A stretch of DNA of 64,000 bases from an uncultured Anaerolineae bacterium. Its GTDB lineage: Bacteria > Chloroflexota > Anaerolineae > JAADDB01. The stretch is from NCBI GenBank assembly GCA_964402285.1, contig CAYOAZ010000010.1, positions 8,357-72,356 of the forward strand, given 5' to 3'. The notes under the pieces are model-generated. The model had not been told where the DNA came from. It saw only the letters and a list, made by a program, of their open reading frames with translations, and did not search any database. The translations under genes were made by a program, and so were the position numbers. Below are positions 1 to 64,000 of this stretch, piece after piece; position 1 is the first letter of the stretch; each line of letters opens with the position of its first letter.

Positions 1-2
1 CG

Positions 3-1583
3 CACACCCCAACCTCCACACCCACGTCTCCCTTGTTTGTCGCCATCAACGAATTCCTCCCTGCGCCTGCGGGGACAGTGGATTGGGATGGGAATGGTGA
101 GGCTGATGCCAACGATGAGTGGATAGAGTTGTACAACCCCAATAAGGTTCCTGTGGACTTATCATCCTGGTGGTTAGATGATGCAGCAGGAGGTTCTCCG
201 CCATATGTGTTCCCCCCGGGCACCGTACTTTCCGGACACGGATTTCTGGTCATTTACAAGCGCGAAAGCGGTCTGACCCTGAACAACAGCGGCGATTACA
301 TCCGATTATTTGATTCCAACGGTGACCTCGTGGACAGCGTTCATTATCCCCAGGTCAAGCGTACAGACATGACATCCTGGTCCCGTATCCAGGACGGGAC
401 CGGAACGTGGACCGACACTTTCCCCCCCTCTCCGGGGGAGCCCAATCGTCCTCCGCCAACCCCAACTCCAACGCCTATCCCGGTATCTCATCCACCTCAA
501 CGTCCAACAATTGTGCAGAGACCGACTCCAGCCCCCTTTGTGGCCATTAACGAATTTCTTCCTGCTCCTGCTGGCACGGTCGATTGGGATGGCGACGGTG
601 TGGCTGACGCTCGTGATGAGTGGATAGAACTGTATAATCCTCACGCGTTCCCTGTTGATTTATCCGGTTGGCGCATTGATGATGGTGCCGGAGGATCTCG
701 GGCATACACCTTGCCCAGCGGAACCCATCTTGTTGCGCACGGGTTCCTGGTCCTGTACAGGAGAGAAACGCACATCGCATTGGATAACGGAGGAGATACC
801 GTACGGCTTATATCCCCGGATGGAAACATTGTAGATGCCTTTACCTACCCGCGCACTCCTCGGACTGACGGCACATCGTGGGCCCGGACAGAGGATGGGG
901 CCGGTGAATGGTGTGATTTGTGCGTACCCACTCCCGGGAAACCGAACCGCGCGGGCATTTCAAAAGTCATCACCGCTTTAGAAACTCTACAGCGCTTCTC
1001 ACTAGGCGCCCCAGTGTCACTCCGCGGAACGGTTGTCCTTCCCCCGGGCATATTGGGAGAGCACACCTTATACGTTGCCAGCCGATACGGGGGCGTCCGG
1101 GTGTACCTTCCCTGGTATTCTGAGAACGTACTTAAAAGAATTCCTGGACACAGCCTTGTGTGGCTTCGGGGCATTCTGCGAGAATACCGGGGCGAGCGGG
1201 AGATTTACGTGCAACATCCGCGGGACTTTAGTGTTGTCTCTTCGTATACCTTCCTTTCCCCTTTGGGAATCAGGCCCACAGAACTTTCGCGTTACATAGG
1301 CACGTTAGTCTCACTTGTCGGGCAAGTAGAACGGCGGTACACGCGTACATTCTACCTCCAGGCGGGGCGAGAACGGGTTCCAATATACGTGCCCGCGTCT
1401 GTGGGTATGAATACAAAAACTTTAAAGCCAGGACGCTGGTTACGGGTCGTTGGAGTCGTTGTGCCTTGGCGCAAACGTTGGGAAATCGTTATCCGTTCTC
1501 CTGCGGATGTACAACCTGTACCCAGGTTGAAGGTTGGCGGCCTTCTTTGGGGGTATCGGCGTGGGCATCTCTACATCTTTTGA
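3..1583 (+). CDS. 5'-truncated exported protein: at least two lamin-tail (LTD) domains with Pro/Thr linkers and two C-terminal OB-fold-like domains
   Basis: The frame is open from base 3 (HTPTSTPTSP...), so the real start lies upstream of the window. It has two near-identical VAINEFLPAP...DWDGxGxADAxDEWIELYN...VDLSxWxLDD...LxNxGDxxRL modules typical of LTD. The C-terminal repeats (VSLRGTVV...GVRVY; VSLVGQV...WLRVVGVV) look like OB folds. Confidence 0.8.
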   Translation, partial: HTPTSTPTSPLFVAINEFLPAPAGTVDWDGNGEADANDEWIELYNPNKVPVDLSSWWLDDAAGGSPPYVFPPGTVLSGHGFLVIYKRESGLTLNNSGDYIRLFDSNGDLVDSVHYPQVKRTDMTSWSRIQDGTGTWTDTFPPSPGEPNRPPPTPTPTPIPVSHPPQRPTIVQRPTPAPFVAINEFLPAPAGTVDWDGDGVADARDEWIELYNPHAFPVDLSGWRIDDGAGGSRAYTLPSGTHLVAHGFLVLYRRETHIALDNGGDTVRLISPDGNIVDAFTYPRTPRTDGTSWARTEDGAGEWCDLCVPTPGKPNRAGISKVITALETLQRFSLGAPVSLRGTVVLPPGILGEHTLYVASRYGGVRVYLPWYSENVLKRIPGHSLVWLRGILREYRGEREIYVQHPRDFSVVSSYTFLSPLGIRPTELSRYIGTLVSLVGQVERRYTRTFYLQAGRERVPIYVPASVGMNTKTLKPGRWLRVVGVVVPWRKRWEIVIRSPADVQPVPRLKVGGLLWGYRRGHLYIF

Positions 1584-1751
1584 GGTAATTTATTCCTTCT
1601 CATTCGTTTCCTTTTACTGGGCGTGAACCCGGGATAGTTACCTTTTCCTTTTCTCTTTGTGGATTTTGTGGCAGAATGGTTGGCAACTACGTGAGTGAAG
1701 CCAACGTATCCGACATCTGCGCGAGGGTGGATAGTGGGTGGGCAGTTCAGA

Positions 1752-3506
1752 ATGTTGAAACAGAATTCGCTAATCTATCTTATCGGCTTATTGGTCCTTG
1801 CGCTCGCCAGCGTGCGCATACCTCTTCTTGCTTATCAGAATTCAGGTGCCTTTTCCCTTGCCGTATTTTCCCTCGATCACCCTTTGAATCAACCCTCCGA
1901 TGTGTGTACTTCTGCCCCTGAAGAAGAGCGAATTCGTGTCCAGAAAGCATTAAGTTCCCTGTTGCCGGTTGCTCATCGTCTTCCCAGTGCGAGGATTTTG
2001 GCCTTGTTGGGGCGTGCATATTGTTGGGATGGCCAACAGGCGAAGGCCGTAGCGGTTTGGCAGAAGGCCCTGGCCCTGGATCCCCACCGCGACGATGTTG
2101 CTTTCTACCTTGCGGCTGTCGGATTCGCGTATGGATATCCTGTGGACCTCCCACACCCGGAGCGCGTGGCGCACATGGCGACCATTTGGGGCGATGAGGT
2201 GAAGTCCCGCCAAAAGGACCCGACCCCCTGGTATCAAATGGCATTTCAATTCCAGGCAACCGCTGAAACCGCGGCCAGATTGGCTCAGATGTATGTGCAG
2301 CACAAGGAGGAGGACCGCGCGCGTGAAGTCTGGCAACAGGCAGCCACTCGTATTCCGGATACCCATCCGGATCACTGGCAATCTCTTGCTGAATTGGCTT
2401 TATTGGAGAAGGACAACGAACGGGCTGCCCAGTACTTTGCCAAAGCTGCGGCCCTGGCTACGGGGAATCGCGCTTATACCTTGTACTTGCGATCGGGAGA
2501 TTTATGGCAACGCGCGCGCGCGTGGGAAAAGGCCGCGCAAGCCTACTCCGACGCCCTTCGACTTAATCCGCAACGTCTGGATGCCTATCTGCGGTTGGGG
2601 CACCTCTATCGACAGCAGAAGGAATATGAAAAGGCGTTGCATTGGTATCAACTAGGAGAGCGCATTGCCCCTTACTCCTATGCTCCAGTATATTACCAGG
2701 CGTTGACTTATCGGGACATGGGACGTTATGAGGAGGCGTTGCTTTATCTGGACAAAGCTTTTGCTGTGAATCCTAAGGCCTCCTGGGTCCTTTACGTCAA
2801 GGCTACGATTTTGGCCCGGATGGACCGACGTCCTGAGGCTGTTTCCGTGTTGGCCCGGGCCATTGAACTCCATTCCAATCCCCCACCCGAGTGGCAAGAC
2901 CTGAAAGCCCGTTGGGAACGCTACCCGACCCAACGATTGGATCCCGACTACTGGTTTCAGCGAGGACGTTTTCAAGAGAAGAAGCGCCTATGGCGGACCG
3001 CGGCGGACTTTTACCATTATGGCGCCCAGGTCGCCCACCCCCCTGATGATTATCCGTTACTTTTGCGCGAGGCGCTCATGTGGCGCTACTTAAAGCAATT
3101 TGACCGCGCTGCCTCCATCTATCAGGATTTGATAGAGCGCTATCCTGACAGGTGGGAGGCGTACATGGGCATGGGTGAAGTATATCGTTCGCAAGGAAAG
3201 TACGACGAAGCCTACCGTTGGTTTTACGAAGCGCATCTGCGGGCACCAGACCAACCAACACCTTTGTACTACATGGGATTGGCTCGGTTTAGTGGGAAGA
3301 ATTACGGTGACGCGCTGAAGTATTTTGAACAAGCAATTGCCTTAAACCCGAATAACGCCTGGTACTGGTACTATAAAGCGGTTACCCTAAAAGCGTTGAA
3401 GCGCGATGACGAGGCCATAGAAACCCTAAAAAAGGCGATTTCATTGCACTCTTCTCCCCCTGCCTCCTGGAATCATACCCTGCAAAAATGGCAACACCCG
3501 CAGTGA
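1752..3506 (+). CDS. Tetratricopeptide-repeat protein with N-terminal membrane anchor or signal
   Basis: Many TPR motifs (AYLRLGHLYRQQKEYEKALHWYQ, AYMGMGEVYRSQGKYDEAY, YYMGLARFSGKNYGDALKYFEQAIALNPNN). A hydrophobic N-terminus follows the ATG at 1752; the ORF-track start is 1695. Confidence 0.85.
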   Translation: MLKQNSLIYLIGLLVLALASVRIPLLAYQNSGAFSLAVFSLDHPLNQPSDVCTSAPEEERIRVQKALSSLLPVAHRLPSARILALLGRAYCWDGQQAKAVAVWQKALALDPHRDDVAFYLAAVGFAYGYPVDLPHPERVAHMATIWGDEVKSRQKDPTPWYQMAFQFQATAETAARLAQMYVQHKEEDRAREVWQQAATRIPDTHPDHWQSLAELALLEKDNERAAQYFAKAAALATGNRAYTLYLRSGDLWQRARAWEKAAQAYSDALRLNPQRLDAYLRLGHLYRQQKEYEKALHWYQLGERIAPYSYAPVYYQALTYRDMGRYEEALLYLDKAFAVNPKASWVLYVKATILARMDRRPEAVSVLARAIELHSNPPPEWQDLKARWERYPTQRLDPDYWFQRGRFQEKKRLWRTAADFYHYGAQVAHPPDDYPLLLREALMWRYLKQFDRAASIYQDLIERYPDRWEAYMGMGEVYRSQGKYDEAYRWFYEAHLRAPDQPTPLYYMGLARFSGKNYGDALKYFEQAIALNPNNAWYWYYKAVTLKALKRDDEAIETLKKAISLHSSPPASWNHTLQKWQHPQ

Positions 3507-3579
3507 GAAGCGCAGGTTGGCGTACCGGGATCTTTGTGTTATTCTACCTTTACTCAACACAGAGCGGGCTGAAGAGAGT

Positions 3580-3867
3580 ATGAGCGAATCCTTGTGGGAA
3601 CGTGTTCTTCACGCGGTACGTGGTTTCATGTACGGCGCGGCCAAATCCTGGGTTATAGTCCCCTATCAGTTGAAAAAGCGCCAGGAACTTGAGCACATGT
3701 TCGTGTTGCTCATGCTTTCCGAATACGAGGGGGCTTCCCTGGCCCCGCCTGACTTGCAATTGCGCTTGTTGCCGTACCTTATCCCCCAAATACTCTACTG
3801 GCGGCGGCGCATGCGGCTTTGGGACGATGATTTGGAGATGGCTCACCTTCCCCATCTAGGGCATTGA
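3580..3867 (+). CDS. Small conserved hypothetical protein resembling CstA/ArsA-associated (cory-CC-star-like) small proteins
   Basis: The pattern LEHMFVLLMLSEYEG...PP..LRLLPYLIPQILYWRRRM resembles that family from memory. Its stop overlaps the next ORF. Confidence 0.5.
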   Translation: MSESLWERVLHAVRGFMYGAAKSWVIVPYQLKKRQELEHMFVLLMLSEYEGASLAPPDLQLRLLPYLIPQILYWRRRMRLWDDDLEMAHLPHLGH

Positions 3868-3869
3868 CC

Positions 3870-5009
3870 ATGCGTGTAGTGGTTGACGTTTCCCCTGCAG
3901 TAAACAGCAAGGCCGGGTTAGGCCGTTATGCCGCGACCCTGGTTGAACACTTGCGGCATACATGGGTGGGGGAACACCTGTACCTCTTCTACAACCGACG
4001 GCATGGAGGAACAGTGCCCTGGAACTTATCTACATTTCCATCCCGGCGTGTGTCCCTGGGGTACAAGCCCTGGCGGATGCTGGTGTGGTTAGGACATGTG
4101 GGGCGAATCCCCTTTGACCGCTTGTTACCCTCTGACACTCGTCTATTTCACGCCACTGAACACTTGCTACTTCCCTTGCGGCACATCCCTGCTGTGTTCA
4201 CTGTGCACGATTTGATTTTCGAGAAATTTCCCCAGTACCACAAACCCCTGAACCTCTTTTACCTTAAACACACAGTACCTGTGTTCGTACGCCGGTCAGC
4301 AGCGGTAATCACCATTTCCCAGGCTTCCAAGCAGGACCTGATATCTCTCTATCGGGTGCCTGCCCAGAAAATTCACGTGATTTATGAAGCCCCAGCCCCT
4401 CACTTTCGCCCTGTACCCCCGGAAAACATCGCGGCCATTCAACGGAAATACCACTTGCCTCCTCGATATCTTTTAACTGTGGGCACATTGGAACCGCGAA
4501 AAAATCTGGTCACCCTCTTGCGGTCTTTTGAGAAAGTGTATGCCAGTGGGCTTGTGGATGCGTTGGTGATTGTGGGACAGAAGGGGTGGTTGTACGAGGA
4601 TTTTTTCAACGCTCTGGAAAACAGTTCAGTGCGCGACCGGGTTATTCTGACCGGGTTTGTGCCTGACGAGGATTTACCTGCGGTGTACGCGGGCGCATTA
4701 GTCTTTGTATTTCCCTCCTACTACGAGGGATTCGGCCTTCCTTTGTTAGAGGCCATGGCCGTTGGCGTGCCGGTTGTCGCGTCCTCGGCCCCTCCCTTGC
4801 CGGAAATAGGGGGGGACGCGGCTCTTTACGCGTCGCCAGACCAGTGTGAGGAATTCGTCACGCAAATCCTGGCTTATCTCCGAGACGAGACTCTGCGGGA
4901 GGAGATGCGTGAACGGGGATGGCGGCGGGCTCGCCAATTTTCCTGGGAACGTACGGCGACCCAGACCGCGGCTGTGTATGCCCAGGTGTTGGCGCAGGGG
5001 ACTGGCTAA
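3870..5009 (+). CDS. GT4 family glycosyltransferase (mannosyltransferase-like)
   Basis: GLGRYA N-terminus, TVHDLIF, VGTLEPRKNL, FPSYYEGFGLPLLEAMAVG. Confidence 0.92.
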   Translation: MRVVVDVSPAVNSKAGLGRYAATLVEHLRHTWVGEHLYLFYNRRHGGTVPWNLSTFPSRRVSLGYKPWRMLVWLGHVGRIPFDRLLPSDTRLFHATEHLLLPLRHIPAVFTVHDLIFEKFPQYHKPLNLFYLKHTVPVFVRRSAAVITISQASKQDLISLYRVPAQKIHVIYEAPAPHFRPVPPENIAAIQRKYHLPPRYLLTVGTLEPRKNLVTLLRSFEKVYASGLVDALVIVGQKGWLYEDFFNALENSSVRDRVILTGFVPDEDLPAVYAGALVFVFPSYYEGFGLPLLEAMAVGVPVVASSAPPLPEIGGDAALYASPDQCEEFVTQILAYLRDETLREEMRERGWRRARQFSWERTATQTAAVYAQVLAQGTG

Positions 5010-5021
5010 TAGGGGGATATT

Positions 5022-5981
5022 ATGCGCGAAATTCAGGAATTTTTGGCGCAATGGGAGTCCACGCTAGATCCACGCCGGCCGGAGCGTGCCCATCCGCCGG
5101 CCCAGGTGTTGGGATACGGTGAAATCAGCACCGTGTTGAGTATTGACCATCCACTCTTGCGTGAATATGCATTGAAACGAATGCCCATGTTTCACCATCG
5201 TGGTGAAGTCGACGCGTACATTAACCTCCACCAGACTTACCTTCGTCACCTCCAGGACATAGGAATTCATGTACCGGAAACGCACCTTCTTCCAGTGCCC
5301 CGACATCCCCAGGGGTATACAGTGTACATTTTGCAAAAGCGGTTACCCTCTCACGCGATTGGTAATCACCTTATACGGATACTGCCTTTGAAGGAGGCGT
5401 TGTCATTCATCTTCCACGTATTACACAGCATCCGCCTTGTGTTCCAATACAACGCAGCCCATCGGGGGACTCTGGCTTTGGGCTTTGATGCCCAGATTTC
5501 CAACTGGGCAGTGCTCAACGTGGAAGAAGGGGCTACCACATTACCCCGTGAGCCAATTCTCGCGTATTTCGATACCAGTACTCCCTTGTTACAGAAAAAT
5601 GGTCGGGAACAACTCAACCCGGAGTTGTTCCTGCGCAGTGCCCCTTCCTTTTTAGTGTGGATTATTCGCCTCTTTTTCCTTAAAGACGTGATGACTCGGT
5701 ATTACAATTTTCGTCTTGTTGTGTTGGACTTAATCGCCAATTTCTACAAGGAGAAGCGCGGGGATTGGGTGCCTCAGGTAATTCAGGCAGTGAACACGTG
5801 GGTACAGGACATGCCGGAGTGGAGTGGTCCTCCCTATTCTGTGGATGAAGTGCGTGCTTATTACCGTGAGGATGCGTTCATCTGGCGATTTTATTTAGCC
5901 GCGCGTAAACTAGATCGGCGTCTCCACGAGGGGCTGGGGCGTACATATCCTTACATTTTACCGGACAACATTGAGCGGTAG
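5022..5981 (+). CDS. DUF6206-like protein with protein-kinase-like motifs
   Basis: [10 protein letters not shown] (Gly-rich loop), YALKRMP (Lys), FDAQISNW (catalytic-loop-like DxxxxN), YFDTSTP. The family name is from recall. Confidence 0.6.
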
Positions 5982-5989
5982 GAGGACTT

Positions 5990-6358
5990 ATGCAATCCTT
6001 TGACACCTTTCGGCCGGTTCCCATTTCGGAAGATACTTTGTGGAATGTGCTGCGTTGGGATGAGCGGGGGCTTGTGCCGGTCATTGTGCAAGATGCGCGC
6101 ACGCATGTTGTGCTTATGCTTGCATATATGAATGAGGAAGCGTTGCGACGCACCCTGGCTACAGGCGAAACGTGGTTTTGGTCCCGGAGTCGACAAACAC
6201 TTTGGCACAAAGGCGCAACCAGCGGTAACATACAGCACGTTGTGGAGATCCGCGTGGATTGTGACGGGGATACACTGCTTGTCCTTGTGGATCCCGCGGG
6301 ACCGGCTTGTCACACAGGCAATTATTCCTGTTTTTATCGTGAGTTGGCACCAACGTAA
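5990..6358 (+). CDS. hisI: Phosphoribosyl-AMP cyclohydrolase
   Basis: [56 protein letters not shown] ggagga. Confidence 0.97.
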
Positions 6359-6397
6359 TTTCCCGCCGATTTACACGTCAGCACTCAAGGAGGCATT

Positions 6398-6700
6398 ATG
6401 TCCGACACGCTGGCCCACTTGTGGGGCATTATCGAGAATCGACGGCTTTATCCTAAGGAGGGATCTTATACGGTTTCTCTCTTTCGCAAGGGCGTGGGCG
6501 AAATTGCGAAGAAAGTGGGAGAGGAGGCCGTTGAGGTGGTTGTGGCCGCGTTACATGAATCAGATGAGCGACTCGTGTATGAAACCGCGGACCTGGTGTA
6601 TCATGTAATGGTTTTACTATCTGCCCAGGGGCTTTCGTGGGAGGACGTGGAAGCAGAATTGCGTCGGCGGTTTGACATGGGGAGAGAGGAGTTACCATGA
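6398..6700 (+). CDS. hisE: Phosphoribosyl-ATP diphosphatase
   Basis: SYTVSLF...[16 protein letters not shown]...[16 protein letters not shown] aggagg. Confidence 0.96.
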
Positions 6701-7719
6701 GCGAGCAACACGTGAACGCATCGACACGACCCAAAATTTCCATTGTGGCACCGGCGTACAATGAGGAAGAGGTTTTGCCAGAATTTTACCGCCGTGTGCG
6801 TGAGGTGATGGATGCCATCGGTGAGCCGTGGGAACTCATTTTGGTGAACGATGGGAGTCGAGACAACACTTTAGCCATCATGCGGGAGTTGCACGAGAAA
6901 GACCCGCGGGTAAAGATTGTCTCGTTTTCCCGCAATTTCGGCCACCAGTTAGCCATTACGGCCGGTCTTGATTACGCATCCGGGGATGCCGTTATCATCA
7001 TTGACGCGGACTTGCAGGATCCGCCCGAGGTTATCGCTGACCTCATTGCCAAGTGGCGTGAGGGATATGATGTTGTGTACGCGGTACGCAAGGAACGCAA
7101 GGGGGAATCCTGGTTTAAGGAATGGACAGCGAAATTTTTCTACCGCTTAATCTACCGCATCACCGATGTGGATATTCCCAAGGATACAGGCGATTTCCGC
7201 CTGATGGACCGCAAGGTGGTTGAAGCCTTGCGCACTATGCGGGAACGTAATCGGTTCATGCGTGGGCTTTCTGTGTGGGTCGGATTTAAACAGACCGGTG
7301 TGTACTACGTTCGTGAACCCCGTTTTGCTGGTGAGACCAAGTATCCGCTTCGCAAGATGTTGAAATTTGCCCTGGATGCTATTACGTCCTTCTCCTATGT
7401 GCCCTTGCAGTTGGCCACATATACAGGATTTGCCGTGGCGGGTTTGAGTCTGGTGGCCGTGCTTGTGGCTGTGTATCTCCGCTTAACCACGGGGCGAGCG
7501 CTCCTGGGACAGGCAACCACGTTGGTGGCCGTGCTTTTCCTGGGGGGGATTCAACTTATCTTCCTGGGCATTATTGGTGAGTACTTGGGACGTATTTACG
7601 ACGAAGTTAAGGCTCGGCCGTTGTACATTGTGGCGGAGACAATAGGGTTCGATGATCAAAGCGAACAGGTGAGAGTGCGCAGTGTGCCGCCCCCTCACAA
7701 AGAGACTACAGTACAATAG
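6697..7719 (+). CDS. GT2 polyprenol-phosphate glycosyltransferase (GtrB/ArnC-like)
   Basis: [53 protein letters not shown], plus two C-terminal TM helices. Confidence 0.93.
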
Positions 7720-7730
7720 GAGGATGGTGC

Positions 7731-8291
7731 GTGGCAGGTCATACATCTACACCGTGGACCCGGCAACGATATGTGCTGCTTATGGCTTTGGTGGCCATAT
7801 TTGGCCTTTCCTGGATTGTGGCGTCACGTGTCCCAGAGAACACAACACGTCATGTGGCTCAGGCGCCCAAACCCGGCTTTCTGGCTCCGGATTTTGAGTT
7901 GCAAAGCCTGGACGGCGAAACTATTAAGTTGAGCCAATATCGCGGGTATCCGGTTGTCATTAACTTTTGGGCTACGTGGTGCCCCCCCTGTCGTTCTGAG
8001 ATGCCCGCTATTGTTCAGGAATACGAACGGTATAAAGAGCAAGGGTTGGTGGTTTTAGCCATCGATAACGGCGAGGATCCGCCGAAGGTGCTGGAATTTC
8101 GCAAGCAGTATGGCATGTCTTTTCCTGTTTTGTTGGACAAGAAGATGAGGGTAGCCGAGATGTACCAAATTCGCGCCCTGCCCACGACCTTCTTCATTGC
8201 TCCTGATGGGACGATTACGGATATGGTTGTAGGTGGGATGAATGCGGCTACAGTTCGAGTCCACTTCCAACGCTTGATGGAGGAACGTTAA
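7731..8291 (+). CDS. TlpA/ResA-family thiol-disulfide oxidoreductase
   Basis: N-terminal TM, APDFELQSLDG, VINFWATWCPPCRSEMP, ALPTTFFI. Confidence 0.93.
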   Translation: MAGHTSTPWTRQRYVLLMALVAIFGLSWIVASRVPENTTRHVAQAPKPGFLAPDFELQSLDGETIKLSQYRGYPVVINFWATWCPPCRSEMPAIVQEYERYKEQGLVVLAIDNGEDPPKVLEFRKQYGMSFPVLLDKKMRVAEMYQIRALPTTFFIAPDGTITDMVVGGMNAATVRVHFQRLMEER

Positions 8292-8292
8292 C

Positions 8293-9030
8293 ATGATGCC
8301 TGTGTTTTCGCTCGGTGGTTTATCCATCCCCGCGAAACCGTTTATTCTGTTGATTGGGTATTACATCGCGCTGTGGTTGGGAAGCAAAGGGGCGGAATCC
8401 CTGGGTATTGATGGGGATCATGTGTGGAACGGTGGGTTTTTGAGTGCGGTGGGCGGTTTGGTGGTTGGTCGACTTGCGTATGCGATTCGTTATCCGCAGG
8501 TGTATCTTCGGGATCCTCTGGCCCTGGTGTCGCCTCGTTTGAGCACTTTTGTTCCCTGGGCGGCTGTGTTGGGTGGGGTTCTTATCGGCTATGTGTATGT
8601 ACGACGTCATGGTATCCCCTTAGGGCGCTTTGTGGATGCGATAACGCCTGCCCTGGTGCTGTTGTGGGGCATTGTGGCGTTGGCCAACCTGTTCGCTGGC
8701 GATGCGTACGGGGAGGTGACACATCTTCCCTGGGGCGTCGAGATGTGGGGAGCGGTACGCCATCCAACTCAGTTATACGATTTAATAGGGGCGGTGCTTA
8801 CCTTGTTTTGGCTCTTCCTCAAACCAAGTCCTCGCGGGCAGGGGATTTGGGGGTGGCGCTTGCTGTTCGCTTATAGCACGTGGCGTTTGCTCATTGAAGC
8901 CTTCCGTGGGGACAGTGTTACCGTATGGGGGGGCTATCGACTTTGGCAATTAGTCGCCCTGGTAGGCGCCCTTGTTGCCTTGGGGGCTTTAGCCCGAATT
9001 GCTCCCTCATCGCGCGAGGTACGGGGATGA
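8293..9030 (+). CDS. Lgt-family (prolipoprotein diacylglyceryl transferase-like) membrane protein, divergent
   Basis: GRLAY, LPWGV...RHPTQLYD and YSTWRLLIEAFRGD are present. The HGG and GRxGNFxNxE motifs are degenerate. Confidence 0.75.
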   Translation: MMPVFSLGGLSIPAKPFILLIGYYIALWLGSKGAESLGIDGDHVWNGGFLSAVGGLVVGRLAYAIRYPQVYLRDPLALVSPRLSTFVPWAAVLGGVLIGYVYVRRHGIPLGRFVDAITPALVLLWGIVALANLFAGDAYGEVTHLPWGVEMWGAVRHPTQLYDLIGAVLTLFWLFLKPSPRGQGIWGWRLLFAYSTWRLLIEAFRGDSVTVWGGYRLWQLVALVGALVALGALARIAPSSREVRG

Positions 9031-9036
9031 TACCGT

Positions 9037-9305
9037 GGCCGTGCACCCCCCGTCGAAGCCCGCCCCAATGCCTTACTCGACCGTCCGGCTCCGGCCAGGC
9101 ACCCCCACGTCACCCAGGCGACACCACTTAGGGCTGCTTCCTTCCGGACCTGACCCGGTTCGTGGCTGCCTGCCGCGTGGGACCCAGCCTTCAACGCCGG
9201 GCCGGCCGAGCAGTCACATCAGGGCGAACCCCTCAGGGGGGAATTCAGCCCCGCTATGGCGGATTGCGGGTACAGGGCACCGCCAGCTCCCCGCCTAGCA
9301 CGGCC
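9037..9305 (-). ncRNA. ffs: Signal recognition particle RNA, large (Alu-domain-containing) bacterial type
   Basis: The minus strand reads GGCCGTGCTAGGCGGGGAGCTGGCGGTGCCCTGTACCCGCAATCCGC... (Bacillus scRNA-like Alu domain). It contains the S-domain GAACCGGGTCAGGTCCGGAAGGAAGCAGCC. The 5' GGCCGTGC pairs with the 3' GCACGGCC. Confidence 0.95.
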
Positions 9306-9312
9306 GAGATCT

Positions 9313-9341
9313 ATAGTACAGAGAGCGCGTGAATGCGTCAA
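9313..9341 (-). promoter_or_regulatory. sigma70-type promoter of SRP RNA
   Basis: TTGACG-N17-TACTAT on the minus strand, 7 nt before the RNA 5' end. Confidence 0.8.
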
Positions 9342-9409
9342 ATTTCAGGACTTTGTGTTTCCTTCTTGCAGAATGACCTGTTCAAAAATTCGCCAACAGA
9401 GGAGGGGGT

Positions 9410-10201
9410 ATGGATCTGGGACTTCGCGGACGAGTGGCCTGTGTAGCTGCGGCTAGCAGCGGTCTGGGCAAAGCCTCTGCGTTAGAGTTGGCCCGCGAGG
9501 GGGCTCGCGTGGCCATCTGTGCTCGGCACGAGGAACGGCTCCTCGCTACGGCGCGGGAAATTCAAGAGACAACAGGGGCTGACGTGTTGCCTGTAGTCGC
9601 GGATGTCACGCGACCCGATGAGGTCCAGCGTTTTATTGCAGAAGCCGCGAATACATGGGGACGGGTGGATGTGCTGGTGACCAACGCGGGCGGACCTCCT
9701 GCAGGCACCTTTGAGGATTTCTCGGATGAAGATTGGGAGGCCGCTTTTCGGCTGAATTTCCTGAGCACACAGCGCCTTATTCAGGCTGCTTTGCCGTACA
9801 TGAAGACTCAGCGGTGGGGACGCATTATAACCATCACATCGGTATCTGCCAAGCAGGTTCTCCCGAACCTGATTTTGTCTAACGCGATTCGAGCAGGTGT
9901 CCATGGGCTGGTTAAATCGCTAGCCCAGGAGTTAGGACCGTATAACATTACCATTAACGCGGTCTGTCCCGGCCCTATTTTGACAGAGCGGTTGCAATCT
10001 CTGCTGGAGAACGCGGTTCGGACGCAAGGAATTACCATGGAAGAGGCGCAATCAGGATGGGTTGCCCAAATTCCGCTGGGGCGTTTAGGCGCTCCCCACG
10101 AGTTTGGGGCTGTGGTTGCCTTTCTTGCCTCAGAGAGGGCGAGTTTTGTCAACGGTGTCCTGTTGCAAGTAGATGGAGGGATGGTCAAAGGGTTGCTGTA
10201 A
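9410..10201 (+). CDS. SDR family oxidoreductase (FabG-like)
   Basis: AASSGLGKASA, LVTNAGGPP, SNAIRAG, ITINAVCPGPI, VDGG C-terminus. Confidence 0.92.
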   Translation: MDLGLRGRVACVAAASSGLGKASALELAREGARVAICARHEERLLATAREIQETTGADVLPVVADVTRPDEVQRFIAEAANTWGRVDVLVTNAGGPPAGTFEDFSDEDWEAAFRLNFLSTQRLIQAALPYMKTQRWGRIITITSVSAKQVLPNLILSNAIRAGVHGLVKSLAQELGPYNITINAVCPGPILTERLQSLLENAVRTQGITMEEAQSGWVAQIPLGRLGAPHEFGAVVAFLASERASFVNGVLLQVDGGMVKGLL

Positions 10202-10258
10202 GGTGTGATGAATGCTGGATTTTTGTACACCCTGTCGATGGGAGGATTGACCCGAACC

Positions 10259-11125
10259 ATGGATGAACCACGAAAGCGAGCATTGGATGTTCTACCTGTG
10301 TCTGCGTTTCGAGATGAGATTTCCGTGATGTTGGACCTGGCGTGGCAGGCCCGTGAGGTTGCTTTTCGCTACTACACTCCGGATATGCACGTGGATTACA
10401 AAGGGATAGACGATCCGGTGACGCAAGCGGATCGGGAGATTAACGAGTTGATTGTGTCCGGGTTGCGTCGGTTTTTCCCGGATGACGGTATTTTGTCAGA
10501 AGAAGCCCCGGATTCACCGGAAACGCGCTTGGGGAAGCGACGGCTGTGGTGTGTCGACCCCCTAGATGGCACACGGGAATACACAGAGCGGTTGCCTCAA
10601 TGGGCTGTTATGATAGGACTGGCAGTGGATGGCAGTGCCCTGGCCGGCGTGGTGTATTCTCCCCCTCGAGACCTTACTTTAATAGGCATTGTGGGGGAAG
10701 GGGCCTGGATGTGGGATGATGGGTGGCGTCCCTTACACGTTTCCCAGGTGCGGGATCCCCGTAGGGCCACGATGGCTGTAAGTCGTTCCCATCGAAGTCC
10801 TCACGTGGATGCTCTGGCCCGCGAGTTGGGCATCACCCGCGAGATTCCTCACGGGAGTGTAGGCATGAAGATCGCGCTCCTGGCATTGCAAGAAGCCGAC
10901 TTGTACGTACATCCCACAAAGGGGACAAAGGAGTGGGATTTGTGCGCGCCAGAGGCTGTCCTCGTGGGGGCAGGGGGCCGTATGACGGACATGTATGGAC
11001 GTCCTTTCCGCTATAATAAACCCAATCCTGCCAATCCCTATGGGCTTATTGCCTCAAATGGGTTCTTGCATGATGCTGCCGTTGAGGCAGTACGTAAGAT
11101 TATTGGGGCCACTGGAACCTCTTGA
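10259..11125 (+). CDS. cysQ: 3'(2'),5'-bisphosphate nucleotidase CysQ / inositol monophosphatase family
   Basis: PVTQAD, ILSEE, WCVDPLDGTREY, GSVGMKI, EWDLCAPEAVL. Start chosen after the ggagg RBS; the ORF-track start is 10205. Confidence 0.85.
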   Translation: MDEPRKRALDVLPVSAFRDEISVMLDLAWQAREVAFRYYTPDMHVDYKGIDDPVTQADREINELIVSGLRRFFPDDGILSEEAPDSPETRLGKRRLWCVDPLDGTREYTERLPQWAVMIGLAVDGSALAGVVYSPPRDLTLIGIVGEGAWMWDDGWRPLHVSQVRDPRRATMAVSRSHRSPHVDALARELGITREIPHGSVGMKIALLALQEADLYVHPTKGTKEWDLCAPEAVLVGAGGRMTDMYGRPFRYNKPNPANPYGLIASNGFLHDAAVEAVRKIIGATGTS

Positions 11126-11135
11126 GGATGAGGTG

Positions 11136-12137
11136 ATGAAACGCAAAATAGGACTTTCGCTCCTTTTTGGGTTTATGGTCATCCTGATTCTTTTGTTCCT
11201 CGCAGACGTGCGTAAGGTCGCGATGACACTGCGCACGTTCCAGTGGATATACGCGCCACTTATTATAGGATTCACGTTACTTAATTACGGTTTGCGATTT
11301 GTGAAGTGGCATTATTATGTTCGCCTTCTTCATATTCGTAATATTTCTGTCATTAACTCTGCTCGGGTGTACTTTTCTGCCTTTTTTATGGTTATGACCC
11401 CAGGGAAGTTGGGTGAGTTCTTCAAGGCATATCTCCTTAGCCGAATTACAGGTACTCCTGTTGCTGTGACGGCTCCCATGGTCGTGGCTGAACGCATTAC
11501 AGATGGGGTCTCCATGACTTTGTTAGCCATGTTGGGGCTCATTACGTATCCACAGGCCTCCCTGGGCGTGGGCCTTTCCTTTTTAGCCTTGGTAGCCTTT
11601 ATTGCCCTCATTCAGGTCCGACCGTTGGCGTTGCGCCTTTTGTCGTTTGGTGAACGGTTGCCTGGAGTGCGCGGGTTCTCCCATGCTTTTTACGAAGCGT
11701 ATCAGAGTGCATATCGTCTTTTCCGCTGGGACGCGCTTTTGGTGGCAACTGTGTTGGGCTTAATTTCCTGGGGAAGCGAGGGGGTAGCATTTTACCTGGT
11801 ATGGCGGGGGCTGGGCATTCCCGGCAGTTTGACATTGTTATCCCAGGCTGTTTTCATCATGGCGTTTGGTATTATTGTCGGCGCGGTATCGGCCCTACCG
11901 GGCGGAGTCGGCGCTGCAGAGAGCAGTATGGCCGGCCTATCGTTTCTCTTAATTGCCCATGAGGAGACTACAGCAATCGTTGGGACACTCTTGGGACGGA
12001 TTTTCACCCTGTGGTTTGGCGTGTTACTGGGGCTCTTCATTTTCACCTTGAACCGTCGGTGGTTATTGGGTGACGTGGGCATCGATGCCGCGGAGGTGTC
12101 ATTTGCCCAGCAGGCTGAAGAGGAAGGAAAACCATGA
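11136..12137 (+). CDS. Lysylphosphatidylglycerol synthase TM / UPF0104 flippase-like membrane protein
   Basis: RFVKWHYY, TPGKLGEFFKAYLL, VVAERITD, LPGGVGAAE, GRIFTLWF. Multiple TM helices. Confidence 0.85.
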   Translation: MKRKIGLSLLFGFMVILILLFLADVRKVAMTLRTFQWIYAPLIIGFTLLNYGLRFVKWHYYVRLLHIRNISVINSARVYFSAFFMVMTPGKLGEFFKAYLLSRITGTPVAVTAPMVVAERITDGVSMTLLAMLGLITYPQASLGVGLSFLALVAFIALIQVRPLALRLLSFGERLPGVRGFSHAFYEAYQSAYRLFRWDALLVATVLGLISWGSEGVAFYLVWRGLGIPGSLTLLSQAVFIMAFGIIVGAVSALPGGVGAAESSMAGLSFLLIAHEETTAIVGTLLGRIFTLWFGVLLGLFIFTLNRRWLLGDVGIDAAEVSFAQQAEEEGKP

Positions 12138-12820
12138 CGGAACTGTGGCGCGTGGAATTTCACTGTCACACGTGTTATTCCCCGGATAGCTTGGTGCGCC
12201 CTGCGGATCTGGTTCGACGTGCTCGGGCGTTGGGATTGAATAAAGTCGCGGTAACCGACCACAACACAATACGTGGCGCTCTGGCTGCGAAGGAAATCGA
12301 TCCTGATTTAATCATTGTGGGCGAGGAAGTCCTCACCACCGCGGGGGAATTCATCGCCTTTTTCGTGCGCGAGGAAGTTCCAAAGGGGCTACCCCCTGAA
12401 GAAGCCTTGGCCAGGCTCAAGGCCCAGGGGGCAGTTGTGGCCATTTCCCACCCCTTTGATGTGATGCGAGGCTCTGCGATGGGGGAAGAGAACACCCGAC
12501 GCTTTGTGACCGAGTTGGATGCGTTGGAGGTTTTCAACGCCCGCAACCATCGTCCGTGGATGAATGAGAAGGCAGAGGCCTTGGCTCAGGAGTACGGCCT
12601 TGGACGCTTTGGTGGCTCGGATGCGCACAGTTTGTGGGAATTGGGGCGAGTTGTGACGGTGCTGCCCCCATTTGAAGATGCGGAAAGTTTGCGTGTTGCT
12701 CTTCACAGCGCGCGCGTCGAGGGAATTTATAGTCCGGTATGGGTTCACGCGATAAGTACGGGGAGTAAGGTCATTAAACGAATGATTCGTTTGTTTGCTC
12801 CCAATTGGTGTAATGCTTGA
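12134..12820 (+). CDS. PHP-domain metallophosphoesterase
   Basis: EFHCHTCYSPDS, VTDHN, GEEV, HPF, EVFNAR, GGSDAH. Confidence 0.9.
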   Translation: MTELWRVEFHCHTCYSPDSLVRPADLVRRARALGLNKVAVTDHNTIRGALAAKEIDPDLIIVGEEVLTTAGEFIAFFVREEVPKGLPPEEALARLKAQGAVVAISHPFDVMRGSAMGEENTRRFVTELDALEVFNARNHRPWMNEKAEALAQEYGLGRFGGSDAHSLWELGRVVTVLPPFEDAESLRVALHSARVEGIYSPVWVHAISTGSKVIKRMIRLFAPNWCNA

Positions 12821-13066
12821 GGGCTTTCTTTAGGGCATATGGCGTTGGGCTGTTTATGGTTTGCTAGCGTTTTGTTGCCATGGGGGATTGTGGTCTAGGC
12901 CGCGGCCATTTGGCCCTCTGGCTTTTTTGATTATAATGGAAGTTGCTTGTAAGTAATTGTTGCAGTACCCAGGGTGCGAGAATTTATAATTCACACTAAC
13001 TCGGTGTAGAACGTCTGTACTTCCACGATAAGGGGGTGAGAACGGTCGAAACGCGAGGGGGGACGT

Positions 13067-13296
13067 AGCGCCTGGACTCTCCGCGTAGGGTGGCGTTTGC
13101 GCCTTGGAGACGCGGGGAGTTGACGAGGGTGGAGGTTCCTCACCGCAGGGTGGGGTTAACCCGGATGCCCGTCCGGGGAAAATCGAGAGATCGGCGGATG
13201 CCTCCCAGGGCGTGCCACCGCCCTGCCGTCCCCAAATGGTAAGTGCTCTGACAAAGCCCTCAGGTGACTGGGGGGACAAAACAGAGCACAGTGGCA
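13067..13296 (+). ncRNA. glmS ribozyme (GlcN6P-activated), variant with extra stems
   Basis: Cleavage segment AGCGCCTGGACT, 11-bp P1, GTTGACGAGG, P2 GGAGG/CCTCC and ATCGAGAGATCGGCGGATG are present. P3 is CAGGGCG/CGCCCTG with loop TGCCAC pairing with downstream GTGGCA (P3.1). P4 is GTGCTCTG/CAGAGCAC with a GTGA tetraloop. It lies 175 nt upstream of glmS. Confidence 0.95.
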
Positions 13297-13470
13297 GGTA
13301 CAACTTAAATCCACGCGTGTTGTGCTGGCCCCGCGCGTGCAAAGCACGACAGGGGAACGATAGGTTATTTCCAGGATGGGCTTTGGTTTTCCCTTATCTC
13401 CCTGGTTCGGGGGCCAGTGTGTCTTCATGCCACCACCTGCACTTTTCCTGGAAAGGGAGGAGGGTTATCT

Positions 13471-15321
13471 ATGTGCGGTATTGTCGGTTATGTCGGACCC
13501 CGGAACGCGGTGCCAATTATCTTAGATGGCTTGCAGCGTCTAGAATATCGCGGATATGACTCGGCCGGTCTGGCTGTCCTCTCTGATGACGGTCGGGTTC
13601 ACGTTTACAAGGAGGTGGGGAAGTTAGAGCGCCTGCGGGAGGTGGTGCAGTCTGCCTCGGTGCAGGGGCACACAGGCATTGGTCATACCCGTTGGGCTAC
13701 TCACGGGAAACCAAGTCGATATAATGCCCACCCGCATGCAGATCCGCATCACGATGTTATCGTAGTTCACAATGGTATTGTCGAAAATTACCTGGAATTG
13801 AAGATAGAACTCTCTGCTGAGAACGTTGTTTTTACCTCTGAGACGGACACGGAGGTTATTGTCCACCTTATTGATCGGGAAATTCACCGTGGCTTATCCT
13901 TTGAGGAGGCGGTACGGAGTGCGTTGTTGCGCCTGGAAGGGGCTAGCGCGGTAGTGGCGATGTCTCGCCATCATCCCCACACGTTAGTGGCCGCGCGCTT
14001 GGGAAATGCGGGGGCTGTTGTTGTTGGCCTGGGGGACGGGGAGGTGTATGTGGCTTCCGATATTCCGGCGATTTTACCCTACACGAGGCGCATGGTTTTC
14101 CTGGAAAACCGTGAAGTAGCGGTGGTGCACCCGGATGCTGTTCATTACTGGCACTTGGATACAGGTAAACCCCTATCCCCAAAAATCCACGTTATTCCCT
14201 GGAATCCCCTGGCGGCCGCGAAGGGGGAGTACAAGCATTTCATGCAAAAGGAGATTTTTGAACAGCCCCAAGCCATTACGGATACGTTACGCGGCCGCGT
14301 TGACTTCACCACCGGGCAGGTTACCCTGGAAGATTTGTCCATCACCCCTGAGGAGGCCGCGGCTATTCAACGCATTCACATTGTTGCCTGTGGCACTTCT
14401 TACTACGCAGGATTGGTGGGAAAGTTCTTGATAGAGAACATCGCTCGTATCCCTGTAGAAGTGGATTATGGTTCGGAATTTCGATATCGCGATCCCCTTT
14501 TGAGTTCCCAGGATGTCGTTTTGGCCATTACCCAATCCGGGGAAACCGTGGACACTCTGGCCGCGCTTGAGGAAGCTCGCCGTCAGGGCGTGCGTTCATG
14601 GGCCATTGTGAACGTGGTAGGCAGTCAAGCAGCCCGTATCAGTGACGGTGTTATTTACATGCAAGCCGGACCTGAAATAGGGGTCGCGTCCACGAAGGCG
14701 TTCACGGTCTCGGTCGTGGATCAGTACCTTCTGGCGTTGTACTTAGCGCAAGTGCGAGGTCTCCTTTCCTCTTCGATGGCTCTTGAACACGCGCGCGCGC
14801 TGGCGCAACTCCCGAAACTGGTTGGCGACACCCTGGCTGCGGTGGATACTGTTACGAAGGAACTGGCCCTCCGTTACTATAAGGCTCAGAATTTCCTCTA
14901 TTTAGGTCGCGGTATTCATTATCCAATTGCCCTGGAAGGGGCGTTGAAACTGAAAGAAATTTCGTACATTCACGCGGAAGGTTACCCTGCGGGCGAGATG
15001 AAGCACGGTCCCATCGCGTTAATCGATGAGAACATGCCGGTTGTCGCTTTGGTACCTCAGGATCACGTGTACGAGAAGATGTTAAGTCAGGTTGAACAGG
15101 TGAAAGCGCGAGGGGGACGGGTCATTGCCATCGCAAACGATGGCGATGCGCGCATAACCGAGAAGGCGGATGATGTGATTAGAGTTCCCAAGACGCTTTC
15201 ATTTTTGCAGCCCGTTCTCTCTGTAATTCCATGTCAGTTGTTCGCGTACCACGTAGCAGTACGCCGGGGCAATGACGTGGACCAGCCCCGGAACCTGGCT
15301 AAGTCCGTTACAGTGGAGTGA
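13471..15321 (+). CDS. glmS: Glutamine--fructose-6-phosphate aminotransferase
   Basis: MCGIVG N-terminus, LEYRGYDSAG, GHTRWATHG, VASTKAFT, ALKLKEISYIHAEG, QPRNLAKSVTVE. Confidence 0.99.
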   Translation: MCGIVGYVGPRNAVPIILDGLQRLEYRGYDSAGLAVLSDDGRVHVYKEVGKLERLREVVQSASVQGHTGIGHTRWATHGKPSRYNAHPHADPHHDVIVVHNGIVENYLELKIELSAENVVFTSETDTEVIVHLIDREIHRGLSFEEAVRSALLRLEGASAVVAMSRHHPHTLVAARLGNAGAVVVGLGDGEVYVASDIPAILPYTRRMVFLENREVAVVHPDAVHYWHLDTGKPLSPKIHVIPWNPLAAAKGEYKHFMQKEIFEQPQAITDTLRGRVDFTTGQVTLEDLSITPEEAAAIQRIHIVACGTSYYAGLVGKFLIENIARIPVEVDYGSEFRYRDPLLSSQDVVLAITQSGETVDTLAALEEARRQGVRSWAIVNVVGSQAARISDGVIYMQAGPEIGVASTKAFTVSVVDQYLLALYLAQVRGLLSSSMALEHARALAQLPKLVGDTLAAVDTVTKELALRYYKAQNFLYLGRGIHYPIALEGALKLKEISYIHAEGYPAGEMKHGPIALIDENMPVVALVPQDHVYEKMLSQVEQVKARGGRVIAIANDGDARITEKADDVIRVPKTLSFLQPVLSVIPCQLFAYHVAVRRGNDVDQPRNLAKSVTVE

Positions 15322-15339
15322 AGCGCTTTTTCGCGTCGG

Positions 15340-16281
15340 TTACGTAGCCCGGGGAACCGGTACGGTTGCCAGGATTTCTTCAATCACATCCTGGGCCTGC
15401 ACATCGCGCACCCGTGCTTCTGGGGTGAGAATAATGCGGTGGGCAAGGACGACGCGCGCGAGGGCTTTGATGTCATCCGGGAGTATGTACTCTCTGCCCT
15501 CCATGGCGGCCAATGCACGCGCTCCCTTGAACAGAAAAAGACTTCCTCGCGGACTGGCGCCCAGGTAAATGTCGGGGTGTTTGCGTGTAGCCGATACGAT
15601 ATCTACAATGTATCCTTTAAGGGCGTCATCCACGTAAACCTGTTTGATGGTTTGCTGAGCGGCAAGGAGTTCTTCCACCGAAATCACCTGACGTACGTCC
15701 TCGATAGGATGGTGATCCCGCTGCGTGTCGAGCATGGCGATTTCGTCCTCGCGCGTTGGATATCCCAGATGGACGCGTAGCATAAACCGGTCCACTTGCG
15801 CTTCGGGCAAGGGGAAAGTGCCTTCGTACTCTATGGGGTTCTGTGTTGCCAGGACGAGGAATGGCCTAGGCATGGCGTATGTGATACCGTCTACTGTAAT
15901 CTGACGTTCTTCCATGGCCTCTAAAAGCGCTGCCTGGGTTTTAGGCGGGGCTCGGTTGACCTCATCGGCCAGGACGATTTGTGAGAGTATGGGGCCAGGG
16001 CGGAATTCAAACTCCTGAGTTTTTTGGTTAAAGATGGATACCCCCGTCACGTCACTGGGTAACATGTCCGGAGTAAATTGAATGCGTCGGAATTCGCAGC
16101 CGATGGAGGAGGCCAGCGCCCGCGCCAACATGGTTTTCCCAACGCCAGGCACATCCTCGATGAGCACATGGCCTTCACACAGAAGGGCTACTATGATGTG
16201 GCGAATGGTTTCCCGTTTTCCCAGGATAACACGCTCCACGTTGGCGATGAGACGCTGTGTGAGTTGTTGAACTGTGTCCAT
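15340..16281 (-). CDS. moxR: MoxR-family AAA+ ATPase
   Basis: [71 protein letters not shown]. Confidence 0.95.
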
Positions 16282-16319
16282 GGGTAGTTAGGCCTCCAAT
16301 CCTTGGAGTGCAATATGAT

Positions 16320-16348
16320 TTAGCGAGAACCGTTTGCTGGATTATAAT
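16320..16348 (+). promoter_or_regulatory. Candidate sigma70 promoter for the ECF sigma gene
   Basis: TTAGCG-N17-TATAAT, 24 nt before the ATG at 16373. Confidence 0.5.
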
Positions 16349-16372
16349 CCAAAATGGAGGAAGGAGCGTGAT

Positions 16373-17020
16373 ATGACACCGCGACGGACGCGCGACACGG
16401 AAGACGAAGAACTGCTAAGGCGTATTGCCGAAGGGGACGAGGATGCCCTGTTGCGCTTATACGATAAGTACGGGCGCCTGGTGTACTCTTTGGCCTATCG
16501 TGTGCTCCAGGATCACCAGTTGGCCGAAGAAGTGACCCAGGATGTGTTTACGCGCGTCTGGCAATCGGCTCGGTCCTTTGATCCCCGCAAATCGCGGTTC
16601 ACCACGTGGTTGACCTCTATTACGCGGAACCGCGCTATCGATGTTCTTCGTCGCCGCAGAGTGCGAGGGTTAACCGGTGCCGGAGAGGCTGAATTGAACA
16701 CAGCCATTACACGTGCTGATGAGCGCTTTTCCCCTGAACATCACCTTCAGACGTTGGCGGTGCGGGAAGCATTGCGTCAGCTTCCTCCTGCTCAACGTGA
16801 GGTGTTGGAGTTGGCTTACTTTGGTGGAATGACCCAACGGGAGATTGCAGAGCATTTGCACATTCCGCTGGGTACTGTGAAAACCCGCATGCGACTTGGC
16901 TTAATTAAGCTTCGGGATTTGCTGGAAGTCTCTGGCAATGGACGCACCAAATCCTCTTCTGTTCAGGGCCAGCAGAAATCGGGCTCTCTGACTTCAGAAA
17001 AAACCTCATCGACTTCGTAG
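16373..17020 (+). CDS. ECF RNA polymerase sigma factor (SigK-like)
   Basis: DEDALLRLYDKY, LAEEVTQDVF, FTTWLTSITRNRAIDVLRR, LELAYFGGMTQREIA...LGTVKTRMRLGL. Confidence 0.93.
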   Translation: MTPRRTRDTEDEELLRRIAEGDEDALLRLYDKYGRLVYSLAYRVLQDHQLAEEVTQDVFTRVWQSARSFDPRKSRFTTWLTSITRNRAIDVLRRRRVRGLTGAGEAELNTAITRADERFSPEHHLQTLAVREALRQLPPAQREVLELAYFGGMTQREIAEHLHIPLGTVKTRMRLGLIKLRDLLEVSGNGRTKSSSVQGQQKSGSLTSEKTSSTS

Positions 17021-18442
17021 GGCAAAGAATTCCCACGTGAGCCGCGAGATATCCTCAAATGTGGGGTTGGAGATATCCCACACAAGCCACTGGTTCGGGG
17101 TGCACAAAAATAGACTAATCACGTATGGACCTTGGGGGCCCCACACAAGCGCTACATCACCGTGGGTGTCTGGTGCGTATCCGTGTTTGTGAACGTAGCG
17201 GGTGCCCACGGGTAATCCGCCGGGCAGAAGAGCATCTCGTACGGGGTTCTGGGCTAGAATTCCTAACAGGTCCCGGCACTTGGGTGCAGAGAAACGGTCT
17301 GGGTACGCGGCCAGAAGTGTCCCCTTACCCTCGGCGCAGCGTTCTATCATGCCCAGAACCATGCCAATTTCCTCGGGGGTGGTTTGAACAAGTGGGTCGG
17401 GGTAGGTGTTCACATACGGGTGGGTATTGGCGGGCGTGCGAACGTGTTCCGGCGGTGGGTGTCGCCAGTCATAAGGTGCAATGATGAAACTGTTCTTCAT
17501 ACCCAGCGAACGCAGGAGTGCGGTTACTTCTCGAGATCCTCGGACGGGATCGCCATTTCCCAGGAAGGAGAGTAGACGATTGGCCGTGTAGTTCCCCGCG
17601 CCTGTTGTGCTGGTTACTGTTTCGGTCATCCAGGCTCTGAGTTCGCCCTGGGGGATTCCGTCTACTTTACCGTAGACGGCCAGCAAAATCGGGATTTTCA
17701 TGGTGCTCATGCCGGAAAAGGCACTGTCGGATCCGTGGATGTTTACCTCTTCGCCCGTGTCTAACAGCCGGACAAACACTCCTCCAAATCCGGGAAATGC
17801 TTCCAGTCGTGCGTTCAACATGCGCTTTAATTCTTTCATGTCGGGGGGCGGTGGGGGCAACGTGTCGATGACCAGGTGGGTCTGGCGGTCGTTTCCGATG
17901 TGTTTTAAGGCTGCGATAACTTTGGGTGCGGATGCGCTTTTGTCCAGGCGTAATCCTGGCGTTGCCGGCTGCCATGTAAAACTCTCTGTCCGGGCGCGAA
18001 CAGGTTGTGGGGGCCTGTCATAACGCTGGGCAACAGAGGTTAACCACTGGTCCAGACGCTGTGGATCCCATTCCAACACCAGTGGGACATCGTGGGTGGG
18101 CAGCGGGCGATTCAGCAGGGTGAGCAAAAAGGTTTTGATTCGGTAAACACGGTTGCCAATAGCCCGTGCTTGACCGATCATTACGCGCGTTTTAATCCGA
18201 ACGCCTATGTCTTGGGGACGTAATATGAGTCGATGTTCCTGGTAGTAAACCGCTACAGGCGCGGCAAAGAGGGCGTTCAACTGACGGTCAATTTCTGCTG
18301 GAGTACGTCCGTTAATGGCTTGTCCGGCCAGGGTGACTCCCGGCGGAATAATACCTAGGCTTTGTTCCCAGGCGCGATAACGCATGAACAGGGGCGTGGC
18401 CAGGAGAATGAGTACCGCGAGCGTGAAGATACGTCGGCTCAT
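17006..18442 (-). CDS. Membrane-anchored serine hydrolase: PG-binding (YoaR-like) domain plus class A beta-lactamase-like domain
   Basis: N-terminal TM, GVTLAGQAING region, SGMSTMK (SxxK), GNYTAN, VHKHG. The ATG overlaps the ftsK stop (ATGA). Confidence 0.8.
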   Translation of the reverse strand: MSRRIFTLAVLILLATPLFMRYRAWEQSLGIIPPGVTLAGQAINGRTPAEIDRQLNALFAAPVAVYYQEHRLILRPQDIGVRIKTRVMIGQARAIGNRVYRIKTFLLTLLNRPLPTHDVPLVLEWDPQRLDQWLTSVAQRYDRPPQPVRARTESFTWQPATPGLRLDKSASAPKVIAALKHIGNDRQTHLVIDTLPPPPPDMKELKRMLNARLEAFPGFGGVFVRLLDTGEEVNIHGSDSAFSGMSTMKIPILLAVYGKVDGIPQGELRAWMTETVTSTTGAGNYTANRLLSFLGNGDPVRGSREVTALLRSLGMKNSFIIAPYDWRHPPPEHVRTPANTHPYVNTYPDPLVQTTPEEIGMVLGMIERCAEGKGTLLAAYPDRFSAPKCRDLLGILAQNPVRDALLPGGLPVGTRYVHKHGYAPDTHGDVALVWGPQGPYVISLFLCTPNQWLVWDISNPTFEDISRLTWEFFALRSR

Positions 18443-20556
18443 CCGAGTACCCGTCGTCCGCGCCCTGCTCCCTCATCTGGGCCCACAATACCCCGTCGTT
18501 CCAGTTCTTCCATGATTTCCTGGGCTCGTTTAAAGCCAATGTGCAATTTACGTTGAAGCAGGGAGGCAGAGACGCGTTCTTGTCCTTGAATGAGAGCGAT
18601 GGCTTCTTCCAGCACTTCGTCCCTCTCCTCGTTTTGAGTTTGGATGTGGGCCCAGGGTGCCTCACCCGAGGAGTGGCCACGAAAGTGATCTTGCCACCAT
18701 TGGACCACACGGTCAACTTCTTCGTCGGAGACGTATGCTCCTTGCAACCGTATTGGGGCGGGTTTGTCGGGCGCCAGGAAAAGGCCATCGCCGCGCCCCA
18801 GTAAGGTTTCTGCTCCAGGGGTATCCAGGATTACCCGAGAGTCCACTTGTGATGTGACGGCAAAAGCCAGGCGTGCAGGGAAGTTGGTCTTGATGAGTCC
18901 GGTAATGACGTCCACACTGGGCCGCTGGGTTGCAACTACAAGGTGGATCCCTGTGGCGCGGGCCATCTGGGCAAGCCGGATGAGCATTTGTTCGACCTGG
19001 TCGCCCGCGGCCAGCATGATGTCGGCTAACTCGTCAATGACCAGGACAATGTAGGGGAGGGTGGGGCGTTGATGGCGGCGGGCCCATGTGTTGTAACTGC
19101 GCAGATTTCGCGCGTGCACGCGTTCGAAGGCTCGATACCGGTCGTCCATTTGAAGCAGTAACCAGGTTAGGGCTCGTATGACGTCCTCTATTTCGGTGAT
19201 GACGGGCCCCAGGAGGTGAGGTACATTGACGAAATGGGTTAATTCCACCCGCTTGGGATCAACCAGGATGAAGCGCAGGTCATAAGGTGTGTTGCGCATC
19301 AGCCAGGTTACAAGCATGCTGGCAATAGCCACGGATTTCCCCGAGCCGGTAGCGCCTGCTATCAGCAAGTGGGGCAATTTTGTGAGGTCCGAAACTACAG
19401 GTTGACCGGTCACATCCCGTCCCAACGCAAGGGCCAGTGGGCTACGCAGGCGTTGGAATTCTTCCGAAGCGATAACTCCTCCCAGGGGGACGATGCTGAT
19501 TTGGGTGTTGGGCACTTCGATGCCTACATATGGCTTACCCGGTACCGGGGCCTCGATGCGTATTGCGGGTGCTGCTAACATCAATGCTAAGTCGTGCTGG
19601 AGGGCAAGGATTTTACGCACGGATACACGGCGTTTTTGGCCGCTTTTGCTGGTCACAGTGAGGGGTTGTACGCAATACTGTGTTACTGCGGGTCCCACGT
19701 GGACTTCCACAACACGCACGGGGACGCCAAAGTTTTTAAGGGTTTCCCGGATAAGCCGGGCTTTTTTGCGCTGTTCCGCCTGAGGGGCGATGGAAAAATC
19801 TTCCTGGTTCAGCAGACTTAACGGCGGCAGCGCGTAACCCGTCTCAACTTCAAGGGGGGGCAGGACGCGCTCTGGAGCGGGTTGTTTAGGTGAGCGCCAT
19901 AATTGCCATTGGGACCGCAGGCGATCCCATAGGGAGGCGCGTTTCTCCTTGAGGGGAGCGCGCACGGGACGGTGTTGGGCTGGCAGGTGCCATCCCAACC
20001 AAGGGGCCAGTTGGGCCCGTAACCATAATCCCCATTGGAGGATGACGTCCTGATCCAACGTCCATGGGGAATACCAGTAAATAAGCGCCAAGCCCATTCC
20101 CAGGAGGAGGACAAGTGCGGGGACTGTAAACGACGGTCCCACCACATTGGACAACATTTGGACCAGGGCTGCTCCTGCTATGCCTCCTGCAGGCCCCTCT
20201 GTTGCTGTGTCGGCTAAGCCAAGGGCGGCCCATCCTGCGAGTTCCCAGCCGACGACGAAGAGGGGATGAATGTCTTCCCTGGAGGTATCTGTGCCCTTCA
20301 GGAAGGGAATCAGTGCGAGCGCTAACGCCAAGGGCCATCGTCCTATGCCCCAGAGGTGTGTCCAAGCCTCCCAGGGGGTTCGCAATGCCGTAATAGGGAT
20401 CAGGTGGATCAGGGACGCGAACAAAGGGAGCAGCCACAGCAGGTCTGCTGGTAGGGCGCGCACGTACCTCCACAGGTGAAGGAGTTCCTTTCCCCCGCGT
20501 ATTGCTGCCTGTATGATGCGTTGTTGCGACGATGTTGGGCGCCTATGTTTTTTCAA
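18439..20556 (-). CDS. ftsK: FtsK/SpoIIIE DNA translocase
   Basis: N-terminal TMs, PHLLIAGATGSGKS, ILVDPKRVEL, VIDELAD, RATGIHLVVATQRPSVDVITG, gamma domain SASLLQRKLHIGFKRA. TTG start is uncertain. Confidence 0.93.
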   Translation of the reverse strand: MKKHRRPTSSQQRIIQAAIRGGKELLHLWRYVRALPADLLWLLPLFASLIHLIPITALRTPWEAWTHLWGIGRWPLALALALIPFLKGTDTSREDIHPLFVVGWELAGWAALGLADTATEGPAGGIAGAALVQMLSNVVGPSFTVPALVLLLGMGLALIYWYSPWTLDQDVILQWGLWLRAQLAPWLGWHLPAQHRPVRAPLKEKRASLWDRLRSQWQLWRSPKQPAPERVLPPLEVETGYALPPLSLLNQEDFSIAPQAEQRKKARLIRETLKNFGVPVRVVEVHVGPAVTQYCVQPLTVTSKSGQKRRVSVRKILALQHDLALMLAAPAIRIEAPVPGKPYVGIEVPNTQISIVPLGGVIASEEFQRLRSPLALALGRDVTGQPVVSDLTKLPHLLIAGATGSGKSVAIASMLVTWLMRNTPYDLRFILVDPKRVELTHFVNVPHLLGPVITEIEDVIRALTWLLLQMDDRYRAFERVHARNLRSYNTWARRHQRPTLPYIVLVIDELADIMLAAGDQVEQMLIRLAQMARATGIHLVVATQRPSVDVITGLIKTNFPARLAFAVTSQVDSRVILDTPGAETLLGRGDGLFLAPDKPAPIRLQGAYVSDEEVDRVVQWWQDHFRGHSSGEAPWAHIQTQNEERDEVLEEAIALIQGQERVSASLLQRKLHIGFKRAQEIMEELERRGIVGPDEGAGRGRRVLG

Positions 20557-20566
20557 GGGTATCCCG

Positions 20567-21520
20567 TTATTGCGCCTCTGCTGCCTGGCGAAGGCTCAGA
20601 GCGATACGCCGTTCGGGTGCGTTGACATTTAGTACTTTTACGCGCACCTGTTGTCCTCGTCGTACCACGTTCCACGGGCGTACAAAAGGCTGGTCCCCGA
20701 GTTCTGAAACGTGAATTAGCCCTTCTATTCCATCTTCCAGGCGCACAAAGGCTCCAAAGTGAACAATGTGACTTATTACACCCTCAACAATGTCGCCCGG
20801 GCGGTACCGCTGTTCCACGTTTTCCCACGGGTCAGGTTGAAGGCGTTTGATGCTCAATGCTATTTTACGCTGATTTGGCTTTAAGCCCAAGACGAGGACC
20901 TTCACGAGATCGCCCGGACGGACCACCTCGCTGGGGCGTTCCACCCGATTCCAAGAGAGTTCAGAGATGTGGACCAGCCCTTCAATACCGCCGATGTCAA
21001 CAAAGGCGCCGTAGGGAGCTAGACGAGTAACTTTGCCCTCTAGCACATCACCGGGTTGTAACGTCTCCCACAACTGCAGCGCATGTTCGTCTTCAAGCGC
21101 GGCCCGCTCGGAGAGGATTAATCGCCCGCGTGCCTTGTCGATTTCGATGATGCGCAGTTTTAGCGTTTGGCCCAGTCGTGTGCTTAACACATGGAGGCGT
21201 TCTTCAATGTCGGGCAAGCGGGGCAAGTTCAGCATGTGGGAGGTGGGGACGAATCCCTGGAGCGAGTAGTAATCCACGAGCACGCCGCCCTTGTTGTACC
21301 CGGTAATGGTCAACTTCAATATGCGGTGCTCGCGCATGTCTGCTTCAGCCCGGTCCCAATCTTCTGGTTTTCCCGGTACTGACATGGGGGGTACTGCCTT
21401 CTCCCGTCGCGGGGTGGGGGAGGACCATGAAGTTGGGGGATGGGTGGAGAGTTCTCCTTGTGAAAGCAGGGCTTCCCAGTAACCATCATCAGGTGGTGCA
21501 GGTATGTTACTGTAAACCAC
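20567..21520 (-). CDS. S1 RNA-binding-domain protein (three S1 repeats, RpsA-like paralog)
   Basis: GYNKGGVLV...[51 protein letters not shown] start with a gaggagg RBS. Confidence 0.88.
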
Positions 21521-21615
21521 GGCACTCCTCCTCTTCAGCGTTCTCCACTTGCGGCATAGCGGAAAATGGATGAACTGTGGGGCTATTTATAACTAAAAGC
21601 CAAAAAGATAGTCTG

Positions 21616-21645
21616 ATTATACACAAGTTATAAAGCTTTTGTCAA
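21616..21645 (-). promoter_or_regulatory. Consensus sigma70 promoter for the S1-ftsK-hydrolase operon
   Basis: TTGACA-N18-TATAAT on the minus strand. Confidence 0.75.
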
Positions 21646-21689
21646 GGGGATTTTTGTAAAAATATCATTTGATTTTGGTGGAGGACAGT

Positions 21690-23618
21690 TCACGACGCGG
21701 AGGAATGGCCGTTGTTGGGGGAGGATTTTTGGCTCTGAACGTGTTCTTCCTCCATCTCACGCAATACCCTCGCCACTTCGGCAATAGCCACTCGCTGCTT
21801 TCGGTATAAGTCCGATTCGCTCATGGCTAAACGGTGGGCAATTTCACGTACTCGTTTTCCTTGAACGAATTTAAGGTCAAGGATGTTGTACAGGAGCCAT
21901 TCCGAAGTTGTCATGCGTCGCTGCCCCTCTGGACGTAGGCGTTCAATAGCCTGCAGGAGCACATTTTGCAGGGCACGAGTTTTGTGCATTCCCTGACTTT
22001 CCGCCTCTTTTGTAACTACCTGGAGGTTGAGAAGGGGATTCTCGCTCAGTTTTGGCCCCCCCCAGAAGTGACGCAGCGCGTCCCACACCCAGCGGACAAA
22101 GTCCGCATCACTGGCCGTTATAACCGGACTGGCCCCTTCCCGAGCGTTGAAGCGTGGGCTCCCATGCGTTTGTTGTAGGTGAATAATGGTGGGAATGGTG
22201 TCCCGCACGAGGGTGAAGATTTGCTGTTGCAGGTATCGGTCTTCAACCGCGGCTTCTGCTTGTTTTAGCAATCGTTTTACCCAGGATCGCGTTTCCTCAT
22301 CAATGAGCGACAAATCAGGTGTTTTGAGGCCCAGGAGCCCGATTATCGTGCCCTCCTTGCCGGAGCGCAACGGCGCTACCAGGTATGAACCGTGGGGTAT
22401 GAATGGCCATTCCGTGTCCACGGGCAACTCTCGCGCTTGCCGAACAATTTCAGCAATGTGCCGAGCGGTGAGTATCTCCAACGCATCCCCTACCGGACCA
22501 TACGCGGCCTGTAGACGCCACGCATCCTCCGCTATCGTGGCCACAAAACCACGATCTGAGCGCATCGCCTCACAGAGGTGCATGAGAATGTTCGTCAGCA
22601 CCTGGTGTAAGTCGGAAGTGGTTAATAGGCGACGTTCCAGTTCTGCCAACCAATCCAGTTCTTGCCTGTCCTGGGGGTAAACGATGCGGTCTATCCAGGG
22701 CATGATAAGGTGGACAATGCCCTGGGCGATGACGATAAGGCCGGTTATCACAACAACCAGCACCACCTGGCCGGGCAAGTCGAACAGGGTATCCAGGCGG
22801 GTTAAAACAAGTGTGGTCACGACCACAGCAATAGCCAATGTAGGACCGTTAAGGAGAAAGCGTACAAGGTTGCGTTTAATCACGCGCTCCGGAGTGAGTA
22901 CGCCATAATAGGCAACCGTGTAGGCGATCACAATGAGGGCAAGAGCCACTATAACGTTGCCGATGAGTGTGGAGGAGAGCACCAGCCAGGTTAAAGGATG
23001 GCTTCGTCGCGGCGTCAGGATAAGGTACGGGAACACAGCCAGGCCGGGTGCGGTGTATGCCAACGCAAGGCGAGTAATGCGCCGCTTGGTGGTAGTGGTA
23101 ATAGCCCGCTGGCGGGCTTGATACACGTTGTACGTACCGTAAAGGAGGGTAAACCCGTAGTATGCTGCAAAGATCGGAAAGAATGGACCCGCGGCTAACT
23201 GGTTAATCGGCGGTACGTAAGTGCCTGCCCGCACTACCAGATCACTGAACCAGGCCAGCACCACAAAGAACGCGCTTAATGCATAACTGCCAATGACGGC
23301 CGCTCGCCGCCGAACCGATGGATGCCCGGTTGTACGAAGGACCGCGTCAGATAGGTGAAGGTATGCGGCTGGCATAAAGCCAATGCCCAACCACTGGAGG
23401 CGTAACCAGCGTTGTACACTATCTGCCCGCGTCACGTAGGGAACAACCAGGTCACCCAGGTAGACCACCAGAAGGCTCCCCAACAGAGCCACAAACCCCC
23501 ACGCGACTTCACTGCGGAAGTTATTGACGAAAATGTACACGGCCAACGATAGGCTGAGAATGGCGATTGTGGCCGTGACCAGTTCGTTGAGAAAGACGAG
23601 AACGGTAATGCTGTCCAT
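21690..23618 (-). CDS. Membrane one-component regulator: HisKA_7TM-like N-terminal domain, GAF-like middle, C-terminal HTH
   Basis: About 8-9 TM helices (WLRLQWLGIGFMPAAYLH), a GAF-like segment (YLVAPLRSGKEGTIIGLLGL) and an HTH (GKRVREIAHRLAMSESDLYRKQRVA). No H-box or HATPase motifs. Confidence 0.75.
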   Translation of the reverse strand: MDSITVLVFLNELVTATIAILSLSLAVYIFVNNFRSEVAWGFVALLGSLLVVYLGDLVVPYVTRADSVQRWLRLQWLGIGFMPAAYLHLSDAVLRTTGHPSVRRRAAVIGSYALSAFFVVLAWFSDLVVRAGTYVPPINQLAAGPFFPIFAAYYGFTLLYGTYNVYQARQRAITTTTKRRITRLALAYTAPGLAVFPYLILTPRRSHPLTWLVLSSTLIGNVIVALALIVIAYTVAYYGVLTPERVIKRNLVRFLLNGPTLAIAVVVTTLVLTRLDTLFDLPGQVVLVVVITGLIVIAQGIVHLIMPWIDRIVYPQDRQELDWLAELERRLLTTSDLHQVLTNILMHLCEAMRSDRGFVATIAEDAWRLQAAYGPVGDALEILTARHIAEIVRQARELPVDTEWPFIPHGSYLVAPLRSGKEGTIIGLLGLKTPDLSLIDEETRSWVKRLLKQAEAAVEDRYLQQQIFTLVRDTIPTIIHLQQTHGSPRFNAREGASPVITASDADFVRWVWDALRHFWGGPKLSENPLLNLQVVTKEAESQGMHKTRALQNVLLQAIERLRPEGQRRMTTSEWLLYNILDLKFVQGKRVREIAHRLAMSESDLYRKQRVAIAEVARVLREMEEEHVQSQKSSPNNGHSSAS

Positions 23619-23657
23619 GCTTGTCCACGCTTAAACGCATGCCCACGCTTTTATGGC

Positions 23658-24200
23658 CTAAAACCAGCGGCGTAAGGAACGGCTTAAATACATGGCAATC
23701 TCGCCACGCCCAAAGTGGGCTTCATTATAGCCGCTGATTTCAAATCGGTGTTGTAAGAAGAATTGAATGGCCGGGTCGTTTTTTGTGTTAACCGCCACAA
23801 CCACGCGCTCTGGCCCGCGTTCCACCACCGAATGAATAGCCCGTTCTAACAGGGCGGTCCCCAATCCCCGGCGACGGTGAGACCGATCGACCACCAGATG
23901 GCGAATCCAAGCGATATTGTTTGCCTCATCCGGAACGATAAGCACAAACCCAACCACTTGACTCTGTTCAACGGCAACCCACAGAGCGTCTCTCTGCTCA
24001 TAATGCCTTATCAGCGAGTCCCCAAGTGGAGGGTAGCGCAATTTCATCGTACGGGGCAAACGCACGCGCTGTAAGGTCACGGAAATTTTGTGAGCGTCCA
24101 CCACCCGTCGGAGTTGCCAAACGTATTCCGTGTTCACGTGCATATCCAGATGGAAGCAGGCGTTCACGTCTTGCAGCGTAGGAAATCGGATATAGGCCAT
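23658..24200 (-). CDS. GNAT family N-acetyltransferase
   Basis: WIRHLVVDRSHRRRGLGTALL, NDPAIQFFLQHRF. Confidence 0.9.
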   Translation of the reverse strand: MAYIRFPTLQDVNACFHLDMHVNTEYVWQLRRVVDAHKISVTLQRVRLPRTMKLRYPPLGDSLIRHYEQRDALWVAVEQSQVVGFVLIVPDEANNIAWIRHLVVDRSHRRRGLGTALLERAIHSVVERGPERVVVAVNTKNDPAIQFFLQHRFEISGYNEAHFGRGEIAMYLSRSLRRWF

Positions 24201-24345
24201 TGCTTCTACCCCATGTTCACGGGCATCTGTTGTTCGACCTATTGTAGCACACCTCTATTCCAAGCGTAACCTTTGCTTCTGGCTTACGTTGGTCCTTACA
24301 GAGAGGACGCAAAAGACTAAACTTGCACGACAAGGAGGTGCAACC

Positions 24346-25707
24346 ATGACTACTAAAATCTGGAAGTTCGTCGCCATTCTGGTGGCAGTCGCTCTCGTGG
24401 GGGTTCTCGTCCCCATGAGTGGTTTGGCCGATGTTGCTGAACCTGATCAACCCGATTTAGCCCTACTCCGGGGGATGATTGAAACCATGCCGGAGGATGG
24501 GTACGTGGGGACTTGGCAGGTGGGAGGAATTCCCGTTCAGGTGGATGAGAACACGTTTGTGAGTGACCGCGTTGGGACTCCTACCCAGGGAAGTTGGGTG
24601 AAAGTCATTGGCGCACCCGATGGAAACGGAGGCGTGAACGCGGAGTGGATTAAGGTTATCGATCCTATGACCTTCCCGAGTCTGCTCGGACAAGTGGATT
24701 CGGTGGCGGATACGGCCATGTCGGTTGCGGGTGTGGCCATGCAAGTAAACCAGGACACGCTGATGGTCGGAAACATCCAGCAGGGAACCTATGCTCGTGT
24801 CCTCTATGAGGAACAGGCGGACGGCACCCTTATGGCCGTGCAGGTGCGGGAAATGACCCCTGATGGATTGCCGGTGCCAACTGTCACTGCTACCCCGGTC
24901 CGTGTTCGCGTCGTGTCCTTTAAGGGGACTGTGCAGGAGATTCCGGACGGCCGCATAGGTACGTGGCGCATTGGGGATAAGGACGTGTTGGTCACAGCCA
25001 ATACGTGGATCGATGAACACAAGGGTCCTGCTACCGAAGGCGCGTTGGTGAAGGTGTTAAGCCTGCAGAACGATGCCGAGGACCTCGTGGCCATTCGGAT
25101 TGTGGTCGAGCGAAGCGCTGTGGATGTCCAAATGCCTTACACCCACCTGACTGGCGTTATTGAAGCCCTGCCCGCGGATGGGCTTCAGGGAACCTGGGTT
25201 GTAAGCGGGCATAACGTACAGGTTACCGCTAATACCCTGGTGGATGCTCGTCGAGGAACGCCTGAGGTAGGCGACATCGCCCATGTTGTTGGGTACGCGG
25301 CCGCAAACAACGAGATCGTTGCGACCCGCATCACCGTGGTCAAACATCAGCAGATGCCAGTACCCACGGCTACGCCCAGCATGACACCGCAGCCGCCTCA
25401 TCCAACACACACGCCGCAGCCGCCTCATCCGACGCATACACCGCAGCCACCTATGCCAACACACACGCCGCAGCCGCCTCACCCGACGCACACACCGCAG
25501 CCACCTATGCCGACGCATACGCCGCAGCCGCCTCACCCGACCCATACACCGCAGCCACCTATGCCGACGCATACGCCGCAGCCGCCTATGCCAACACACA
25601 CGCCGCAACCGCCTATGCCGACGCACACACCGCAGCCGCCTCACCCAACCCATACACCGCAGCCGCCCCATCCGACGCACACACCGCAGCCGCCTGCAAT
25701 GCCGTAA
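24346..25707 (+). CDS. Secreted DUF5666-repeat protein with C-terminal His/Met-Pro tandem repeats
   Basis: Signal peptide, then four modules of the type G.(I/V)E..P.....G.W.V.G..V.V...T.....G....G..V.V. RBS aggaggt. Confidence 0.8.
   Translation: MTTKIWKFVAILVAVALVGVLVPMSGLADVAEPDQPDLALLRGMIETMPEDGYVGTWQVGGIPVQVDENTFVSDRVGTPTQGSWVKVIGAPDGNGGVNAEWIKVIDPMTFPSLLGQVDSVADTAMSVAGVAMQVNQDTLMVGNIQQGTYARVLYEEQADGTLMAVQVREMTPDGLPVPTVTATPVRVRVVSFKGTVQEIPDGRIGTWRIGDKDVLVTANTWIDEHKGPATEGALVKVLSLQNDAEDLVAIRIVVERSAVDVQMPYTHLTGVIEALPADGLQGTWVVSGHNVQVTANTLVDARRGTPEVGDIAHVVGYAAANNEIVATRITVVKHQQMPVPTATPSMTPQPPHPTHTPQPPHPTHTPQPPMPTHTPQPPHPTHTPQPPMPTHTPQPPHPTHTPQPPMPTHTPQPPMPTHTPQPPMPTHTPQPPHPTHTPQPPHPTHTPQPPAMP
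25384..25704 (+). repeat. 27-bp in-frame tandem repeat encoding TPQPP(H/M)PTH, 11 full copies plus 1 partial
   Basis: Units of the type acaccgcagccgcctcatccaacacac with synonymous variation. Confidence 0.95.
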
Positions 25708-25749
25708 TGGGGCGGAATCAGATAGGAAGTTAGCGAACAGAACGCTCTA

Positions 25750-25790
25750 CATCACATCCACGGTTCTCGAAAGGAACCGTGGATGTGATG
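25750..25790. other. Perfect 17-bp inverted repeat (7-nt loop), intergenic
   Basis: CATCACATCCACGGTTC-tcgaaag-GAACCGTGGATGTGATG. No clear U-tract on either side. Confidence 0.85.
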
Positions 25791-25820
25791 AAATTTCTTG
25801 AGTCAAAGTGAGGAGGTACC

Positions 25821-26492
25821 GTGCGAAGCAATATGAGAAGAAATCTACTGCTTGGACTTTTGATATTCATTGCACTCCTTGGCCTTGTGGGCCTTGGGGG
25901 GATGTACAGTAGAGGGGTTGATGCGCAAGAGAACGCGTGTGTAGACCTCATCGTCAATGGGGACTTTGAATCCGATGGTGGATGGGAAGAGTATTCGTCT
26001 CAGGGGCTACACCTGATTTCTTCCTTCCCCCCACCTAGCCAATCTTACCATTCGGGTTCTCGGGGGGCCTATCTGGCCGATTATAACAACGCAGAGGATC
26101 GCATCTATCAGGAAATTGCCCTTCCCGCGGACGCGATTTCTGTTACGTTGACCTATTGGTGGCAAGTGGACACGGAAGAGTCATCCGACCTTCCTCGGGA
26201 TGCCTTAACAGTGACTTTGGATGCTCCCCTGGGTACACCTATTACTGTTTTAGGCGTTCACTCTAACCTGGATGCCGAAGCCGTCTGGCATCAGGCCGAG
26301 GTCGATCTTTCTGCGTACCGGGGTCGAACAGTCGTACTCCGTTTCGAGGCTCGGACAGATGGTTCGTTACCCACAGGCTTCTTCATTGATGATGTTTCGG
26401 TTATAACCTGTCAACCTGAACCTACTCCAACACCTACACCACAAATTCACTTCTTGAAGCGGTTTTTGCCACTGCTCTATCGTACACGATGA
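25821..26492 (+). CDS. Secreted beta-sandwich (carbohydrate-binding-like) protein with C-terminal FLPL motif
   Basis: Signal peptide, LIVNGDFES..W, VTLTYWW, VDLSAYRGRTVVLRF, FFIDDVSV, PT linker, RFLPLLYR end. Confidence 0.75.
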   Translation: MRSNMRRNLLLGLLIFIALLGLVGLGGMYSRGVDAQENACVDLIVNGDFESDGGWEEYSSQGLHLISSFPPPSQSYHSGSRGAYLADYNNAEDRIYQEIALPADAISVTLTYWWQVDTEESSDLPRDALTVTLDAPLGTPITVLGVHSNLDAEAVWHQAEVDLSAYRGRTVVLRFEARTDGSLPTGFFIDDVSVITCQPEPTPTPTPQIHFLKRFLPLLYRTR

Positions 26493-26653
26493 GAGGCACG
26501 TCCGTCGCGAATTCTTGACAGGTGTTTTGAGCGCCCTGCTGCCTTCACGTCATTCCTGCAGATGGCCCTGAGGTGACCTTGGTTTCCTGCGGGGAAACTT
26601 GTTGTGTTAGACTTGTAGGGGCACGCGATTATGCGGATTGACGTGAGGCACAC

Positions 26654-27565
26654 ATGGATACGCGACGGCGGGTGGCGCTCCTGTCCATTGGGGCAGGGGC
26701 GTCTACCCTGCTTCTTAAATTTTTAGCATATTGGTGGACAGGCTCCGTAGGCTTGCTCTCCGACGCGGCTGAATCTGGCGTCAACCTGGCAGCCGCTCTC
26801 TTCGCCTTTGCTATGATCTCCTATGCTTGTCGTCCTCCGGATTACACCCATCACTACGGGCATGAGAAGGCAGAGTACTTGTCCAGCACACTGGAAGGGG
26901 GACTTATTGTGCTGGCGGCCGGGGGCATAGCATATGCGGCTGTGCAACGCCTTTTACATCCCGTCCCCCTGCACGAGTTGGGGCATGGCCTTGTGGTCGC
27001 GTTGGTGGCTTCTTCCATCAATTTTGCTGTCGCCCGCGTTTTAATGCACTATGCGCGGCGGTATGACAGCATCGCCCTGGAGGCAGATGCCCAACACCTC
27101 TTGACTGACGTGTGGACCTCGCTGGGAGTTCTTGTGGGGGTGGCTGTGGCTGGGATAAGCGGATGGTACATTCTGGATCCCCTTATTGCTCTGGCTGTGG
27201 CCGGGAACATCGTTCGAGTAGGCATTAGTTTGCTTCGCCAATCCCTGGATGGTCTCCTGGATCGCGCGCTCCCGGCAGAGGAGATTGAAAGTATTCGGCA
27301 AGTTATTTCAGAAGTGGCCGGCCCTGAAACACCTTACCATGGCCTTCGCACACGCAAGTCAGGAAACCGTCGGTTTGTGGATTTTCACTTACTCGTCCCC
27401 GGGGATATGTCGGTGCGAGATGCCCATCGCATTGCCGACCGCATTGAGCGCCACATTAATGAAAAATTGCCGAACACGTATGTTACTATTCACATCGAAC
27501 CTTTAGAGGACGCCTCCTCCTGGGACGCGCAGGATGTAGGGGGCATCTCCTCACACTGTAGTTGA
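26654..27565 (+). CDS. Cation diffusion facilitator (FieF-like)
   Basis: SVGLLSDAAES, HHYGHEKAEY, ALEADAQHLLTDVWTS, FVDFHLLV, TIHIEP. Confidence 0.93.
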   Translation: MDTRRRVALLSIGAGASTLLLKFLAYWWTGSVGLLSDAAESGVNLAAALFAFAMISYACRPPDYTHHYGHEKAEYLSSTLEGGLIVLAAGGIAYAAVQRLLHPVPLHELGHGLVVALVASSINFAVARVLMHYARRYDSIALEADAQHLLTDVWTSLGVLVGVAVAGISGWYILDPLIALAVAGNIVRVGISLLRQSLDGLLDRALPAEEIESIRQVISEVAGPETPYHGLRTRKSGNRRFVDFHLLVPGDMSVRDAHRIADRIERHINEKLPNTYVTIHIEPLEDASSWDAQDVGGISSHCS

Positions 27566-27658
27566 TGTGGGGAACGAGCCTTCGCGTTTTGGCTTTCCCA
27601 GTCTCCCTGGGATACAATTAGGCGTACTTGGAAATCTTAGACAGGAGGCAAAACGCGC

Positions 27659-27961
27659 ATGGCTCTCACGCGCGAGGATGTTCAGCATGTAGCCTGGTTG
27701 GCCCGTCTCCAATTGACGGAAGAGGAGATTGACCTGTTCCGTGAACACCTTTCTGCTATTTTAGAGTACGCCCAGGTTCTGGCCGAGATAGATGTTTCCG
27801 GTGTCCCCCCAACCGCCACAGTTTTGCCCATGCGCAATGTCATGCGTGAGGACGAGGTGCGTCCCTCGCTGCCGCGTGATGTGGTTTTATCTAATGCTCC
27901 GGACAAGCAGGACGGGTATTTCCGCGTTCGTGCCGTTCTCGACACCGGAGATGAGGGATAG
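27659..27961 (+). CDS. gatC: Asp/Glu-tRNA amidotransferase subunit C
   Basis: LTREDVQHVAWLARL, NVMREDEV, NAPDKQDGYFRV. Confidence 0.96.
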   Translation: MALTREDVQHVAWLARLQLTEEEIDLFREHLSAILEYAQVLAEIDVSGVPPTATVLPMRNVMREDEVRPSLPRDVVLSNAPDKQDGYFRVRAVLDTGDEG

Positions 27962-27970
27962 GGGGGCGCC

Positions 27971-29467
27971 ATGGAACTGTATACACTAACCGCACATGAG
28001 GCTCGCGAACTCCTGCGCAGGGGCGAAATCTCATCCCTCGAATTAACCAGGGCGGTTTTGGATCGCATCAATCAAGTTGAATCTGATGTCAAAGCATACA
28101 TTACTCTAACTCCGGAAACGGCATTGGCTCAGGCCGAGGAGGCCGATCGCCGTTTTCAGGAGGCACGGCAGGACGGCACGACGGACGAATTGCCCTCTTT
28201 ACTGGGCATCCCCCTGGCGGTTAAGGATGTGATCAGTACACGCGGCATCCGTACAACGTGTGCGTCCCGCATTTTGCACAATTACATTCCACCGTATGAT
28301 GCTACGGCGGTCCAGCGTTTACGGGCTGCCGGTGCTGTGATTGTGGGTAAGACGAACACCGATGAGTTCGCTATGGGGTGGAGTACAGAGAATTCCGCGT
28401 TTGGACCCAGCCATAACCCCTGGGATCTGTCCCGTGTACCGGGAGGGTCGAGTGGGGGCAATGCTGCGGCCCTGGCAGCCCATGAGACGATAATTGCCAT
28501 CGGTTCGGATACCGGAGGCAGTGTACGGCAGCCCGCGGCTTTTACCAACCAGGTAGCACTCCGGCCGACTTACGGACGTGTATCCCGTTACGGGTTGGTC
28601 GCGTTTGCTTCCTCTCTGGATCAGATAGGTCCTATGACCAAGGATGTGACCGATTGCGCGTTGGTATATCAGACTATTGCTGGTTATGACCCCAACGATA
28701 GTACGTCTGTAAATCAACCCGTGGAGGATGTCCTATCTGTTTTGGGCGAGGATATTCGTGGGGTGCGTGTGGGCGTACCTACCGAGTACTTTGGTGAGGG
28801 GATTGATGAGCGTGTTGCTGCCCAAGTGCGTGAAGCGCTGCATGTACTGGAGACTCTGGGCGCGGAGGTTGTGGAGATCTCTCTGCCCCTTACCCCACAC
28901 AGCATACCCGCGTATTACATTATTGCCACGGCCGAGGCTTCGGCGAACCTGGCTCGGTTTGACGGTGTCCGCTACGGGTACAGCGCACCGGCCGATTCCC
29001 TCTGGGAGCATTATATGCGCACTCGCGGGGAAGGGTTCGGCCCCGAAGTAAAGCGGCGGATTATTTTGGGCACTTATGCGCTTTCCGCGGGATATTATGA
29101 TGCTTATTATCTACGCGCCCAGAAGGTACGCACCCTTATTCGACAGGATTTCGAGCGGGCGTTTGAACATGTGGACGTCATTGCAGGACCAACGACCCCT
29201 GTACTTCCCTGGCCCATCGGTTGGGCCATGGAAAATCCTGTCCAAGCCTACCTGACGGATTTGCTCACCCTCTCCCAGGCGATTGCCGGCATTCCCGCCA
29301 TGTCCGTTCCGGCAGGATTCGTAGACGGTTTACCTGTGGGATTGCAACTGGTTGGCAAAGCCTTTGATGAACGCACTCTCTTCCGCGTGGCGTATGCATT
29401 TGAACAAGCAACAGGGTGGGGAAGACATCAGGCCCCCCTCGTGTCGTCCGGGGAAACACAAGAATAA
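27971..29467 (+). CDS. gatA: Asp/Glu-tRNA amidotransferase subunit A
   Basis: [56 protein letters not shown]. Adjacent to gatC. Confidence 0.97.
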
Positions 29468-29517
29468 CGGCCAAAAGTCCTGTTGGGAGATACCCATCTT
29501 ACAAAAGGAGGGCTTCA

Positions 29518-30141
29518 ATGCTTGTTGATTTGACGATTCGTGACTATTTGGACCAGTTGGCTTCCGGTGCACCGACGCCCGGGGGCGGCGCGGCTGCTGC
29601 ATTAACCGGCGCACAAGGGGCAGCGCTGGTAAGCATGGTGTGCAATCTAACCATCGGGAAGAAGAAGTACGCGGATGTGGAAGCGGAAATGAAGGATGTT
29701 CTTCAGAAAAGCGAATCTTTACGTGCCAAACTTACTGACCTTATCGATGAAGATGCAGCCGCTTTTGACAAGGTAAGCGAAGCGTACGGAATGCCCAAGA
29801 GCACCGAGGAGGAAAAGGCCGCGCGTCGAGCGGCTATTCAAGAGGCCCTCAAGATCGCTGAAGCGGTTCCCATGCGCACGGTTGAAGCATGTCTGGATGT
29901 TATCCGGTTGGCCATTATTGCCGCGGAGAAGGGGAATAAGAACGTGGTCAGCGACGCGGCTGTGGCTGGCATTCTTGGCCATGCTGGCTTACTCAGTGCC
30001 GCGGACAACGTACGCATTAATCTCAACTTGATAAAGGATGAGGCTTTTGTAACGCGCGAGCGGGAGAAATTGAACGCCTTCCTGCAGGCGGCAGAAGAGG
30101 CAATGGCCGAACTGGAGAAGACGTTGGCAGGGAAACTGTGA
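29518..30141 (+). CDS. fchA: Cyclodeaminase/cyclohydrolase family (FTCD_C, FchA-like)
   Basis: LASGAPTPGGGAAAA, MVCNLTIGKKKY, LIDEDAAAF, GNKNVVSDAAV, NVRINL. Confidence 0.85.
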   Translation: MLVDLTIRDYLDQLASGAPTPGGGAAAALTGAQGAALVSMVCNLTIGKKKYADVEAEMKDVLQKSESLRAKLTDLIDEDAAAFDKVSEAYGMPKSTEEEKAARRAAIQEALKIAEAVPMRTVEACLDVIRLAIIAAEKGNKNVVSDAAVAGILGHAGLLSAADNVRINLNLIKDEAFVTREREKLNAFLQAAEEAMAELEKTLAGKL

Positions 30142-30153
30142 GAGGAGGGGGCT

Positions 30154-31023
30154 ATGGCAGCCGAGTTAATGAAGGGGAGTCCGGTCAGCAAACGCATTCG
30201 AGCGCAAGTTAAGGAACGCATTGAAGCGCTAAAGGAGAAATACGAACGAGTGCCTGGCTTGGCCATTGTTCGCGCGGGGGAAGATCCAGCCTCCGTGTGG
30301 TATGCTAATAGTTTGAAAAAGGCTGCTGTGAAAGTGGGCATTGACGCCCGCATTGTGGCTTTGCCAGAGGATATTTCTCAAGCGGATTTTGAGGCGCAAT
30401 TACAGCGTTTGAACCAGGATGAGAACGTCCACGGCATTATCCTCCAAGAGCCCTATCCTGATCACATTGACGCGGATCGCATTGTAGGGCTACTCGATCC
30501 CAACAAGGATGTGGATGGCGTACATCCCCTGAACGCGGGTTATCATTTCTTGGGGGCCCCACGCTTCATTCCTGCCACCCCGTTGGGCGGCTTGCTCCTG
30601 TTGGACGAGTACGGCATCCAACTTAAAGGGGCGGAAGCCGTGGTTGTAGGACGTTCCAACATTGTAGGTAAACCATTGGCCATGCTCCTTTTAAGTCGCC
30701 ATGCTACGGTAACAATTTGTCACTCCCGGACCCGGGATTTGGGTGAGGTTACGAGGCGGGCTGATGTGTTGTGTGTAGCCGTTGGTCGGGCTGGCCTGAT
30801 TACCGGGGACATGATTAAGCCGGGGGCTGTCGTGGTTGACTTTGGAACAAATCCAGTGGGCGACGAACTCAAAGGGGATGTGGACTTTGAAAGTGCGGTA
30901 GAGGTCGCGGGCAAGATCACCCCCGTCCCTGGGGGAACCGGTCCCGTTACCACGGCTGTCTTGCTGCATAATGTACTCAACGCATTTGAGAGGTACATGG
31001 GGGAAGAACTCACTGGCTTTTGA
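30154..31023 (+). CDS. folD: Bifunctional methylene-THF dehydrogenase/cyclohydrolase
   Basis: HGIILQEP, KDVDGVHP, PATPLG, VVVGRSNIVGKP, VTICHSRT, ITPVPGGTGPVT. Confidence 0.97.
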   Translation: MAAELMKGSPVSKRIRAQVKERIEALKEKYERVPGLAIVRAGEDPASVWYANSLKKAAVKVGIDARIVALPEDISQADFEAQLQRLNQDENVHGIILQEPYPDHIDADRIVGLLDPNKDVDGVHPLNAGYHFLGAPRFIPATPLGGLLLLDEYGIQLKGAEAVVVGRSNIVGKPLAMLLLSRHATVTICHSRTRDLGEVTRRADVLCVAVGRAGLITGDMIKPGAVVVDFGTNPVGDELKGDVDFESAVEVAGKITPVPGGTGPVTTAVLLHNVLNAFERYMGEELTGF

Positions 31024-31031
31024 TGGAGCAC

Positions 31032-31071
31032 AAGGCCGGTCCGGAGGACGTGCATTTCGGACCGGCCTTTT
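31032..31071 (+). terminator. Intrinsic terminator after folD
   Basis: 12-bp stem AAGGCCGGTCCG/CGGACCGGCCTT followed by a short T run. Confidence 0.7.
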
Positions 31072-31108
31072 AGCGCGTTTTGGCGAATTTCACCTTTGAA
31101 AGGAGACA

Positions 31109-32266
31109 TTGATGAAGCGTATTTTCCTTTTGGTTACTGTGTTGCTCTTTGCCCTGGGCGTAGTCGTTGCCTGTGGACAGTCGACTCCTACACCAACACC
31201 TACACCTGTGCCTCCCACAGATACACCTACTCCGCTCCCTCAACCTTCACCAACCGTGGAACCGACCGCCACGACGACGAGCAAGGATACCTCGGCGGAA
31301 CCCATGAAACCCTATTATGAAGCCCTGGATGCCCTGGCTGCGTATACCGCCACCTTGGTCATGGAATACACCCCGGCCAAAGGTTCAGATGCCTCGCCGT
31401 TTCGTGTGGTGTTCACCGAATTACGGAAGCGAGGTGATCCGCCGATGCAAAAGGTACGCATTCGCGGGCTCTCCTCCGTGGATCCTGCCAACACCCGGAA
31501 TGACGCCACATATGTGTTCATCGGTGACGAGACCTGGTTTGTAGCCGGTCAGGATCGGTTTTACACTACCCACGCCACACAACGACGGTTGTATTTATCT
31601 CCGGAGGACATGATCCCGGTTACCACACAATTGGAATCTAAAGGCCACTATCCTGAACCTGTCAATGGGCTGGACGTGGACTATTTTGTAATTCCCGATG
31701 GCAAGTCCATTTTTGGTGAGGGTCCTGATGCTCCCACCAATGCCGAACTGCTCCAGGGTGATGTGTGGGTAGCGCGAGATGGGAACTTTATCACTCGTTA
31801 CATAATCCGGGCCCGTGCGGATGATCTCAAACTGCGTCGTGATCCAACGCCTGGAGAGCTCTCCATTGTGTACAATGTGCGTCCATTAGCCCCTGCCGAC
31901 GTGCACATTTCACCTCCCGAGAACGCGTTGACCCTTGCCGATACGGTCATTAAGGGGTTTCAACCGGGGGAATTCCCTGTACCTGAAGATGCCCAGGTGG
32001 AAACATTGGTGAACACAGAGAAGCAACAACTCATTTCCCTCATTGTGCCGGGTACAACTATAACGGACACTTTCTCTTTCTACGCCCAATCCCTTGATGC
32101 GCTCGGTTGGGAAGAAATTCAAGATGACCACCATGCGGATGCAACGTTTGTTTATTCCTCATGGGCAAAGGATGACAACACCGTGATGCTTTCTATCCGG
32201 GCTTTACGCACTGAGGAAGGCGTGCAGGTTGTGGCACAAAATGGTCCTACTCAGGTCACAAAGTAA
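31109..32266 (+). CDS. Lipoprotein with PT linker, LolA/LppX-like beta domain and second C-terminal domain
   Basis: Lipobox VVAC, PTPTP linker, VNGLDVDYF...GDVWVARDG pattern. The fold call is an inference. Confidence 0.65.
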   Translation: MMKRIFLLVTVLLFALGVVVACGQSTPTPTPTPVPPTDTPTPLPQPSPTVEPTATTTSKDTSAEPMKPYYEALDALAAYTATLVMEYTPAKGSDASPFRVVFTELRKRGDPPMQKVRIRGLSSVDPANTRNDATYVFIGDETWFVAGQDRFYTTHATQRRLYLSPEDMIPVTTQLESKGHYPEPVNGLDVDYFVIPDGKSIFGEGPDAPTNAELLQGDVWVARDGNFITRYIIRARADDLKLRRDPTPGELSIVYNVRPLAPADVHISPPENALTLADTVIKGFQPGEFPVPEDAQVETLVNTEKQQLISLIVPGTTITDTFSFYAQSLDALGWEEIQDDHHADATFVYSSWAKDDNTVMLSIRALRTEEGVQVVAQNGPTQVTK

Positions 32267-32372
32267 GTTGACGAATGAGCCGCCGGAGGGCGGTGTTGCC
32301 TTCCGCGCTCAACGAAGTACTCACAGTACCAAGCAGACCTTCACATCTTAAATTCAACGAGGAGGGGATGAC

Positions 32373-33695
32373 ATGGCGGAGAGGATTGTACCGGGACCGA
32401 ACGCGGAGGCCTGGATCCAGCGAGATGGTGCCAACATATCGCCCTCGTACACACGCAGTTACCCCTTTGTTATGGCGCGGGGGGAAGGGGTATATGTATG
32501 GGACGTAGATGGTAACAAATTCCTCGACTTTACATCGGGCATTGCTGTGACCAGCACTGGTCATAGCCATCCGGAGGTCGTGGAGGCGATTAAGCAGCAG
32601 GTTGACCTGTTTTTGCACATGTCGGGAACGGACTTTTATTACCCCCAGCAGATTGAACTGGCAGAAACACTTAATCGACTGGCCCCGATTTCCGAGCCGA
32701 CACTGGTGTTCTTCACCAACTCCGGGGCCGAGTCCGTGGAAGCAGCAATTAAACTGGCGCGTTATGCCACAGGTCGACCGCACATTATCGCGTTCCGCAA
32801 TGCATTCCACGGACGCACGATGGGGGCTCTCTCCCTGACGGCATCTAAAGTGGTCCAACGGCGGGGGTTTGCTCCCCTTCTGCCTGAGGTGACCCATGTA
32901 GATTACGGGTATTGTTACCGCTGTCCCTTTAACTTGAAGTACCCGGAATGTGATTTTCGCTGTATTCGCGTCATAGAGGAGGAGTTGTTCCGGGCAGAGG
33001 TGCCTCCGGATCAGGTGGCGGCTATTTTTGTGGAACCCATTCAGGGCGAAGGTGGATATGTGGTACCGCCGCCGGGCTGGATGAAGGCCCTGCGTGAGTT
33101 GACGCAGAAGTACGGTATTCTCCTGGTGGCGGATGAAGTGCAGACAGGCATGGGACGGACCGGCAAGATGTTCGCCATGGAGCACTTTGGCGTGGAACCC
33201 GATATTATCGCGGTGGCTAAAGGCATTGCTTCGGGTATGCCTTTGGGCGCTATCATTGCCCGCAAGTCCTTGATGACCTGGCCTCCGGGAGCGCACGCGA
33301 GCACATTTGGTGGCAATCCTGTTTCCTGTGCTGCCGCGTTGGCTACTATCCGCCTGCTGGAGAACGGGCTGATCGAGAACGCTGCCCGCGTTGGCAAGCA
33401 CATGATGGCCCGGTTACTGGACATGAAGGATGCTCACCCCAGCATGGGGGATGTGCGAGGCTTGGGCTTGATGCTCGGTGTGGAGTTCGTTCGCGACCGG
33501 GAGACCAAGGAGCGGGCTAAGGATATTCGTGATTGGATTGTGCAACGCGCCTTTGAGAAGGGATTGCTCATTTTAGGAGCAGGCGTTAACGTCATACGCT
33601 TCATTCCGCCGCTGGTTATTGATGAGCAAACCGCGGATGAAGGCCTCGACATCTTCGAGGACGTTTTAACGGAGGCAGAAAAGGAACTCCTTTAA
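32373..33695 (+). CDS. Class III PLP aminotransferase (4-aminobutyrate/acetylornithine family)
   Basis: DVDGNKFLDFTSG, FFTNSGAESVEAA, AFHGRT, FVEPIQGEGG, LVADEVQTGMGRTG, AKGIASG, STFGGNP. Confidence 0.93.
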   Translation: MAERIVPGPNAEAWIQRDGANISPSYTRSYPFVMARGEGVYVWDVDGNKFLDFTSGIAVTSTGHSHPEVVEAIKQQVDLFLHMSGTDFYYPQQIELAETLNRLAPISEPTLVFFTNSGAESVEAAIKLARYATGRPHIIAFRNAFHGRTMGALSLTASKVVQRRGFAPLLPEVTHVDYGYCYRCPFNLKYPECDFRCIRVIEEELFRAEVPPDQVAAIFVEPIQGEGGYVVPPPGWMKALRELTQKYGILLVADEVQTGMGRTGKMFAMEHFGVEPDIIAVAKGIASGMPLGAIIARKSLMTWPPGAHASTFGGNPVSCAAALATIRLLENGLIENAARVGKHMMARLLDMKDAHPSMGDVRGLGLMLGVEFVRDRETKERAKDIRDWIVQRAFEKGLLILGAGVNVIRFIPPLVIDEQTADEGLDIFEDVLTEAEKELL

Positions 33696-33710
33696 CGTGC
33701 TGTTCCAAAG

Positions 33711-33747
33711 GACGGGAGGGCCGTGAGGGTAAGACGGCCCTCCCGTC
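33711..33747. terminator. Hairpin between convergent genes
   Basis: 14-bp stem GACGGGAGGGCCGT/ACGGCCCTCCCGTC. Confidence 0.7.
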
Positions 33748-33750
33748 AGG

Positions 33751-34611
33751 TTATGCGGCCTTCTTTCTTCGTGCCCGCTCTCGTCGCTTCCTTTCCTTCT
33801 CGTAGTAGGCGAGGATGTTGGCCCGGTGAATGTGGACAGTGAGCCCTTCCAAGGGGATACGGGATTTTCCGAACTCCTCAATGGGAATGCGCAGCAGCGT
33901 GGAAACGGGTTTTCCTTGTTCTATGGCGTCTTTGACAACGCGCACCAGTTTTTCCAGGTAGGCAATGTTGCTATCAATGTGCTCGCCGATTTCCCCCCGC
34001 AGGAGCACTTCCCCATGCCCTTGTACTAGATGTTCCATTTGATAGGACTTTTTGATGGTCTTCAGTGATTGAATGAGATCTTCTGGATCCCCATCGGCAA
34101 TGTAGGGAATGGGCATCATTGTGTCACTGGCGAGCAGGGTGCGGTCCTCCTGAATGTACGCCCCTATGAGGTCGGGGGTATGACCCGGTGAGTGGAATAA
34201 GGTAATGGTCTTGTTCCCCAGGTGCAACGCGGCGTCTTCCTCAGTCCACAATGCTGGGTGGCGTAAAGTGACTTCGTTTAGTTCTGGTTCTGACTGGCGG
34301 GCTTCTTCTAGGCCTTTGCGACCGTAGCGGGTGAGTAAATCATAGCATCGCCGATGGCCTATGACTTCGGCTTCGGGGAATAAATAGGCGCCGTACACGT
34401 GATCCGCGTGGGAATGGGATAGAATCAAATAGCGGACCGGGCCTCTTCTGCGGTTGCGGATGAATTCCAGCATTTGCCGGGTTTCGCTGGGGAATGGTAA
34501 TGTATCAAATACGACAACGCCTCGCTCGGTAAAGATAACTGTTGCTGTGACTTCAATGTACCGTTCACTGGTGAAGACGTAGATGTCCTCGGTTAGGCGT
34601 TCTCGGTGCAT
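33751..34611 (-). CDS. MBL-fold metallo-hydrolase
   Basis: VVFDT, LSHSHADHVYG, PGHTPD, LASDT, VQGHG. Confidence 0.88.
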   Translation of the reverse strand: MHRERLTEDIYVFTSERYIEVTATVIFTERGVVVFDTLPFPSETRQMLEFIRNRRRGPVRYLILSHSHADHVYGAYLFPEAEVIGHRRCYDLLTRYGRKGLEEARQSEPELNEVTLRHPALWTEEDAALHLGNKTITLFHSPGHTPDLIGAYIQEDRTLLASDTMMPIPYIADGDPEDLIQSLKTIKKSYQMEHLVQGHGEVLLRGEIGEHIDSNIAYLEKLVRVVKDAIEQGKPVSTLLRIPIEEFGKSRIPLEGLTVHIHRANILAYYEKERKRRERARRKKAA

Positions 34612-34682
34612 GCACAAACCTCCACTGGTGGCTGATGCCAGCATAACATACCGAGGGAGCAAAGTCAATACCCTCGGACACT

Positions 34683-34718
34683 AAAAAATACAGACCACCA
34701 GGCCGCCCCGGTGGTCTG
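34683..34718 (-). terminator. Intrinsic terminator after 6S RNA
   Basis: CAGACCACC/GGTGGTCTG stem followed by TATTTTTT on the minus strand. Confidence 0.85.
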
Positions 34719-34720
34719 TC

Positions 34721-34890
34721 CCCCCGCAGTGCCGTGTGCCGAGTGGTCCTGAACCTGCTCTCGCAGGTGGGGATCTCGGGTGAGGTTCCCGCCTTGCCTC
34801 TCGGCTATCGCGTTCCCCTCACGCATCTCGATCCCCGTTTTTGATAAGTTGGGTCAGGACGCATCATGGCATCACGCACACCGCAGGGCC
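34721..34890 (-). ncRNA. ssrS: 6S RNA
   Basis: About 170-nt rod. The 5' CCCTGCGGTGTGCG pairs with the 3' CGGCACTGCGGGG. TCCTGACCC pairs with GGTTCAGGA next to an A-rich central bubble, and the CCACCTG...CAGGTTC element is present. It has its own promoter and terminator. Confidence 0.85.
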
Positions 34891-34896
34891 GTAAAA

Positions 34897-34925
34897 ACTA
34901 TACCATAGGTTAGAGGAGTAGACAA
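34897..34925 (-). promoter_or_regulatory. sigma70 promoter of 6S RNA
   Basis: TTGTCT-N17-TATAGT with an extended -10 TG. Confidence 0.8.
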
Positions 34926-34981
34926 ATCGACGTCTATTCATGCCCTTGCGGGTGGGACAAGAGGGCGAGCGCGTCCCCATG

Positions 34982-36697
34982 TCATTTCCTCAAGATAATC
35001 ACCCCATGTTCTCCCATGGCCGCGTAAATGTACCGAGACTGCCGGGTGATTCGATAGGTGGCACTCCCAAAGTGATGTTCCATGTCTCGTATAAGGGCAA
35101 AGGCATAACGTTCAACGGGTGAGTGCGGTGTGTGAATGTCTATGGCTTTAATATAGCCGTCCAGGGATACGGTGAAGAGATATTCCTGGCCGTGGGTTAC
35201 ATCTACCACCGGTCCAATCCATCCGTCTCGGTGCCGCACCACTGGCTGTTCTGGATGTGATATATCTACCACAATGGGTTGAGCCCCAAAGTAGGCCATG
35301 TTGTCAGTTACCACCATCCCTCCGTCGCCATCGTGGGCAGATATTGTGTTGACCCCGGAAATGAGGAGCGTGGCAACGGGACGGAGAGCACCTTGCTCGT
35401 TCACTAGAACTTCAAAGCGTGTATCCGCACGTCCCTGATTTCCCCAGAGGTAGAGGTATTCTCCTTGTGTGGCCATGCCTCCTACGACGAATGAAGTGGG
35501 ATAAATATCCGTTGGGGAGGGGCGCATGGGATCTGTCACATTTATTTTCACAACACCAGCCAAGGAGTTCACGAACGCGTACCGACCCTCATCTGTCACG
35601 GTTATCTGTCGGGCCAGACTCCCAAGGGTGTACTGCCCGAGTACCTGTGGTGGAATTTGCGAAATGTCCAGGAGAACAACTTTCTTCTCCTGAATCAGGT
35701 ATGCTATTCCACCTTGCACGTGGATGTCCGTTACGAGAGGACCGCCCAATTCAACGCGGGCGAGCGGATGTGGTCGCGTTGGTGAGGTGATGTCGTATAT
35801 TCTGAGTTCTCCGGGACCGCCAACGAGCAAGGTGGTTCCCCATACGGCGATGCTGGTGGCTATGCCGCTTCCATATCCGACAAATTGAAATGGGGCACGT
35901 TCGGGTGGAGTGTGAATCTCTCCCTTTGCGAGGGGTTCTCGGTAACACACGCGGAAGTAAGGTCTGTACTGTGCGGGGGCTTCACTGCTGTAAATTTGCC
36001 AGTTCCCCCAATGGCTATCCCCGTTCCACGCAAGGGCAACACCCACGTTTGGCCAGTGGGCACTTATCCACCCCTGTACAAGAGGTTGCACATCCAGGGA
36101 ATAGGCGCCTGTCTCCGTGTAGGTAAGGGTTGTTTCCGGGGTTGGGGCATATGGAGGGTATGCCCGATGTGAGATCCAGTTTTCCCGCCAGGGATGAAGT
36201 ACCTGATGTAGGGCTATGCTACTGGGCGGTCCCCAAACTCCAGCCACGTGGATAACTAAGGAGGCTTGTGTGATGAGTGATCCGGTGGGTATACTCAACA
36301 GATCCGCGAAGAGAAAAGCCCTGGCAGAAGAACTCACCGTCAGTCTACGCTCATTTCCGTGGGTGCCCGGTGCGTTGGGATCCACATATGTGTCGTCGCT
36401 GACTGTGAAGTTTTCACATATTTCGGGGCCGTACGTGGGTACGGTGGGAGTAGGGGTGGGAGTGGGTGTCGGCGGTATAACTTCAGTGGGGGTAGGCGTC
36501 GGTGTGAATGTGGATCCGGTTCCGATGAGGTGGGGAAGGTATAGGGAGTTGGATCTCGGTGCAATGCTCGGCGTCTCCGCGTGGAGATCTGGAACCAGCA
36601 GGAGGGAGTGTGTGGGATGGTGGTTCAAGGTGATGAACGTTACTGTGAGAACGAGAATGCATAAGGTGCAAAGAGTACGTTGAGTGAGTGTGCGCAT
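34982..36697 (-). CDS. Secreted DNRLRE-like domain plus LVIVD-repeat beta-propeller protein
   Basis: Signal peptide, SLYLPHLI motif, PT linker, DDTYV...ARAFLFADL...YSLDVQPLVQGW...YSSEA, then repeats such as LRIYDITSPTRP and VVDISHPEQP. RBS gaggagg. Confidence 0.75.
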   Translation of the reverse strand: MRTLTQRTLCTLCILVLTVTFITLNHHPTHSLLLVPDLHAETPSIAPRSNSLYLPHLIGTGSTFTPTPTPTEVIPPTPTPTPTPTVPTYGPEICENFTVSDDTYVDPNAPGTHGNERRLTVSSSARAFLFADLLSIPTGSLITQASLVIHVAGVWGPPSSIALHQVLHPWRENWISHRAYPPYAPTPETTLTYTETGAYSLDVQPLVQGWISAHWPNVGVALAWNGDSHWGNWQIYSSEAPAQYRPYFRVCYREPLAKGEIHTPPERAPFQFVGYGSGIATSIAVWGTTLLVGGPGELRIYDITSPTRPHPLARVELGGPLVTDIHVQGGIAYLIQEKKVVLLDISQIPPQVLGQYTLGSLARQITVTDEGRYAFVNSLAGVVKINVTDPMRPSPTDIYPTSFVVGGMATQGEYLYLWGNQGRADTRFEVLVNEQGALRPVATLLISGVNTISAHDGDGGMVVTDNMAYFGAQPIVVDISHPEQPVVRHRDGWIGPVVDVTHGQEYLFTVSLDGYIKAIDIHTPHSPVERYAFALIRDMEHHFGSATYRITRQSRYIYAAMGEHGVIILRK

Positions 36698-36916
36698 GGT
36701 GAACCTCCTCTGTGTGTGCAAGATGATTATACAACATAAAGAAAAAGATAGAAAAAGTTTTCCATTCCTTCCTCCTGGACCGTGGGACTTTGGCACTTTT
36801 CCTGAAAGTTAGGTGGGGAGTGGGACAGAATCGCTTTCCTCAATGTGGCGTTAGACAGGAAAAGAAGATTGTGGTAAAAGGAGCCGCGGTGAACTTGAGA
36901 ATGCGAGGGGTGTGCA

Positions 36917-38377
36917 ATGGCGTACAAGAGTTTATGGGAGTTTGTGCACCGGTTGGAACAAGCCGGAGATCTGGTCCGGGTGCGCGTCCCTGTGAGCGCG
37001 GAGTTGGAGATTACGGAGATTGCTGATCGGGTGATGAAATCGCCTCCCGAACGCAATAAGGCATTGCTTTTTGAGAATGTTCGCGGGGCAGAGATGCCGG
37101 TTTTAATTAACATGTTCGGTTCGGCCCGCCGTATGGCTTGGGCGTTGGGCGTGGATGATTTGGAAGAGTTGCGTTATCGCTTGGAACGCTTGATAAAACC
37201 AGAAATTCCTCGTGGGTTGAGTGATAAATTACGCCTGGGCGCGGAACTTTTGCCCGTGCTGCGAGCCGTAGGTCCTCGGATGGTAACGAAGGGGGCATGT
37301 CAGGAGGTCGTCATTACGGATAGCCCCTCCTTGGATCGATTGCCTATTTTGAAATCCTGGCCCAAGGATGGCGGACGTTTTATCACGTTGCCGCAGGTTA
37401 TTACGCGCGACCCGCGGACCGGTAAACGTAATGTGGGAATGTATCGCCTCCAAGTCTATGATGAACGCACTCTGGGAATGCACTGGCAACTCCACAAGGG
37501 CGGAGCCGAACACGCACGGGTTGCGCGGGAAATGGGTATTGAGCACTTACCTGTTGCCGTGGCTTTGGGGGGAGACCCCGCGGAAATTTGGGTGGCTTCA
37601 GCCCCACTTCCTCCGGATATTGACGAGTACATGCTGGCCGGATGGCTTCGTGGTAAGCCTGTGGAGTTGGTAAAGTGTGTTACCCAACCGCTGGAGGTGC
37701 CGGCCGACGCGGATATTGTCATTGAAGGGTATGTGAACGTAACGGAATTGCGAACGGAGGGCCCCTTTGGGGATCACACCGGGTATTATACCCCTCCCGA
37801 TCTTTATCCTGTAATGCATGTAACAGCCATTACCCATCGCCGCCGTCCCATATACCCGGCTACCATTGTGGGACGCCCTCCAATGGAGGATTATTGGATG
37901 GGGAAAGCAACCGAGCGTTTGTTTTTGCCTTTGCTGCAGTTGTTTATTCCGGAAGTTTTGGACATGAATATGCCGGCTGAAGGCGTTTTTCACAATCTTC
38001 TCATTGTGAAGATGCGCAAACGCTATCCTGGTCACGTGCGGAAGGTCATTCACGGAATTTGGGGGCTCGGGTTGATGTCGCTGACAAAAGCTGTGGTCGT
38101 GGTGGATGATTGGGTGGATATCCACAACCTGAGCGAGGTGGCGTGGCAGGTCTTAGGGAACGTGGATTGGGCCCGTGACGTTATTATTACCGAAGGGCCT
38201 GTGGACGCGTTGGATCATGCCTCGTATCGTCCGAACTTTGGTGGTAAGATAGGGGTGGATGCGACGACCAAAGATGAACGGGACGGCTACACGCGAACAT
38301 GGCCCGAGCGCATAGAAATGCTACCGGAGATTAAATCCCTGGTGGATCAGCGGTGGAAGGAATATGGGATTGAGTGA
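36917..38377 (+). CDS. ubiD: UbiD-family decarboxylase (menaquinone biosynthesis, futalosine pathway)
   Basis: DGGRFITLP, NVGMYRLQ, MHWQLHKGG, EGPFGDHTGYY, GKATERLFLP, GGKIGVDAT. Confidence 0.93.
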   Translation: MAYKSLWEFVHRLEQAGDLVRVRVPVSAELEITEIADRVMKSPPERNKALLFENVRGAEMPVLINMFGSARRMAWALGVDDLEELRYRLERLIKPEIPRGLSDKLRLGAELLPVLRAVGPRMVTKGACQEVVITDSPSLDRLPILKSWPKDGGRFITLPQVITRDPRTGKRNVGMYRLQVYDERTLGMHWQLHKGGAEHARVAREMGIEHLPVAVALGGDPAEIWVASAPLPPDIDEYMLAGWLRGKPVELVKCVTQPLEVPADADIVIEGYVNVTELRTEGPFGDHTGYYTPPDLYPVMHVTAITHRRRPIYPATIVGRPPMEDYWMGKATERLFLPLLQLFIPEVLDMNMPAEGVFHNLLIVKMRKRYPGHVRKVIHGIWGLGLMSLTKAVVVVDDWVDIHNLSEVAWQVLGNVDWARDVIITEGPVDALDHASYRPNFGGKIGVDATTKDERDGYTRTWPERIEMLPEIKSLVDQRWKEYGIE

Positions 38378-38418
38378 TTGCGCCGCTACCCTGACTTCTC
38401 CCTTAAGACGGTAAGCCA

Positions 38419-39039
38419 ATGAGACGAGTGCGGATTTTAGCCAGTTTGATTCTCGGTAGTCTTGTGGCATTGGCGGGTCTGTGGTTGAGTCAGCGCCGAT
38501 ATGTGTACCACGATGTGCAGGAAGTTCCGTCACGGCCGGTAGCCATTGTCTTTGGCGCGGCCGTCTATCCTGGCGGCTATCCCAGTCCCGTCCTGGCTGA
38601 CCGCATTGAAGCAGCCGTTGATCTGTACAAGATGGGAAAGGTCCGCCGTATCCTTATGAGCGGTGACAATCAAACGGTGTACTACAATGAACCCGGCGCG
38701 ATGATGCGTTACGCTCTTGATCTGGGTGTGCCAGAAGAGGTGTTGCGTCCGGATTACGGAGGGCGGCGGACTTATGATACGTGTTACAGGGCTCGCCATA
38801 TTTTTCAAGTGAAGCAGGCTATCCTGGTTACCCAGGACTTTCACCTCTCCAGGGCTTTGCTTATCTGCCGGCACATGGGCATTGACGCCGTGGGATACAG
38901 CGCGGACCGACGTTCGTACCCCTTGGGAGATGTGCTGTACTGGTACGCCCGAGAGGCGTTGGCGCTCGCGCGAGCCGTCCTGGATCTGCTGCTAAACCGT
39001 CCTGCAGCAGTGGGGGGAGAACCCATCCCTCTCGATTAG
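38419..39039 (+). CDS. SanA/YdcF (ElyC) family protein
   Basis: AIVFGAAV, LADRIEAA, ILMSGDN, YNEPGAM, DYGGRRTYDTCYRA, VTQDFHLSRAL. Confidence 0.9.
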   Translation: MRRVRILASLILGSLVALAGLWLSQRRYVYHDVQEVPSRPVAIVFGAAVYPGGYPSPVLADRIEAAVDLYKMGKVRRILMSGDNQTVYYNEPGAMMRYALDLGVPEEVLRPDYGGRRTYDTCYRARHIFQVKQAILVTQDFHLSRALLICRHMGIDAVGYSADRRSYPLGDVLYWYAREALALARAVLDLLLNRPAAVGGEPIPLD

Positions 39040-39046
39040 TTCGTGC

Positions 39047-39526
39047 TCAGTTCGGTTGAGCAAGTCCCAAGCGTTTCAACAACCGAGGCCATCCCCGGTT
39101 AATGTAGGTCTCCAGCATTGCCGCGGTGGTCACATATGCTTCATAAGGGTGGCCGTATGGATCCGCGATATCCCGATGTTCTCCTGCGAGTTCGCTGAGT
39201 AAAACGATTTTTGTTGCTGCTTCTGGCAGAGTGTAAAGAATGCTCTTCCGGTGTGACTCCGTCATTACGATGATGAGGTCGGCCTCTTTAATCATGCGGG
39301 TGGTTATCTGCCGCGCTCGGTGATGGGATATGTCAATCCCCCGTTCGGCCAGTGCTTTCTGCGCCAGTGGACTAGGCGGTTCTCCCTCCAATGCGTAGGT
39401 GCCGGCAGTTTCCACGCGGATCTTGTCTTCCAGGCCTTCCTCTTCTATTTTGGCCTTTAACAGGCCATAAGCCATGGGAGAACGACAGATGTTTCCTGTG
39501 CACACAATCAACACGTGTTTTGTCAT
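39047..39526 (-). CDS. Low-molecular-weight protein Tyr/Arg phosphatase
   Basis: [13 protein letters not shown]-loop, DIADPYG. Confidence 0.92.
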
Positions 39527-40881
39527 GGCGTCACCTTAAAGGAGACGTTTCTCTGGCGTCGAATGCGTGCGGCATTGGCGTGAGCCGTCAGCCCTTCTGC
39601 CTCGGCCAATATTTCGGCCGCCTCAGCAATAGCGTCCATTCCCCCCTCGTTCAGGGCTACCACGGAGGTGATTTTAACGAAGTCAAGAACGTTCACTGGA
39701 CTGGCAAAGCGGGCAGAGCCCCCCGTGGGCATGGAATGGGAGGGACCGGCTACGTAATCTCCCAGTACTTCGAACGAATATTCACCCACAAATATTCCAC
39801 CTGCGTTCCGAATATTGCCCACCAGGTCCCAGGGATCAACCAGGGAGAGGCAGAGGTGTTCTGGAGCAAACTCATTTGCTAATTCAACTGCCTCTGCCAA
39901 GTCGTGTGTGATAACGATGCCGCCGTGATGTGTAAGGGCCTCGCGCACAATGTCGGCCCGTTCTAGATGGGCCAGTTGTTTCTCAACCTCCTGCTGAACA
40001 AAGTTAGCAAACGTCCGGTTGGGAGTTAAGAGAATAGCCGTGGCTAATACATCGTGCTCGGCTTGGGCCAGGAGGTCTGCTGCTACCCACGCGGGGTTGG
40101 CGGTTTCGTCCGCGATGATGACCGTTTCCGTGGGGCCCAACAGCCCCTCAATCCCCACATCGCCGAACACGTGTTTTTTAGCCAGGGTAACGAAGAGATT
40201 GCCCGGGCCGACAATTTTATCCACTTTTGGGACGCTTTCTGTGCCGTAAGCCATTGCTGCAATAGCCTGGGCGCCGCCTACAGCAAAGATGCGATCAACG
40301 CCCGCGATATCTGCAGCCACCAACGTGACAGGTTCCACGCGTCCGTCTGTCTTGCGCGGTGGAGTGCACATGATGATTTCTTCCACGCCAGCCACCCGCG
40401 CGGGAATCGCCGTCATCAAAACCGTGGATGGAAGAGGGGCTGTCCCCCCGGGAACGTAGAGTCCCACCCGTTCCAGGGGGCGCACAATTTGTCCCAATCC
40501 CCCCTCGGCTTCCCATTCCGTCCATCCGCTAATCGGTTGCCGACGGTGGAAATGTTCGATACGACCTGCCGCAAATTCTAGTGCACTTACGATTTCCGGG
40601 GCTACTTGATTGTAGGCAGATTCTATCTCTTCGAGTGGGACTTCTGAATATGCCGGTGTGATGCCATCGGCTTTCTCTGTCCAATCCATTAACGCGGCAT
40701 CGCCGCGCTCGCGCACGTCCTGGATAATACGGCGCACCGCCTCCTCCGGGGTAAGATCTTCTCCAAACACGCGGCGAATGCCCTCCCGTACTCGCTGCGG
40801 GATGGGCCATTCATCCCACCGGCGGCGCTTTAGGATGCTGGTCTTGGCTTCTTCAACCGTGTAAATACGTATGGCAGGCAT
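39523..40881 (-). CDS. hisD: Histidinol dehydrogenase
   Basis: [59 protein letters not shown]. Confidence 0.98.
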
Positions 40882-40924
40882 GATTCCCTCGCGTTTTGTG
40901 TGGGTGTCTCCTGAAAAATATTAC

Positions 40925-41593
40925 TCAATCCTCGGGCGATATTTCAACTTTTGCCCCTTTGATTTTCTCGATGATGTTTTGAATGCGTTCCTCTTTCAGA
41001 CGATAACTTGCTCGATTTGCAATAAGTACGGCTTGTGAGTGCATGATAACCCGGACTTCGATAAGGCCGTTTTCCTGTAACGTACGCCCGGTTTGCACCA
41101 AGTCCACAATGACGTCAGAAAGCCCTACCAATGGTCCGAGTTCAACCGAGCCGCTTAAGGGAATAATCTCTGGTGAGACCCCGCGCGCGTGGAAGTATTG
41201 CAACGCGAGATTCGGATATTTGGTAGCAACTCGGGGGTTGGGGTTGAGGCGCAGGGAATGATAAGCATCCACTCGGTCACGTGGCACTGCGACGCTAAGA
41301 CGACAATGTCCGAAGGGCAGGAGGACGGGTTCGTATACGTCGTAGTTTCCTTCCCTTAACACGTCTAACCCAACAATGCCCAAGTCTGCCACTCCATGTT
41401 CCACGTATACCGGCACATCAGCCGGTTTTGCCAAAAGGAAATCCAACTGAGGTTCTGCTCCGGGCAGGATAAGCGCGCGTTCATTGTTGGGCGCGTGGGC
41501 AGGCATTAACCCCGCGGCGTGTAATAACGCGCGCGCGTCCTTTTCCAAGCGGCCTTTTGCCAATGCAATCCGTATGAACGTTGTCTCACTCAT
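40925..41593 (-). CDS. hisG: ATP phosphoribosyltransferase, short form
   Basis: IALAKGRL, DVPVYVEHGVADLGIVG, RVATKYP, GSVELGPLVGLSDVIVDLVQTGRTL. Confidence 0.97.
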   Translation of the reverse strand: MSETTFIRIALAKGRLEKDARALLHAAGLMPAHAPNNERALILPGAEPQLDFLLAKPADVPVYVEHGVADLGIVGLDVLREGNYDVYEPVLLPFGHCRLSVAVPRDRVDAYHSLRLNPNPRVATKYPNLALQYFHARGVSPEIIPLSGSVELGPLVGLSDVIVDLVQTGRTLQENGLIEVRVIMHSQAVLIANRASYRLKEERIQNIIEKIKGAKVEISPED

Positions 41594-42888
41594 TGATCGC
41601 TCAGCACTTCAATCTCTTGAGTCCAATCACGGTTGGGCGGGATGTGTTGTTTAACGCCTTGGTGCCAGATCCAGACTTCAGGGCCACACCACACTGCCAG
41701 GGGGATGTTTCCCTGTTGCGCGTAGGCCCACAAATCTTCTGGCGTGTTCGCTGTGTAATGCCAGGCTACCATTTTCCCACGGTTTCGTAGGTCCTGCACG
41801 TGTTTAACAGTGCTCTCTGTAATGTGTCCGCCCACAACAATTTGGGGGGTCCACTGAGGTGGTTCAACACCTTGCGCCTCGCGAGCCCGCAGTGCCCGAT
41901 CTAGGGTGATGGCAAACCCCACTGCGGGTTGAGGTGGCCCGAATTCCCCCACCAGATTGTCATAGCGTCCCCCACTGAGCAAGGCAAATCCTAGACCTGG
42001 CGCAAAGCCCTCAAAGGTAATACCTGTGTAGTATTCCATCCCACGCACTTCGGCTAGATCCAGGGTGATGTAGGATTTCACCCCGTACGCGTCCACGATT
42101 CGCTCTATTGCCTGCAGGTGTTCCAGGGCCCTCTCCATGGTCGCGTTTAGCACAATGCGCGAGGCTGCTGCCAGGATTCCCTGGGACCCGTGAAGGTAAG
42201 GCAGTTGCAGAATGGCCTCCCGGGCTTGTTGGGGAAGGTTCCACTTCTGAACTAAAGCGGTCAATTCCGGTTCACTTTTACGGTCTAACGCGCTGCGCAA
42301 GGAGCGCGTGCCTTCGGGCGGAAGATTTAGACCCTGCAGCAAGCCACGGAAAAAACTCATTTCGCCTAAAACAATGCGGAAATCCCGTAAGCCCATCGCG
42401 TGTAAGGATTCCACAGCGAGAGCAAGGATTTCTCCATCTGCTTCTGGGCCTTGAACACCGATCAGTTCCACACCGGCTTGATAGAATTCTCGTTGCATTC
42501 CGGCCAAAGGTTCGTTATAGCGAAATACAGGGCCGGTGTAGAAGAAACGCTGGGGAAACGGTTGGTCAAAGAGTTTGCTCCCGACAAGTCGGGCAGTGGG
42601 GATGGTCATGTCCGGACGCAATGCCAACATACGTCCATCCCGGTCGAAAAACCGGTACATTTGCTCTTGAAGTGGGGCCCCGGCTCCGGTGCTCAAATTC
42701 TCCGCGTACTCAAATGTGGGTGGTACGTATTCTGTATATCCCCATGAGGCGTACAGATTCCGTAGCACCCGTTCTAAGTGACGTAGTCCGGCTGCCTCAC
42801 CCCAGAATCTGTCAATTACCCCTCGCGGTAAGGGGCGTCCAGGGGGCCGTTCTCCATTTGTCGCTAATGATTTGCGCCAATCAGTCAT
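41590..42888 (-). CDS. hisZ: ATP phosphoribosyltransferase regulatory subunit
   Basis: LALRPDMT, REFYQAGVELIG, YYTGITFE, SGGRYDNL, AVGF. Immediately upstream of the short hisG. Confidence 0.93.
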   Translation of the reverse strand: MTDWRKSLATNGERPPGRPLPRGVIDRFWGEAAGLRHLERVLRNLYASWGYTEYVPPTFEYAENLSTGAGAPLQEQMYRFFDRDGRMLALRPDMTIPTARLVGSKLFDQPFPQRFFYTGPVFRYNEPLAGMQREFYQAGVELIGVQGPEADGEILALAVESLHAMGLRDFRIVLGEMSFFRGLLQGLNLPPEGTRSLRSALDRKSEPELTALVQKWNLPQQAREAILQLPYLHGSQGILAAASRIVLNATMERALEHLQAIERIVDAYGVKSYITLDLAEVRGMEYYTGITFEGFAPGLGFALLSGGRYDNLVGEFGPPQPAVGFAITLDRALRAREAQGVEPPQWTPQIVVGGHITESTVKHVQDLRNRGKMVAWHYTANTPEDLWAYAQQGNIPLAVWCGPEVWIWHQGVKQHIPPNRDWTQEIEVLSDQ

Positions 42889-42936
42889 ATTGCGTTCCGA
42901 GAGGGACGGAAATTTACCCGTTTCAAGGCGGAGAGT

Positions 42937-42965
42937 AGTGTAGCATTCACCCAATGGGGAAGCAA
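42937..42965 (-). promoter_or_regulatory. Internal promoter for hisZ-hisG-hisD
   Basis: TTGCTT-N17-TACACT with an extended -10 TG in the 84-bp gap. Confidence 0.6.
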
Positions 42966-42971
42966 ATCGCT

Positions 42972-43880
42972 TTATTTCCAGTGGGCCCGTGTCCATGCCC
43001 AATGGAAAGTGACCCTTTGAACCTGGAGGTGATACGGGTTCAATCTCAAAGCCCAGTAGATGCTTTTGATTAGGGCCACTAGCATTAGAAGCCCACGATA
43101 CAGCAGACCGTATACGGGTCCGTGGTGCTTAACCATGTAGTTGTACATGCTGTCCAGGGCGATTATCCCCAGGGAGAGACGTTCCTGTTCTGGTACGCTA
43201 CCACTGCCCACGTGAATCACTCGGGCTTGCGGGGTGTACACACACATCCACCCCGCTTGCCAGAGACGTTTGCAGAAGTCCGTGTCTTCTGCATATAGCC
43301 AGAATCTTGTATCCAGTCCATTCACTGCACGCCAGGCCTGTCCACGGATTAATATGGCTGCCCCACTTAAAACCGGCACGGGTTCCAGGGTCTTAAGCGT
43401 GCCCATGTAGTATCGGCCGGTAAGGAGGGAATTGGGATATCGTGAGGCCACACCGAGTTTATCCATAAATTCGCGCCACAGGGAAGGAAAAGAGCGAGCA
43501 CTGCGCGGATCAATGCGCCCATCTGGGCTTACTAATGCTGGCCCTACCGCGCCCACGGTTGGCCAACTGTTTAATGTTTCCTCCAAACGCGCCAGGCTCC
43601 CGGGTAAGGGAACGGTGTCCGGGTTAAGCAACAGGGTCATGGTCGCTTTAGGGGAGTAAGCGAGGTGAACGGCTTGGGCGAACCCTGTATTGGTTCGCAG
43701 GGGAAGAACGCGGACTTCAGGATGAGTGTGTTCTACTATGGAAACCGTACGATCTTGGGAGGCATTATCCACCAGGGTGACATGGTACGGCCTCCCCTGC
43801 CATGCTGCAGGAAGTGCATCCAGGCAGGCACGGATGTGTGGTTCGTTGTTATGGGTTACGATAATAACGTGACGTACCAT
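42972..43880 (-). CDS. GT2 family glycosyltransferase (rhamnosyltransferase-like)
   Basis: IIVTHN, VDNASQD, NTGFA, LLLNPD, LSGAAILIR, WLYAEDTDFC, IHVGSGS. Confidence 0.9.
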   Translation of the reverse strand: MVRHVIIVTHNNEPHIRACLDALPAAWQGRPYHVTLVDNASQDRTVSIVEHTHPEVRVLPLRTNTGFAQAVHLAYSPKATMTLLLNPDTVPLPGSLARLEETLNSWPTVGAVGPALVSPDGRIDPRSARSFPSLWREFMDKLGVASRYPNSLLTGRYYMGTLKTLEPVPVLSGAAILIRGQAWRAVNGLDTRFWLYAEDTDFCKRLWQAGWMCVYTPQARVIHVGSGSVPEQERLSLGIIALDSMYNYMVKHHGPVYGLLYRGLLMLVALIKSIYWALRLNPYHLQVQRVTFHWAWTRAHWK

Positions 43881-43884
43881 GATG

Positions 43885-44709
43885 CTATGCTCGGGCCCAG
43901 GCTCGTAAAACACCTCCATGTTGAGTCAGTGCCGCGAGTGTATCTACGGCCCATCCTATTGGATTCCAGCGGGAGGAAATTGGGAGGCTGTGTATCCAGC
44001 CGGGGCTGTTGGGCGCGCTAACAACCTTTATCTGCTGAAAACCCGCCTGCTGAAGGAGCCGTTGCAGGGTGGGTTTGGTGAAGTGCCACATGTGTCTTTC
44101 AAGATCCCAGTGTAACCAACGATGACCTAACAGGTGGGATTGCCAAGAGTCCATGTTGGGTACTTCAACGAGTATACGCCCCCCTTTTTGTAGTACTCTG
44201 CGTGCTTCTTGTAGGCAGGTTAGAGGGTCGCGTACGTGTTCGAGCACGTGCCAGCAGGTCACCAGACGAAATTTGCTGGCGGGAAAGGGGAGGAAGTGGG
44301 CATCGGCTTGAAGTGCGGTTGGGGTCAGTGAAGGAAAGGCTGGAAAGATGTCTAGCCCAAATGCTTGCCATCCTAATTGTCGCAATGCTCTTACGTAGAA
44401 GCCCGGCCCGCATCCTACGTCTAAAGCACGGGCCCCGGGGTGAGGGGGGAGATAAATGCCCAGAAGGAGGGGGACATGGGGGAGGGGGAGATGAAGTAGG
44501 GCGCGTTTGAGCACAGTCCGCCAGCGCGCTGGGGGACGGATTTCACCTCCTAGCCAGGTAGGTGGTGGTGGGATTTCTGGTGGAGGGTATGTGTAACCTA
44601 CCCCGCAGGACGGGCACCTTCCCACTGTGGGTAGAATAGGTGCGTTTATTCTCGGTAGGGGGGTATGGCATACTGCACACCGCAATTGTCCGGTGTTCTT
44701 TTTTACCAT
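43885..44709 (-). CDS. Class I SAM-dependent methyltransferase with N-terminal CxxC...CxxC
   Basis: [32 protein letters not shown]. Confidence 0.88.
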
Positions 44710-45434
44710 GATTCGCGAATGGATCGCCAGAGCAAGTAGACGGCTCCGGCTAAACCGGCCAAGCCAATTATAAGGAGTCCTATGCCGCGAACTAACGCCC
44801 CCGTGTTAATAGGTTCCGGTGTAGGGGTGGGCGTCCACGTGGGAGACGGGGTCGGCGGTATTGGCGAGGGGGTGAAGGTCGGCGTGGGGGTGGGAGAGGG
44901 GGGAAGTGGTGTAGATGTGGCCGTGGCTGTCGCGGTGGCCGTGGCTGTCGGTGTAGCCGTTGCTGTGGCCGTTGGGGTGAGGGTAGGCGTGGGGGTGGGT
45001 GTTTCGGTGGGGGTGAGGGTGGGCGTGGGTGTTGTAGTCGCTGTCAACGTCGCGGTGATGCTCTGAGTAGGCGTTGTGGTCGGTGTTTGGGTGGGGGTGG
45101 GTGTTGGCGTGGGCGGACGCGGTGTTGGCGGTGGTGTGGGGGTGGGCGTGGGCGGACGCGGGGTTGGCGTGGGAGGAATGGGCGTCGGTGTAGGTGTCGG
45201 CGTGGGGGGGACGGGCGTAGGAGTTGGTGTGGGCGGCGCAGGCGTGGGTGTCGGCGTGGGAGCCGGTGTGGGTGTCGCCGTGGGTGGTTGCGAAGGGGGC
45301 GGCGGTGGTGGTGGATGCAGTGGCCGTTGCACCAGGTCCGCGAGGGCGGGATGGGTTGGTAGGAGAACGCCCAAGGTGATAGCGGCTAATAATAAGGTTG
45401 TTTTAGCCGTCCACAAGAGAAATTCCTTACGCAT
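44703..45434 (-). CDS. Mucin-like Pro/Thr-rich exported protein with C-terminal membrane anchor
   Basis: Signal peptide (PALA-D), a long P/T/A low-complexity tract, PEPINTG, then TM and WRSIRESW. Overlaps the methyltransferase start. Confidence 0.75.
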
Positions 45435-45518
45435 GAGCGTCTCCTCTCCTGAAAGATGGTCGGGATGGTTGAAGCACTCTATTATAGCGGGATATCTGTG
45501 GAACCGACAAAAGCCGGC

Positions 45519-46391
45519 TTAGGCAAACGGCTCCACGCGCAGTTTCCCATTTTCCTCGCGCAGTTTTCCAACAGCAAACCGGGCATCGTGTTGGAAGATG
45601 AGCCAAGCATCGTGTTGGATCGCCCAACGGGCCAGGCGTTTTTTCGTGTGGATACTTACCATCGGGGCTAAATCATAGGCTGGAACCCAGGCCATGCGTT
45701 CGAAGAACACGCCCCAAGACACCGCGTCAGCAAGGAAGATGGCGAACTCCCCACCGCCCTGCATTACGACACATTGATGGGCGGGGGTGTGTCCGGCTGT
45801 AATAGTGGTCCAAATTCCAGGAGTCACATCTGTGTCTCCGTCGATAATTCGTAATTGACCGCGTTCTTCCAAGGGGATGAAGTTTTCGCGGAAGTAGGTG
45901 CCGCGCGTTCGTTCGTTGGGGAACATTGCATCGGCCATTTCTCGGGCTTGAATCCAATATTCCGCGTTGGGGAATGTGGGTACGACATGGCCTTCGCTGT
46001 CAATGCGAGTGTTGCCCCCGCAGTGGTCGTTGTGCAGGTGTGTGAGGATAACGAGGTCGATATCATTAACGGTTATTCCTAAGGAAGCCAGATCATTGAT
46101 TAATCGGTCACGGCCTTCTAGCGCTATGTGTTTGCGCGATTTTTCGCTCATTTTATCCCCGATGCCGGTATCCACCAGGATACGTTTATCCCCGTTCTCA
46201 ATGAGAACGGAGCGCAAGCGCATTGGAACTCGGTTTAACTCATCGGGTTGAATCACTCGTTGCCAGAGCACTTTGGGGGTGAGCCCAAAAAGTCCTCCCC
46301 CATCCCAATAGACAGTGCCGTCACTGACAACTGTTACGCGCATGTCACCTAAGGTTAACACAACGTGACCGTTTACAACGTCAATGGGCAT
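45519..46391 (-). CDS. MBL-fold metallo-hydrolase (YtnP-like)
   Basis: DGGGLFG, ILVDTGIG, THLHNDHCGG, GHTPAHQ, FQHD. Confidence 0.88.
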   Translation of the reverse strand: MPIDVVNGHVVLTLGDMRVTVVSDGTVYWDGGGLFGLTPKVLWQRVIQPDELNRVPMRLRSVLIENGDKRILVDTGIGDKMSEKSRKHIALEGRDRLINDLASLGITVNDIDLVILTHLHNDHCGGNTRIDSEGHVVPTFPNAEYWIQAREMADAMFPNERTRGTYFRENFIPLEERGQLRIIDGDTDVTPGIWTTITAGHTPAHQCVVMQGGGEFAIFLADAVSWGVFFERMAWVPAYDLAPMVSIHTKKRLARWAIQHDAWLIFQHDARFAVGKLREENGKLRVEPFA

Positions 46392-47043
46392 GGCTCACTC
46401 CTTGTGAATTTACCGAGTTTAAAGCGTTATCAGTTGCCGGAGGTTCCATGATGCGTTTTATCCACAGTTCTGTTTCCTGCCCCGCGTGGTAATCCAGAAG
46501 GGCTTGCGACCATTCTGCCCGAATACGTTTGAGGGCCCAGATGGTGGCCCGACGGACAACTGGATGTTCGTCTTTGAGCAGGAGGGCTAATGTATCCCGC
46601 GCTTTTGTCTCATCAGGGAAATGGGCTAACGCGTCGGCCAGGGTGACACGTACTTCTACGCTGGGGTGTTGCGCGTGCGGGATAATGGCCGGCACCGCGC
46701 GCGGGTCGGCTATTTCGCCCAGGATTCGGATGGTTTCGGCGAGTCCACCCGCGGGTTCTGAGCGCTGGACACGTCGTAGGCAGGCTCCGAGCAAATCCTT
46801 TGGGCGCCGCGCTAAAAGCATGTCGCCAATGTCGCGGCGCACAAACGCGTCTACGTGGTCCATGAGGTTCAGCAGGGCGCTCACATCTCTGGGGCTTAAG
46901 GGTAAATCGTGTAACAAGCGGAGCGCGTTCGCCCGTTCCCGGTCGGATCCGGTTTCTAAAGTTTGAAGTGTCCGTTTGGTCGCGCGACCTGACCACAGAT
47001 CAACCTTTTGTCGCACGCGTTTCCAAGTTTCGGCAACGTTCAT
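46381..47043 (-). CDS. HEAT-repeat protein
   Basis: LGEIADPRAVPAI, VEVRVTLADALA, PVVRRATIWAL. Confidence 0.75.
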   Translation of the reverse strand: MNVAETWKRVRQKVDLWSGRATKRTLQTLETGSDRERANALRLLHDLPLSPRDVSALLNLMDHVDAFVRRDIGDMLLARRPKDLLGACLRRVQRSEPAGGLAETIRILGEIADPRAVPAIIPHAQHPSVEVRVTLADALAHFPDETKARDTLALLLKDEHPVVRRATIWALKRIRAEWSQALLDYHAGQETELWIKRIMEPPATDNALNSVNSQGVSHAH

Positions 47044-47124
47044 GGCGGCCGGTTCGTCCTCCAACAGTTTCCCCACCTGGGGCGAACTTGCCCGAAACAC
47101 ACAGGGTGTTGGGGAGTTTGTCCC

Positions 47125-47766
47125 CTACAGACGGATGAGTTTAACTTCATTGGCTTGGTCATCCCACAGAGCGTAACATGTTCCCGGCCCGTCCAGGGGA
47201 CGCCCTACGCTACCCACGCCTATGATGTAAAGACTTCCGTCCTGCCGGAGTGGAATGAGTGGGTTTTTCCAGGCTCGCAGGTGGTTGTCAGCCGTGAGGA
47301 TCCACACTTTTTGAATGTGCGTGTGGCCGTGGAATGCGATACGAATGTTCTGGCTTCCCATGTGCGCGAAGGCTTCCCACAGCGCGTCGCTTTTCTCGGC
47401 AAGGGGCGGAAAGAGCGCGAACCAGGAACCATGCTCCCGTACATACGTTAAGGCGTCATCGACGGTCTTTACCTCCTCTGGCCATACAGGACTCGCATGA
47501 CAGAAAAGGACGTCCTTTTCCCGCAGTTGGAACGGCCATCTTCGCACCACATCTCGCCACGGGGGCGGGAGCAAGTGCCAGGAGGAGACTTCCCAGTTTC
47601 CTAAAACGGAACGGGCAGGTATTTGGGATAACAGTTCATGGCTTGTTCCATTGCCTAAGTCTCCCAGGTTGACGAAAGCCCGCGCCCCGCGACGCTGAGC
47701 ATCCTTGATGACCCGCTTTAACGCTTTACTGTGTCCGTGCACGTCCGAGAATATGGCCCAGAGCAT
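47125..47766 (-). CDS. Calcineurin-like metallophosphoesterase
   Basis: FSDVHG, LGDLG, LGNWE, CHAS, HGHTH, GSVGRP. Confidence 0.88.
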   Translation of the reverse strand: MLWAIFSDVHGHSKALKRVIKDAQRRGARAFVNLGDLGNGTSHELLSQIPARSVLGNWEVSSWHLLPPPWRDVVRRWPFQLREKDVLFCHASPVWPEEVKTVDDALTYVREHGSWFALFPPLAEKSDALWEAFAHMGSQNIRIAFHGHTHIQKVWILTADNHLRAWKNPLIPLRQDGSLYIIGVGSVGRPLDGPGTCYALWDDQANEVKLIRL

Positions 47767-47781
47767 GGTTCGTTCCTCAGC

Positions 47782-48972
47782 CTATTTAAGTTCAGGTGTG
47801 GCTAATGGGTGTTGCATGGATTGTGGAGCAAGTTCTTCCTCGCTCATAACACGGTCAAAGGTGCGCACAATATTGTACCGCGTATCCCGTTGGGCGGGCC
47901 AGAACCCTGCCTTTAGGATGTTTTGGTGGAGGTCATATACGCTCATGCGGGGTTTTTTCTCACTAAAGGCCCCTGCCGCGCTGACCACATTTTCCTCTAA
48001 CATGGTGCTGCCAAAGTCGTCCGCGCCAAAGTGCAGAGCCTTTCGGGCTACTTCTTCCCCCTGGGTCAGCCATGACGCCTGGATGTGTTCAAAGTTGTCC
48101 AGGTACAGTCGTGAAAACGCCAGGTGATGGAGATATTCCTGATAGTCCGCTCCATACCGATGGTGGGTTTTGGAGCGCCCTAAACTGGTGGCCTGGTTGA
48201 TCTGCGCGGTCCAGGGAATGAAGGCAGTAAAGCCGTTGCCATGTGTTTGGCGACTTTCATCCTGTAAAGACCGTATTCGTTCCAGGTGGCGTATGCGGTG
48301 AACGACTGTTTCACCAAAACCAATGACCATGGTCGCGCTGGTGGCCAGACCCAGGGCTTGTGCCTCTCGCATTACGTTAAGCCACCCTTCGGTTTTCTGT
48401 TTTTTAGGACTAATGCGACTTCGTATTTCATCATCTAAAATCTCTGCCCCGCCTCCAGGAAGTCCTTCTAGCCCTGCCTGGATGAGTCGCTCCAACACTT
48501 TTCGCGTGCTCATGTTTTCCAATTGGGCAATGTGTTCTATTTCCGAGGGAGAGAAGGCGTCAATTTCAATGGACGGAAAGCGCTCCTTGAGGTATCGGAG
48601 CAAGTCCTCATACCAGGCAAGCGGGAGATCGGGATGATGTCCTCCCTGCATCAAAATGCGGGTGCCGCCCCAGGTGACGAGTTCGGCCACGCGTCGGCCA
48701 ATTTCCTCAAAAGAGAGCACGTACGCTTCTGGATGTCCAGGAGGACGGTAAAAGGCACAAAATTGGCAATTCGTAATACACACGTTGGTGTAATTGATAT
48801 TTCGGTCTACCAGGTAGGTTACAATACGGGGGTCGGTTTTGCGCGACCGCACTTGATGCGCTGCATCGGCTAGGACATCCAGTGGGGCCTTGTGATACAA
48901 AAAGACGCCTTCTTCAAATGAGATACGTTCACCGGCTATGGCTTTTTTGAGAATGGTGTCGACATCCAACAT
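47782..48972 (-). CDS. mqnC: Cyclic dehypoxanthinyl futalosine synthase (radical SAM)
   Basis: DRNINYTNVCITNCQFCAFYR, ILMQGGHHP, PGGGAEILDD, FTAFIPW, IQASW, GADDFGSTMLEENVV. The start may be at 49014. Confidence 0.9.
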   Translation of the reverse strand: MLDVDTILKKAIAGERISFEEGVFLYHKAPLDVLADAAHQVRSRKTDPRIVTYLVDRNINYTNVCITNCQFCAFYRPPGHPEAYVLSFEEIGRRVAELVTWGGTRILMQGGHHPDLPLAWYEDLLRYLKERFPSIEIDAFSPSEIEHIAQLENMSTRKVLERLIQAGLEGLPGGGAEILDDEIRSRISPKKQKTEGWLNVMREAQALGLATSATMVIGFGETVVHRIRHLERIRSLQDESRQTHGNGFTAFIPWTAQINQATSLGRSKTHHRYGADYQEYLHHLAFSRLYLDNFEHIQASWLTQGEEVARKALHFGADDFGSTMLEENVVSAAGAFSEKKPRMSVYDLHQNILKAGFWPAQRDTRYNIVRTFDRVMSEEELAPQSMQHPLATPELK

Positions 48973-49006
48973 ATCCTGTTCCTCGTTCGTTTTATCTGTT
49001 AGGATG

Positions 49007-49606
49007 CTAGACAATAAGCCGTATTCCGATTATTACCAGAACGATGGCCAGGGCCCACAAGGTACGACGATACCACGGCCCACGCAGTCCACTACGCTGG
49101 TGGTGTACGATAAGTGCTAATCCAACGTGGGATCCTACCAGCAGTGTGTAGAAAATCGCCAGAAACGCGACCGCTAAAGCCGGATGTTTGGCATATGCTT
49201 GTAAGAGCAGCGGCCCTCCTACAGTTCCCCAGAATATGTACGGATTGGGGTTAAGGAAGTTCACCAGTACTCCTTTCCCCATTTCTTGGCGAGCGCTGGT
49301 GTGCGTTGAGATTTCCAGGTGTTCTATGTGTTGGGCAGAGCGGGCGGTCTCAATGCCCAGATAAATAACCACCAGACCGCCTGCAACGCTGAGGAGTCGT
49401 ACGATTTCCTGGGGGAGCACGTGCAAGACCAGCAGGGAAAGGAGAATAATGGGGATGTCGGTCAGCAATGGGGCGATGCCCACACTTACACCTGCTTTCC
49501 ATCCCCCTCGCAGGGTGGCGACAATGGTGTATGTTAGCAGAGGGCCCGGTGTTAATCCGGCGGCCATTCCCAAGGAGATACCTAACAGGATGTATTCCAT
49601 CATTCC
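49007..49606 (-). CDS. LysE-family translocator
   Basis: [31 protein letters not shown]. Confidence 0.85.
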
Positions 49607-50616
49607 CAGATTTTCTCCAATTGCCAAAGGCTCCACAGGCTGAAGAGAACGACTAATCCTCCCACCAAGTACCCTGTCAGAATATCCGCTTCGGCAACGA
49701 AAATAGCCAACTCACCACTCACACCAGCCGCGAGGTAAAGAACTAACACGGCTTCCCTTTGGGTGAGCCCTATTCGGGTCAGACGGTGCGATACGTGATC
49801 CTTACCCGGCGTTGTTAGTGGGTTTAACCCCCGGCGCAGGCGGGACATAAACACTAATGTGGTGTCGAAAATGGGCACTGCCAGCACCAGAGGGGGCACT
49901 AACCAGGTTACCATGTAGACGTTATCTGGAAAGCGGAGTTTAATGCCCAGGGCAGCCAACACAAAGCCGAGAAACAAACTTCCACTGTCCCCCATGAAGA
50001 TGCGGGCTGGGTTAAAGTTGTAGATTAAGAAACCCAAACACGCGCCAAGCAGGGCTGCAGCAAGTGCTCCCACCAAATATTGTCCACTCATGGTGGCCAG
50101 AAGCGTGAAGTGCCCTGCCGCGATGGCTGCAATGCCTCCTGCGAGGCCATCCATGTTATCCATCAGGTTTAAGGCATTGGTAAGCCCGACAATCCACAGA
50201 ATCGATAGGGGGACATCTATCCACTCCGTTTGGAAAAGGTGAATTTGTACCCCGGTAGCGATAAGTAACGCCGCAGCCAGCACTTGCATGAAGAGTTTGA
50301 ACCAGGGGGAAAGCCGACTTCGGTCGTCCCATAAGCCCATTAAGGAGACCAGTGTGGCCCCTACGAAGATTCCCACTACTTGCCGAATGTAGAATCGGTC
50401 GCCGAAGAGCAGTAAGGCCAGGGCAAATGCTGCGTAAATAGCAATTCCCCCCATTAAAGGCATTGGCGTTCGGTGTAACTTGCGTGCGGAGGGCTGGTCA
50501 ACCCAGCCGAGGTGAGGCGCAAGCCGTCGGGCAATCGGGGTTGTACCTGCCGCAACCAGGAGCGCACTTAAAGCGATGAGCAGAAACGAAAGCGCGTTCA
50601 ATGAACTCATCTTCAC
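49600..50616 (-). CDS. MraY/WecA-family polyprenyl-phosphate HexNAc-1-P transferase
   Basis: [52 protein letters not shown]. Confidence 0.92.
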
Positions 50617-53600
50617 TTCCTCTTCTGCTGTAGGGCTTGCAATTCAGTAATAAGTGCCTGGAGGGCAGGTTTTTCTTTTTCCGGCGCAATGTTCAACGCC
50701 TGTTGGGCATATTGGAGCGCCAGGTCGTATTGGCCACTCTCACGGTACAAGAGTGCTAGATTACGCAAAGTGGCCAGGTCCTGAGGGGCTCGTTTGAGAA
50801 CCTCCAGGTTGTACTCTATAGCCTTTTGAATGTCCCCTTTGCGGGCAAAAACATAAGCCAAGTTGCTCAGAATCCGTATATCATTCGGGTGCCGTTTCAA
50901 TGCTTGAGTGTAATAATATTCTGCTTTATCCCAATCCTTACGAGATCGGTAGTAATCACCAAGGTAGAAATAGGTGAGATAGTACGTCTCGTCCAGTTGA
51001 AGGGAGATGTTCAATTGCTTTAGCGCTTCCTCCTCCTGCCCAGCCTGTAGGAGGGCTAGAGCATATTCGTCACGTAAACGAGCGTTGTTCGGGCTTAAAG
51101 AGACGGCTTGGGCGAAGTAGTGCACAGCTTTCTCGATGTACTGTTGTCTTAAGGTCTTATCTTGGGTCATGTTTGCTCGAGTAATGTAGAACCGGCCGAG
51201 GTTGGCTGTGTGGTCCGTGTTTAATGGGTTGAGACGTTGGGCTTTTAGGAGTACTTGTTCTGCCTCTTGAAGCAGGGTTTCCCGCACTTTAGGGTCTTGC
51301 GTGTGCTGAGCATGTTCTAAGTAGGCCTTTCCCAGGAAAAGGTAATAATAGTCCTCGTGGGGGGCTAAATTCAACACTTTCTTGTAAATGGATTCGGCTT
51401 CGGCATAGCGTCGAGCTTTGTGAAATGCTTTTGCTTGTTTGAAGTAGATATCTGCCTGGATGGGGTGGAGCGCAGGACCAAAGCCCACGTATAAAGCCAA
51501 CAATGTCCCAACGGCTACCGTTCCCCAGGTCCCCACATGGCGCGTGGTTGGAAGGGGAGTCGTTGTCCTCCCCAACACGAAGCCGATCGCTAAAACAAAC
51601 ACGAACAGCAGGATATAGTACGCCACTGGGAAACGTGCCATGTGGTCGGCAAAGGCGAGGATGGCTTCTGGATGGCGCGAGGCCTCTACTTGAAGTTGGG
51701 CGGCTCGGGCGAGAAAGTGGGATTGAATTATCGCCATGAGGAAGAATCCTCCCCAAGCCCATAAGGTTTGTACGCCGGTGCCGGCAATCCAATCACCCAG
51801 CCGGAGAATGCGGTGTCTGCGAGCCACTTCGCCGGTGAATAAGGGGGCCAGTACCAGCCACACGAACAAGAACATGTAAAACTGATGGGGGTTGGTGATG
51901 CGAATGCCGTGTTCGACACGGGTGAACAAACTGTTGGTCAAAATGCGTCCTGCCTGGTTGGTTAGCACATTTCCCGTAGGAAGGTTAATGATAAATTCGT
52001 AAGCCAGTGTGATGAAGATAAAGGCTAACAATAGGCTATAGACCCAAAATGTAGGTTCACGGAGTACAGAACGGGTCGGCGCGGGCGCGATGTTCTGCTT
52101 GGTGCGACGTTCTCGGCGCTTTCGTTTTTTGCGGGTACGAGGCGGCTCCACCGCTGGTTGCAAGCCCACGGGCTCGGGTTGTAAGGAGAGACGGTGGGTG
52201 CCCACCGCGACCAGCACGGCGGACAACATCCAGAAGTACGTGCGCGTGCTGACAATGGCGATTCCGAAATTGATTTCTACGTAGTGGGCGGCTATTGTCG
52301 CCAATAAGGCAAGAAGTAGTAAGTACCGTTCCCGCTCCTCTCGCGGGACTGCCGGTAACTGGCGCGTTAAACCAATAAACGTAACATACGCGATGAGGCC
52401 CACAATAAACCCGAAAGGCAACGAGACTCCAAAAAACCGCCAACTACCGTCCAATATCCGGGCCGTAGTGACGGCTATTAAACCGCCTCCAAACCAGAAA
52501 CCGAGAAACAGGAAGCGCTCCTTGCGTGAGGTAATCAACCCTAACCAGGTGAGTACAAAGTAGAAGATGCTGACAAACAGCCACACATACGCGGCAAAGC
52601 CTAACACGCCCGTGCGGATGAGACTGTCAAACGTTTCATTGTGTGAACGGTCAGGAGACGCGTTTCGCTTTTCAATGTGAGCCAGTTCAGGGCGATAAAA
52701 ACGGTTGTACGCAACCCACATTGCTTCTGGGCCGTACCCGATGAGCGGGCGTATTGGGTTCCACGGATCAGCGTGCATGTCTGGCGGCACATTTAGCGGT
52801 TCGTGGGGGAGGATGAGGTCCACGGCTCCTTCCCATATCAGAACGCGCACTCGACCTGTGGGATTGCGGCGGCTCACGTCTAGGATTTTGCCCAGCCGGC
52901 CCACATAGGGCATTTCGCGCAAAGGTTCCAAAGGTGTCTGTGGCAGGTTAAACACGATTAGAAAGAGGGCCCCTAAAAGGGCCAAACTGACCCACGCGCC
53001 CGCGATGGCCCGATAGTAACGCACTCGAAAAGCCAAGACTGCAAGCAAGATGAAAACGTATATGCCGACGACAAATCCGAGGAATGGCCCTCGACTTTGG
53101 CTGAAAACAAGAGCGATTGCCTGAACAGCAAAGATAAACAGGTAAATGCCCCCAAGGATCGCGTCCGTAAACCCGCGTTTTCCCTCCACATCCTGAAGAA
53201 TGCCGGCAAAGGAGCGGACAATGCGGTACCCGGTGAGAAACATCACCATGATTAAATAGGCCGCGATGAAAATCGCATTACCCATGTGTCCAGCAATACG
53301 TGTTTGGACATCTCCTCCCCAGGGCAGTGGGTCCACTCCGTAATGCTGAAGAATTCCATATAACCCCACAGGGACGCTGGTAGCCACAATGACCGTGATT
53401 AGTCGTTCCAGTTGATCGCGCTCTCGTAATTGATTGAGAGCGACCAGGAAGATGACGATGTAACTGTAGGTCGTCCACAATCCCTGCAATCGTTGATAGG
53501 AACCCCAGAGGCTGGTGCGAGGGGCAACGGAGAACAGAGTGCTGATAAGGTACGAGATAATGATGAGGAGCGTAGGTGCCACCAGGGGGATGCGGAGCAC

Positions 53601-53837
53601 ATTTCGTAAGCGCTGCAACCATGATTCACCGTCTTCTCGTCTTAGCCAGTTTGTGTCTACGGCCCATATAAGCCAGGCTAAGCCCACAATGGCAGATAAC
53701 CATCGTACCAGGGAGATTTTATCTGGCTCGAAGACTCGGTCGGTTTGTACGTTGAAGTAAAGGGGAGCCACCATTAGGGCCAACAACCAGCCGGCTTCCA
53801 TAATACCTTGTGCCAGTCGTGCGATTTTCGAGGTCAT
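50613..53837 (-). CDS. O-antigen-ligase-like (Wzy_C) polytopic membrane protein with C-terminal TPRs
   Basis: [34 protein letters not shown], then TPRs ([20 protein letters not shown]). Many TMs. Confidence 0.85.
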
Positions 53838-54192
53838 TGTCCATACTCCTTGCCGGTGTGAAGGACGTGGAGTCATCACCTGAAGTAGTTACACATCAGG
53901 CTATCAAAGGGATGTTACTCCAAGAGAACGCATCTGACAAACCGCTCTCAACGCTCCGAGGGTCGTTTGGTTCATTCTCCTGCCGTGAACGTACGGCCTG
54001 GGGTATGTGGCATTTGCTTAAAAGCGCATTTAGGCATAAGATGTGGTTGAGATGGTGGGCCATTGACCGCGCGATGGCAGTGAGCCCGATTGCACATAGA
54101 GAGGCGTATAAGTCAGTTCGGAGAATTTTACTCTAAAGAAAGGGTCGCTTGGATTGCCCGGCAACCGAGACGCCCGTAGTACGTACGATGGT

Positions 54193-54225
54193 GGCGCCAC
54201 CGGATAGCCGGTGGCGTTCTTTTTC
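54193..54225 (+). terminator. Intrinsic terminator in the 5' leader of the ECF/coaX operon (attenuator candidate)
   Basis: CGCCACCGG-atag-CCGGTGGCG followed by TTCTTTTT, ending about 20 nt before the ATG at 54245. Confidence 0.7.
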
Positions 54226-54244
54226 GCCGGGCCTGTGAAGGCCA

Positions 54245-56005
54245 ATGAAACCCATTATTCGATTTCACGATGTTTCGTACACATACCACCTGCCTAATGG
54301 GCAGAGCATTCCCGCGCTTCAGCACGTTCATCTGACCATTTATCCTGGGGAGTTCGTGGCCCTCATGGGGGCCAATGGATCAGGGAAGTCCACTTTAGTC
54401 CGCCTCATCAACGCCTTATTCGTGCCGACAGAGGGAACTGTTTGTGTCCACCAATGGAATACCCGCGAACGTCGGTGTTGGAAGGACATCCGGCGTACTG
54501 TAGCCATGGTGTTTCAAGATCCACAGTCACAGATTGTGGGCTCTACGGTGGAGGAAGATGTGGCTTTTGGGCCGCGAAATTTGGGCCTGCCCCAGTCGGT
54601 TGTTCGACAGCGCGTTGAGTGGGCGTTACGCACTGTGGGGATGTGGGATCTGCGCCAGCGTTTGCCCTTCCAACTTTCGGCTGGACAGGCACAGCGGGTC
54701 GCCCTAGCCGGGGCAATCGCGATGAAACCGGAGGTGTTAATCCTCGATGAAGCTACCGCCATGTTGGATCCCGCTGGTCGCCAAACTATCCTTAGCCTCT
54801 TAAAACACCTAAACACTTTGGGGATGACCGTTGTGCTTGTTACCCACTTCCCCGAGGAAGCATCTCAGGCCCAACGGCTTATCGTGTTACATCGTGGGAC
54901 TGTGGTTGCAGATGACGTACCTACACGTGTATTTGTGCGGTCCGAGCGTCTTGCTGAGTGGGGCATTGCCGCTCCAGTTCCTGGGCAAATCGCGCGTCGA
55001 TTGCATACCAAGATGCCGTGCATTTCACCGGCGATATTGGATGTCCGGACCTTAACTCGCGCGTTGGAGGAATGTTTGATTACTTCTCCCCGCCAGTCTC
55101 TTTCAAATCCTTCTCCGAGACCTTCACGTGTTGGGCAGGCGCGATCTACGTTTATAAAGACACGCGATCTTTGGCATGTGTATATGGCCCAAACCCCTTT
55201 AGAAGTCACAGCCTTGAGAGGCGTAACCCTTACTGTGCAGCGTGGCGCGTCTGTTGGCTTAATGGGAACAACTGGTTCGGGAAAGAGCACCCTCATGCAG
55301 CATTTGAACGGATTGCTCTTTCCACATCGAGGTGAGGTGTGGATAGATGGTCAGGAGATTCGCCAATGGCAGGACCGCTTGCCCGCGCTTCGTCGGACAG
55401 TTGCTATGCTGTTTCAGCGGGCTGAGGACCAGTTATTTGAACGTTTTGTGGGTGATGATGTAGCAGCCGGTCTTCGACCCCTGCGTCTCCCGCGGGAGAT
55501 ACTCAGGGAGCGTGTGCGATGGGCTATGGAAACGGTGGGCCTGGAGTTTGAAGCGTATAAGGACCGCCCGGTGTACAGTTTAAGCGGTGGTGAAAAACGA
55601 AAAGTGGCATTAGCCGGTGTATTGGTGTTGGAGCCTCAAGGGGTTATTTTGGATGAACCCACAGTTGGTCTGGACCCGCGTTCTCGTCAGGACTTGATGA
55701 TGTATTTGGAAAAGTGGCACACGAGAGGAGACGTCACACTTATCTACTCCTCTCATTCTCCTGAAGAGATAGCCCACATGACTGACCAGATAGTCATTAT
55801 GCAGAATGGCGTGGTGGCTATTTCAGGGGAGACACATGAGGTGCTATATGACGTCGAAAGAATTAAGGCGTTGGGATTGGAGGTTCCCGTTGTTGTAGAA
55901 CTAGTCCTCGGTTTAAGGTCGAGGGGGATCCCTCTGCGGGGAAATCCAATTACAATGAACGAATTCGTGAATACAATTACACGATTCTTTCGCGGAAGGG
56001 GCTGA
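54245..56005 (+). CDS. ECF transporter ATPase, fused EcfA-EcfA'
   Basis: Two ABC cassettes: GANGSGKS/LSAGQ/LILDEA and GTTGSGKS/LSGGEKRK/VILDEP. Q-loops VFQDP and LFQRAE. Confidence 0.92.
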   Translation: MKPIIRFHDVSYTYHLPNGQSIPALQHVHLTIYPGEFVALMGANGSGKSTLVRLINALFVPTEGTVCVHQWNTRERRCWKDIRRTVAMVFQDPQSQIVGSTVEEDVAFGPRNLGLPQSVVRQRVEWALRTVGMWDLRQRLPFQLSAGQAQRVALAGAIAMKPEVLILDEATAMLDPAGRQTILSLLKHLNTLGMTVVLVTHFPEEASQAQRLIVLHRGTVVADDVPTRVFVRSERLAEWGIAAPVPGQIARRLHTKMPCISPAILDVRTLTRALEECLITSPRQSLSNPSPRPSRVGQARSTFIKTRDLWHVYMAQTPLEVTALRGVTLTVQRGASVGLMGTTGSGKSTLMQHLNGLLFPHRGEVWIDGQEIRQWQDRLPALRRTVAMLFQRAEDQLFERFVGDDVAAGLRPLRLPREILRERVRWAMETVGLEFEAYKDRPVYSLSGGEKRKVALAGVLVLEPQGVILDEPTVGLDPRSRQDLMMYLEKWHTRGDVTLIYSSHSPEEIAHMTDQIVIMQNGVVAISGETHEVLYDVERIKALGLEVPVVVELVLGLRSRGIPLRGNPITMNEFVNTITRFFRGRG

Positions 56006-56008
56006 AAC

Positions 56009-56806
56009 GTGGAGAACGTTGAATTTCTTCGGCGTGTAATTATCGGCATTTACCTTCCGACCAACTCCTGGCTTCACCGGTTGGATGTTCGAGCGAAACT
56101 TTTTGTGTTTTTGGTAGGTACCGGGTATGCCACATTTGTTTCCTCTTTGCGGGCTCAAGGCGTTTTTCTGATATGGGTGCTAATGCTTATGCACACGGCA
56201 CGGGTGCCTTGGCGTTTTGCGTGGAACGGTCTGAAAGCAGCATTACCATTTCTGTTCGCTTTCGGGGTGTTGGATTTATTGTTTGCCCCTTCTTCTCCTA
56301 AAGGTGTTATTTGTACTCCATGGTGGACCCTCGGTAGTTGGCATCTTACTAATTGTGCGGTTGAAACGGTGGGGTTGCTATTTTTGCGTTTTACTGTGTT
56401 GATGTTGTGGACGAGCCTGTTGACGATAACCACAACAGTGGTGGAATTAGGACGAGGGCTTGAATGGTACTTATCCCCATTAAACCGGTGGGGCATTCCA
56501 GGGTATGAAGTTTCTCTTATTTTGGCCCTTACTTTTCGTTTCGTTCCCACATTTGCTTTAGAAGCCGAGCGTTTGGTCAAATCTCAGATGGCTCGTGGCA
56601 TAGATTTGGGTGAAGGCGGGCGATGGCGCTTCTGGCGCCGAGTTCGGGCTATGATGCCCATGCTCATTCCGTTTTTCCTCATGGCTCTTCGTCGGGCAGA
56701 GGAAATGGCTGAGGCCATGGAGGCGCGAGGTTTTATTGGAGTTACAGATACTGCCGCTGCAGAAAATCTTTTACCTCAGAAAGGAGGTGTCCGGCATGAA
56801 TGCTAA
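56009..56806 (+). CDS. ecfT: ECF transporter T component
   Basis: SWLHRLDVRAK, LTFRFVP, SQMARG, AEAMEARG. Confidence 0.92.
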   Translation: MENVEFLRRVIIGIYLPTNSWLHRLDVRAKLFVFLVGTGYATFVSSLRAQGVFLIWVLMLMHTARVPWRFAWNGLKAALPFLFAFGVLDLLFAPSSPKGVICTPWWTLGSWHLTNCAVETVGLLFLRFTVLMLWTSLLTITTTVVELGRGLEWYLSPLNRWGIPGYEVSLILALTFRFVPTFALEAERLVKSQMARGIDLGEGGRWRFWRRVRAMMPMLIPFFLMALRRAEEMAEAMEARGFIGVTDTAAAENLLPQKGGVRHEC

Positions 56807-57338
56807 ATTTTCGGCCCGTACCATTACTGTAACCGCAGCCCTTTCTGCTGTGGCTGTGGTGTTGGGGGCAACCCAATGGGGGTTTATTCCCGTTCCAACG
56901 CCTGCTGGCCATGCTACGATTATGCACGTACCAGTGATTCTCGGCGCGATTCTTGAGGGACCGATGGTAGGGGCTATTATAGGAGCAGTTTTTGGCCTCT
57001 ACAGCTTCTTAGATGCCACGTTGCCTATATTTAAAGATCCACTGGTTGCTATTCTTCCTCGCTTGTTTATCGGTCCGATGGCTTACTATGCCTATATGTT
57101 GACCCGGCGCTGGGGGGAATCTGTGGCTTCAGGTATGGCAGCGGTCGTGGGGACTGTAACCAATACGGTGTTAGTATTGGGTATGATTGTGATCCGAGGA
57201 TACTTGGACGCGAGAACGGCATGGGCCGTGGGTGTGACGCACGGCCTCCCAGAAATTATAGTAGCCGCACTCATTGTTATTCCAGTTGTGCTAATGTGGA
57301 AACGCGTGGAATTTGGCCGTGGTCGGTCACGCCTGTGA
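56796..57338 (+). CDS. ECF S component, pantothenate (PanT-like)
   Basis: GFIPVP...ATIMHVPVILGAILEGP...FGLYSF...DPLVAILPRLFIG...GTVTNTVLVLG. Directly upstream of coaX. Confidence 0.8.
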   Translation: MNAKFSARTITVTAALSAVAVVLGATQWGFIPVPTPAGHATIMHVPVILGAILEGPMVGAIIGAVFGLYSFLDATLPIFKDPLVAILPRLFIGPMAYYAYMLTRRWGESVASGMAAVVGTVTNTVLVLGMIVIRGYLDARTAWAVGVTHGLPEIIVAALIVIPVVLMWKRVEFGRGRSRL

Positions 57339-57384
57339 TTTCAAAGCAAACATGATTGGTTTATTAATAACGAGGAGGGTGTTT

Positions 57385-58161
57385 ATGTTGTTAACCGTGG
57401 ATATTGGAAACAGCGAAGTTACTCTGGGTGTCTATACTGACTCTCAATGGCAAGCCCGTTGGCGATTACGAACGGTGGTTCATAGGACACCCGATGAATA
57501 CGCGTTGCTATTGAAGGGACTTTTTCGAGAGGCAGGCATTCCCCTTGAAAGAGTAAGATATGTGGGCTTAGCCAGTGTCGTTCCTCCGGTGACGGATACG
57601 TTCGTAGATGTGATTCAACGACATTTGCGTGCTGAATTGCTCGTGGTGCGTCCAGGCGTTCGTACTGGATTGCGTATTCGGGCTGACAACCCTGCAGAGG
57701 TGGGTGCGGACCTCATTGTTAACGCTGTAGCTGCATATGAACGATTTAAAGATGCGTGCATCATTGTGAGTTTGGGGACTGCAACCGTGTTTACCGCGGT
57801 CTCGGCTGGACGGGATTTCTTGGGAGCGGCTATTGCTCCAGGATTGCGTATGGCTGCTCGTGCTCTTTCGGAGCAGACAGCTCAATTACCGGGTATTCAA
57901 CTCGCTGCTCCGCCCGTAGTTATTGGTCGCAACACGGTTCACGCTATGCAGAGCGGCTTGGTGTGGGGGTATGTAGCTATGGTGGAGGGGATGGTGGCTC
58001 GTTTTCGGAAAGAGATGCAGAGGGAGGCGAACGTCATTGCCACGGGAGGGTTGGCTCACTTAATTGCACCTCACACGTCAGTGATTGACGTTGTAGATCC
58101 ATGGTTGACTCTTGAAGGACTGCGCATATTGGTGGAACGTAATCTCCTTTCTGGTCGCTAA
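57385..58161 (+). CDS. coaX: Type III pantothenate kinase
   Basis: LTVDIGNS, SVVP, VGADLIVN, SLGTAT, GRNTVHAMQSG, ATGG, LTLEGL. Confidence 0.96.
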   Translation: MLLTVDIGNSEVTLGVYTDSQWQARWRLRTVVHRTPDEYALLLKGLFREAGIPLERVRYVGLASVVPPVTDTFVDVIQRHLRAELLVVRPGVRTGLRIRADNPAEVGADLIVNAVAAYERFKDACIIVSLGTATVFTAVSAGRDFLGAAIAPGLRMAARALSEQTAQLPGIQLAAPPVVIGRNTVHAMQSGLVWGYVAMVEGMVARFRKEMQREANVIATGGLAHLIAPHTSVIDVVDPWLTLEGLRILVERNLLSGR

Positions 58162-58200
58162 AAACCAACAAGGCCCCTTCCTCGCTAAGGAAGGGGCCTT
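58141..58200 (+). repeat. 60-bp direct repeat, copy 1 (coaX last 7 codons plus terminator hairpin)
   Basis: AATCTCCTTTCTGGTCGCTAAAAACCAACAAGGCCCCTTCCTCGCTAAGGAAGGGGCCTT, identical to 63757-63816. Confidence 0.97.
58170..58200 (-). terminator. Terminator hairpin within the repeat
   Basis: 13-bp stem AAGGCCCCTTCCT/AGGAAGGGGCCTT with GTTGGTTTTT after it on the minus strand. Confidence 0.8.
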
Positions 58201-58314
58201 CCTCCAGTTTGGCCTTCCCATCCCACCAGACCAATCATAAAAAGCCAGAGTCCAGGGGGCGTCTCCTGTGCCTACTATGAGACACAGGAGACGAACTTAA
58301 AACGAACCTAATGG

Positions 58315-61300
58315 TTACTGAATGTTCCGGAAATCTTCTTGGTATTGGACGGCGATTGGCTGTGGGTGAATTCGTGACAGATTTATTAATTTCGCCTGTA
58401 CTACTCGACGCCATTGGTAAGTTTTGGTTTCTTGGTCGTAGTCCTCGCAAGTGAGCAAGGTGACCCAAGATTCATTCGTGTTCTCAAGCACGCTACTATC
58501 ATTTGGCGCGACCCGGAAGGAACGCTTGACCTCGTAAATGTACCATTGATTCCGGGTTTGGATGAAGATGAGATCCCCCGGACGTAAAGTGTTGAGTTTG
58601 GCGAAGGGACCAGGGAGCCCGGAGGCCAAAGTTACGTGACCGGCCAGGACCGTGTTCCCCCTGTGCGTGGGGAAGGCTGTCCCTTCCAACCAGCCGATTT
58701 GCGTCCAGAGCCAGTCCACATTCCACGAGTCCTTTTGTTTTCGGACTCGGAAGATGGGAGCATGTACATTTAGTTTAGGAATCTCCAGCCAGAAATCGGA
58801 CGCAGGCTGTTTTTTATCTGGCCGCATTTGTTGCGGCAGGGATTCCGCGGGGGTGTAACCCGTTTTAGGTAGTGTAATCCCTTCCGATGGCGAAGGTGTT
58901 TCTTTCTGTGTGTTCTTATTTACACTTGCCACAGACGTAATAGGCATTCCAATTGCCACATTTGAATCACGGATATCGACTGCTCCGTCCCCATTGGAAT
59001 CCCACTGTCCGGAGGTCTGATTGGTTAGAACTCCTAGGTTAGAATCGGCAACCTTGACTCGGAAGGTAATGACTACCTCATTGTGTGCAGATTCCTCGGT
59101 AAAGGCACCTGCATCTGGCCCGATGAATCCAATCCACACCACTTGTCGGGCGTTTTTGTCATAGGCGCACACATAGGTAACTGATGAGCCCCTTGCCTCG
59201 CAGTGGAGGCTCCCCTCAATGAACTCTGTACCTTCTTGCACTGGATCGGTGATATGTACCCGCAATGGTACATAATTACGAGCGTTGATCCACACTTGGC
59301 GCCATTCTACAATGGGCCACGCATCCGCCATCCCCACCTTTTTGACGGCCGGTGGATCCAGTGGTGGTGCGGGTGGTGGGGGGGGAGGTGGCGCGGCCGT
59401 GGGTGTTGGCGTAGGCGGCACGGCCGTGGGTGTCGACGTAGGCGGCGCGGCCGTGGGTGTCGGCGTAGGTGGCACGGCCGTGGGTGTTGGCGTAGGCGGC
59501 ACGGCCGTGGGTGTCGGTGTAGGTGGCGCGGCCGTGGGTGTCGGCGTAGGCGGCGCGGCCGTGGGTGTCGACGTAGGCGGCGCGGCCGTGGGTGTCGACG
59601 TAGGCGGCACGGCCGTGGGTGTCGACGTAGGTGGCACGGCCGTGGGTGTCGGCGTAGGCGGCACGGCCGTGGGTGTTGGCGTAGGTGGCACGGCCGTGGG
59701 TGTTGGCGTAGGTGGCACGGCCGTCGGTGTCGGCGTAGGCGGCACGGCCGTGGGTGTCGGCGTACTTGTTGGTGTTGGTGTGTTTGTGGGTGTTGAAGTA
59801 GGAGTGAACGTAGGCGTAGGTGTGTGCACTGGTACTAATCCAAAGTGGTGATATACGTCATGTTGGCATGTGGCTACCAGATTAGCATGTTGTGGGTTCG
59901 GACTAGTTACTCGATATCCGCTTGGCGGGAGTACTGTGATTTGATAGGAGCCCAAAGGAATACCGCCGACCTGCCACCAACCATTCGCGTTGCTGACGGC
60001 CGTGCGTTGTACAGGGCCAGAGATTTGAACGTTCACATTGGGGATGCCAGGTTCCACACCATACTGGTATGTTCCGTCTCCATTTAGATCCTGGAAGATT
60101 ACGCCACCTAACGAAGTGAAACAGGGGGTTGGTGTAGGCGTGTTGGTAGCCGTTGGGGATGGCGTGGGCGTTTCGGTAGGTGTAGGGGTATCAGTTGCGG
60201 TGGGGGATGGTGTAGGCGTTTCGGTGGGTGTCGGAGTTGGTGTAGGGGTTAGGGTTGGTGTCGCACACGGTGATATGGTCACTGGATGGTCTTCAATTTC
60301 CCCTTTTCCTTTGGTGCCTGTGTCGTCGTCCGCAGTAAGATTTTGATCGCTGAGGCGTAAGCGTAAGTATGTAAGCCCCGCCGTCATTCCGTTAGGCAAA
60401 GAACTCCAGGTAAGGACGACTTGAGCATTATTGGTTCCATCCGCTACTGTTACGGAGGTGAACTCTTCGCTGTCAAAGACGCCGTTTTGGTTGAAGTCGA
60501 TCCACCCTGCAAGGACTGCTGACGCTCCACTACGGTTTGTTACTGTAACGGTAATGCTATAAGAACTGGCACAGGTGAGGATAGAATCAAGCGAAATCGG
60601 GCCATCTTCGTCATCTACGCCGTTGTTGTCGTCACCATCTGCATTGGTGGAGTATTGACTATCGTTTTCACTGTCTGGTGCATTAGATCCTAAGTACAGG
60701 GTTGAGTCGAGAAGATGGCCTGCGTCTCCGTAGGATTTCGGCGCGTCACCATGATCTACTGGTACTGCGTGGAAGCCAAAGTCAAAGGAGAGATCATCCT
60801 GGGTGTCCGGGAAGTTATGAATGGCACCTGGGGTATCCTGGTTGCCGTCTTCTCCGGTCGTGAGAGCAATGGGAGAGGGAATGGAGAATTCTGGACCTTT
60901 CACAGGTGTGCCGGCTCCACCAGGTTGGGAACCATCGGAATCCTTATTGTCATCGCTCCCCTGGTTGGGAGAGACGGCGAGGGGTTTATCCGATGGTGGT
61001 GTAGGGATTTGAATCTGGTAGGTGCCAGGTATAAGGCCACAGAAGGAATAGACTCCGTTCGTGTTGGTGGAGTTGGTGTAAATGCGGTCATCACCGACGG
61101 CCGAAGTATCTGAGGGTTGAGTCTCAATAGTCCCATTTGGTCCGGCCCATGCGAGACGGACAGATACATTGGCAATACCAGTATCACTGGCGTCCTGGAG
61201 GTTGGGGGAGGAGCCGGTGTCGTCATTCCAGACGTAATTACCTACGCAAGCCAAAGGTTGCCAGTAGTCTTCTACTTCTCCGTCATTGGCTGTACCTGTC

Positions 61301-63036
61301 CAGCCGGAGAGTGTGTCGGTGGTTAGGCGGAAGCGCATATGGGTTTCCCCGCCATCAAACGTGGCGGTGGCGGGGACGTCGAAGCAGTAAGTGTTTGCAA
61401 AGGGGCCCCCGTTCGGTATGGAAACCCGCCCATTGGCAAAATTGCCGCCATTAAGCGCTTCAGACGTGTCGAAAGTGCCATCGCCATTGAAGTCTATCCA
61501 AGCGTAAAGGTTGGCGTTGGAAGAGAGGTTATTGACACCAGTGACTCGAATACACGCTTGGCTTCCCGGGATAAGGGGAGTAATTAGCTGGACTCCGTCT
61601 TCGTCATCCCCTGGAGAGGAGCAGGTACCAACAGTCGTGGGGGGCACAGAGTTGGATCCTGCATTATCGTCTCCTCCGTTAGTGTCAGCACCAGCGTGAG
61701 CGTCTGGTTTGCCGTTGGTTTCTGTATCTATACAGTTACCCAAATAAAGGTCATCCGTAAGTTTATGTCGGGCTCCTTCTCCTTCGCCGTTGTTGTTTGT
61801 TGCATCTGTGGCAAAGGTATCGGGCAGGTCTCCCCAATCGTATAGTGTAGGTGTATAGTGAAAACGATTGATGGTGGATCCCGAGCCGGTTAAATACACG
61901 TATCCGCGCGTTACGTAAAGGCCGTGGGTGTTATAAATAGGCGGGTTGGCATTTGGAGACCAGGTAGTACGTTCGGCTGTAACAGCAGTAACGGAGCCGG
62001 TATCACTTGTGGAGTTCACAGAGAGCCCGTTCAGTTGGGTCATATTCTTCCAGGCAATGGCTACGTCCGTTTCGTTGACGTAGCCGATGCGAGCGGAGAG
62101 AACCCCCACCGTGACACTTTGGCCTCCGGTGTGTGTGGGGGCCCAGGAAGGATTGACGACCATGTTGGGTAGATCTAGAGCTGCGAGGCCGTTGCGATTA
62201 TATCCTCCCACGTTGGTAAAATCACCCAACATGTAAAGTCGAATACCCGGATTGGTAGAGAGTGAGTACACGGCGTTGTTAACAGAAGGTGCTGCAACTA
62301 GAGAATTGGTGGCGGGATTCAGGATAGCAAAGTAATTAGCGGATCCCAATAAACCCTGGAACGTCCCACCGATAAAGAGGCGGTCAACAGCACTATCAAA
62401 CTCCAAGGCGTAAACTGTCGACGCATTACTGGATAGGAGAAGAGGAAAACTGGAGGAATTAGGGGTGATACCAGAAATATCGTACTGGCGATAACCGAAG
62501 TTTCCTCCCACATGTAAGCGTCCTCGCGCACGATCCACAGCGAGAGCATGAACATCATTCGTTAAGCCCGGATCCCAGGGCAAGACATTTCCAGTATTTA
62601 AATCAATGGCTACCAGATAGCGATGACTGGCACCGTCAACTGTTGCGAAACGTCCCCCAACAAATAAATAGTGAGAGTAGTATTCCAACGATGTACCCCA
62701 ATCCCAACCGCTAATTCCATTTCCAAAAGAATACGAGCGTCCTATGGGAGTACAGGTTGTCGTGTCAAGTTCTGTCAGACTATCATAGTTATATTGGACA
62801 CTATTTTTCGATAATTTGTTAAATGCTCCTGTGATAAAGAAACGTCCATTAGGCAACTGGAGTAAATCTATTGTGCCATAGTCAGTTGTGGGACAATCGC
62901 CCACAGGATTGTTTGGGAGTGTACTGGTAACTACAGCAGGTGCTGCCCAATTGTACGGGTTGGAACCTTCTAGTATGGCAAATATTACATACACCAGAAT
63001 TAAAAGAATTACTATCTTACTAAGTTTAACTCTCAT
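58315..63036 (-). CDS. 1573-aa surface protein: beta-propeller-like repeats, GEVED x2, SdrD-B-like x2, Pro/Thr stalk, DUF11-like domain, LPKTG, C-terminal sortase domain
   Basis: Signal peptide. Repeats VYALEFD...LFIGGTF. GEVED motifs (AWIDFNGDG...MRFRL...GEVEDY; GWIDFNQNG...LRLRL...GEIEDH). VGNYVWND...TNGVYSF and GGVIFQDLNGDG. LPKTG at 58858-58872, then LEIPKL...NTVLAGH...TLLTC...RRVV. Confidence 0.9.
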   Translation of the reverse strand: MRVKLSKIVILLILVYVIFAILEGSNPYNWAAPAVVTSTLPNNPVGDCPTTDYGTIDLLQLPNGRFFITGAFNKLSKNSVQYNYDSLTELDTTTCTPIGRSYSFGNGISGWDWGTSLEYYSHYLFVGGRFATVDGASHRYLVAIDLNTGNVLPWDPGLTNDVHALAVDRARGRLHVGGNFGYRQYDISGITPNSSSFPLLLSSNASTVYALEFDSAVDRLFIGGTFQGLLGSANYFAILNPATNSLVAAPSVNNAVYSLSTNPGIRLYMLGDFTNVGGYNRNGLAALDLPNMVVNPSWAPTHTGGQSVTVGVLSARIGYVNETDVAIAWKNMTQLNGLSVNSTSDTGSVTAVTAERTTWSPNANPPIYNTHGLYVTRGYVYLTGSGSTINRFHYTPTLYDWGDLPDTFATDATNNNGEGEGARHKLTDDLYLGNCIDTETNGKPDAHAGADTNGGDDNAGSNSVPPTTVGTCSSPGDDEDGVQLITPLIPGSQACIRVTGVNNLSSNANLYAWIDFNGDGTFDTSEALNGGNFANGRVSIPNGGPFANTYCFDVPATATFDGGETHMRFRLTTDTLSGWTGTANDGEVEDYWQPLACVGNYVWNDDTGSSPNLQDASDTGIANVSVRLAWAGPNGTIETQPSDTSAVGDDRIYTNSTNTNGVYSFCGLIPGTYQIQIPTPPSDKPLAVSPNQGSDDNKDSDGSQPGGAGTPVKGPEFSIPSPIALTTGEDGNQDTPGAIHNFPDTQDDLSFDFGFHAVPVDHGDAPKSYGDAGHLLDSTLYLGSNAPDSENDSQYSTNADGDDNNGVDDEDGPISLDSILTCASSYSITVTVTNRSGASAVLAGWIDFNQNGVFDSEEFTSVTVADGTNNAQVVLTWSSLPNGMTAGLTYLRLRLSDQNLTADDDTGTKGKGEIEDHPVTISPCATPTLTPTPTPTPTETPTPSPTATDTPTPTETPTPSPTATNTPTPTPCFTSLGGVIFQDLNGDGTYQYGVEPGIPNVNVQISGPVQRTAVSNANGWWQVGGIPLGSYQITVLPPSGYRVTSPNPQHANLVATCQHDVYHHFGLVPVHTPTPTFTPTSTPTNTPTPTSTPTPTAVPPTPTPTAVPPTPTPTAVPPTPTPTAVPPTPTPTAVPPTSTPTAVPPTSTPTAAPPTSTPTAAPPTPTPTAAPPTPTPTAVPPTPTPTAVPPTPTPTAAPPTSTPTAVPPTPTPTAAPPPPPPPAPPLDPPAVKKVGMADAWPIVEWRQVWINARNYVPLRVHITDPVQEGTEFIEGSLHCEARGSSVTYVCAYDKNARQVVWIGFIGPDAGAFTEESAHNEVVITFRVKVADSNLGVLTNQTSGQWDSNGDGAVDIRDSNVAIGMPITSVASVNKNTQKETPSPSEGITLPKTGYTPAESLPQQMRPDKKQPASDFWLEIPKLNVHAPIFRVRKQKDSWNVDWLWTQIGWLEGTAFPTHRGNTVLAGHVTLASGLPGPFAKLNTLRPGDLIFIQTRNQWYIYEVKRSFRVAPNDSSVLENTNESWVTLLTCEDYDQETKTYQWRRVVQAKLINLSRIHPQPIAVQYQEDFRNIQ
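59387..59764 (-). repeat. 27-bp in-frame tandem repeat x14 encoding T(P/S)TPTA(V/A)PP
   Basis: Plus-strand units of the type ggcggcacggccgtgggtgtcggcgta. Confidence 0.95.
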
Positions 63037-63704
63037 GGTTGACTCCTTTTTTGGTATATGGATATTGTATATAAAATAGAAGACAAACCAACATTAAAGT
63101 TGTCTGTTTTGCAAAGGGTCCAAGGTATCGGTCATAAGGCAAAGGTCACACTGCGAATTTGTGGGCCGTATTAGAAGCGTTTACTCGGTGTATGAATCTG
63201 TTGCGTTTGTGCAAAGATATGTGCGTAGGACAAATTTTAATTTTTAAGGTTTTCTGTCAAGGGACGGGGATGCCGCGTCTTGAGGGGCGTGTCAACACCG
63301 CGGAATCCACACCAAGACACTGACTCCCGAAGGCAGACGCAAATCGTGGACCGAACCGGAGGCGGAGGCGATGGTCATCGCTCAAATTAGCCTCAATTCG
63401 GTCAGGCGCAGGCGTTTTGGCCAGGCCCTTCTCCTCTTCTTTTAGGGTGTTGAGAAGGGCCTCTGTATTTTTCTACTCTTGCCTGTTGTGCAACGAGTCT
63501 AATTATACTGAACAAATTGGACTCTGTTATATTCACCAACAGTACTACTAATCAGTGCACCATACTCTTGAAATATATTACTCTATATTAACAATATGGC
63601 TGGCTCGATCATCCCGGGAGTTCCCAATAGGCAATTCTCCGCTCGCGATAGTACATGGTACTCGACCGAGCAGGAGGGCCCTCCAATCGCTCTTCAGCGC
63701 TCAA

Positions 63705-63726
63705 TGGTGGAACATTGGTGGAACAT
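63705..63726 (+). repeat. Tandem 11-bp direct repeat TGGTGGAACAT x2 (integrase arm-site-like)
   Basis: Exact tandem, ending 30 bp before repeat copy 2. Confidence 0.7.
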
Positions 63727-63756
63727 TCATTTCGCCGACGCCTGTGAGTAAAGTGC

Positions 63757-63816
63757 AATCTCCTTTCTGGTCGCTAAAAACCAACAAGGCCCCTTCCTCG
63801 CTAAGGAAGGGGCCTT
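63757..63816 (+). repeat. 60-bp direct repeat, copy 2
   Basis: Exact match to 58141-58200. The flanking bases diverge on both sides. Confidence 0.97.
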
Positions 63817-63852
63817 GTGCTGCCGGCATGAGGGCTGGATAGGTGGTGTGTA

Positions 63853-63999
63853 TTACTTGACTACACCTGTCTCCATGCGCTCGTTATAGATATTCTGCAG
63901 TTCGTAGAGCATCTGCTGGAGTTCGAAGAAGCCATGCCAGTGTGCCCAGTCCGGGCCTCCCATGGCCGCACCTTGGCGGGCACGTCGTCCAGTGTGGTG
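63853..63999 (-). CDS. 3' end of a HAO/octaheme-like multiheme cytochrome c (partial)
   Basis: Manual translation HHTGRRARQGAAMGGPDWAHWHGFFELQQMLYELQNIYNERMETGVVK* matches the HHxGRRARxGAAMxGPDyxHWHG motif of this family. Not in the ORF track. Confidence 0.75.
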   Translation of the reverse strand, partial: HHTGRRARQGAAMGGPDWAHWHGFFELQQMLYELQNIYNERMETGVVK

Positions 64000-64000
64000 C

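Follow-up and report, generated by a model that had tools for sequence, protein, structure and literature searches.

Two hairpins set into a loop of the core pseudoknot are the standard form of the glmS ribozyme in Anaerolineae-type Chloroflexota. The example described here lies in a 64,000-nucleotide stretch of DNA from an uncultured Anaerolineae bacterium (this whole stretch is referred to below as the window), where a structured insertion of 44 nt occupies the core pseudoknot loop, far beyond anything expected by chance. The two-hairpin insert is real and ancient, and it is supported by covariation among related loci. No other natural ribozyme is known to employ a metabolite as its cofactor; the two-hairpin module leaves the understanding of this chemistry unchanged.

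The Rfam glmS model (RF00234) matches the forward strand of the window at 13056–13299 over model positions 1–167, with a score of 63.6 bits (E = 2.6e-12, cmscan) against a gathering score of 37 bits. The element is followed on the same strand, 172 nt 3′ of it, by an open reading frame that scores 793 bits with TIGR01135 (cut-off 418) and whose product is 88% identical to the GlmS of an uncultured Anaerolineae metagenome-assembled genome (MAG; L001). Because the reading frame that begins at ATG 13471 is GlmS, the element sits where a glmS ribozyme is expected, in the 5′ leader upstream of the gene. All of the defining features of the class that can be read from sequence are present at 13056–13299. 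Crystal structures of the canonical ribozyme exist for Thermoanaerobacter tengcongensis and Bacillus anthracis. With the canonical ribozyme the element shares the A↓GCGCC motif (the arrow marks the cleavage site), P1, the double pseudoknot P2/P2.1/P2.2 with its GACGAGG, AUCGA and GGCGGAUGCC segments, P3/P3.1, P4/P4.1 including its purine internal loop and L4, a GNRA loop, and the position in the glmS leader (Table 1). The last G of GACGAGG we take to be the equivalent of the catalytic G (B. anthracis numbering). The AUCGA that starts at 13182 is followed by GGCGGAUG and then by the 3′ strand of P2, CCUCC, and cmscan aligns the peripheral P3/P3.1 and P4/P4.1 domain over 13206–13299. The departures from the canonical form are an L2 loop of UU + 44 nt + A (about 48 nt) instead of UU(U)A, a 14-nt hairpin added between P3 and P4, and a longer P1 loop. 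Judged by these motifs and their arrangement, the element is a genuine glmS ribozyme whose core is intact, and it is probably functional, cleaving itself in a GlcN6P-dependent manner. When GlcN6P is plentiful, the RNA would be cut between A13067 and G13068, and expression of glmS would be lowered.

Table 1. Predicted parts of the ribozyme and its gene, in window coordinates.
Feature	Position	Strand	Basis or remark
Candidate sigma-70-like promoter, TTGGCC-16-TATAAT	12910–12937	+	10/12 matches, consensus match only; ~130 nt 5′ of cleavage site
Predicted self-cleavage site, A(-1)/G1	13067–13068	+	Aligned to AGCGCC consensus of RF00234
P2.2 5′ strand, CGCC; pairs with GGCG 13193–13196	13069–13072	+	Sequence; pairing scheme of PMC7125110
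P1 hairpin, extended loop with inner hairpin	13075–13121	+	cmscan alignment (18-nt extra loop segment); minimum-energy fold
GACGAGG core segment; P2.1 5′ strand CGA at 13124–13126	13122–13128	+	Sequence, cmscan; PMC7125110
P2 5′ strand, GGAGG; pairs with 13201–13205	13131–13135	+	Helix 1 of covariation alignment
UU linker, remnant of canonical L2 loop	13136–13137	+	UU in 114/124 relatives
Insert hairpin hp1, CCUCACC-GCAG-GGUGGGG; 7 bp, tetraloop GCAG	13138–13155	+	Folding, covariation
Linker UUAA	13156–13159	+	CUAA in 112/124 relatives, UUAA in 8/124
Insert hairpin hp2, CCCGGA-UGCCCG-UCCGGG; 6 bp, hexaloop	13160–13177	+	Folding, covariation
Linker GAAAA; final A is the canonical L2 adenine preceding UCG	13178–13182	+	GAAAA in 117/124 relatives
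P2.1 3′ strand, UCG (in AUCGA, from 13182)	13183–13185	+	UCGA in 114/124 relatives
P2.2 3′ strand, GGCG	13193–13196	+	Sequence; PMC7125110 scheme
P2 3′ strand, CCUCC	13201–13205	+	Covariation alignment
P3 hairpin, CAGGGCG/CGCCCUG; loop UGCCAC 13213–13218 is the P3.1 5′ strand	13206–13225	+	Sequence
Small additional hairpin separating P3 from P4, CCGU-CCCCAA-AUGG; C-rich loop	13226–13239	+	Sequence and relatives
P4/P4.1 domain; purine-rich internal loop ACAAAG/GACAAAA, GNRA loop GUGA	13243–13289	+	cmscan; roles from PMC11602151
P3.1 3′ strand, GUGGCA; complementary to P3 loop UGCCAC	13291–13296	+	Sequence
glmS gene (glutamine--fructose-6-phosphate transaminase)	13471–15321	+	616 aa, N-terminus MCGIVGY

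In the established pairing scheme, P2.1 is a pseudoknot helix formed by the CGA of GACGAGG and the UCG of AUCGA, P2 is GGAGG/CCUCC, and in T. tengcongensis the sequence UUUA joins the 5′ strand of P2 to UCG (PMC7125110). Given these pairings, the stretch that runs from the 5′ strand of P2 to UCG is L2, the junction loop in a pseudoknot of the H type. The 44-nt insert (13138–13181), which lies between the 5′ strand of P2 and the 3′ strand of P2.1, is therefore an insert in L2, flanked by UU and by the final A. In the Rfam alignment 51 nt inside P2 disappear into a local end at a point for which the model provides 8, a pattern that marks a large insertion within P2. Taken in isolation, the insert folds into both hairpins at −24.3 kcal/mol (z = −2.65), a stability reached by 1 of 200 shuffles, and both hairpins also appear within P2 when the complete element is folded to minimum energy. 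The original prediction had described 13067–13296 as a glmS ribozyme that has all canonical elements and carries the two hairpins inside its catalytic core; its coordinates and sequences proved correct to the base, and the Rfam score, the motifs, the folds and the local end all bear it out. A mobile or repeated element was also considered and rejected: even with up to 3 mismatches allowed, the window holds no second copy of either hairpin, and the modules of different genomes are orthologous.

Relatives of the window's GlmS were sought in one genome per species, and the 80 nearest loci were taken. All 80 belong to the Chloroflexota (labels include Anaerolineae, Caldilineae, Ardenticatenia, Thermoflexus, Aggregatilineales and similar), with GlmS identities of 61–88%. 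In most of them GACGAGG and GGCGGAUGCC are separated by 62–110 nt, compared with 27 nt in the canonical ribozyme. A covariance model of the P2 domain (R1), applied to the window and to these loci, scored the window at 85.3 bits and gave full-length matches in 63 of the 80 (53.9–99.6 bits), with one more match interrupted by a contig end. No P2-domain match was obtained in 14 loci; three of these have too little upstream sequence, and a check of the other 11 with the Rfam model found no glmS ribozyme within 1.5 kb. A signature pattern built from linkers and core motifs only, with pairing not required (CTAA N8–38 GAAAATCGA N3–5 TCNGCGGATGCC), was found at at least 120 loci, and among the 120 matches listed 115 carry Chloroflexota names and 2 are labelled 'bacterium'. 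The remaining three come from MAGs assigned to Zixiibacteriota (L243), Nitrosomonadaceae (L263) and Gracilibacteria (L300). The GlmS of L243 is 60% identical to that of the window and is Chloroflexota-like; the partial GlmS of L300 is 50% identical, and its affiliation is less clear; no GlmS reading frame was recovered at L263. These three contigs with the two-hairpin ribozyme are probably mis-binned.

This distribution bears on what had been supposed about the host. The original prediction took the sequence to be a core-expanded variant in a probable Chloroflexota thermophile, either similar to rare Deinococcus-Thermus variants or independent of them, and suggested that the insert perhaps affects thermostability or ligand tuning. 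The assignment to Chloroflexota stands, given the 80 nearest loci and the closest GlmS. The form is neither rare nor peculiar to this genome, being the standard one. Record titles place two-hairpin hosts in hot springs but also in soil, groundwater, peat, sludge, anaerobic digesters and sediments, both marine and from vents. Because the hosts come from such mixed habitats, a link to thermophily is unsupported, and the window's G+C content of 54% lends adaptation to high temperature no support either.

The architecture of the insert was derived from 124 distinct sequences, parsed by their conserved flanks with patterns that impose no pairing on the insert. The shared order is GACGAGG, 0 to 2 nt, P2, UU, hp1, CUAA, hp2, GAAAA, UCGA, and the three linkers are conserved at 92% (UU), 90% (CUAA) and 94% (GAAAA). 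The first hairpin, hp1, is 18 nt long in 93 of the 124, of which 65 have GCGA, GCAA or GCAG as the hp1 loop; hp2 ranges from 10 to 72 nt among relatives, with variable loop sequences. The window fits this form (P2-UU-hp1 of 7 bp plus tetraloop-YUAA-hp2-GAAAA-UCGA), with UUAA rather than CUAA as its central linker. In the pairing-free alignment, canonical pairs make up 88–100% at the seven hp1 positions and again 88–100% at the outer four of hp2, with several pair types at each helix position. The alignment fitted to the covariance model was used for covariation, and the anchor-based counts agree with it. There, 98.2% of paired cells hold a pair versus 67.7% in shuffles, and the covariation score of 0.746 compares with 0.198 when shuffled (reached by 0 of 500 shuffles) and with no more than 0.131 when partners are slid by 1–3 columns. 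Changes on both sides of a pair, as compensation demands, occur at 12 of the 12 insert pairs, 7 of 7 in hp1 and 5 of 5 modelled in hp2, so that the predicted hairpins hold across relatives as well as in the window.

The catalytic core around the insert is retained in the same relatives. The cleavage-site motif A↓GCGC(A/C) is found in 116 of the 124, and helix P2 of the core pseudoknot is 100% paired, with 2 of its 5 pairs changed on both sides (GGAGG/CCUCC, GGCGG/CCGCC, GACGG/CCGUC and others). For P2.1, 96 of the 124 have GACGAGG and UCGA as pairing partners, and one double change from A-U to C-G is seen (L034); in P2.2, position 5 and its partner are C/G in 41 relatives, A/U in 10 and A/A in 63. 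Relatives repeatedly show a P3 loop of the GCCAC type and a tail that reads GUGGC, and in those with two hairpins the P3 loop with its tail, the P4 internal loop and the GNRA loop are all kept. In six loci (L017, L026, L039, L042, L051 and L034) the 3′ strand of P2.1 reads GCG in place of UCG; only L034 has the compensating GACGCGG, which makes a C-G pair, and an A-G opposition would be left in the other five. The uridine replaced in these loci is the one that adjoins the cofactor pocket.

A few natural variants show other states of the core loops. The insert is absent from a few Anaerolineae. In one such locus (L061, Rfam 71.7 bits) L2 is the canonical UU-A loop, yet the GlmS of L061 shares 76% identity with that of L238, a locus that carries both hairpins. 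An Anaerolineae MAG (L027, 1193–1255) has a single L2 hairpin with different linkers. Because L061 does without the insert and L027 has one hairpin, the two-hairpin module must be dispensable in some sequence backgrounds. Three Clostridia loci also have a single L2 hairpin (L383, Butyricicoccaceae, 6695–6781; L426, 281–367; L411, minus strand), with flanks that read GGAGG-UU-[hairpin]-GAAAA-UCGA, as in Chloroflexota; the GlmS of L426 is 79% identical to that of L383. They resemble the Chloroflexota form in insertion site, in flanks and in lying upstream of glmS, and score 70–74 bits with the Rfam glmS model, but they have one hairpin and lack the CUAA linker. Taken together, the one-hairpin forms of Clostridia and L027 and the two-hairpin form of Chloroflexota mark L2 as a recurrent expansion site in the glmS ribozyme class. 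In two further variants, an Anaerolineae MAG (L180, 5881–5974) and a Ruminococcaceae MAG (L361, minus strand), a hairpin lies between UCGA and GGCGG. Here too a joining loop of the core pseudoknot is expanded with the catalytic motifs intact, but the expanded loop is L3, and L2 is canonical. An Acidimicrobiia MAG (L322) has a glmS ribozyme at 756–929 on the minus strand (60.5 bits) in which two UCGA motifs flank a GGGG-AGAA-CCCC hairpin; the insertion could be assigned either to L2 or to the loop that follows.

The glmS variants of Deinococcus-Thermus reportedly carry additional stems within the catalytic core. They resemble the present form in being of the same ribozyme class and in having, by that report, extra core helices. 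No Deinococcus-Thermus sequence was among the 120 matches listed for the CUAA...GAAAAUCGA signature, which weakly suggests that those variants lack this exact module; a tblastn search with GlmS against plasmids likewise yielded no Deinococcus-Thermus record among the 60 matches listed. Candidates from Thermomicrobiales, Limnocylindria and 'Chloroflexia' that were picked up by two generic spacing patterns were rejected as chance matches; among the matches listed, those patterns gave mostly chance hits in high-G+C genomes. Our literature search found no paper linking glmS ribozymes to Chloroflexota or Anaerolinea*, and in distribution surveys that mention Chloroflexi the passages on glmS are silent on structure. 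The novelty of the Chloroflexota two-hairpin form is probable, not proven, and there is perhaps an even chance that a published alignment already contains such sequences.

What might the hairpins do? The glmS core pseudoknot is marginally stable and needs peripheral support from the P3–P4 domain, which has its internal loop packed on P2.1, and the joining strands of the core accept change more readily than its helices do (PMC11602151). We suggest, with a probability of roughly 0.6, that the insert serves the core as an accessory structural scaffold, which would make it, after P3–P4, a second peripheral element. By the topology of an H-type pseudoknot, L2 should be the only loop that need not span a groove, and hairpins placed there could for that reason project outward and leave the active site undisturbed. 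Together with P2 and P2.1, the module would form a four-way junction (P2, hp1, hp2, P2.1). The insert hairpins would fold fast, locally and early, and the conserved A-rich linkers might then hold P2 and P2.1 in register so that the double pseudoknot forms and stays formed. The direction in which the hairpins point, and any A-minor contacts made by the A-rich linkers, are conjecture. A scaffold is the most economical reading because the linkers are strict and hp1 is fixed, whereas stem sequences and the length of hp2 are free; the latitude in hp2 length and the lack of a fixed loop also argue against a precise tertiary contact for that hairpin. The role we propose is the one known for the P3–P4 domain, that of non-catalytic helical support for a marginally stable core (PMC11602151). 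The two differ in that P3–P4 is a universal domain located 3′ of the core, with known contacts from IL4 to P2.1 and from L4 to P1, while the L2 module is specific to one lineage.

The hairpins could instead have been merely tolerated, as a neutral expansion at a permissive L2 in which pairing serves just to keep the added RNA out of the way of the core, with no gain in activity. The variability of hp2 in length and loop would be expected of such an expansion, as would relatives that naturally lack the insert (L061), have one hairpin (L027) or carry a hairpin in the other loop (L180), and the single hairpins at the same place in the unrelated Clostridia L383, L411 and L426 indicate that the site takes insertions readily. 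We nevertheless consider this unlikely. The three linkers are conserved at 90–94%, and hp1 keeps its 18 nt in lineages whose GlmS is only 61–67% identical to that of the window; a constraint of this kind on linkers and hp1 exceeds what mere noninterference needs.

Less likely again is a regulatory add-on, in which the module would supply a second input and thereby gate how the core folds, whether by binding a protein or small molecule or by responding to temperature. The conserved UU, CUAA and GAAAA linkers could make a specific pocket or platform, and the hp1 strands of the window resemble the P2 strands (AGGGUGGAGGUU versus AGGGUGGGGUU). Over the 124 sequences, however, hp1 does not track changes in P2, and the likeness seen in the window seems incidental. 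A switch based on competition of hp1 with P2 was rejected because complementarity between the two is not above that with the P2 of unrelated members (3.52 versus 3.44, and 3.46 versus 3.29, in mismatched controls). Stem sequences vary freely, the neighbouring genes suggest no partner, and glmS ribozymes are known for a pre-formed pocket and not for a switching fold (PMC2258182). That the insertion broke the core and left a decayed, inactive ribozyme, with the leader now controlling glmS by different means or exerting no control, is very improbable: the variant does score low with Rfam, half of the sampled loci falling below the gathering score at 26–36 bits, but the scores are low because the model has no states for the insert and resorts to local ends, and all of the catalytic and pocket motifs are intact in the window and conserved clade-wide along with the P3–P4 domain.

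These low scores have a practical consequence for annotation. Of 20 sampled loci with a clear two-hairpin form, 10 reach the Rfam gathering score (37.3–54.8 bits) and 10 fall below it, nine at 26–36.2 bits and one lower (L007, L015, L021, L024, L026, L029, L039, L043, L052 and L063); three more signature-positive loci are also missed. The 63.6 bits of the window stand at the top of the range for the form. With about half of two-hairpin forms below threshold, glmS ribozymes are undercounted in these Chloroflexota, and a dedicated model for the form would recover those that are missed. The glmS ribozyme is a model for the way in which peripheral RNA supports a marginally stable catalytic core, and a clade-wide module provides a natural experiment on the limits of core expansion, for which L061, L027 and the one-hairpin Clostridia forms are ready-made natural deletion controls.

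The second addition to the element, an extra short stem between P3 and P4, had also been anticipated, and a comparable hairpin occurs in relatives at the same site: a stem of 4–6 bp with a C-rich loop that resembles an anti-Shine-Dalgarno sequence (UCCCCUCCUG and similar). Among 98 relatives, the C-rich motif is found in 77 and a stem is detectable in 51. The hairpin is also present in L061, which has no L2 insert. In the examples inspected, its loop is CCUCC-like irrespective of the P2 sequence. We speculate that the L2 four-way junction and the C-rich P3–P4 hairpin together mark an undescribed architectural subclass of Chloroflexota glmS ribozymes, systematically under-annotated, in which these parts make new tertiary contacts or provide a second regulatory input, for example by coupling folding to the Shine-Dalgarno region; taken whole, this broader proposal is doubtful.

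Other structured RNA was noted in the window. Just 5′ of the glmS ATG, a hairpin at 13442–13462 (CUUUUCC-UGGAA-AGGGAGGAG) overlaps the Shine-Dalgarno region of the gene; it was flagged by a terminator scan and has no convincing U-tract. Farther away, on the minus strand, lie a large bacterial SRP RNA at 9039–9303 (187.5 bits) and a 6S RNA at 34718–34892 (75.4 bits).

Follow-up and report, generated by a model that had tools for sequence, protein, structure and literature searches.

The closest described relative of the element studied here is the orphan pan motif, which was reported from three phyla, Chloroflexi included, with panB, panC and the aspartate decarboxylase gene panD as its gene contexts (Weinberg et al. 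2010, Genome Biol 11:R31, PMC2864571). Most pan RNAs are tandem, those of the delta-proteobacteria being single-hairpin (PMC2864571), and no binding was reported when a single-hairpin pan RNA of Geobacter was submitted to in-line probing with pantothenate, CoA or beta-alanine at 1 mM (PMC2864571). CoA is one of the few universal cofactors for which no RNA sensor is known, a gap described as a notable blind spot in a 2022 review. The literature searched still reports no CoA riboswitch, in agreement with the initial annotation of this DNA, which stated that no CoA or pantothenate riboswitch is known to be validated. Our literature search for a pan effector or for a link of pan to ECF transporters yielded nothing beyond the 2010 paper, and no paper connecting pan with coaX was found. 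B. subtilis has a pan RNA as well, in its panB leader.

The leader analysed here lies in a stretch of 64,000 nucleotides (the window) from an uncultured Anaerolineae bacterium, whose genome assembly of 3.1 Mb is 96.7% complete. It resembles the pan family (Rfam RF01749) in its two bulged adenines per stem, its tandem hairpins, its signature letters and its location in the 5' leader of pantothenate/CoA genes. It differs from the published pan RNAs in that the genes located downstream encode an ECF importer and CoaX instead of being panB, panC or panD, and in that no panB, panC or coaBC was detected in the host genome.

Other regulatory leaders share some of these properties. As in terminating riboswitches and comparable leaders, a conserved structured element is followed by an intrinsic terminator right before the first gene, and the 3' strand of the element is, class-wide, complementary to the 5' arm of the terminator. 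Unlike in terminating riboswitches, the alternative helix is not evident in the window and the putative sensor consists of two simple hairpins rather than of a multi-helix junction. Guanidine-II RNAs (mini-ykkC) are made of two small tandem hairpins joined by a variable linker, and pan shares this layout. The resemblance is one of layout only: the conserved letters of guanidine-II RNAs are located in loops (ACGR) that dock on each other, whereas the loops of pan vary freely and conservation is found in its stem and its bulged A residues. The attenuators controlled by PyrR, TRAP and HutP also have repeated RNA sites upstream of a terminator, with a symmetry that suits an oligomeric protein, but the sequences of the pan sites are unrelated to theirs.

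Organization of the leader and of the operon

The initial annotation had proposed that a structured leader precedes a pantothenate uptake/CoA operon. A conserved, structured leader with an intrinsic terminator was indeed found before genes for the uptake and phosphorylation of a CoA precursor, and its features are listed in Table 1. The interval flagged at first (54135-54244) leaves out hairpin 1 and the upstream promoter-like element.

Table 1. Features of the ecfA1A2-ecfT-S-coaX locus (positions in the window)
Feature	Position	Strand	Description
Promoter-like element	54014-54042	+	TTGCTT (54014-54019), 17-nt spacer, TAAGAT (54037-54042); consensus match only
pan hairpin 1	54059-54085	+	Covered by covariance model R1
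Inter-hairpin linker	54086-54141	+	Not conserved; 3' end A-rich
pan hairpin 2	54142-54175	+	Stem-loop of the initial annotation; core 54146-54172, apex UUGC-CCG-GCAA
Intrinsic terminator	54193-54224	+	Stem 54193-54218, core 54195-54216, loop AUAG
Post-terminator segment	54226-54243	+	GCCGGGC 54226-54232; GGCC/GGCC hairpin 54230-54243 with weak Shine-Dalgarno GAAGG
Fused ecfA1-ecfA2, 586 aa	54245-56005	+	Two ECF ATPase domains; ABC_tran twice; TIGR04520 518 bits, TIGR04521 537 bits
ecfT, transmembrane T component	56009-56806	+	PF02361 CbiQ, 1.6e-31
S component, PanT-like	56736-57338	+	PF12822, 1.3e-25; no NCBIfam name; start codon uncertain
coaX, type III pantothenate kinase	57313-58161	+	Only PanK-like gene in the genome

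The bulged stem-loop described by the initial annotation, which is hairpin 2, could be read straight from the sequence. The outer pairs of its core are C46-G72 and G47-C71 (numbered by the last two digits of their positions), after which A54170 is bulged. The inner pairs extend from C48-G69 to G52-C65 and, past the bulged A54153, from U54-A64 to C57-G61, leaving a loop of 3 nt (54158-54160). The base of the hairpin is extended by G42-C75, G43-C74 and G44-C73, with U45 bulged. The U-tailed terminator that had been placed before the first ATG was also found by our terminator scan; its stem contains 11 pairs, 8 of which are G-C, and is followed by TTCTTTTT, with a U tract at 54217-54224, about 20 nt (19-20) from the ATG of ecfA (54245). 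Its folding energy is -20.1 kcal/mol, and the 151-nt leader as a whole folds more stably than shuffled sequences (z = -2.7).

A BLAST comparison with relatives showed that the 34 nt of hairpin 2 have 91% identity in two other genera of the same family, in which the sequence of the terminator is different from that of the window. In genomes G004 and G005, hairpin 2 is kept and a terminator of a different sequence is located at the same place. The weaker BLAST matches of the hairpin coincided with RF01749 matches in genomes of other families (G013, G016 and G018).

Hairpin 1 has a comparable build (GC/CAUUG/bulged A54066/CC, a 7-nt loop, then GG/CAGUG/bulged A54083/GC), and a compensatory change from A-U to G-C was found in that of genome G001, which is of the same genus. 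The linker of the window, 59 nt in the model alignment, is among the longest, the class median being 29 nt and the range 15 to 61. In G005 and G095, hairpin 1 is located as far as ~190 nt upstream of hairpin 2 (loci L110, with hairpins at ~824-853 and 1040-1073, and L109, on the reverse strand); the two hairpins therefore need not adjoin in sequence.

The transcript is predicted to start near 54049-54051, downstream of a promoter-like element that ends 16 nt before hairpin 1. The same layout was found in G001 (TTGCAC-17-TAAGAT), and a TTGnnn-17-TAnnnT element is located 6-34 nt before hairpin 1 in five of seven relatives of the subfamily. The gene located upstream is divergent, and the intergenic region before ecfA is roughly 365-400 nt long. 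The 1088-aa product of this divergent gene (50613-53879, - strand) combines an O-antigen ligase (Wzy_C) domain with a long TPR array at its C terminus; the ATG near 53842 is probably where its translation begins. That the operon promoter might lie downstream of the hairpin, a possibility raised by the initial annotation as one that would refute its proposal, does not agree with the upstream location of the promoter-like element, nor with the distance of only ~19 nt from the U tract to the ATG, too short for a promoter of the operon after the terminator. As the region between the hairpins gave no promoter either, the motif and the terminator should belong to the leader of the operon.

Two other candidates were examined in this region and rejected. 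A promoter between the hairpins could have been made of TTGCAC (54090) and TATAAG (54107), but these are just 11 nt apart and there was no promoter match on the + strand. A leader peptide could have been encoded from an ATG at 54041 (31 codons) or 54005 (43 codons) to the TAA at 54136, overlapping hairpin 1; it was ruled out, as the ORF of G001 has another length and another sequence, and as the putative -10 box contains the ATG.

Relationship with the pan family

The initial annotation had pointed to the pan motif and had suggested a cmsearch with the Rfam model as a check. The result of this check was poor. A search of 53000-55000 with Rfam at E <= 10 returned no pan or riboswitch match, and in short searches RF01749 matched hairpin 2 alone, at 12.0 bits (E 9.7) and at 15.2 bits (E 1.9), with 54146-54172 aligned to positions 61-87 of the model. 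Such scores of 12-15 bits are far under the gathering cut-off of RF01749 (36.2 bits), which is an operational limit and not a structural one. The idea would thus have been wrongly rejected with the Rfam model alone. The low score is likely due to the 59-nt spacer and to a diverged hairpin 1; hairpin 2 shares all of the conserved letters (GC.UGGAU...ACCG.GAC) of the second hairpin of RF01749.

To build a covariance model, R1, we used 15 pan RNAs from other families of Anaerolineae and excluded the family of the window. These training RNAs were located with RF01749, and six of them pass the Rfam cut-off. R1 matched the window at 54058-54177 over all of its 90 positions, with a score of 38.8 bits (E 2.4e-7, or 1e-5 for the whole genome), and this was the sole match in the window and in the 3.1-Mb genome. 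The alignment with R1 showed the tandem two-hairpin arrangement in the window, and the pan hairpins of relatives have the same build (GC/CACCG/A/CC...GG/CGGUG/A/GC and CG/CUUGG/A/UC...GA/CCGAG/A/CG). The element thus adds a member to an orphan family that is already known, pan, and is not a new class. The pointer of the initial annotation was therefore correct, since the hairpin that it had flagged is itself a pan hairpin, with both of the invariant bulged A residues.

Covariation, which the initial annotation had suggested examining in ecf-panT-coaX leaders, was strong. In the training set of R1, 97.5% of the cells were paired and 11 pairs showed double changes, and none of 500 shuffles was as good. 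Among the 86 leaders found in Anaerolineae, 96.8% of the cells were paired and double changes were present in 16 of the 21 pairs, while sliding the partner columns lowered pairing to 30-47%. Hairpin 1 covaries freely, with double changes at all nine pairs of its helix, whereas hairpin 2 is nearly invariant. The columns of the bulged adenines contained an A in all of the aligned leaders (86/86, 86/86, 77/77 and 82/82), and a conserved U-G pair was found in 69 of the 86. This U-G pair, together with the strict orientation of the motif, indicates that the structure acts as RNA and not as a DNA operator.

Distribution of pan leaders in Anaerolineae

With R1, pan was detected in 83 of the 151 genomes of Anaerolineae searched, mostly as a single copy. 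In the first 61 genomes, which are included in these 151, the Rfam model yielded 15 matches at E <= 1, and 5 genomes had a score that passed its cut-off. Scans for further close relatives found six loci in genome contigs and two in metagenome contigs, mostly copies of genomes already in the set.

The gene located first after the 86 leaders was ecfA in 42 cases, panB in 15, the gene of a family-5 (peptide/nickel type) ABC binding protein in 11, that of an S component in 7, panG or panD-panG in 5, coaX in 2, that of a PhnD-like binding protein in 2 and that of an S58 peptidase in 1, the remaining sequence being too short to tell. ECF transporter operons were found behind 49 of the 86 leaders. 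The association with pantothenate/CoA genes held for 85 of the 86 leaders, in more than 40 families, and the motif invariably preceded these genes in the same orientation. The presence of pan before ECF genes and coaX is a gene context that is absent from the literature searched.

The context of pan was also compared with the presence of CoaB. When pan precedes synthesis genes, CoaB was present in 20 of 20 genomes; when it precedes transporter operons (ECF or family-5 ABC), CoaB was present in 23 genomes and absent from 35 (Fisher p = 6e-7, uncorrected for phylogeny).

Among the genomes in which pan precedes a family-5 binding protein (eleven leaders: L023, L026, L029, L044, L055, L060, L063, L082, L084, L100 and L101), eight have no CoaB, and these ABC systems could be candidate importers of pantetheine or pantethine. 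Pan was also observed before genes for an S58 (DmpA/BapA-like) aminopeptidase, possibly a source of beta-alanine, and for PhnD-like binding proteins (L037:1735-2739, L028:530-1435 and L108). Finally, coaBC is located 2-5 kb downstream of pan and on the same strand on seven contigs (G037:C496, G145:C276, G121:C2, G129:C91, G090:C9, G081:C1 and G092:C1); because of this location, the operon controlled by pan probably reaches coaBC there.

CoA metabolism of the host

Profile searches of the host genome (PF02548 and PF02569 among the models used) found no panB above cut-off and no panC. No CoaB domain or CoaBC was found in the genome with PF04127, TIGR00521 or the CoaBC protein of a relative. No type I kinase was found above cut-off in the genome (45.6 bits versus 235), and the type II kinase gave zero matches, a result that is uninformative because the control genomes gave none either. 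CoaX was found once, with a start codon that is probably about 24 codons further in than annotated, and coaD and coaE are present. Within the family of the window, CoaB was absent from the four genomes in which pan precedes ECF and coaX genes (4/4), and CoaBC was present in the three near-complete genomes that have no pan (3/3).

The host therefore appears incapable of making vitamin B5 or of using it in the normal way. Its genotype matches the 'pantetheine shunt' described for gut bacteria. Selectivity for pantothenate has, however, been reported for the CoaX family; either the CoaX of the window accepts pantetheine or another enzyme replaces CoaBC. The probable function of the operon is the salvage of a late precursor, for example pantetheine. 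In the 'pantothenate uptake/CoA operon' of the initial annotation, the assignment of the genes to the uptake and phosphorylation of a CoA precursor stands, while pantothenate as the cargo is doubtful because the genome has no detectable CoaBC.

Terminator and competing pairings

A terminator-like hairpin was found within 140 nt of the motif in 65 of the 86 leaders, and in 58 under a strict filter. Class-wide, the 3' strand of hairpin 2 (CCGAGACGGC) is complementary to the 5' arm of the terminator, which is often GCCUCUCGG; this pairing, with CCGAGACGG as the 3' strand of hairpin 2, is strong in leaders such as locus L024. The mean energy of the duplex formed by the 3' strand of hairpin 2 was -8.7 kcal/mol with the 5' arm of the terminator and -5.7 kcal/mol with its 3' arm (Wilcoxon p = 5e-7, n = 58; p = 8e-6 for the 42 distinct arms). 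Such a bias fits the signature of an antiterminator, and an antiterminator role would also explain why hairpin 2 is nearly invariant while hairpin 1 covaries freely. The antiterminator was the minimum-energy fold of the nascent RNA in just 16 of the 58 leaders.

The window leader itself showed no bias toward the 5' arm (-9.3 kcal/mol, versus -9.5 kcal/mol for the 3' arm). The fold with both hairpin 2 and the terminator has an energy of -38.2 kcal/mol, compared to -29.7 kcal/mol for the best local alternative that was written, and the terminator still forms in folding when the 5' strand of hairpin 2 is blocked. A local antiterminator between CGCC (54171-54174) and GGCG (54193-54196) was rejected, as it is 8.5 kcal/mol worse than hairpin 2 with the terminator. 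A long-range pairing of 54054-54065, in the 5' flank and the 5' strand of hairpin 1, with 54185-54200 (-20.1 kcal/mol) is present in the minimum-energy fold, but it was not retained because G001 has no equivalent. The minimum-energy fold also contains a pairing between AAAGAA (54136-54141) and its exact complement UUCUUU (54217-54222) in the U tract.

The initial annotation had noted an upstream copy of GGTGGCG that could disrupt the 5' arm of the terminator. There are two copies, at 54190-54196 and 54210-54216, and the role of the upstream one as an anti-terminator is sterically impossible: it overlaps its partner CGCCACC (54195-54201) by 2 nt, so that it cannot fold back, GGTGGCGCCACC being a loop-less palindrome. 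Nor is it conserved, G001 having GGGCGCG instead.

Another pairing involves the apex of hairpin 2 (GCCCGGC, 54156-54162) and the complementary GCCGGGC that stands directly after the U tract (Table 1). The energy of this duplex is -17.3 kcal/mol, a value equalled by 0.2% of shuffles, and matched changes were found in G005 (CCCAGCAA/UUGCUGGG) and in G081 (CCCUGCA/UGCAGGG), with G004 as an exception. Class-wide, the apex/post-terminator pairing gave no signal (mean z 0.01). The pairing of the apex with a segment that overlaps the small hairpin around the weak ribosome site tentatively suggests translational control in the subfamily of the window.

Discussion

Our main reading, to which we give a probability of about 0.7, is that the leader of the ecfA1A2-ecfT-S-coaX operon contains a complete tandem pan RNA and a terminator and acts as a cis-regulatory attenuator. 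It starts from what is observed: the motif, its homology with pan RNAs, its covariation, the terminator and the gene context. According to the mechanism that we propose, an effector reporting coenzyme A status would bind both of the bulged-A hairpins and keep them folded. With the hairpins locked, the terminator would form and transcription would halt before ecfA, leaving the operon off; when the effector is absent, part of hairpin 2 would re-pair with the downstream sequence and the operon would be read through. We infer the binding of the effector, the direction of the regulation and, for the window leader, the competing helix. The initial annotation had likewise proposed an attenuator, one that might sense pantothenate or CoA either directly or by way of a protein.

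A dimeric RNA-binding protein seems to us a somewhat likelier effector than a directly bound small molecule. Were a metabolite the effector, 4'-phosphopantetheine, dephospho-CoA or CoA would suit the gene contexts better than pantothenate, because these three are the metabolites common to all of the contexts of pan.

Attenuation by a protein is a plausible explanation that we hold at somewhat less than even odds; a dimeric or tetrameric CoA-sensing RNA-binding protein would bind both hairpins, in the manner of PyrR, TRAP or HutP. The two-fold pseudo-symmetry of each hairpin (CNNNG-A on both strands) and the presence of two copies with a freely variable spacer fit an oligomeric protein, and the inner pairs of hairpin 1 are free while its bulge-adjacent pairs and bulged A residues are fixed, as expected if the shape and a few bases are recognised. 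A dimeric protein was proposed by Weinberg et al. (2010, PMC2864571), and the literature searched reports no small-molecule binding in 16 years. However, no regulator gene was seen to be conserved in the neighbourhood of the 86 loci, no candidate protein has been named so far, and such a protein would need a wide distribution since pan spans three phyla. A direct riboswitch is more doubtful. The two bulged-A hairpins would then be the aptamer for a late metabolite of the CoA pathway (4'-phosphopantetheine, dephospho-CoA, CoA or an acyl-CoA), the binding of which would favour the terminator. The invariance of the unpaired A residues, the near-invariance of hairpin 2, the terminator present as an expression platform in most leaders and a complementarity bias typical of riboswitch platforms all argue for this explanation, as does a regulon that extends from panB to coaBC-coaX and includes salvage by genomes devoid of CoaBC, so that the shared metabolites are those from 4'-phosphopantetheine onward. 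There is also a vacancy, since no CoA riboswitch is known. Tandem small hairpins can form a riboswitch, as in guanidine-II, and type III kinases are reportedly insensitive to feedback by CoA, which would leave a need for another control point. Yet the structure is very small and simple, its conserved letters are mostly base-paired and the spacer between the hairpins varies from 15 to ~190 nt; moreover, the original authors favoured a protein, and CoA, pantothenate and beta-alanine gave no reported binding, though on a single-hairpin RNA (PMC2864571).

The leader could also have no regulatory role, as a constitutive 5' stabiliser followed by a leaky terminator or as the 3'-terminal part of an independent small RNA. 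The strength of the terminator and the lack of a convincing competing helix in the window would agree with this, but we consider it very improbable given the strict link of the motif with pantothenate/CoA genes (85 of 86 leaders, more than 40 families), its constant location upstream of them on the same strand, the complementarity bias of the 5' arm of the terminator and the ~19 nt between the U tract and the ATG, which leave the operon without a promoter of its own.

A bolder proposal, which we judge unlikely, is that pan is the missing riboswitch for CoA status, that it binds 4'-phosphopantetheine or dephospho-CoA and that in the subfamily of the window the RNA may act twice. These two ligands are put forward because they are shared by the de novo producers (panB) and by the salvagers devoid of CoaBC (ECF-S-coaX), and neither was among the compounds tested in 2010. 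The RNA would act through the terminator first, and then through the pairing of the apex with the segment that would otherwise occlude the ribosome site.

As the only widespread RNA tied to the CoA pathway, the orphan pan motif offers the most promising route to an RNA-linked sensor of CoA status. Many of the pan leaders of Anaerolineae are missed by Rfam. The complementarity between the 3' strand of hairpin 2 and the 5' arm of the terminator provides a testable design rule for these leaders. Their regulon is wider than published, as it takes in coaX, the importers of the ECF and family-5 ABC types and, for some genomes, coaBC as well. Because the motif persists in genomes without panB, panC and coaBC, the plausible signals are narrowed to late intermediates of the pathway or to a protein that reads them.

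Follow-up and report, generated by a model that had tools for sequence, protein, structure and literature searches.

A 60-bp direct repeat brackets an adhesin-like gene inserted between coaX and a multihaem cytochrome operon in an Anaerolineae species

In this study, we show that a segment was inserted beside coaX in the genome of an uncultured Anaerolineae bacterium relative to its sister species, and that a copy of 60 bp of target sequence now flanks it at either end. The likeliest reading of the locus is a fixed insertion scar of an ordinary kind, with no sign that the insert can still move. A single insertion with target duplication, leaving an islet now fixed and immobile and repeats that are not working att sites, is the explanation to which we give roughly even odds (about 0.5), the main rival being a decayed site-specific integrative element resembling a cis-mobilizable element (CIME).

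The inserted segment, its boundaries and the empty site

Within the window (the whole 64-kb stretch of DNA analysed), positions 58141-58200 are identical to 63757-63816, an exact 60-bp direct repeat with a start-to-start spacing of 5616 that encloses a 5,556-bp (~5.6 kb) insert, as the initial annotation of this DNA had described. Even when up to 3 mismatches are tolerated, the 60-mer occurs just twice in the window (0 expected in 100 shuffles), and it is the sole long non-tandem repeat within the 64 kb. The single long ORF between the copies lies at 58315-63036 on the minus strand (1573 aa), confirming one giant surface-protein gene as the sole cargo. The features of the locus are as follows.

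57385-58161, plus strand: coaX (type III pantothenate kinase), intact (PF03309, E = 2.4e-66; translation)
58128-58138, plus strand: ATTGGTGGAAC in coaX, 2 nt upstream of copy 1 (11-mer occurrence search)
58141-58200, no strand: direct repeat copy 1, with coaX end, T-tract and hairpin (sequence identity, window repeat scan)
58160-58200, minus strand: terminator now serving the giant gene; hairpin 58170-58200, T-tract 58160-58169 (terminator scan, fold)
58201-58314, minus strand: left inner end, 3' untranslated tail of the giant gene (sequence, fold)
58315-63036, minus strand: gene for the 1573-aa secreted, adhesin-like protein (profile searches, translation)
58318-59358, minus strand: predicted C-terminal module, aa 1227-1573 (invariant alignment columns, PF04203, TIGR01076, AF2 model)
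59386-59764, minus strand: 27-nt tandem array, 14 copies, TPTAVPPTP-type linker (repeat scan, assembly comparison)
63037-63703, minus strand: upstream non-coding region of the giant gene (promoter and terminator scans, Rfam, Pfam)
63704-63756, plus strand: complex right junction, ATGGTGGAAC + ATTGGTGGAAC followed by 32 nt of filler (junction sequence comparison)
63757-63816, no strand: direct repeat copy 2 (sequence identity, window repeat scan)
63776-63818, minus strand: cytochrome-operon terminator, 16-bp stem including the ancestral flanking AC/GT (terminator scan, fold)
63853-64000, minus strand: 3' end of the octahaem-type multihaem cytochrome gene (extension contigs, profile match)

The genes on either side are convergent housekeeping genes. 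The last six codons of coaX and its stop lie inside copy 1; the seven coaX codons counted earlier hold if the stop is included, there being six sense codons (NLLSGR) and TAA. The coaX product shares 87% amino-acid identity with its orthologue in the sister species. Just 148 nt of the downstream cytochrome gene fall within the window, and extension contigs give its full length as 460 aa (PF13447), preceded by NapC/NirT in an operon (HK-RR-NapC/NirT-cyt) that runs on past the window edge.

Each repeat copy also carries a hairpin with a 5-nt loop and the 13-bp terminator stem already noted in the initial annotation, followed on the minus strand by TTGGTTTTTAG. The terminator scan called an intrinsic terminator on the minus strand at both copies, where the RNA folds with -31 kcal/mol (z = -3.8) at copy 1 and -34.5 kcal/mol (z = -4.8) at copy 2, and both copies combine the GC-rich hairpin and the U-tract on the transcribed strand that define a Rho-independent terminator. 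The plus strand has no T-run after the hairpin, thus this is essentially a terminator of minus-strand genes, and the giant gene does end at its copy 1 version, as had been proposed. The stem of the cytochrome terminator also lies 3' of the cytochrome gene in three further relatives (L095-L097), and behind that gene it is conserved or compensated both there and in the sister species. The stem forms no dispersed family within the window, and an Rfam search of 57-64 kb returned a sub-threshold chance match on the hairpin and nothing else.

The MAG of the sister species (L003, ~75% identical in DNA) has an empty site, with coaX followed by one hairpin and then by the octahaem cytochrome operon, and is collinear with the window over at least 9 kb on the left and at least 6 kb on the right. 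The left and right alignments share 57 nt, corresponding to the duplicated block. Deleting one copy and the intervening DNA from the window restores the coaX-hairpin-cytochrome order, exactly the junction of L003, and the earlier suggestion to compare the locus across relatives thereby found its empty-site allele. Different cargo in other strains, also envisaged, did not turn up: every same-species assembly found carries the insert, the site being filled in five of the five datasets that hold the species, and an empty site was not seen among these assemblies. L003 is the one outgroup in which coaX and the cytochrome operon adjoin, and the same-species sequences come close to a single clone (100% identity once the tandem array is set aside); neither fixation nor polarity of the insert is strongly established.

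A chimeric join at the shared 60-mer might be suspected in metagenome data, where the repeat length is near common k-mer sizes, but it is barely credible here: both copies and both junctions lie on one independent 85.6-kb MEGAHIT k141 contig, a JGI contig spans the right junction, and two Logan (k=31) contigs break off after exactly 30 nt of copy 1, the behaviour expected of a repeat that truly has two contexts. The filled structure in the k141 assembly, the JGI contig and two Logan samples disposes of the misassembly against which the initial annotation had cautioned.

The non-coding ends of the insert bear no terminal inverted repeats. The left inner end (58201-58314) has an 11-bp hairpin of its own (58260-58291) with no adjacent T-run and no match elsewhere. 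A promoter-like site (10/12 matches) lies upstream of the giant gene at 63502-63530; Pfam gave no match to ten stop-free six-frame pieces of the 720-bp upstream part (63037-63760), and no Rfam family was found in the upstream region. At the right junction, the tandem of ATGGTGGAAC and ATTGGTGGAAC is a coaX-derived 10+11-nt relic of the sequence just upstream of copy 1. It matches the coaX version of its own lineage and not that of L003; the 11-mer ATTGGTGGAAC is found at 58128 and 63714 only, and 1 in 2000 local shuffles scores as well as the relic. The 11-mer and the filler look like a repair scar, the argument from the 11-mer being post hoc.

The cargo gene and its sortase module

The more curious feature of the locus is the cargo's C-terminal module. 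The protein begins with an N-terminal signal/TM segment, followed by a DUF5122-like beta-propeller region, two GEVED and two SdrD_B domains, PT-rich linkers and a C-terminal module made up of a DUF11-like domain, LPKTG (58858-58872) and a sortase domain with His1467, Cys1530 and Arg1543/1544. The sortase domain scores 91.7 bits against PF04203 and 45.6 bits against TIGR01076 (cut-off 39.35); its His, Cys and Arg are invariant in alignment A3, and Foldseek with the AF2 model matched class C, A and E sortases at up to E = 1e-10. By HMM, triad and modelled fold alike, the C-terminus belongs to the sortase superfamily, the domain falling below the NCBIfam cut-off of every named class (A-F). The fused LPxTG-sortase module is conserved in many Anaerolineae proteins, and our literature search on such fusions in Chloroflexota found nothing relevant. 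Acting in cis, the module may process its own polypeptide, attaching or polymerising the adhesin of which it is part.

Several observations bear on the source of the gene. Its synonymous codon usage falls inside the range of the host (z = -0.4 to -0.9), the C-terminal module having z = -3.45. The tetranucleotide signature of the insert is very atypical (r = 0.47 vs 0.85 +/- 0.04), and a foreign origin on that ground was discounted because host-like synonymous codon usage controls for the odd amino-acid composition. The 27-nt array has 5 units fewer in an independent assembly (L083), and 27-nt PT-linker arrays are present in other host genes too. In the relatives searched the giant gene has no recognised orthologue, a search with its N-terminal 605 aa gave none either, and the cargo was not found in another genomic context. 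The nearest GEVED/SdrD_B homologues (P0002, P0003 and P0004) sit within arrays of similar giant genes, with neither informative neighbours nor repeats in their flanks, and blastn of the insert against PLSDB plasmids and INPHARED phages matched the low-complexity PT repeat and nothing else.

Origin of the repeats and rival explanations

We conclude that one insertion event in an ancestor of this species placed, between the convergent coaX and octahaem cytochrome operon, what would be one complete transcription unit, comprising the ~0.7 kb upstream region and the gene for the 1573-aa adhesin-like protein. The duplicated target, 60 bp now and probably at least 73 bp originally, is the stretch where the last coaX codons overlap the cytochrome terminator; because this overlap block was duplicated, coaX is intact and each minus-strand gene ends at its own terminator copy. 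The repeats would then be a target duplication made during insertion, likely through staggered breakage or replicative template switching at the GC-rich hairpin and subsequent fill-in, putatively with filler DNA and slippage at one junction, and the giant gene probably had its source in this lineage or in a close relative of it. Between the two copies there is no difference, but both depart from the single copy of L003 at about 13/60 positions, thus the duplicate was made from the sequence of its own lineage, which target duplication would account for automatically. Against a repair origin, we know of no documentation of 60-73 bp target duplications as a routine outcome of bacterial break repair, and perfect direct repeats of such size that restore a gene 3' end are a signature of site-specific integration.

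That signature is the ground for the main rival, which holds that the attP of a decayed CIME-like element mimicked the coaX 3' end and terminator, that a tyrosine or serine integrase inserted the element, and that all genes but the adhesin were later lost with attL and attR left intact. Perfect 60-bp direct repeats, one restoring a protein-gene 3' end, and an empty site in a relative are as this would require, the 13-5-13 (or 12-7-12) palindrome in the repeat could double as a recombinase core site, and the far side of the terminator is a synteny breakpoint in the clade. The locus also fits the definition of a CIME, in which attL and attR are kept and integration and transfer genes are lost (PMC5704250). 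However, neither integrase, excisionase nor pseudogene trace was found in the 0.83 kb of non-coding insert DNA, and recombinase, integrase and transposase genes are absent from the insert, the 58 kb to its left and ~8 kb to its right; the inspection for recombinases, covering the 64 kb and about 13 kb of further genome, turned up no such gene among 40 flanking ORFs or on the L083/L084 extension. This agrees with the cassette having been described as encoding no recombinase. The attP would, moreover, have to match 60 bp of fast-evolving, species-specific sequence, the codon usage of the cargo is host-like, and conservative site-specific recombination would not be expected to leave the additional 11-mer and filler seen at the right junction. 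Searches for a cognate element with the same att in viral contigs, JGI metagenomes, plasmids, phages and the fetched loci found none, and no second att copy was recovered: the exact 60-mer had no match in viral contigs, and its 43-nt core matched only its own locus in JGI metagenomes. The search for more copies of the 60-mer proposed in the initial annotation, run on the window, viral contigs and JGI metagenomes, yielded none beyond the two in the window. Among 80 coaX loci examined for 16-mer duplications around the stop, none (0/80) showed a coaX 3' duplication, the single 16-mer match (L012) being an unrelated intergenic repeat; in 40 Anaerolineae no recurrent integrase was found beside coaX, whose downstream neighbours are mostly coaBC. 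We regard a decayed element of this kind as possible and somewhat doubtful.

Two other histories deserve consideration. The gene and its repeats might be ancestral, with L003 having lost the segment by recombination between them, which would make the empty site a deletion product; deletion between 60-bp repeats is mechanistically easy, and with one outgroup showing coaX-cytochrome adjacency, polarity is not independently fixed. Yet the copies could have stayed identical to each other while diverging from L003 only under continuous gene conversion, another mechanism would be needed in any case to account for the repeats, and relatives yielded no giant-gene orthologue, which makes such a loss very unlikely. 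About as unlikely is an active integrase-less cassette, whose att would be the terminator palindrome (12-7-12/13-5-13) with its coaX-proximal flank and whose adhesin-sortase gene would be excised, reinserted or swapped between strains by a recombinase encoded elsewhere. Its support comes entirely from structure: the repeats are perfect, their core is palindromic, the site supplies a terminator, and the single self-contained cargo has its own predicted promoter. The site is filled, however, in all five datasets. The initial annotation had favoured a minimal element mobilised in trans, which finds no nearby recombinase and no extra 60-mer copy in viral or JGI contigs, or a swappable surface-protein cassette, which finds neither alternative cargo at the site nor another context for this cargo. 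It had also read the perfect identity as recent or ongoing activity; zero differences over 60 bp are uninformative in this respect, only bounding divergence below ~5%, and with L003 ~75% identical the event may be old.

Other routes were dismissed for want of any defining part, namely IS/transposon, casposon-like and group II intron insertion. The insert has neither a transposase gene nor inverted repeats at its ends, and its target duplication measures 60 bp. An IMEX/Xer route, also set aside, seems improbable: a 13-5-13 hairpin adjoining coding sequence differs from the 11-6-11 dif-type XerC/XerD sites at the replication terminus that flank such elements, and the cumulative GC skew shows a monotonic rise, free of inversion, from 50 to 64 kb.

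Significance and comparison with known systems

As an insertion scar, the locus shows that convergent genes can receive a newcomer between them with neither damaged, and that duplicating the overlap of a gene end and its neighbour's terminator leaves old genes and new gene alike with proper termination. Within the clade, it also points to a rearrangement hotspot on the far side of the cytochrome-operon terminator. Were the repeats active as att sites, they would constitute a surface-protein swapping system docking at an intrinsic terminator between convergent genes, and this would matter much more than an insertion scar; to our knowledge, cassettes that lack an integrase and are served in trans have been little documented beyond the CIMEs of Firmicutes, and we know of none in Chloroflexota.

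CIMEs are remnants of ICEs or IMEs that have kept attL and attR and lost integration and transfer genes, as in the Streptococcus ICESt1/ICESt3 family (PMC5704250). The insert resembles them structurally in its attL/attR-like perfect direct repeats, one over a protein-gene 3' end, and in a content of cargo only, free of integration and transfer genes. It differs from them in having no known cognate ICE or IME with the same att, no decayed mobility genes and no tandem accretion, and in its species-specific, non-conserved repeat with extra duplicated target and filler.

Tyrosine-integrase islands at gene 3' ends, such as phage e14 or phage 21 at icd and the islands of tRNA genes, likewise duplicate the 3' end of an intact target and leave an empty site in relatives. 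By the tests for a genomic island, the locus has direct repeats, one of them over the target gene 3' end, and an unoccupied attB in L003, but it holds no integrase and its target is not recurrently used, the 3' duplication being absent from the 80 other coaX loci, and the insert is a 5.6 kb segment with one gene. In the minimal mobile elements of Neisseria, cassettes lying between conserved flanking genes are exchanged through transformation and homologous recombination; these elements share with the insert a single-function cassette without its own recombinase between two conserved genes, but they have no bounding target duplication, and their alternative cassettes at the same site have no counterpart here. 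Transposons and IS elements also bracket inserted DNA with a direct target duplication, of 2-15 bp as against 60 bp, and bring the transposase and terminal inverted repeats that the insert lacks. The cargo, finally, recalls sortase-anchored LPXTG proteins and pilin-specific sortases in its sortase fold, its His-Cys-Arg triad and an LPxTG motif after the surface-protein body, but it unites motif and sortase in one polypeptide with no membrane anchor behind the motif, and its sortase stands outside classes A-F by NCBIfam cut-offs; this fused module merits biochemical attention in its own right.

A single-gene insertion between coaX and the cytochrome operon

An exact 60-bp direct repeat (AATCTCCTTTCTGGTCGCTAAAAACCAACAAGGCCCCTTCCTCGCTAAGGAAGGGGCCTT) occurs at 58141-58200 and 63757-63816 and bounds the insert, in agreement with the initial annotation. 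It is the sole long non-tandem repeat of the 64-kb window, where only these two copies were found with up to 3 mismatches allowed, and no such 60-mer pair is expected by chance. The features of the locus are as follows.

57385-58161, plus strand: coaX (PF03309)
58141-58200: copy 1 of the repeat
58315-63036, minus strand: cargo ORF (giant gene, 1573 aa), sole long ORF between the copies
58318-59358, minus strand: C-terminal module of the giant protein, last 347 aa (aa 1227-1573)
58858-58872, minus strand: LPKTG motif
59386-59764: 27-nt tandem array, TPTAVPPTP-type linker
63502-63530: promoter-like site in the upstream non-coding DNA of the giant gene
63704-63756: complex right junction, tandem ATGGTGGAAC/ATTGGTGGAAC plus 32 nt of filler
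63757-63816: copy 2 of the repeat

The end of coaX does lie in the repeat, as had been noted, though as six final sense codons plus the stop rather than seven codons. The remainder is a hairpin whose proposed 13-bp terminator stem is borne out by an intrinsic terminator call at both copies, with TTGGTTTTTAG following on the minus strand, and by RNA folds (-31 and -34.5 kcal/mol; z = -3.8 and -4.8). No T-run follows it on the plus strand, so it is the minus-strand genes that the hairpin terminates, with a T-tract that overlaps the stop codon of coaX. The insertion thus left coaX preserved and each minus-strand gene with its own terminator, the giant gene gaining one through the duplication as suggested earlier.

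Besides the ORF, the insert comprises a 3' tail of 114 nt and a non-coding upstream stretch of 720 nt; no Rfam family was found in the insert region, and six-frame pieces of the upstream region matched no Pfam family. Between an N-terminal signal/TM segment and a C-terminal sortase domain, the giant protein carries a DUF5122-type beta-propeller region, GEVED and SdrD_B domains (two of each) and PT-rich linkers, among them the one encoded by the 27-nt array (14 copies). No integrase or transposase is present among 40 other window ORFs, all ordinary housekeeping or envelope genes, and no recombinase among the genes right of copy 2: the octahaem cytochrome (460 aa, PF13447), NapC/NirT, a response regulator, a histidine kinase, a sulfotransferase and an AMP-binding enzyme. 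The description of the cargo as one surface-protein gene lacking a recombinase therefore holds.

The predicted empty site is present in a sister-species MAG contig (L003), where coaX is followed directly by one hairpin and then the cytochrome operon, and this junction confirms the insertion. L003 (CoaX 87%, cytochrome 96% and DNA 72-79% identical) aligns with the window up to 58200 and from 63757; the 57 nt shared by these two alignments are the duplicated block. At 96% aa identity, the cytochrome is more conserved between L003 and the window than coaX and the ECF-S gene that flank it (87%).

The filled structure recurs in independent assemblies of this organism. A MEGAHIT k141 contig (L083, 85.6 kb) carries the cytochrome, copy 2, the giant gene, copy 1 and coaX in that order, with both 60-mers exact, and differs from the window only in the 27-nt array, where it has 5 units fewer, either through length polymorphism or assembly collapse. 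A JGI contig (L084) crosses the right junction and extends 13 kb beyond, and two Logan k=31 contigs with identical coaX each end exactly 30 nt into copy 1, which is how a de Bruijn graph behaves when a true repeat has two left contexts. Misassembly is thus ruled out, and we regard the probability that it produced the filled locus as negligible. At this locus a single gene was genuinely inserted between convergent genes, with the coaX end/terminator overlap duplicated.

Similar 27-nt or PT-rich arrays occur in two other window genes (25384-25695 and 44860-45300). At 8300-13400 of L084 (about 4.5-9.6 kb past the window's right end), some 5 kb contain neither repeats nor an ORF above 150 aa, and no Rfam family reaches its gathering score there; a PT-linker ORF begins near 13480 and runs off the locus end.

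Origin of the duplication and fate of the insert

The single copy in L003 differs from the 60-mer at about 13 positions, including compensatory stem changes, thus the duplicate was made from this lineage's own sequence and is, judged by this comparison, younger than much of the divergence from L003. An 11-mer within coaX, ATTGGTGGAAC (58128-58138), lies 2 nt upstream of copy 1 and recurs 32 nt upstream of copy 2, tandemly doubled as ATGGTGGAAC ATTGGTGGAAC; it is found nowhere else in the window or the 13-kb extension, and agrees with this lineage's coaX, not with ATTGGTGGAGC of L003. In a post hoc test 1 of 2000 local shuffles scored as well, and the 32 nt between this relic and copy 2 had no match. 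The original duplication was probably 73 bp or longer and accompanied by slippage and filler at the junction; this reads as a repair-type or template-switch scar, not as the product of conservative site-specific recombination.

We therefore favor, with a probability of about 0.5, an insertion event at the hairpin that would itself have created the duplication, leaving a segment now fixed and immobile. The main rival, possible but clearly less probable, is a decayed site-specific integrative element, which would be a CIME in the sense of PMC5704250. The geometry is the hallmark one, but the segment retains no trace of mobility genes, IMG/VR, JGI metagenomes and plasmid and phage collections yielded no cognate element, and the element's attP would need to match 60 bp of species-specific sequence. 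That the insert is ancestral and was lost in L003 is unlikely, as the repeats would then have had to evolve in concert.

An active cassette served in trans by a recombinase encoded elsewhere draws on structure for its support, and we consider it quite improbable. The 60-mer is absent from IMG/VR and matches only this locus in JGI metagenomes, so the search for further copies yielded none; the hairpin was not found as a dispersed repeat, the insert matched plasmid and phage collections only through low-complexity PT repeats, 80 coaX loci in other genomes included none with a duplicated coaX 3' end, and no recurrent integrase adjoins coaX in 40 other Anaerolineae. With all mobility tests negative, the proposed mobile or swappable cassette finds no support. 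Nor does the recent activity once read from perfect repeat identity, which says little on recency because 60/60 bounds divergence only to roughly <5% ((1-d)^60 = 0.05 at d ~0.049).

Composition tests gave no sign of foreign origin for the insert. Its tetranucleotide composition looks aberrant, an effect of the unusual amino-acid composition, and synonymous codon usage of the giant gene is within host range (z = -0.4 to -0.9; first 3 kb host-like) except in the C-terminal 960 nt (58315-59275, sortase module; z = -3.45 versus host genes), which hints at a separate origin for that module. 27-nt PT-linker arrays also occur in other host genes. Taken together, these results make the giant gene look native to this lineage or to a close relative of it. 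No orthologue of its N-terminal 605 aa was found, and a search of 5.8 billion proteins gave only one close relative, the same gene from the same organism (P0001, 97%, differing in repeat number).

The cytochrome terminator in relatives

Several lineages have conserved the HK-RR-NapC/NirT-octahaem cytochrome operon together with its terminator, as compared downstream of the cytochrome gene in L089-L097 and at 9375-9450 in L003. Loci L089-L097, the more distant relatives, retain the operon along with the motif GCCCTCATGCCGGCAG and a terminator hairpin, with the same stem as the window's in L095-97. What follows the T-tract in them is quite different: MTHFR/UbiA, a LysM protein or a further convergent gene. 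The terminator is thus part of the cytochrome operon, and gene order marks its far side as a synteny breakpoint within the clade. The usual gene after coaX in 40 other Anaerolineae is coaBC, a DFP flavoprotein gene on the same strand; a count over loci (L004-L041) gives 17 of 41. In this species and L003, coaX is instead convergent with the cytochrome operon. A simple repeat, TAACGAGTGACGAGTAACGAGTAAT...AACGATTAACGATTGACGATTAA, lies about 200-270 nt after the cytochrome stop in L089-L094 (one lineage) and at the end of contig L088 (1985-2020), downstream of a giant-gene homologue; this is probably a repeat dispersed between genes in that GC-rich organism.

The LPxTG-sortase module and the kind of insertion

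The C-terminal module recurs in dozens of Anaerolineae metagenome proteins (34-69% identity) as a DUF11-like domain starting FDPPxGxK and a nearly invariant LPxTGFxP (here LPKTGYTP, aa 1389-1396), joined by some 30 aa of linker to a sortase domain whose His, Cys and Arg are invariant, the triad being intact. Its best match (P0095, 69%) ends a similar giant PT-linked protein of a GC-rich relative (L088), thus the adhesin-plus-module architecture is a family, not a one-off fusion. In an AlphaFold2 model (mean pLDDT 80) ITLPKTGYTP forms a confidence island (76) between two disordered linkers (37 and 45), and the predicted catalytic domain has matches among sortases of classes C, A and E (E ~1e-10) but reaches none of the class-specific NCBIfam cut-offs. 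No membrane anchor follows the motif. The module may be a cis-acting or self-processing sortase; nothing on such LPxTG-sortase modules turned up in the literature that was searched. We regard this fused module as a more noteworthy by-product than the insertion, which is a feature of an ordinary kind, a small islet bounded by direct repeats, in a poorly studied phylum.
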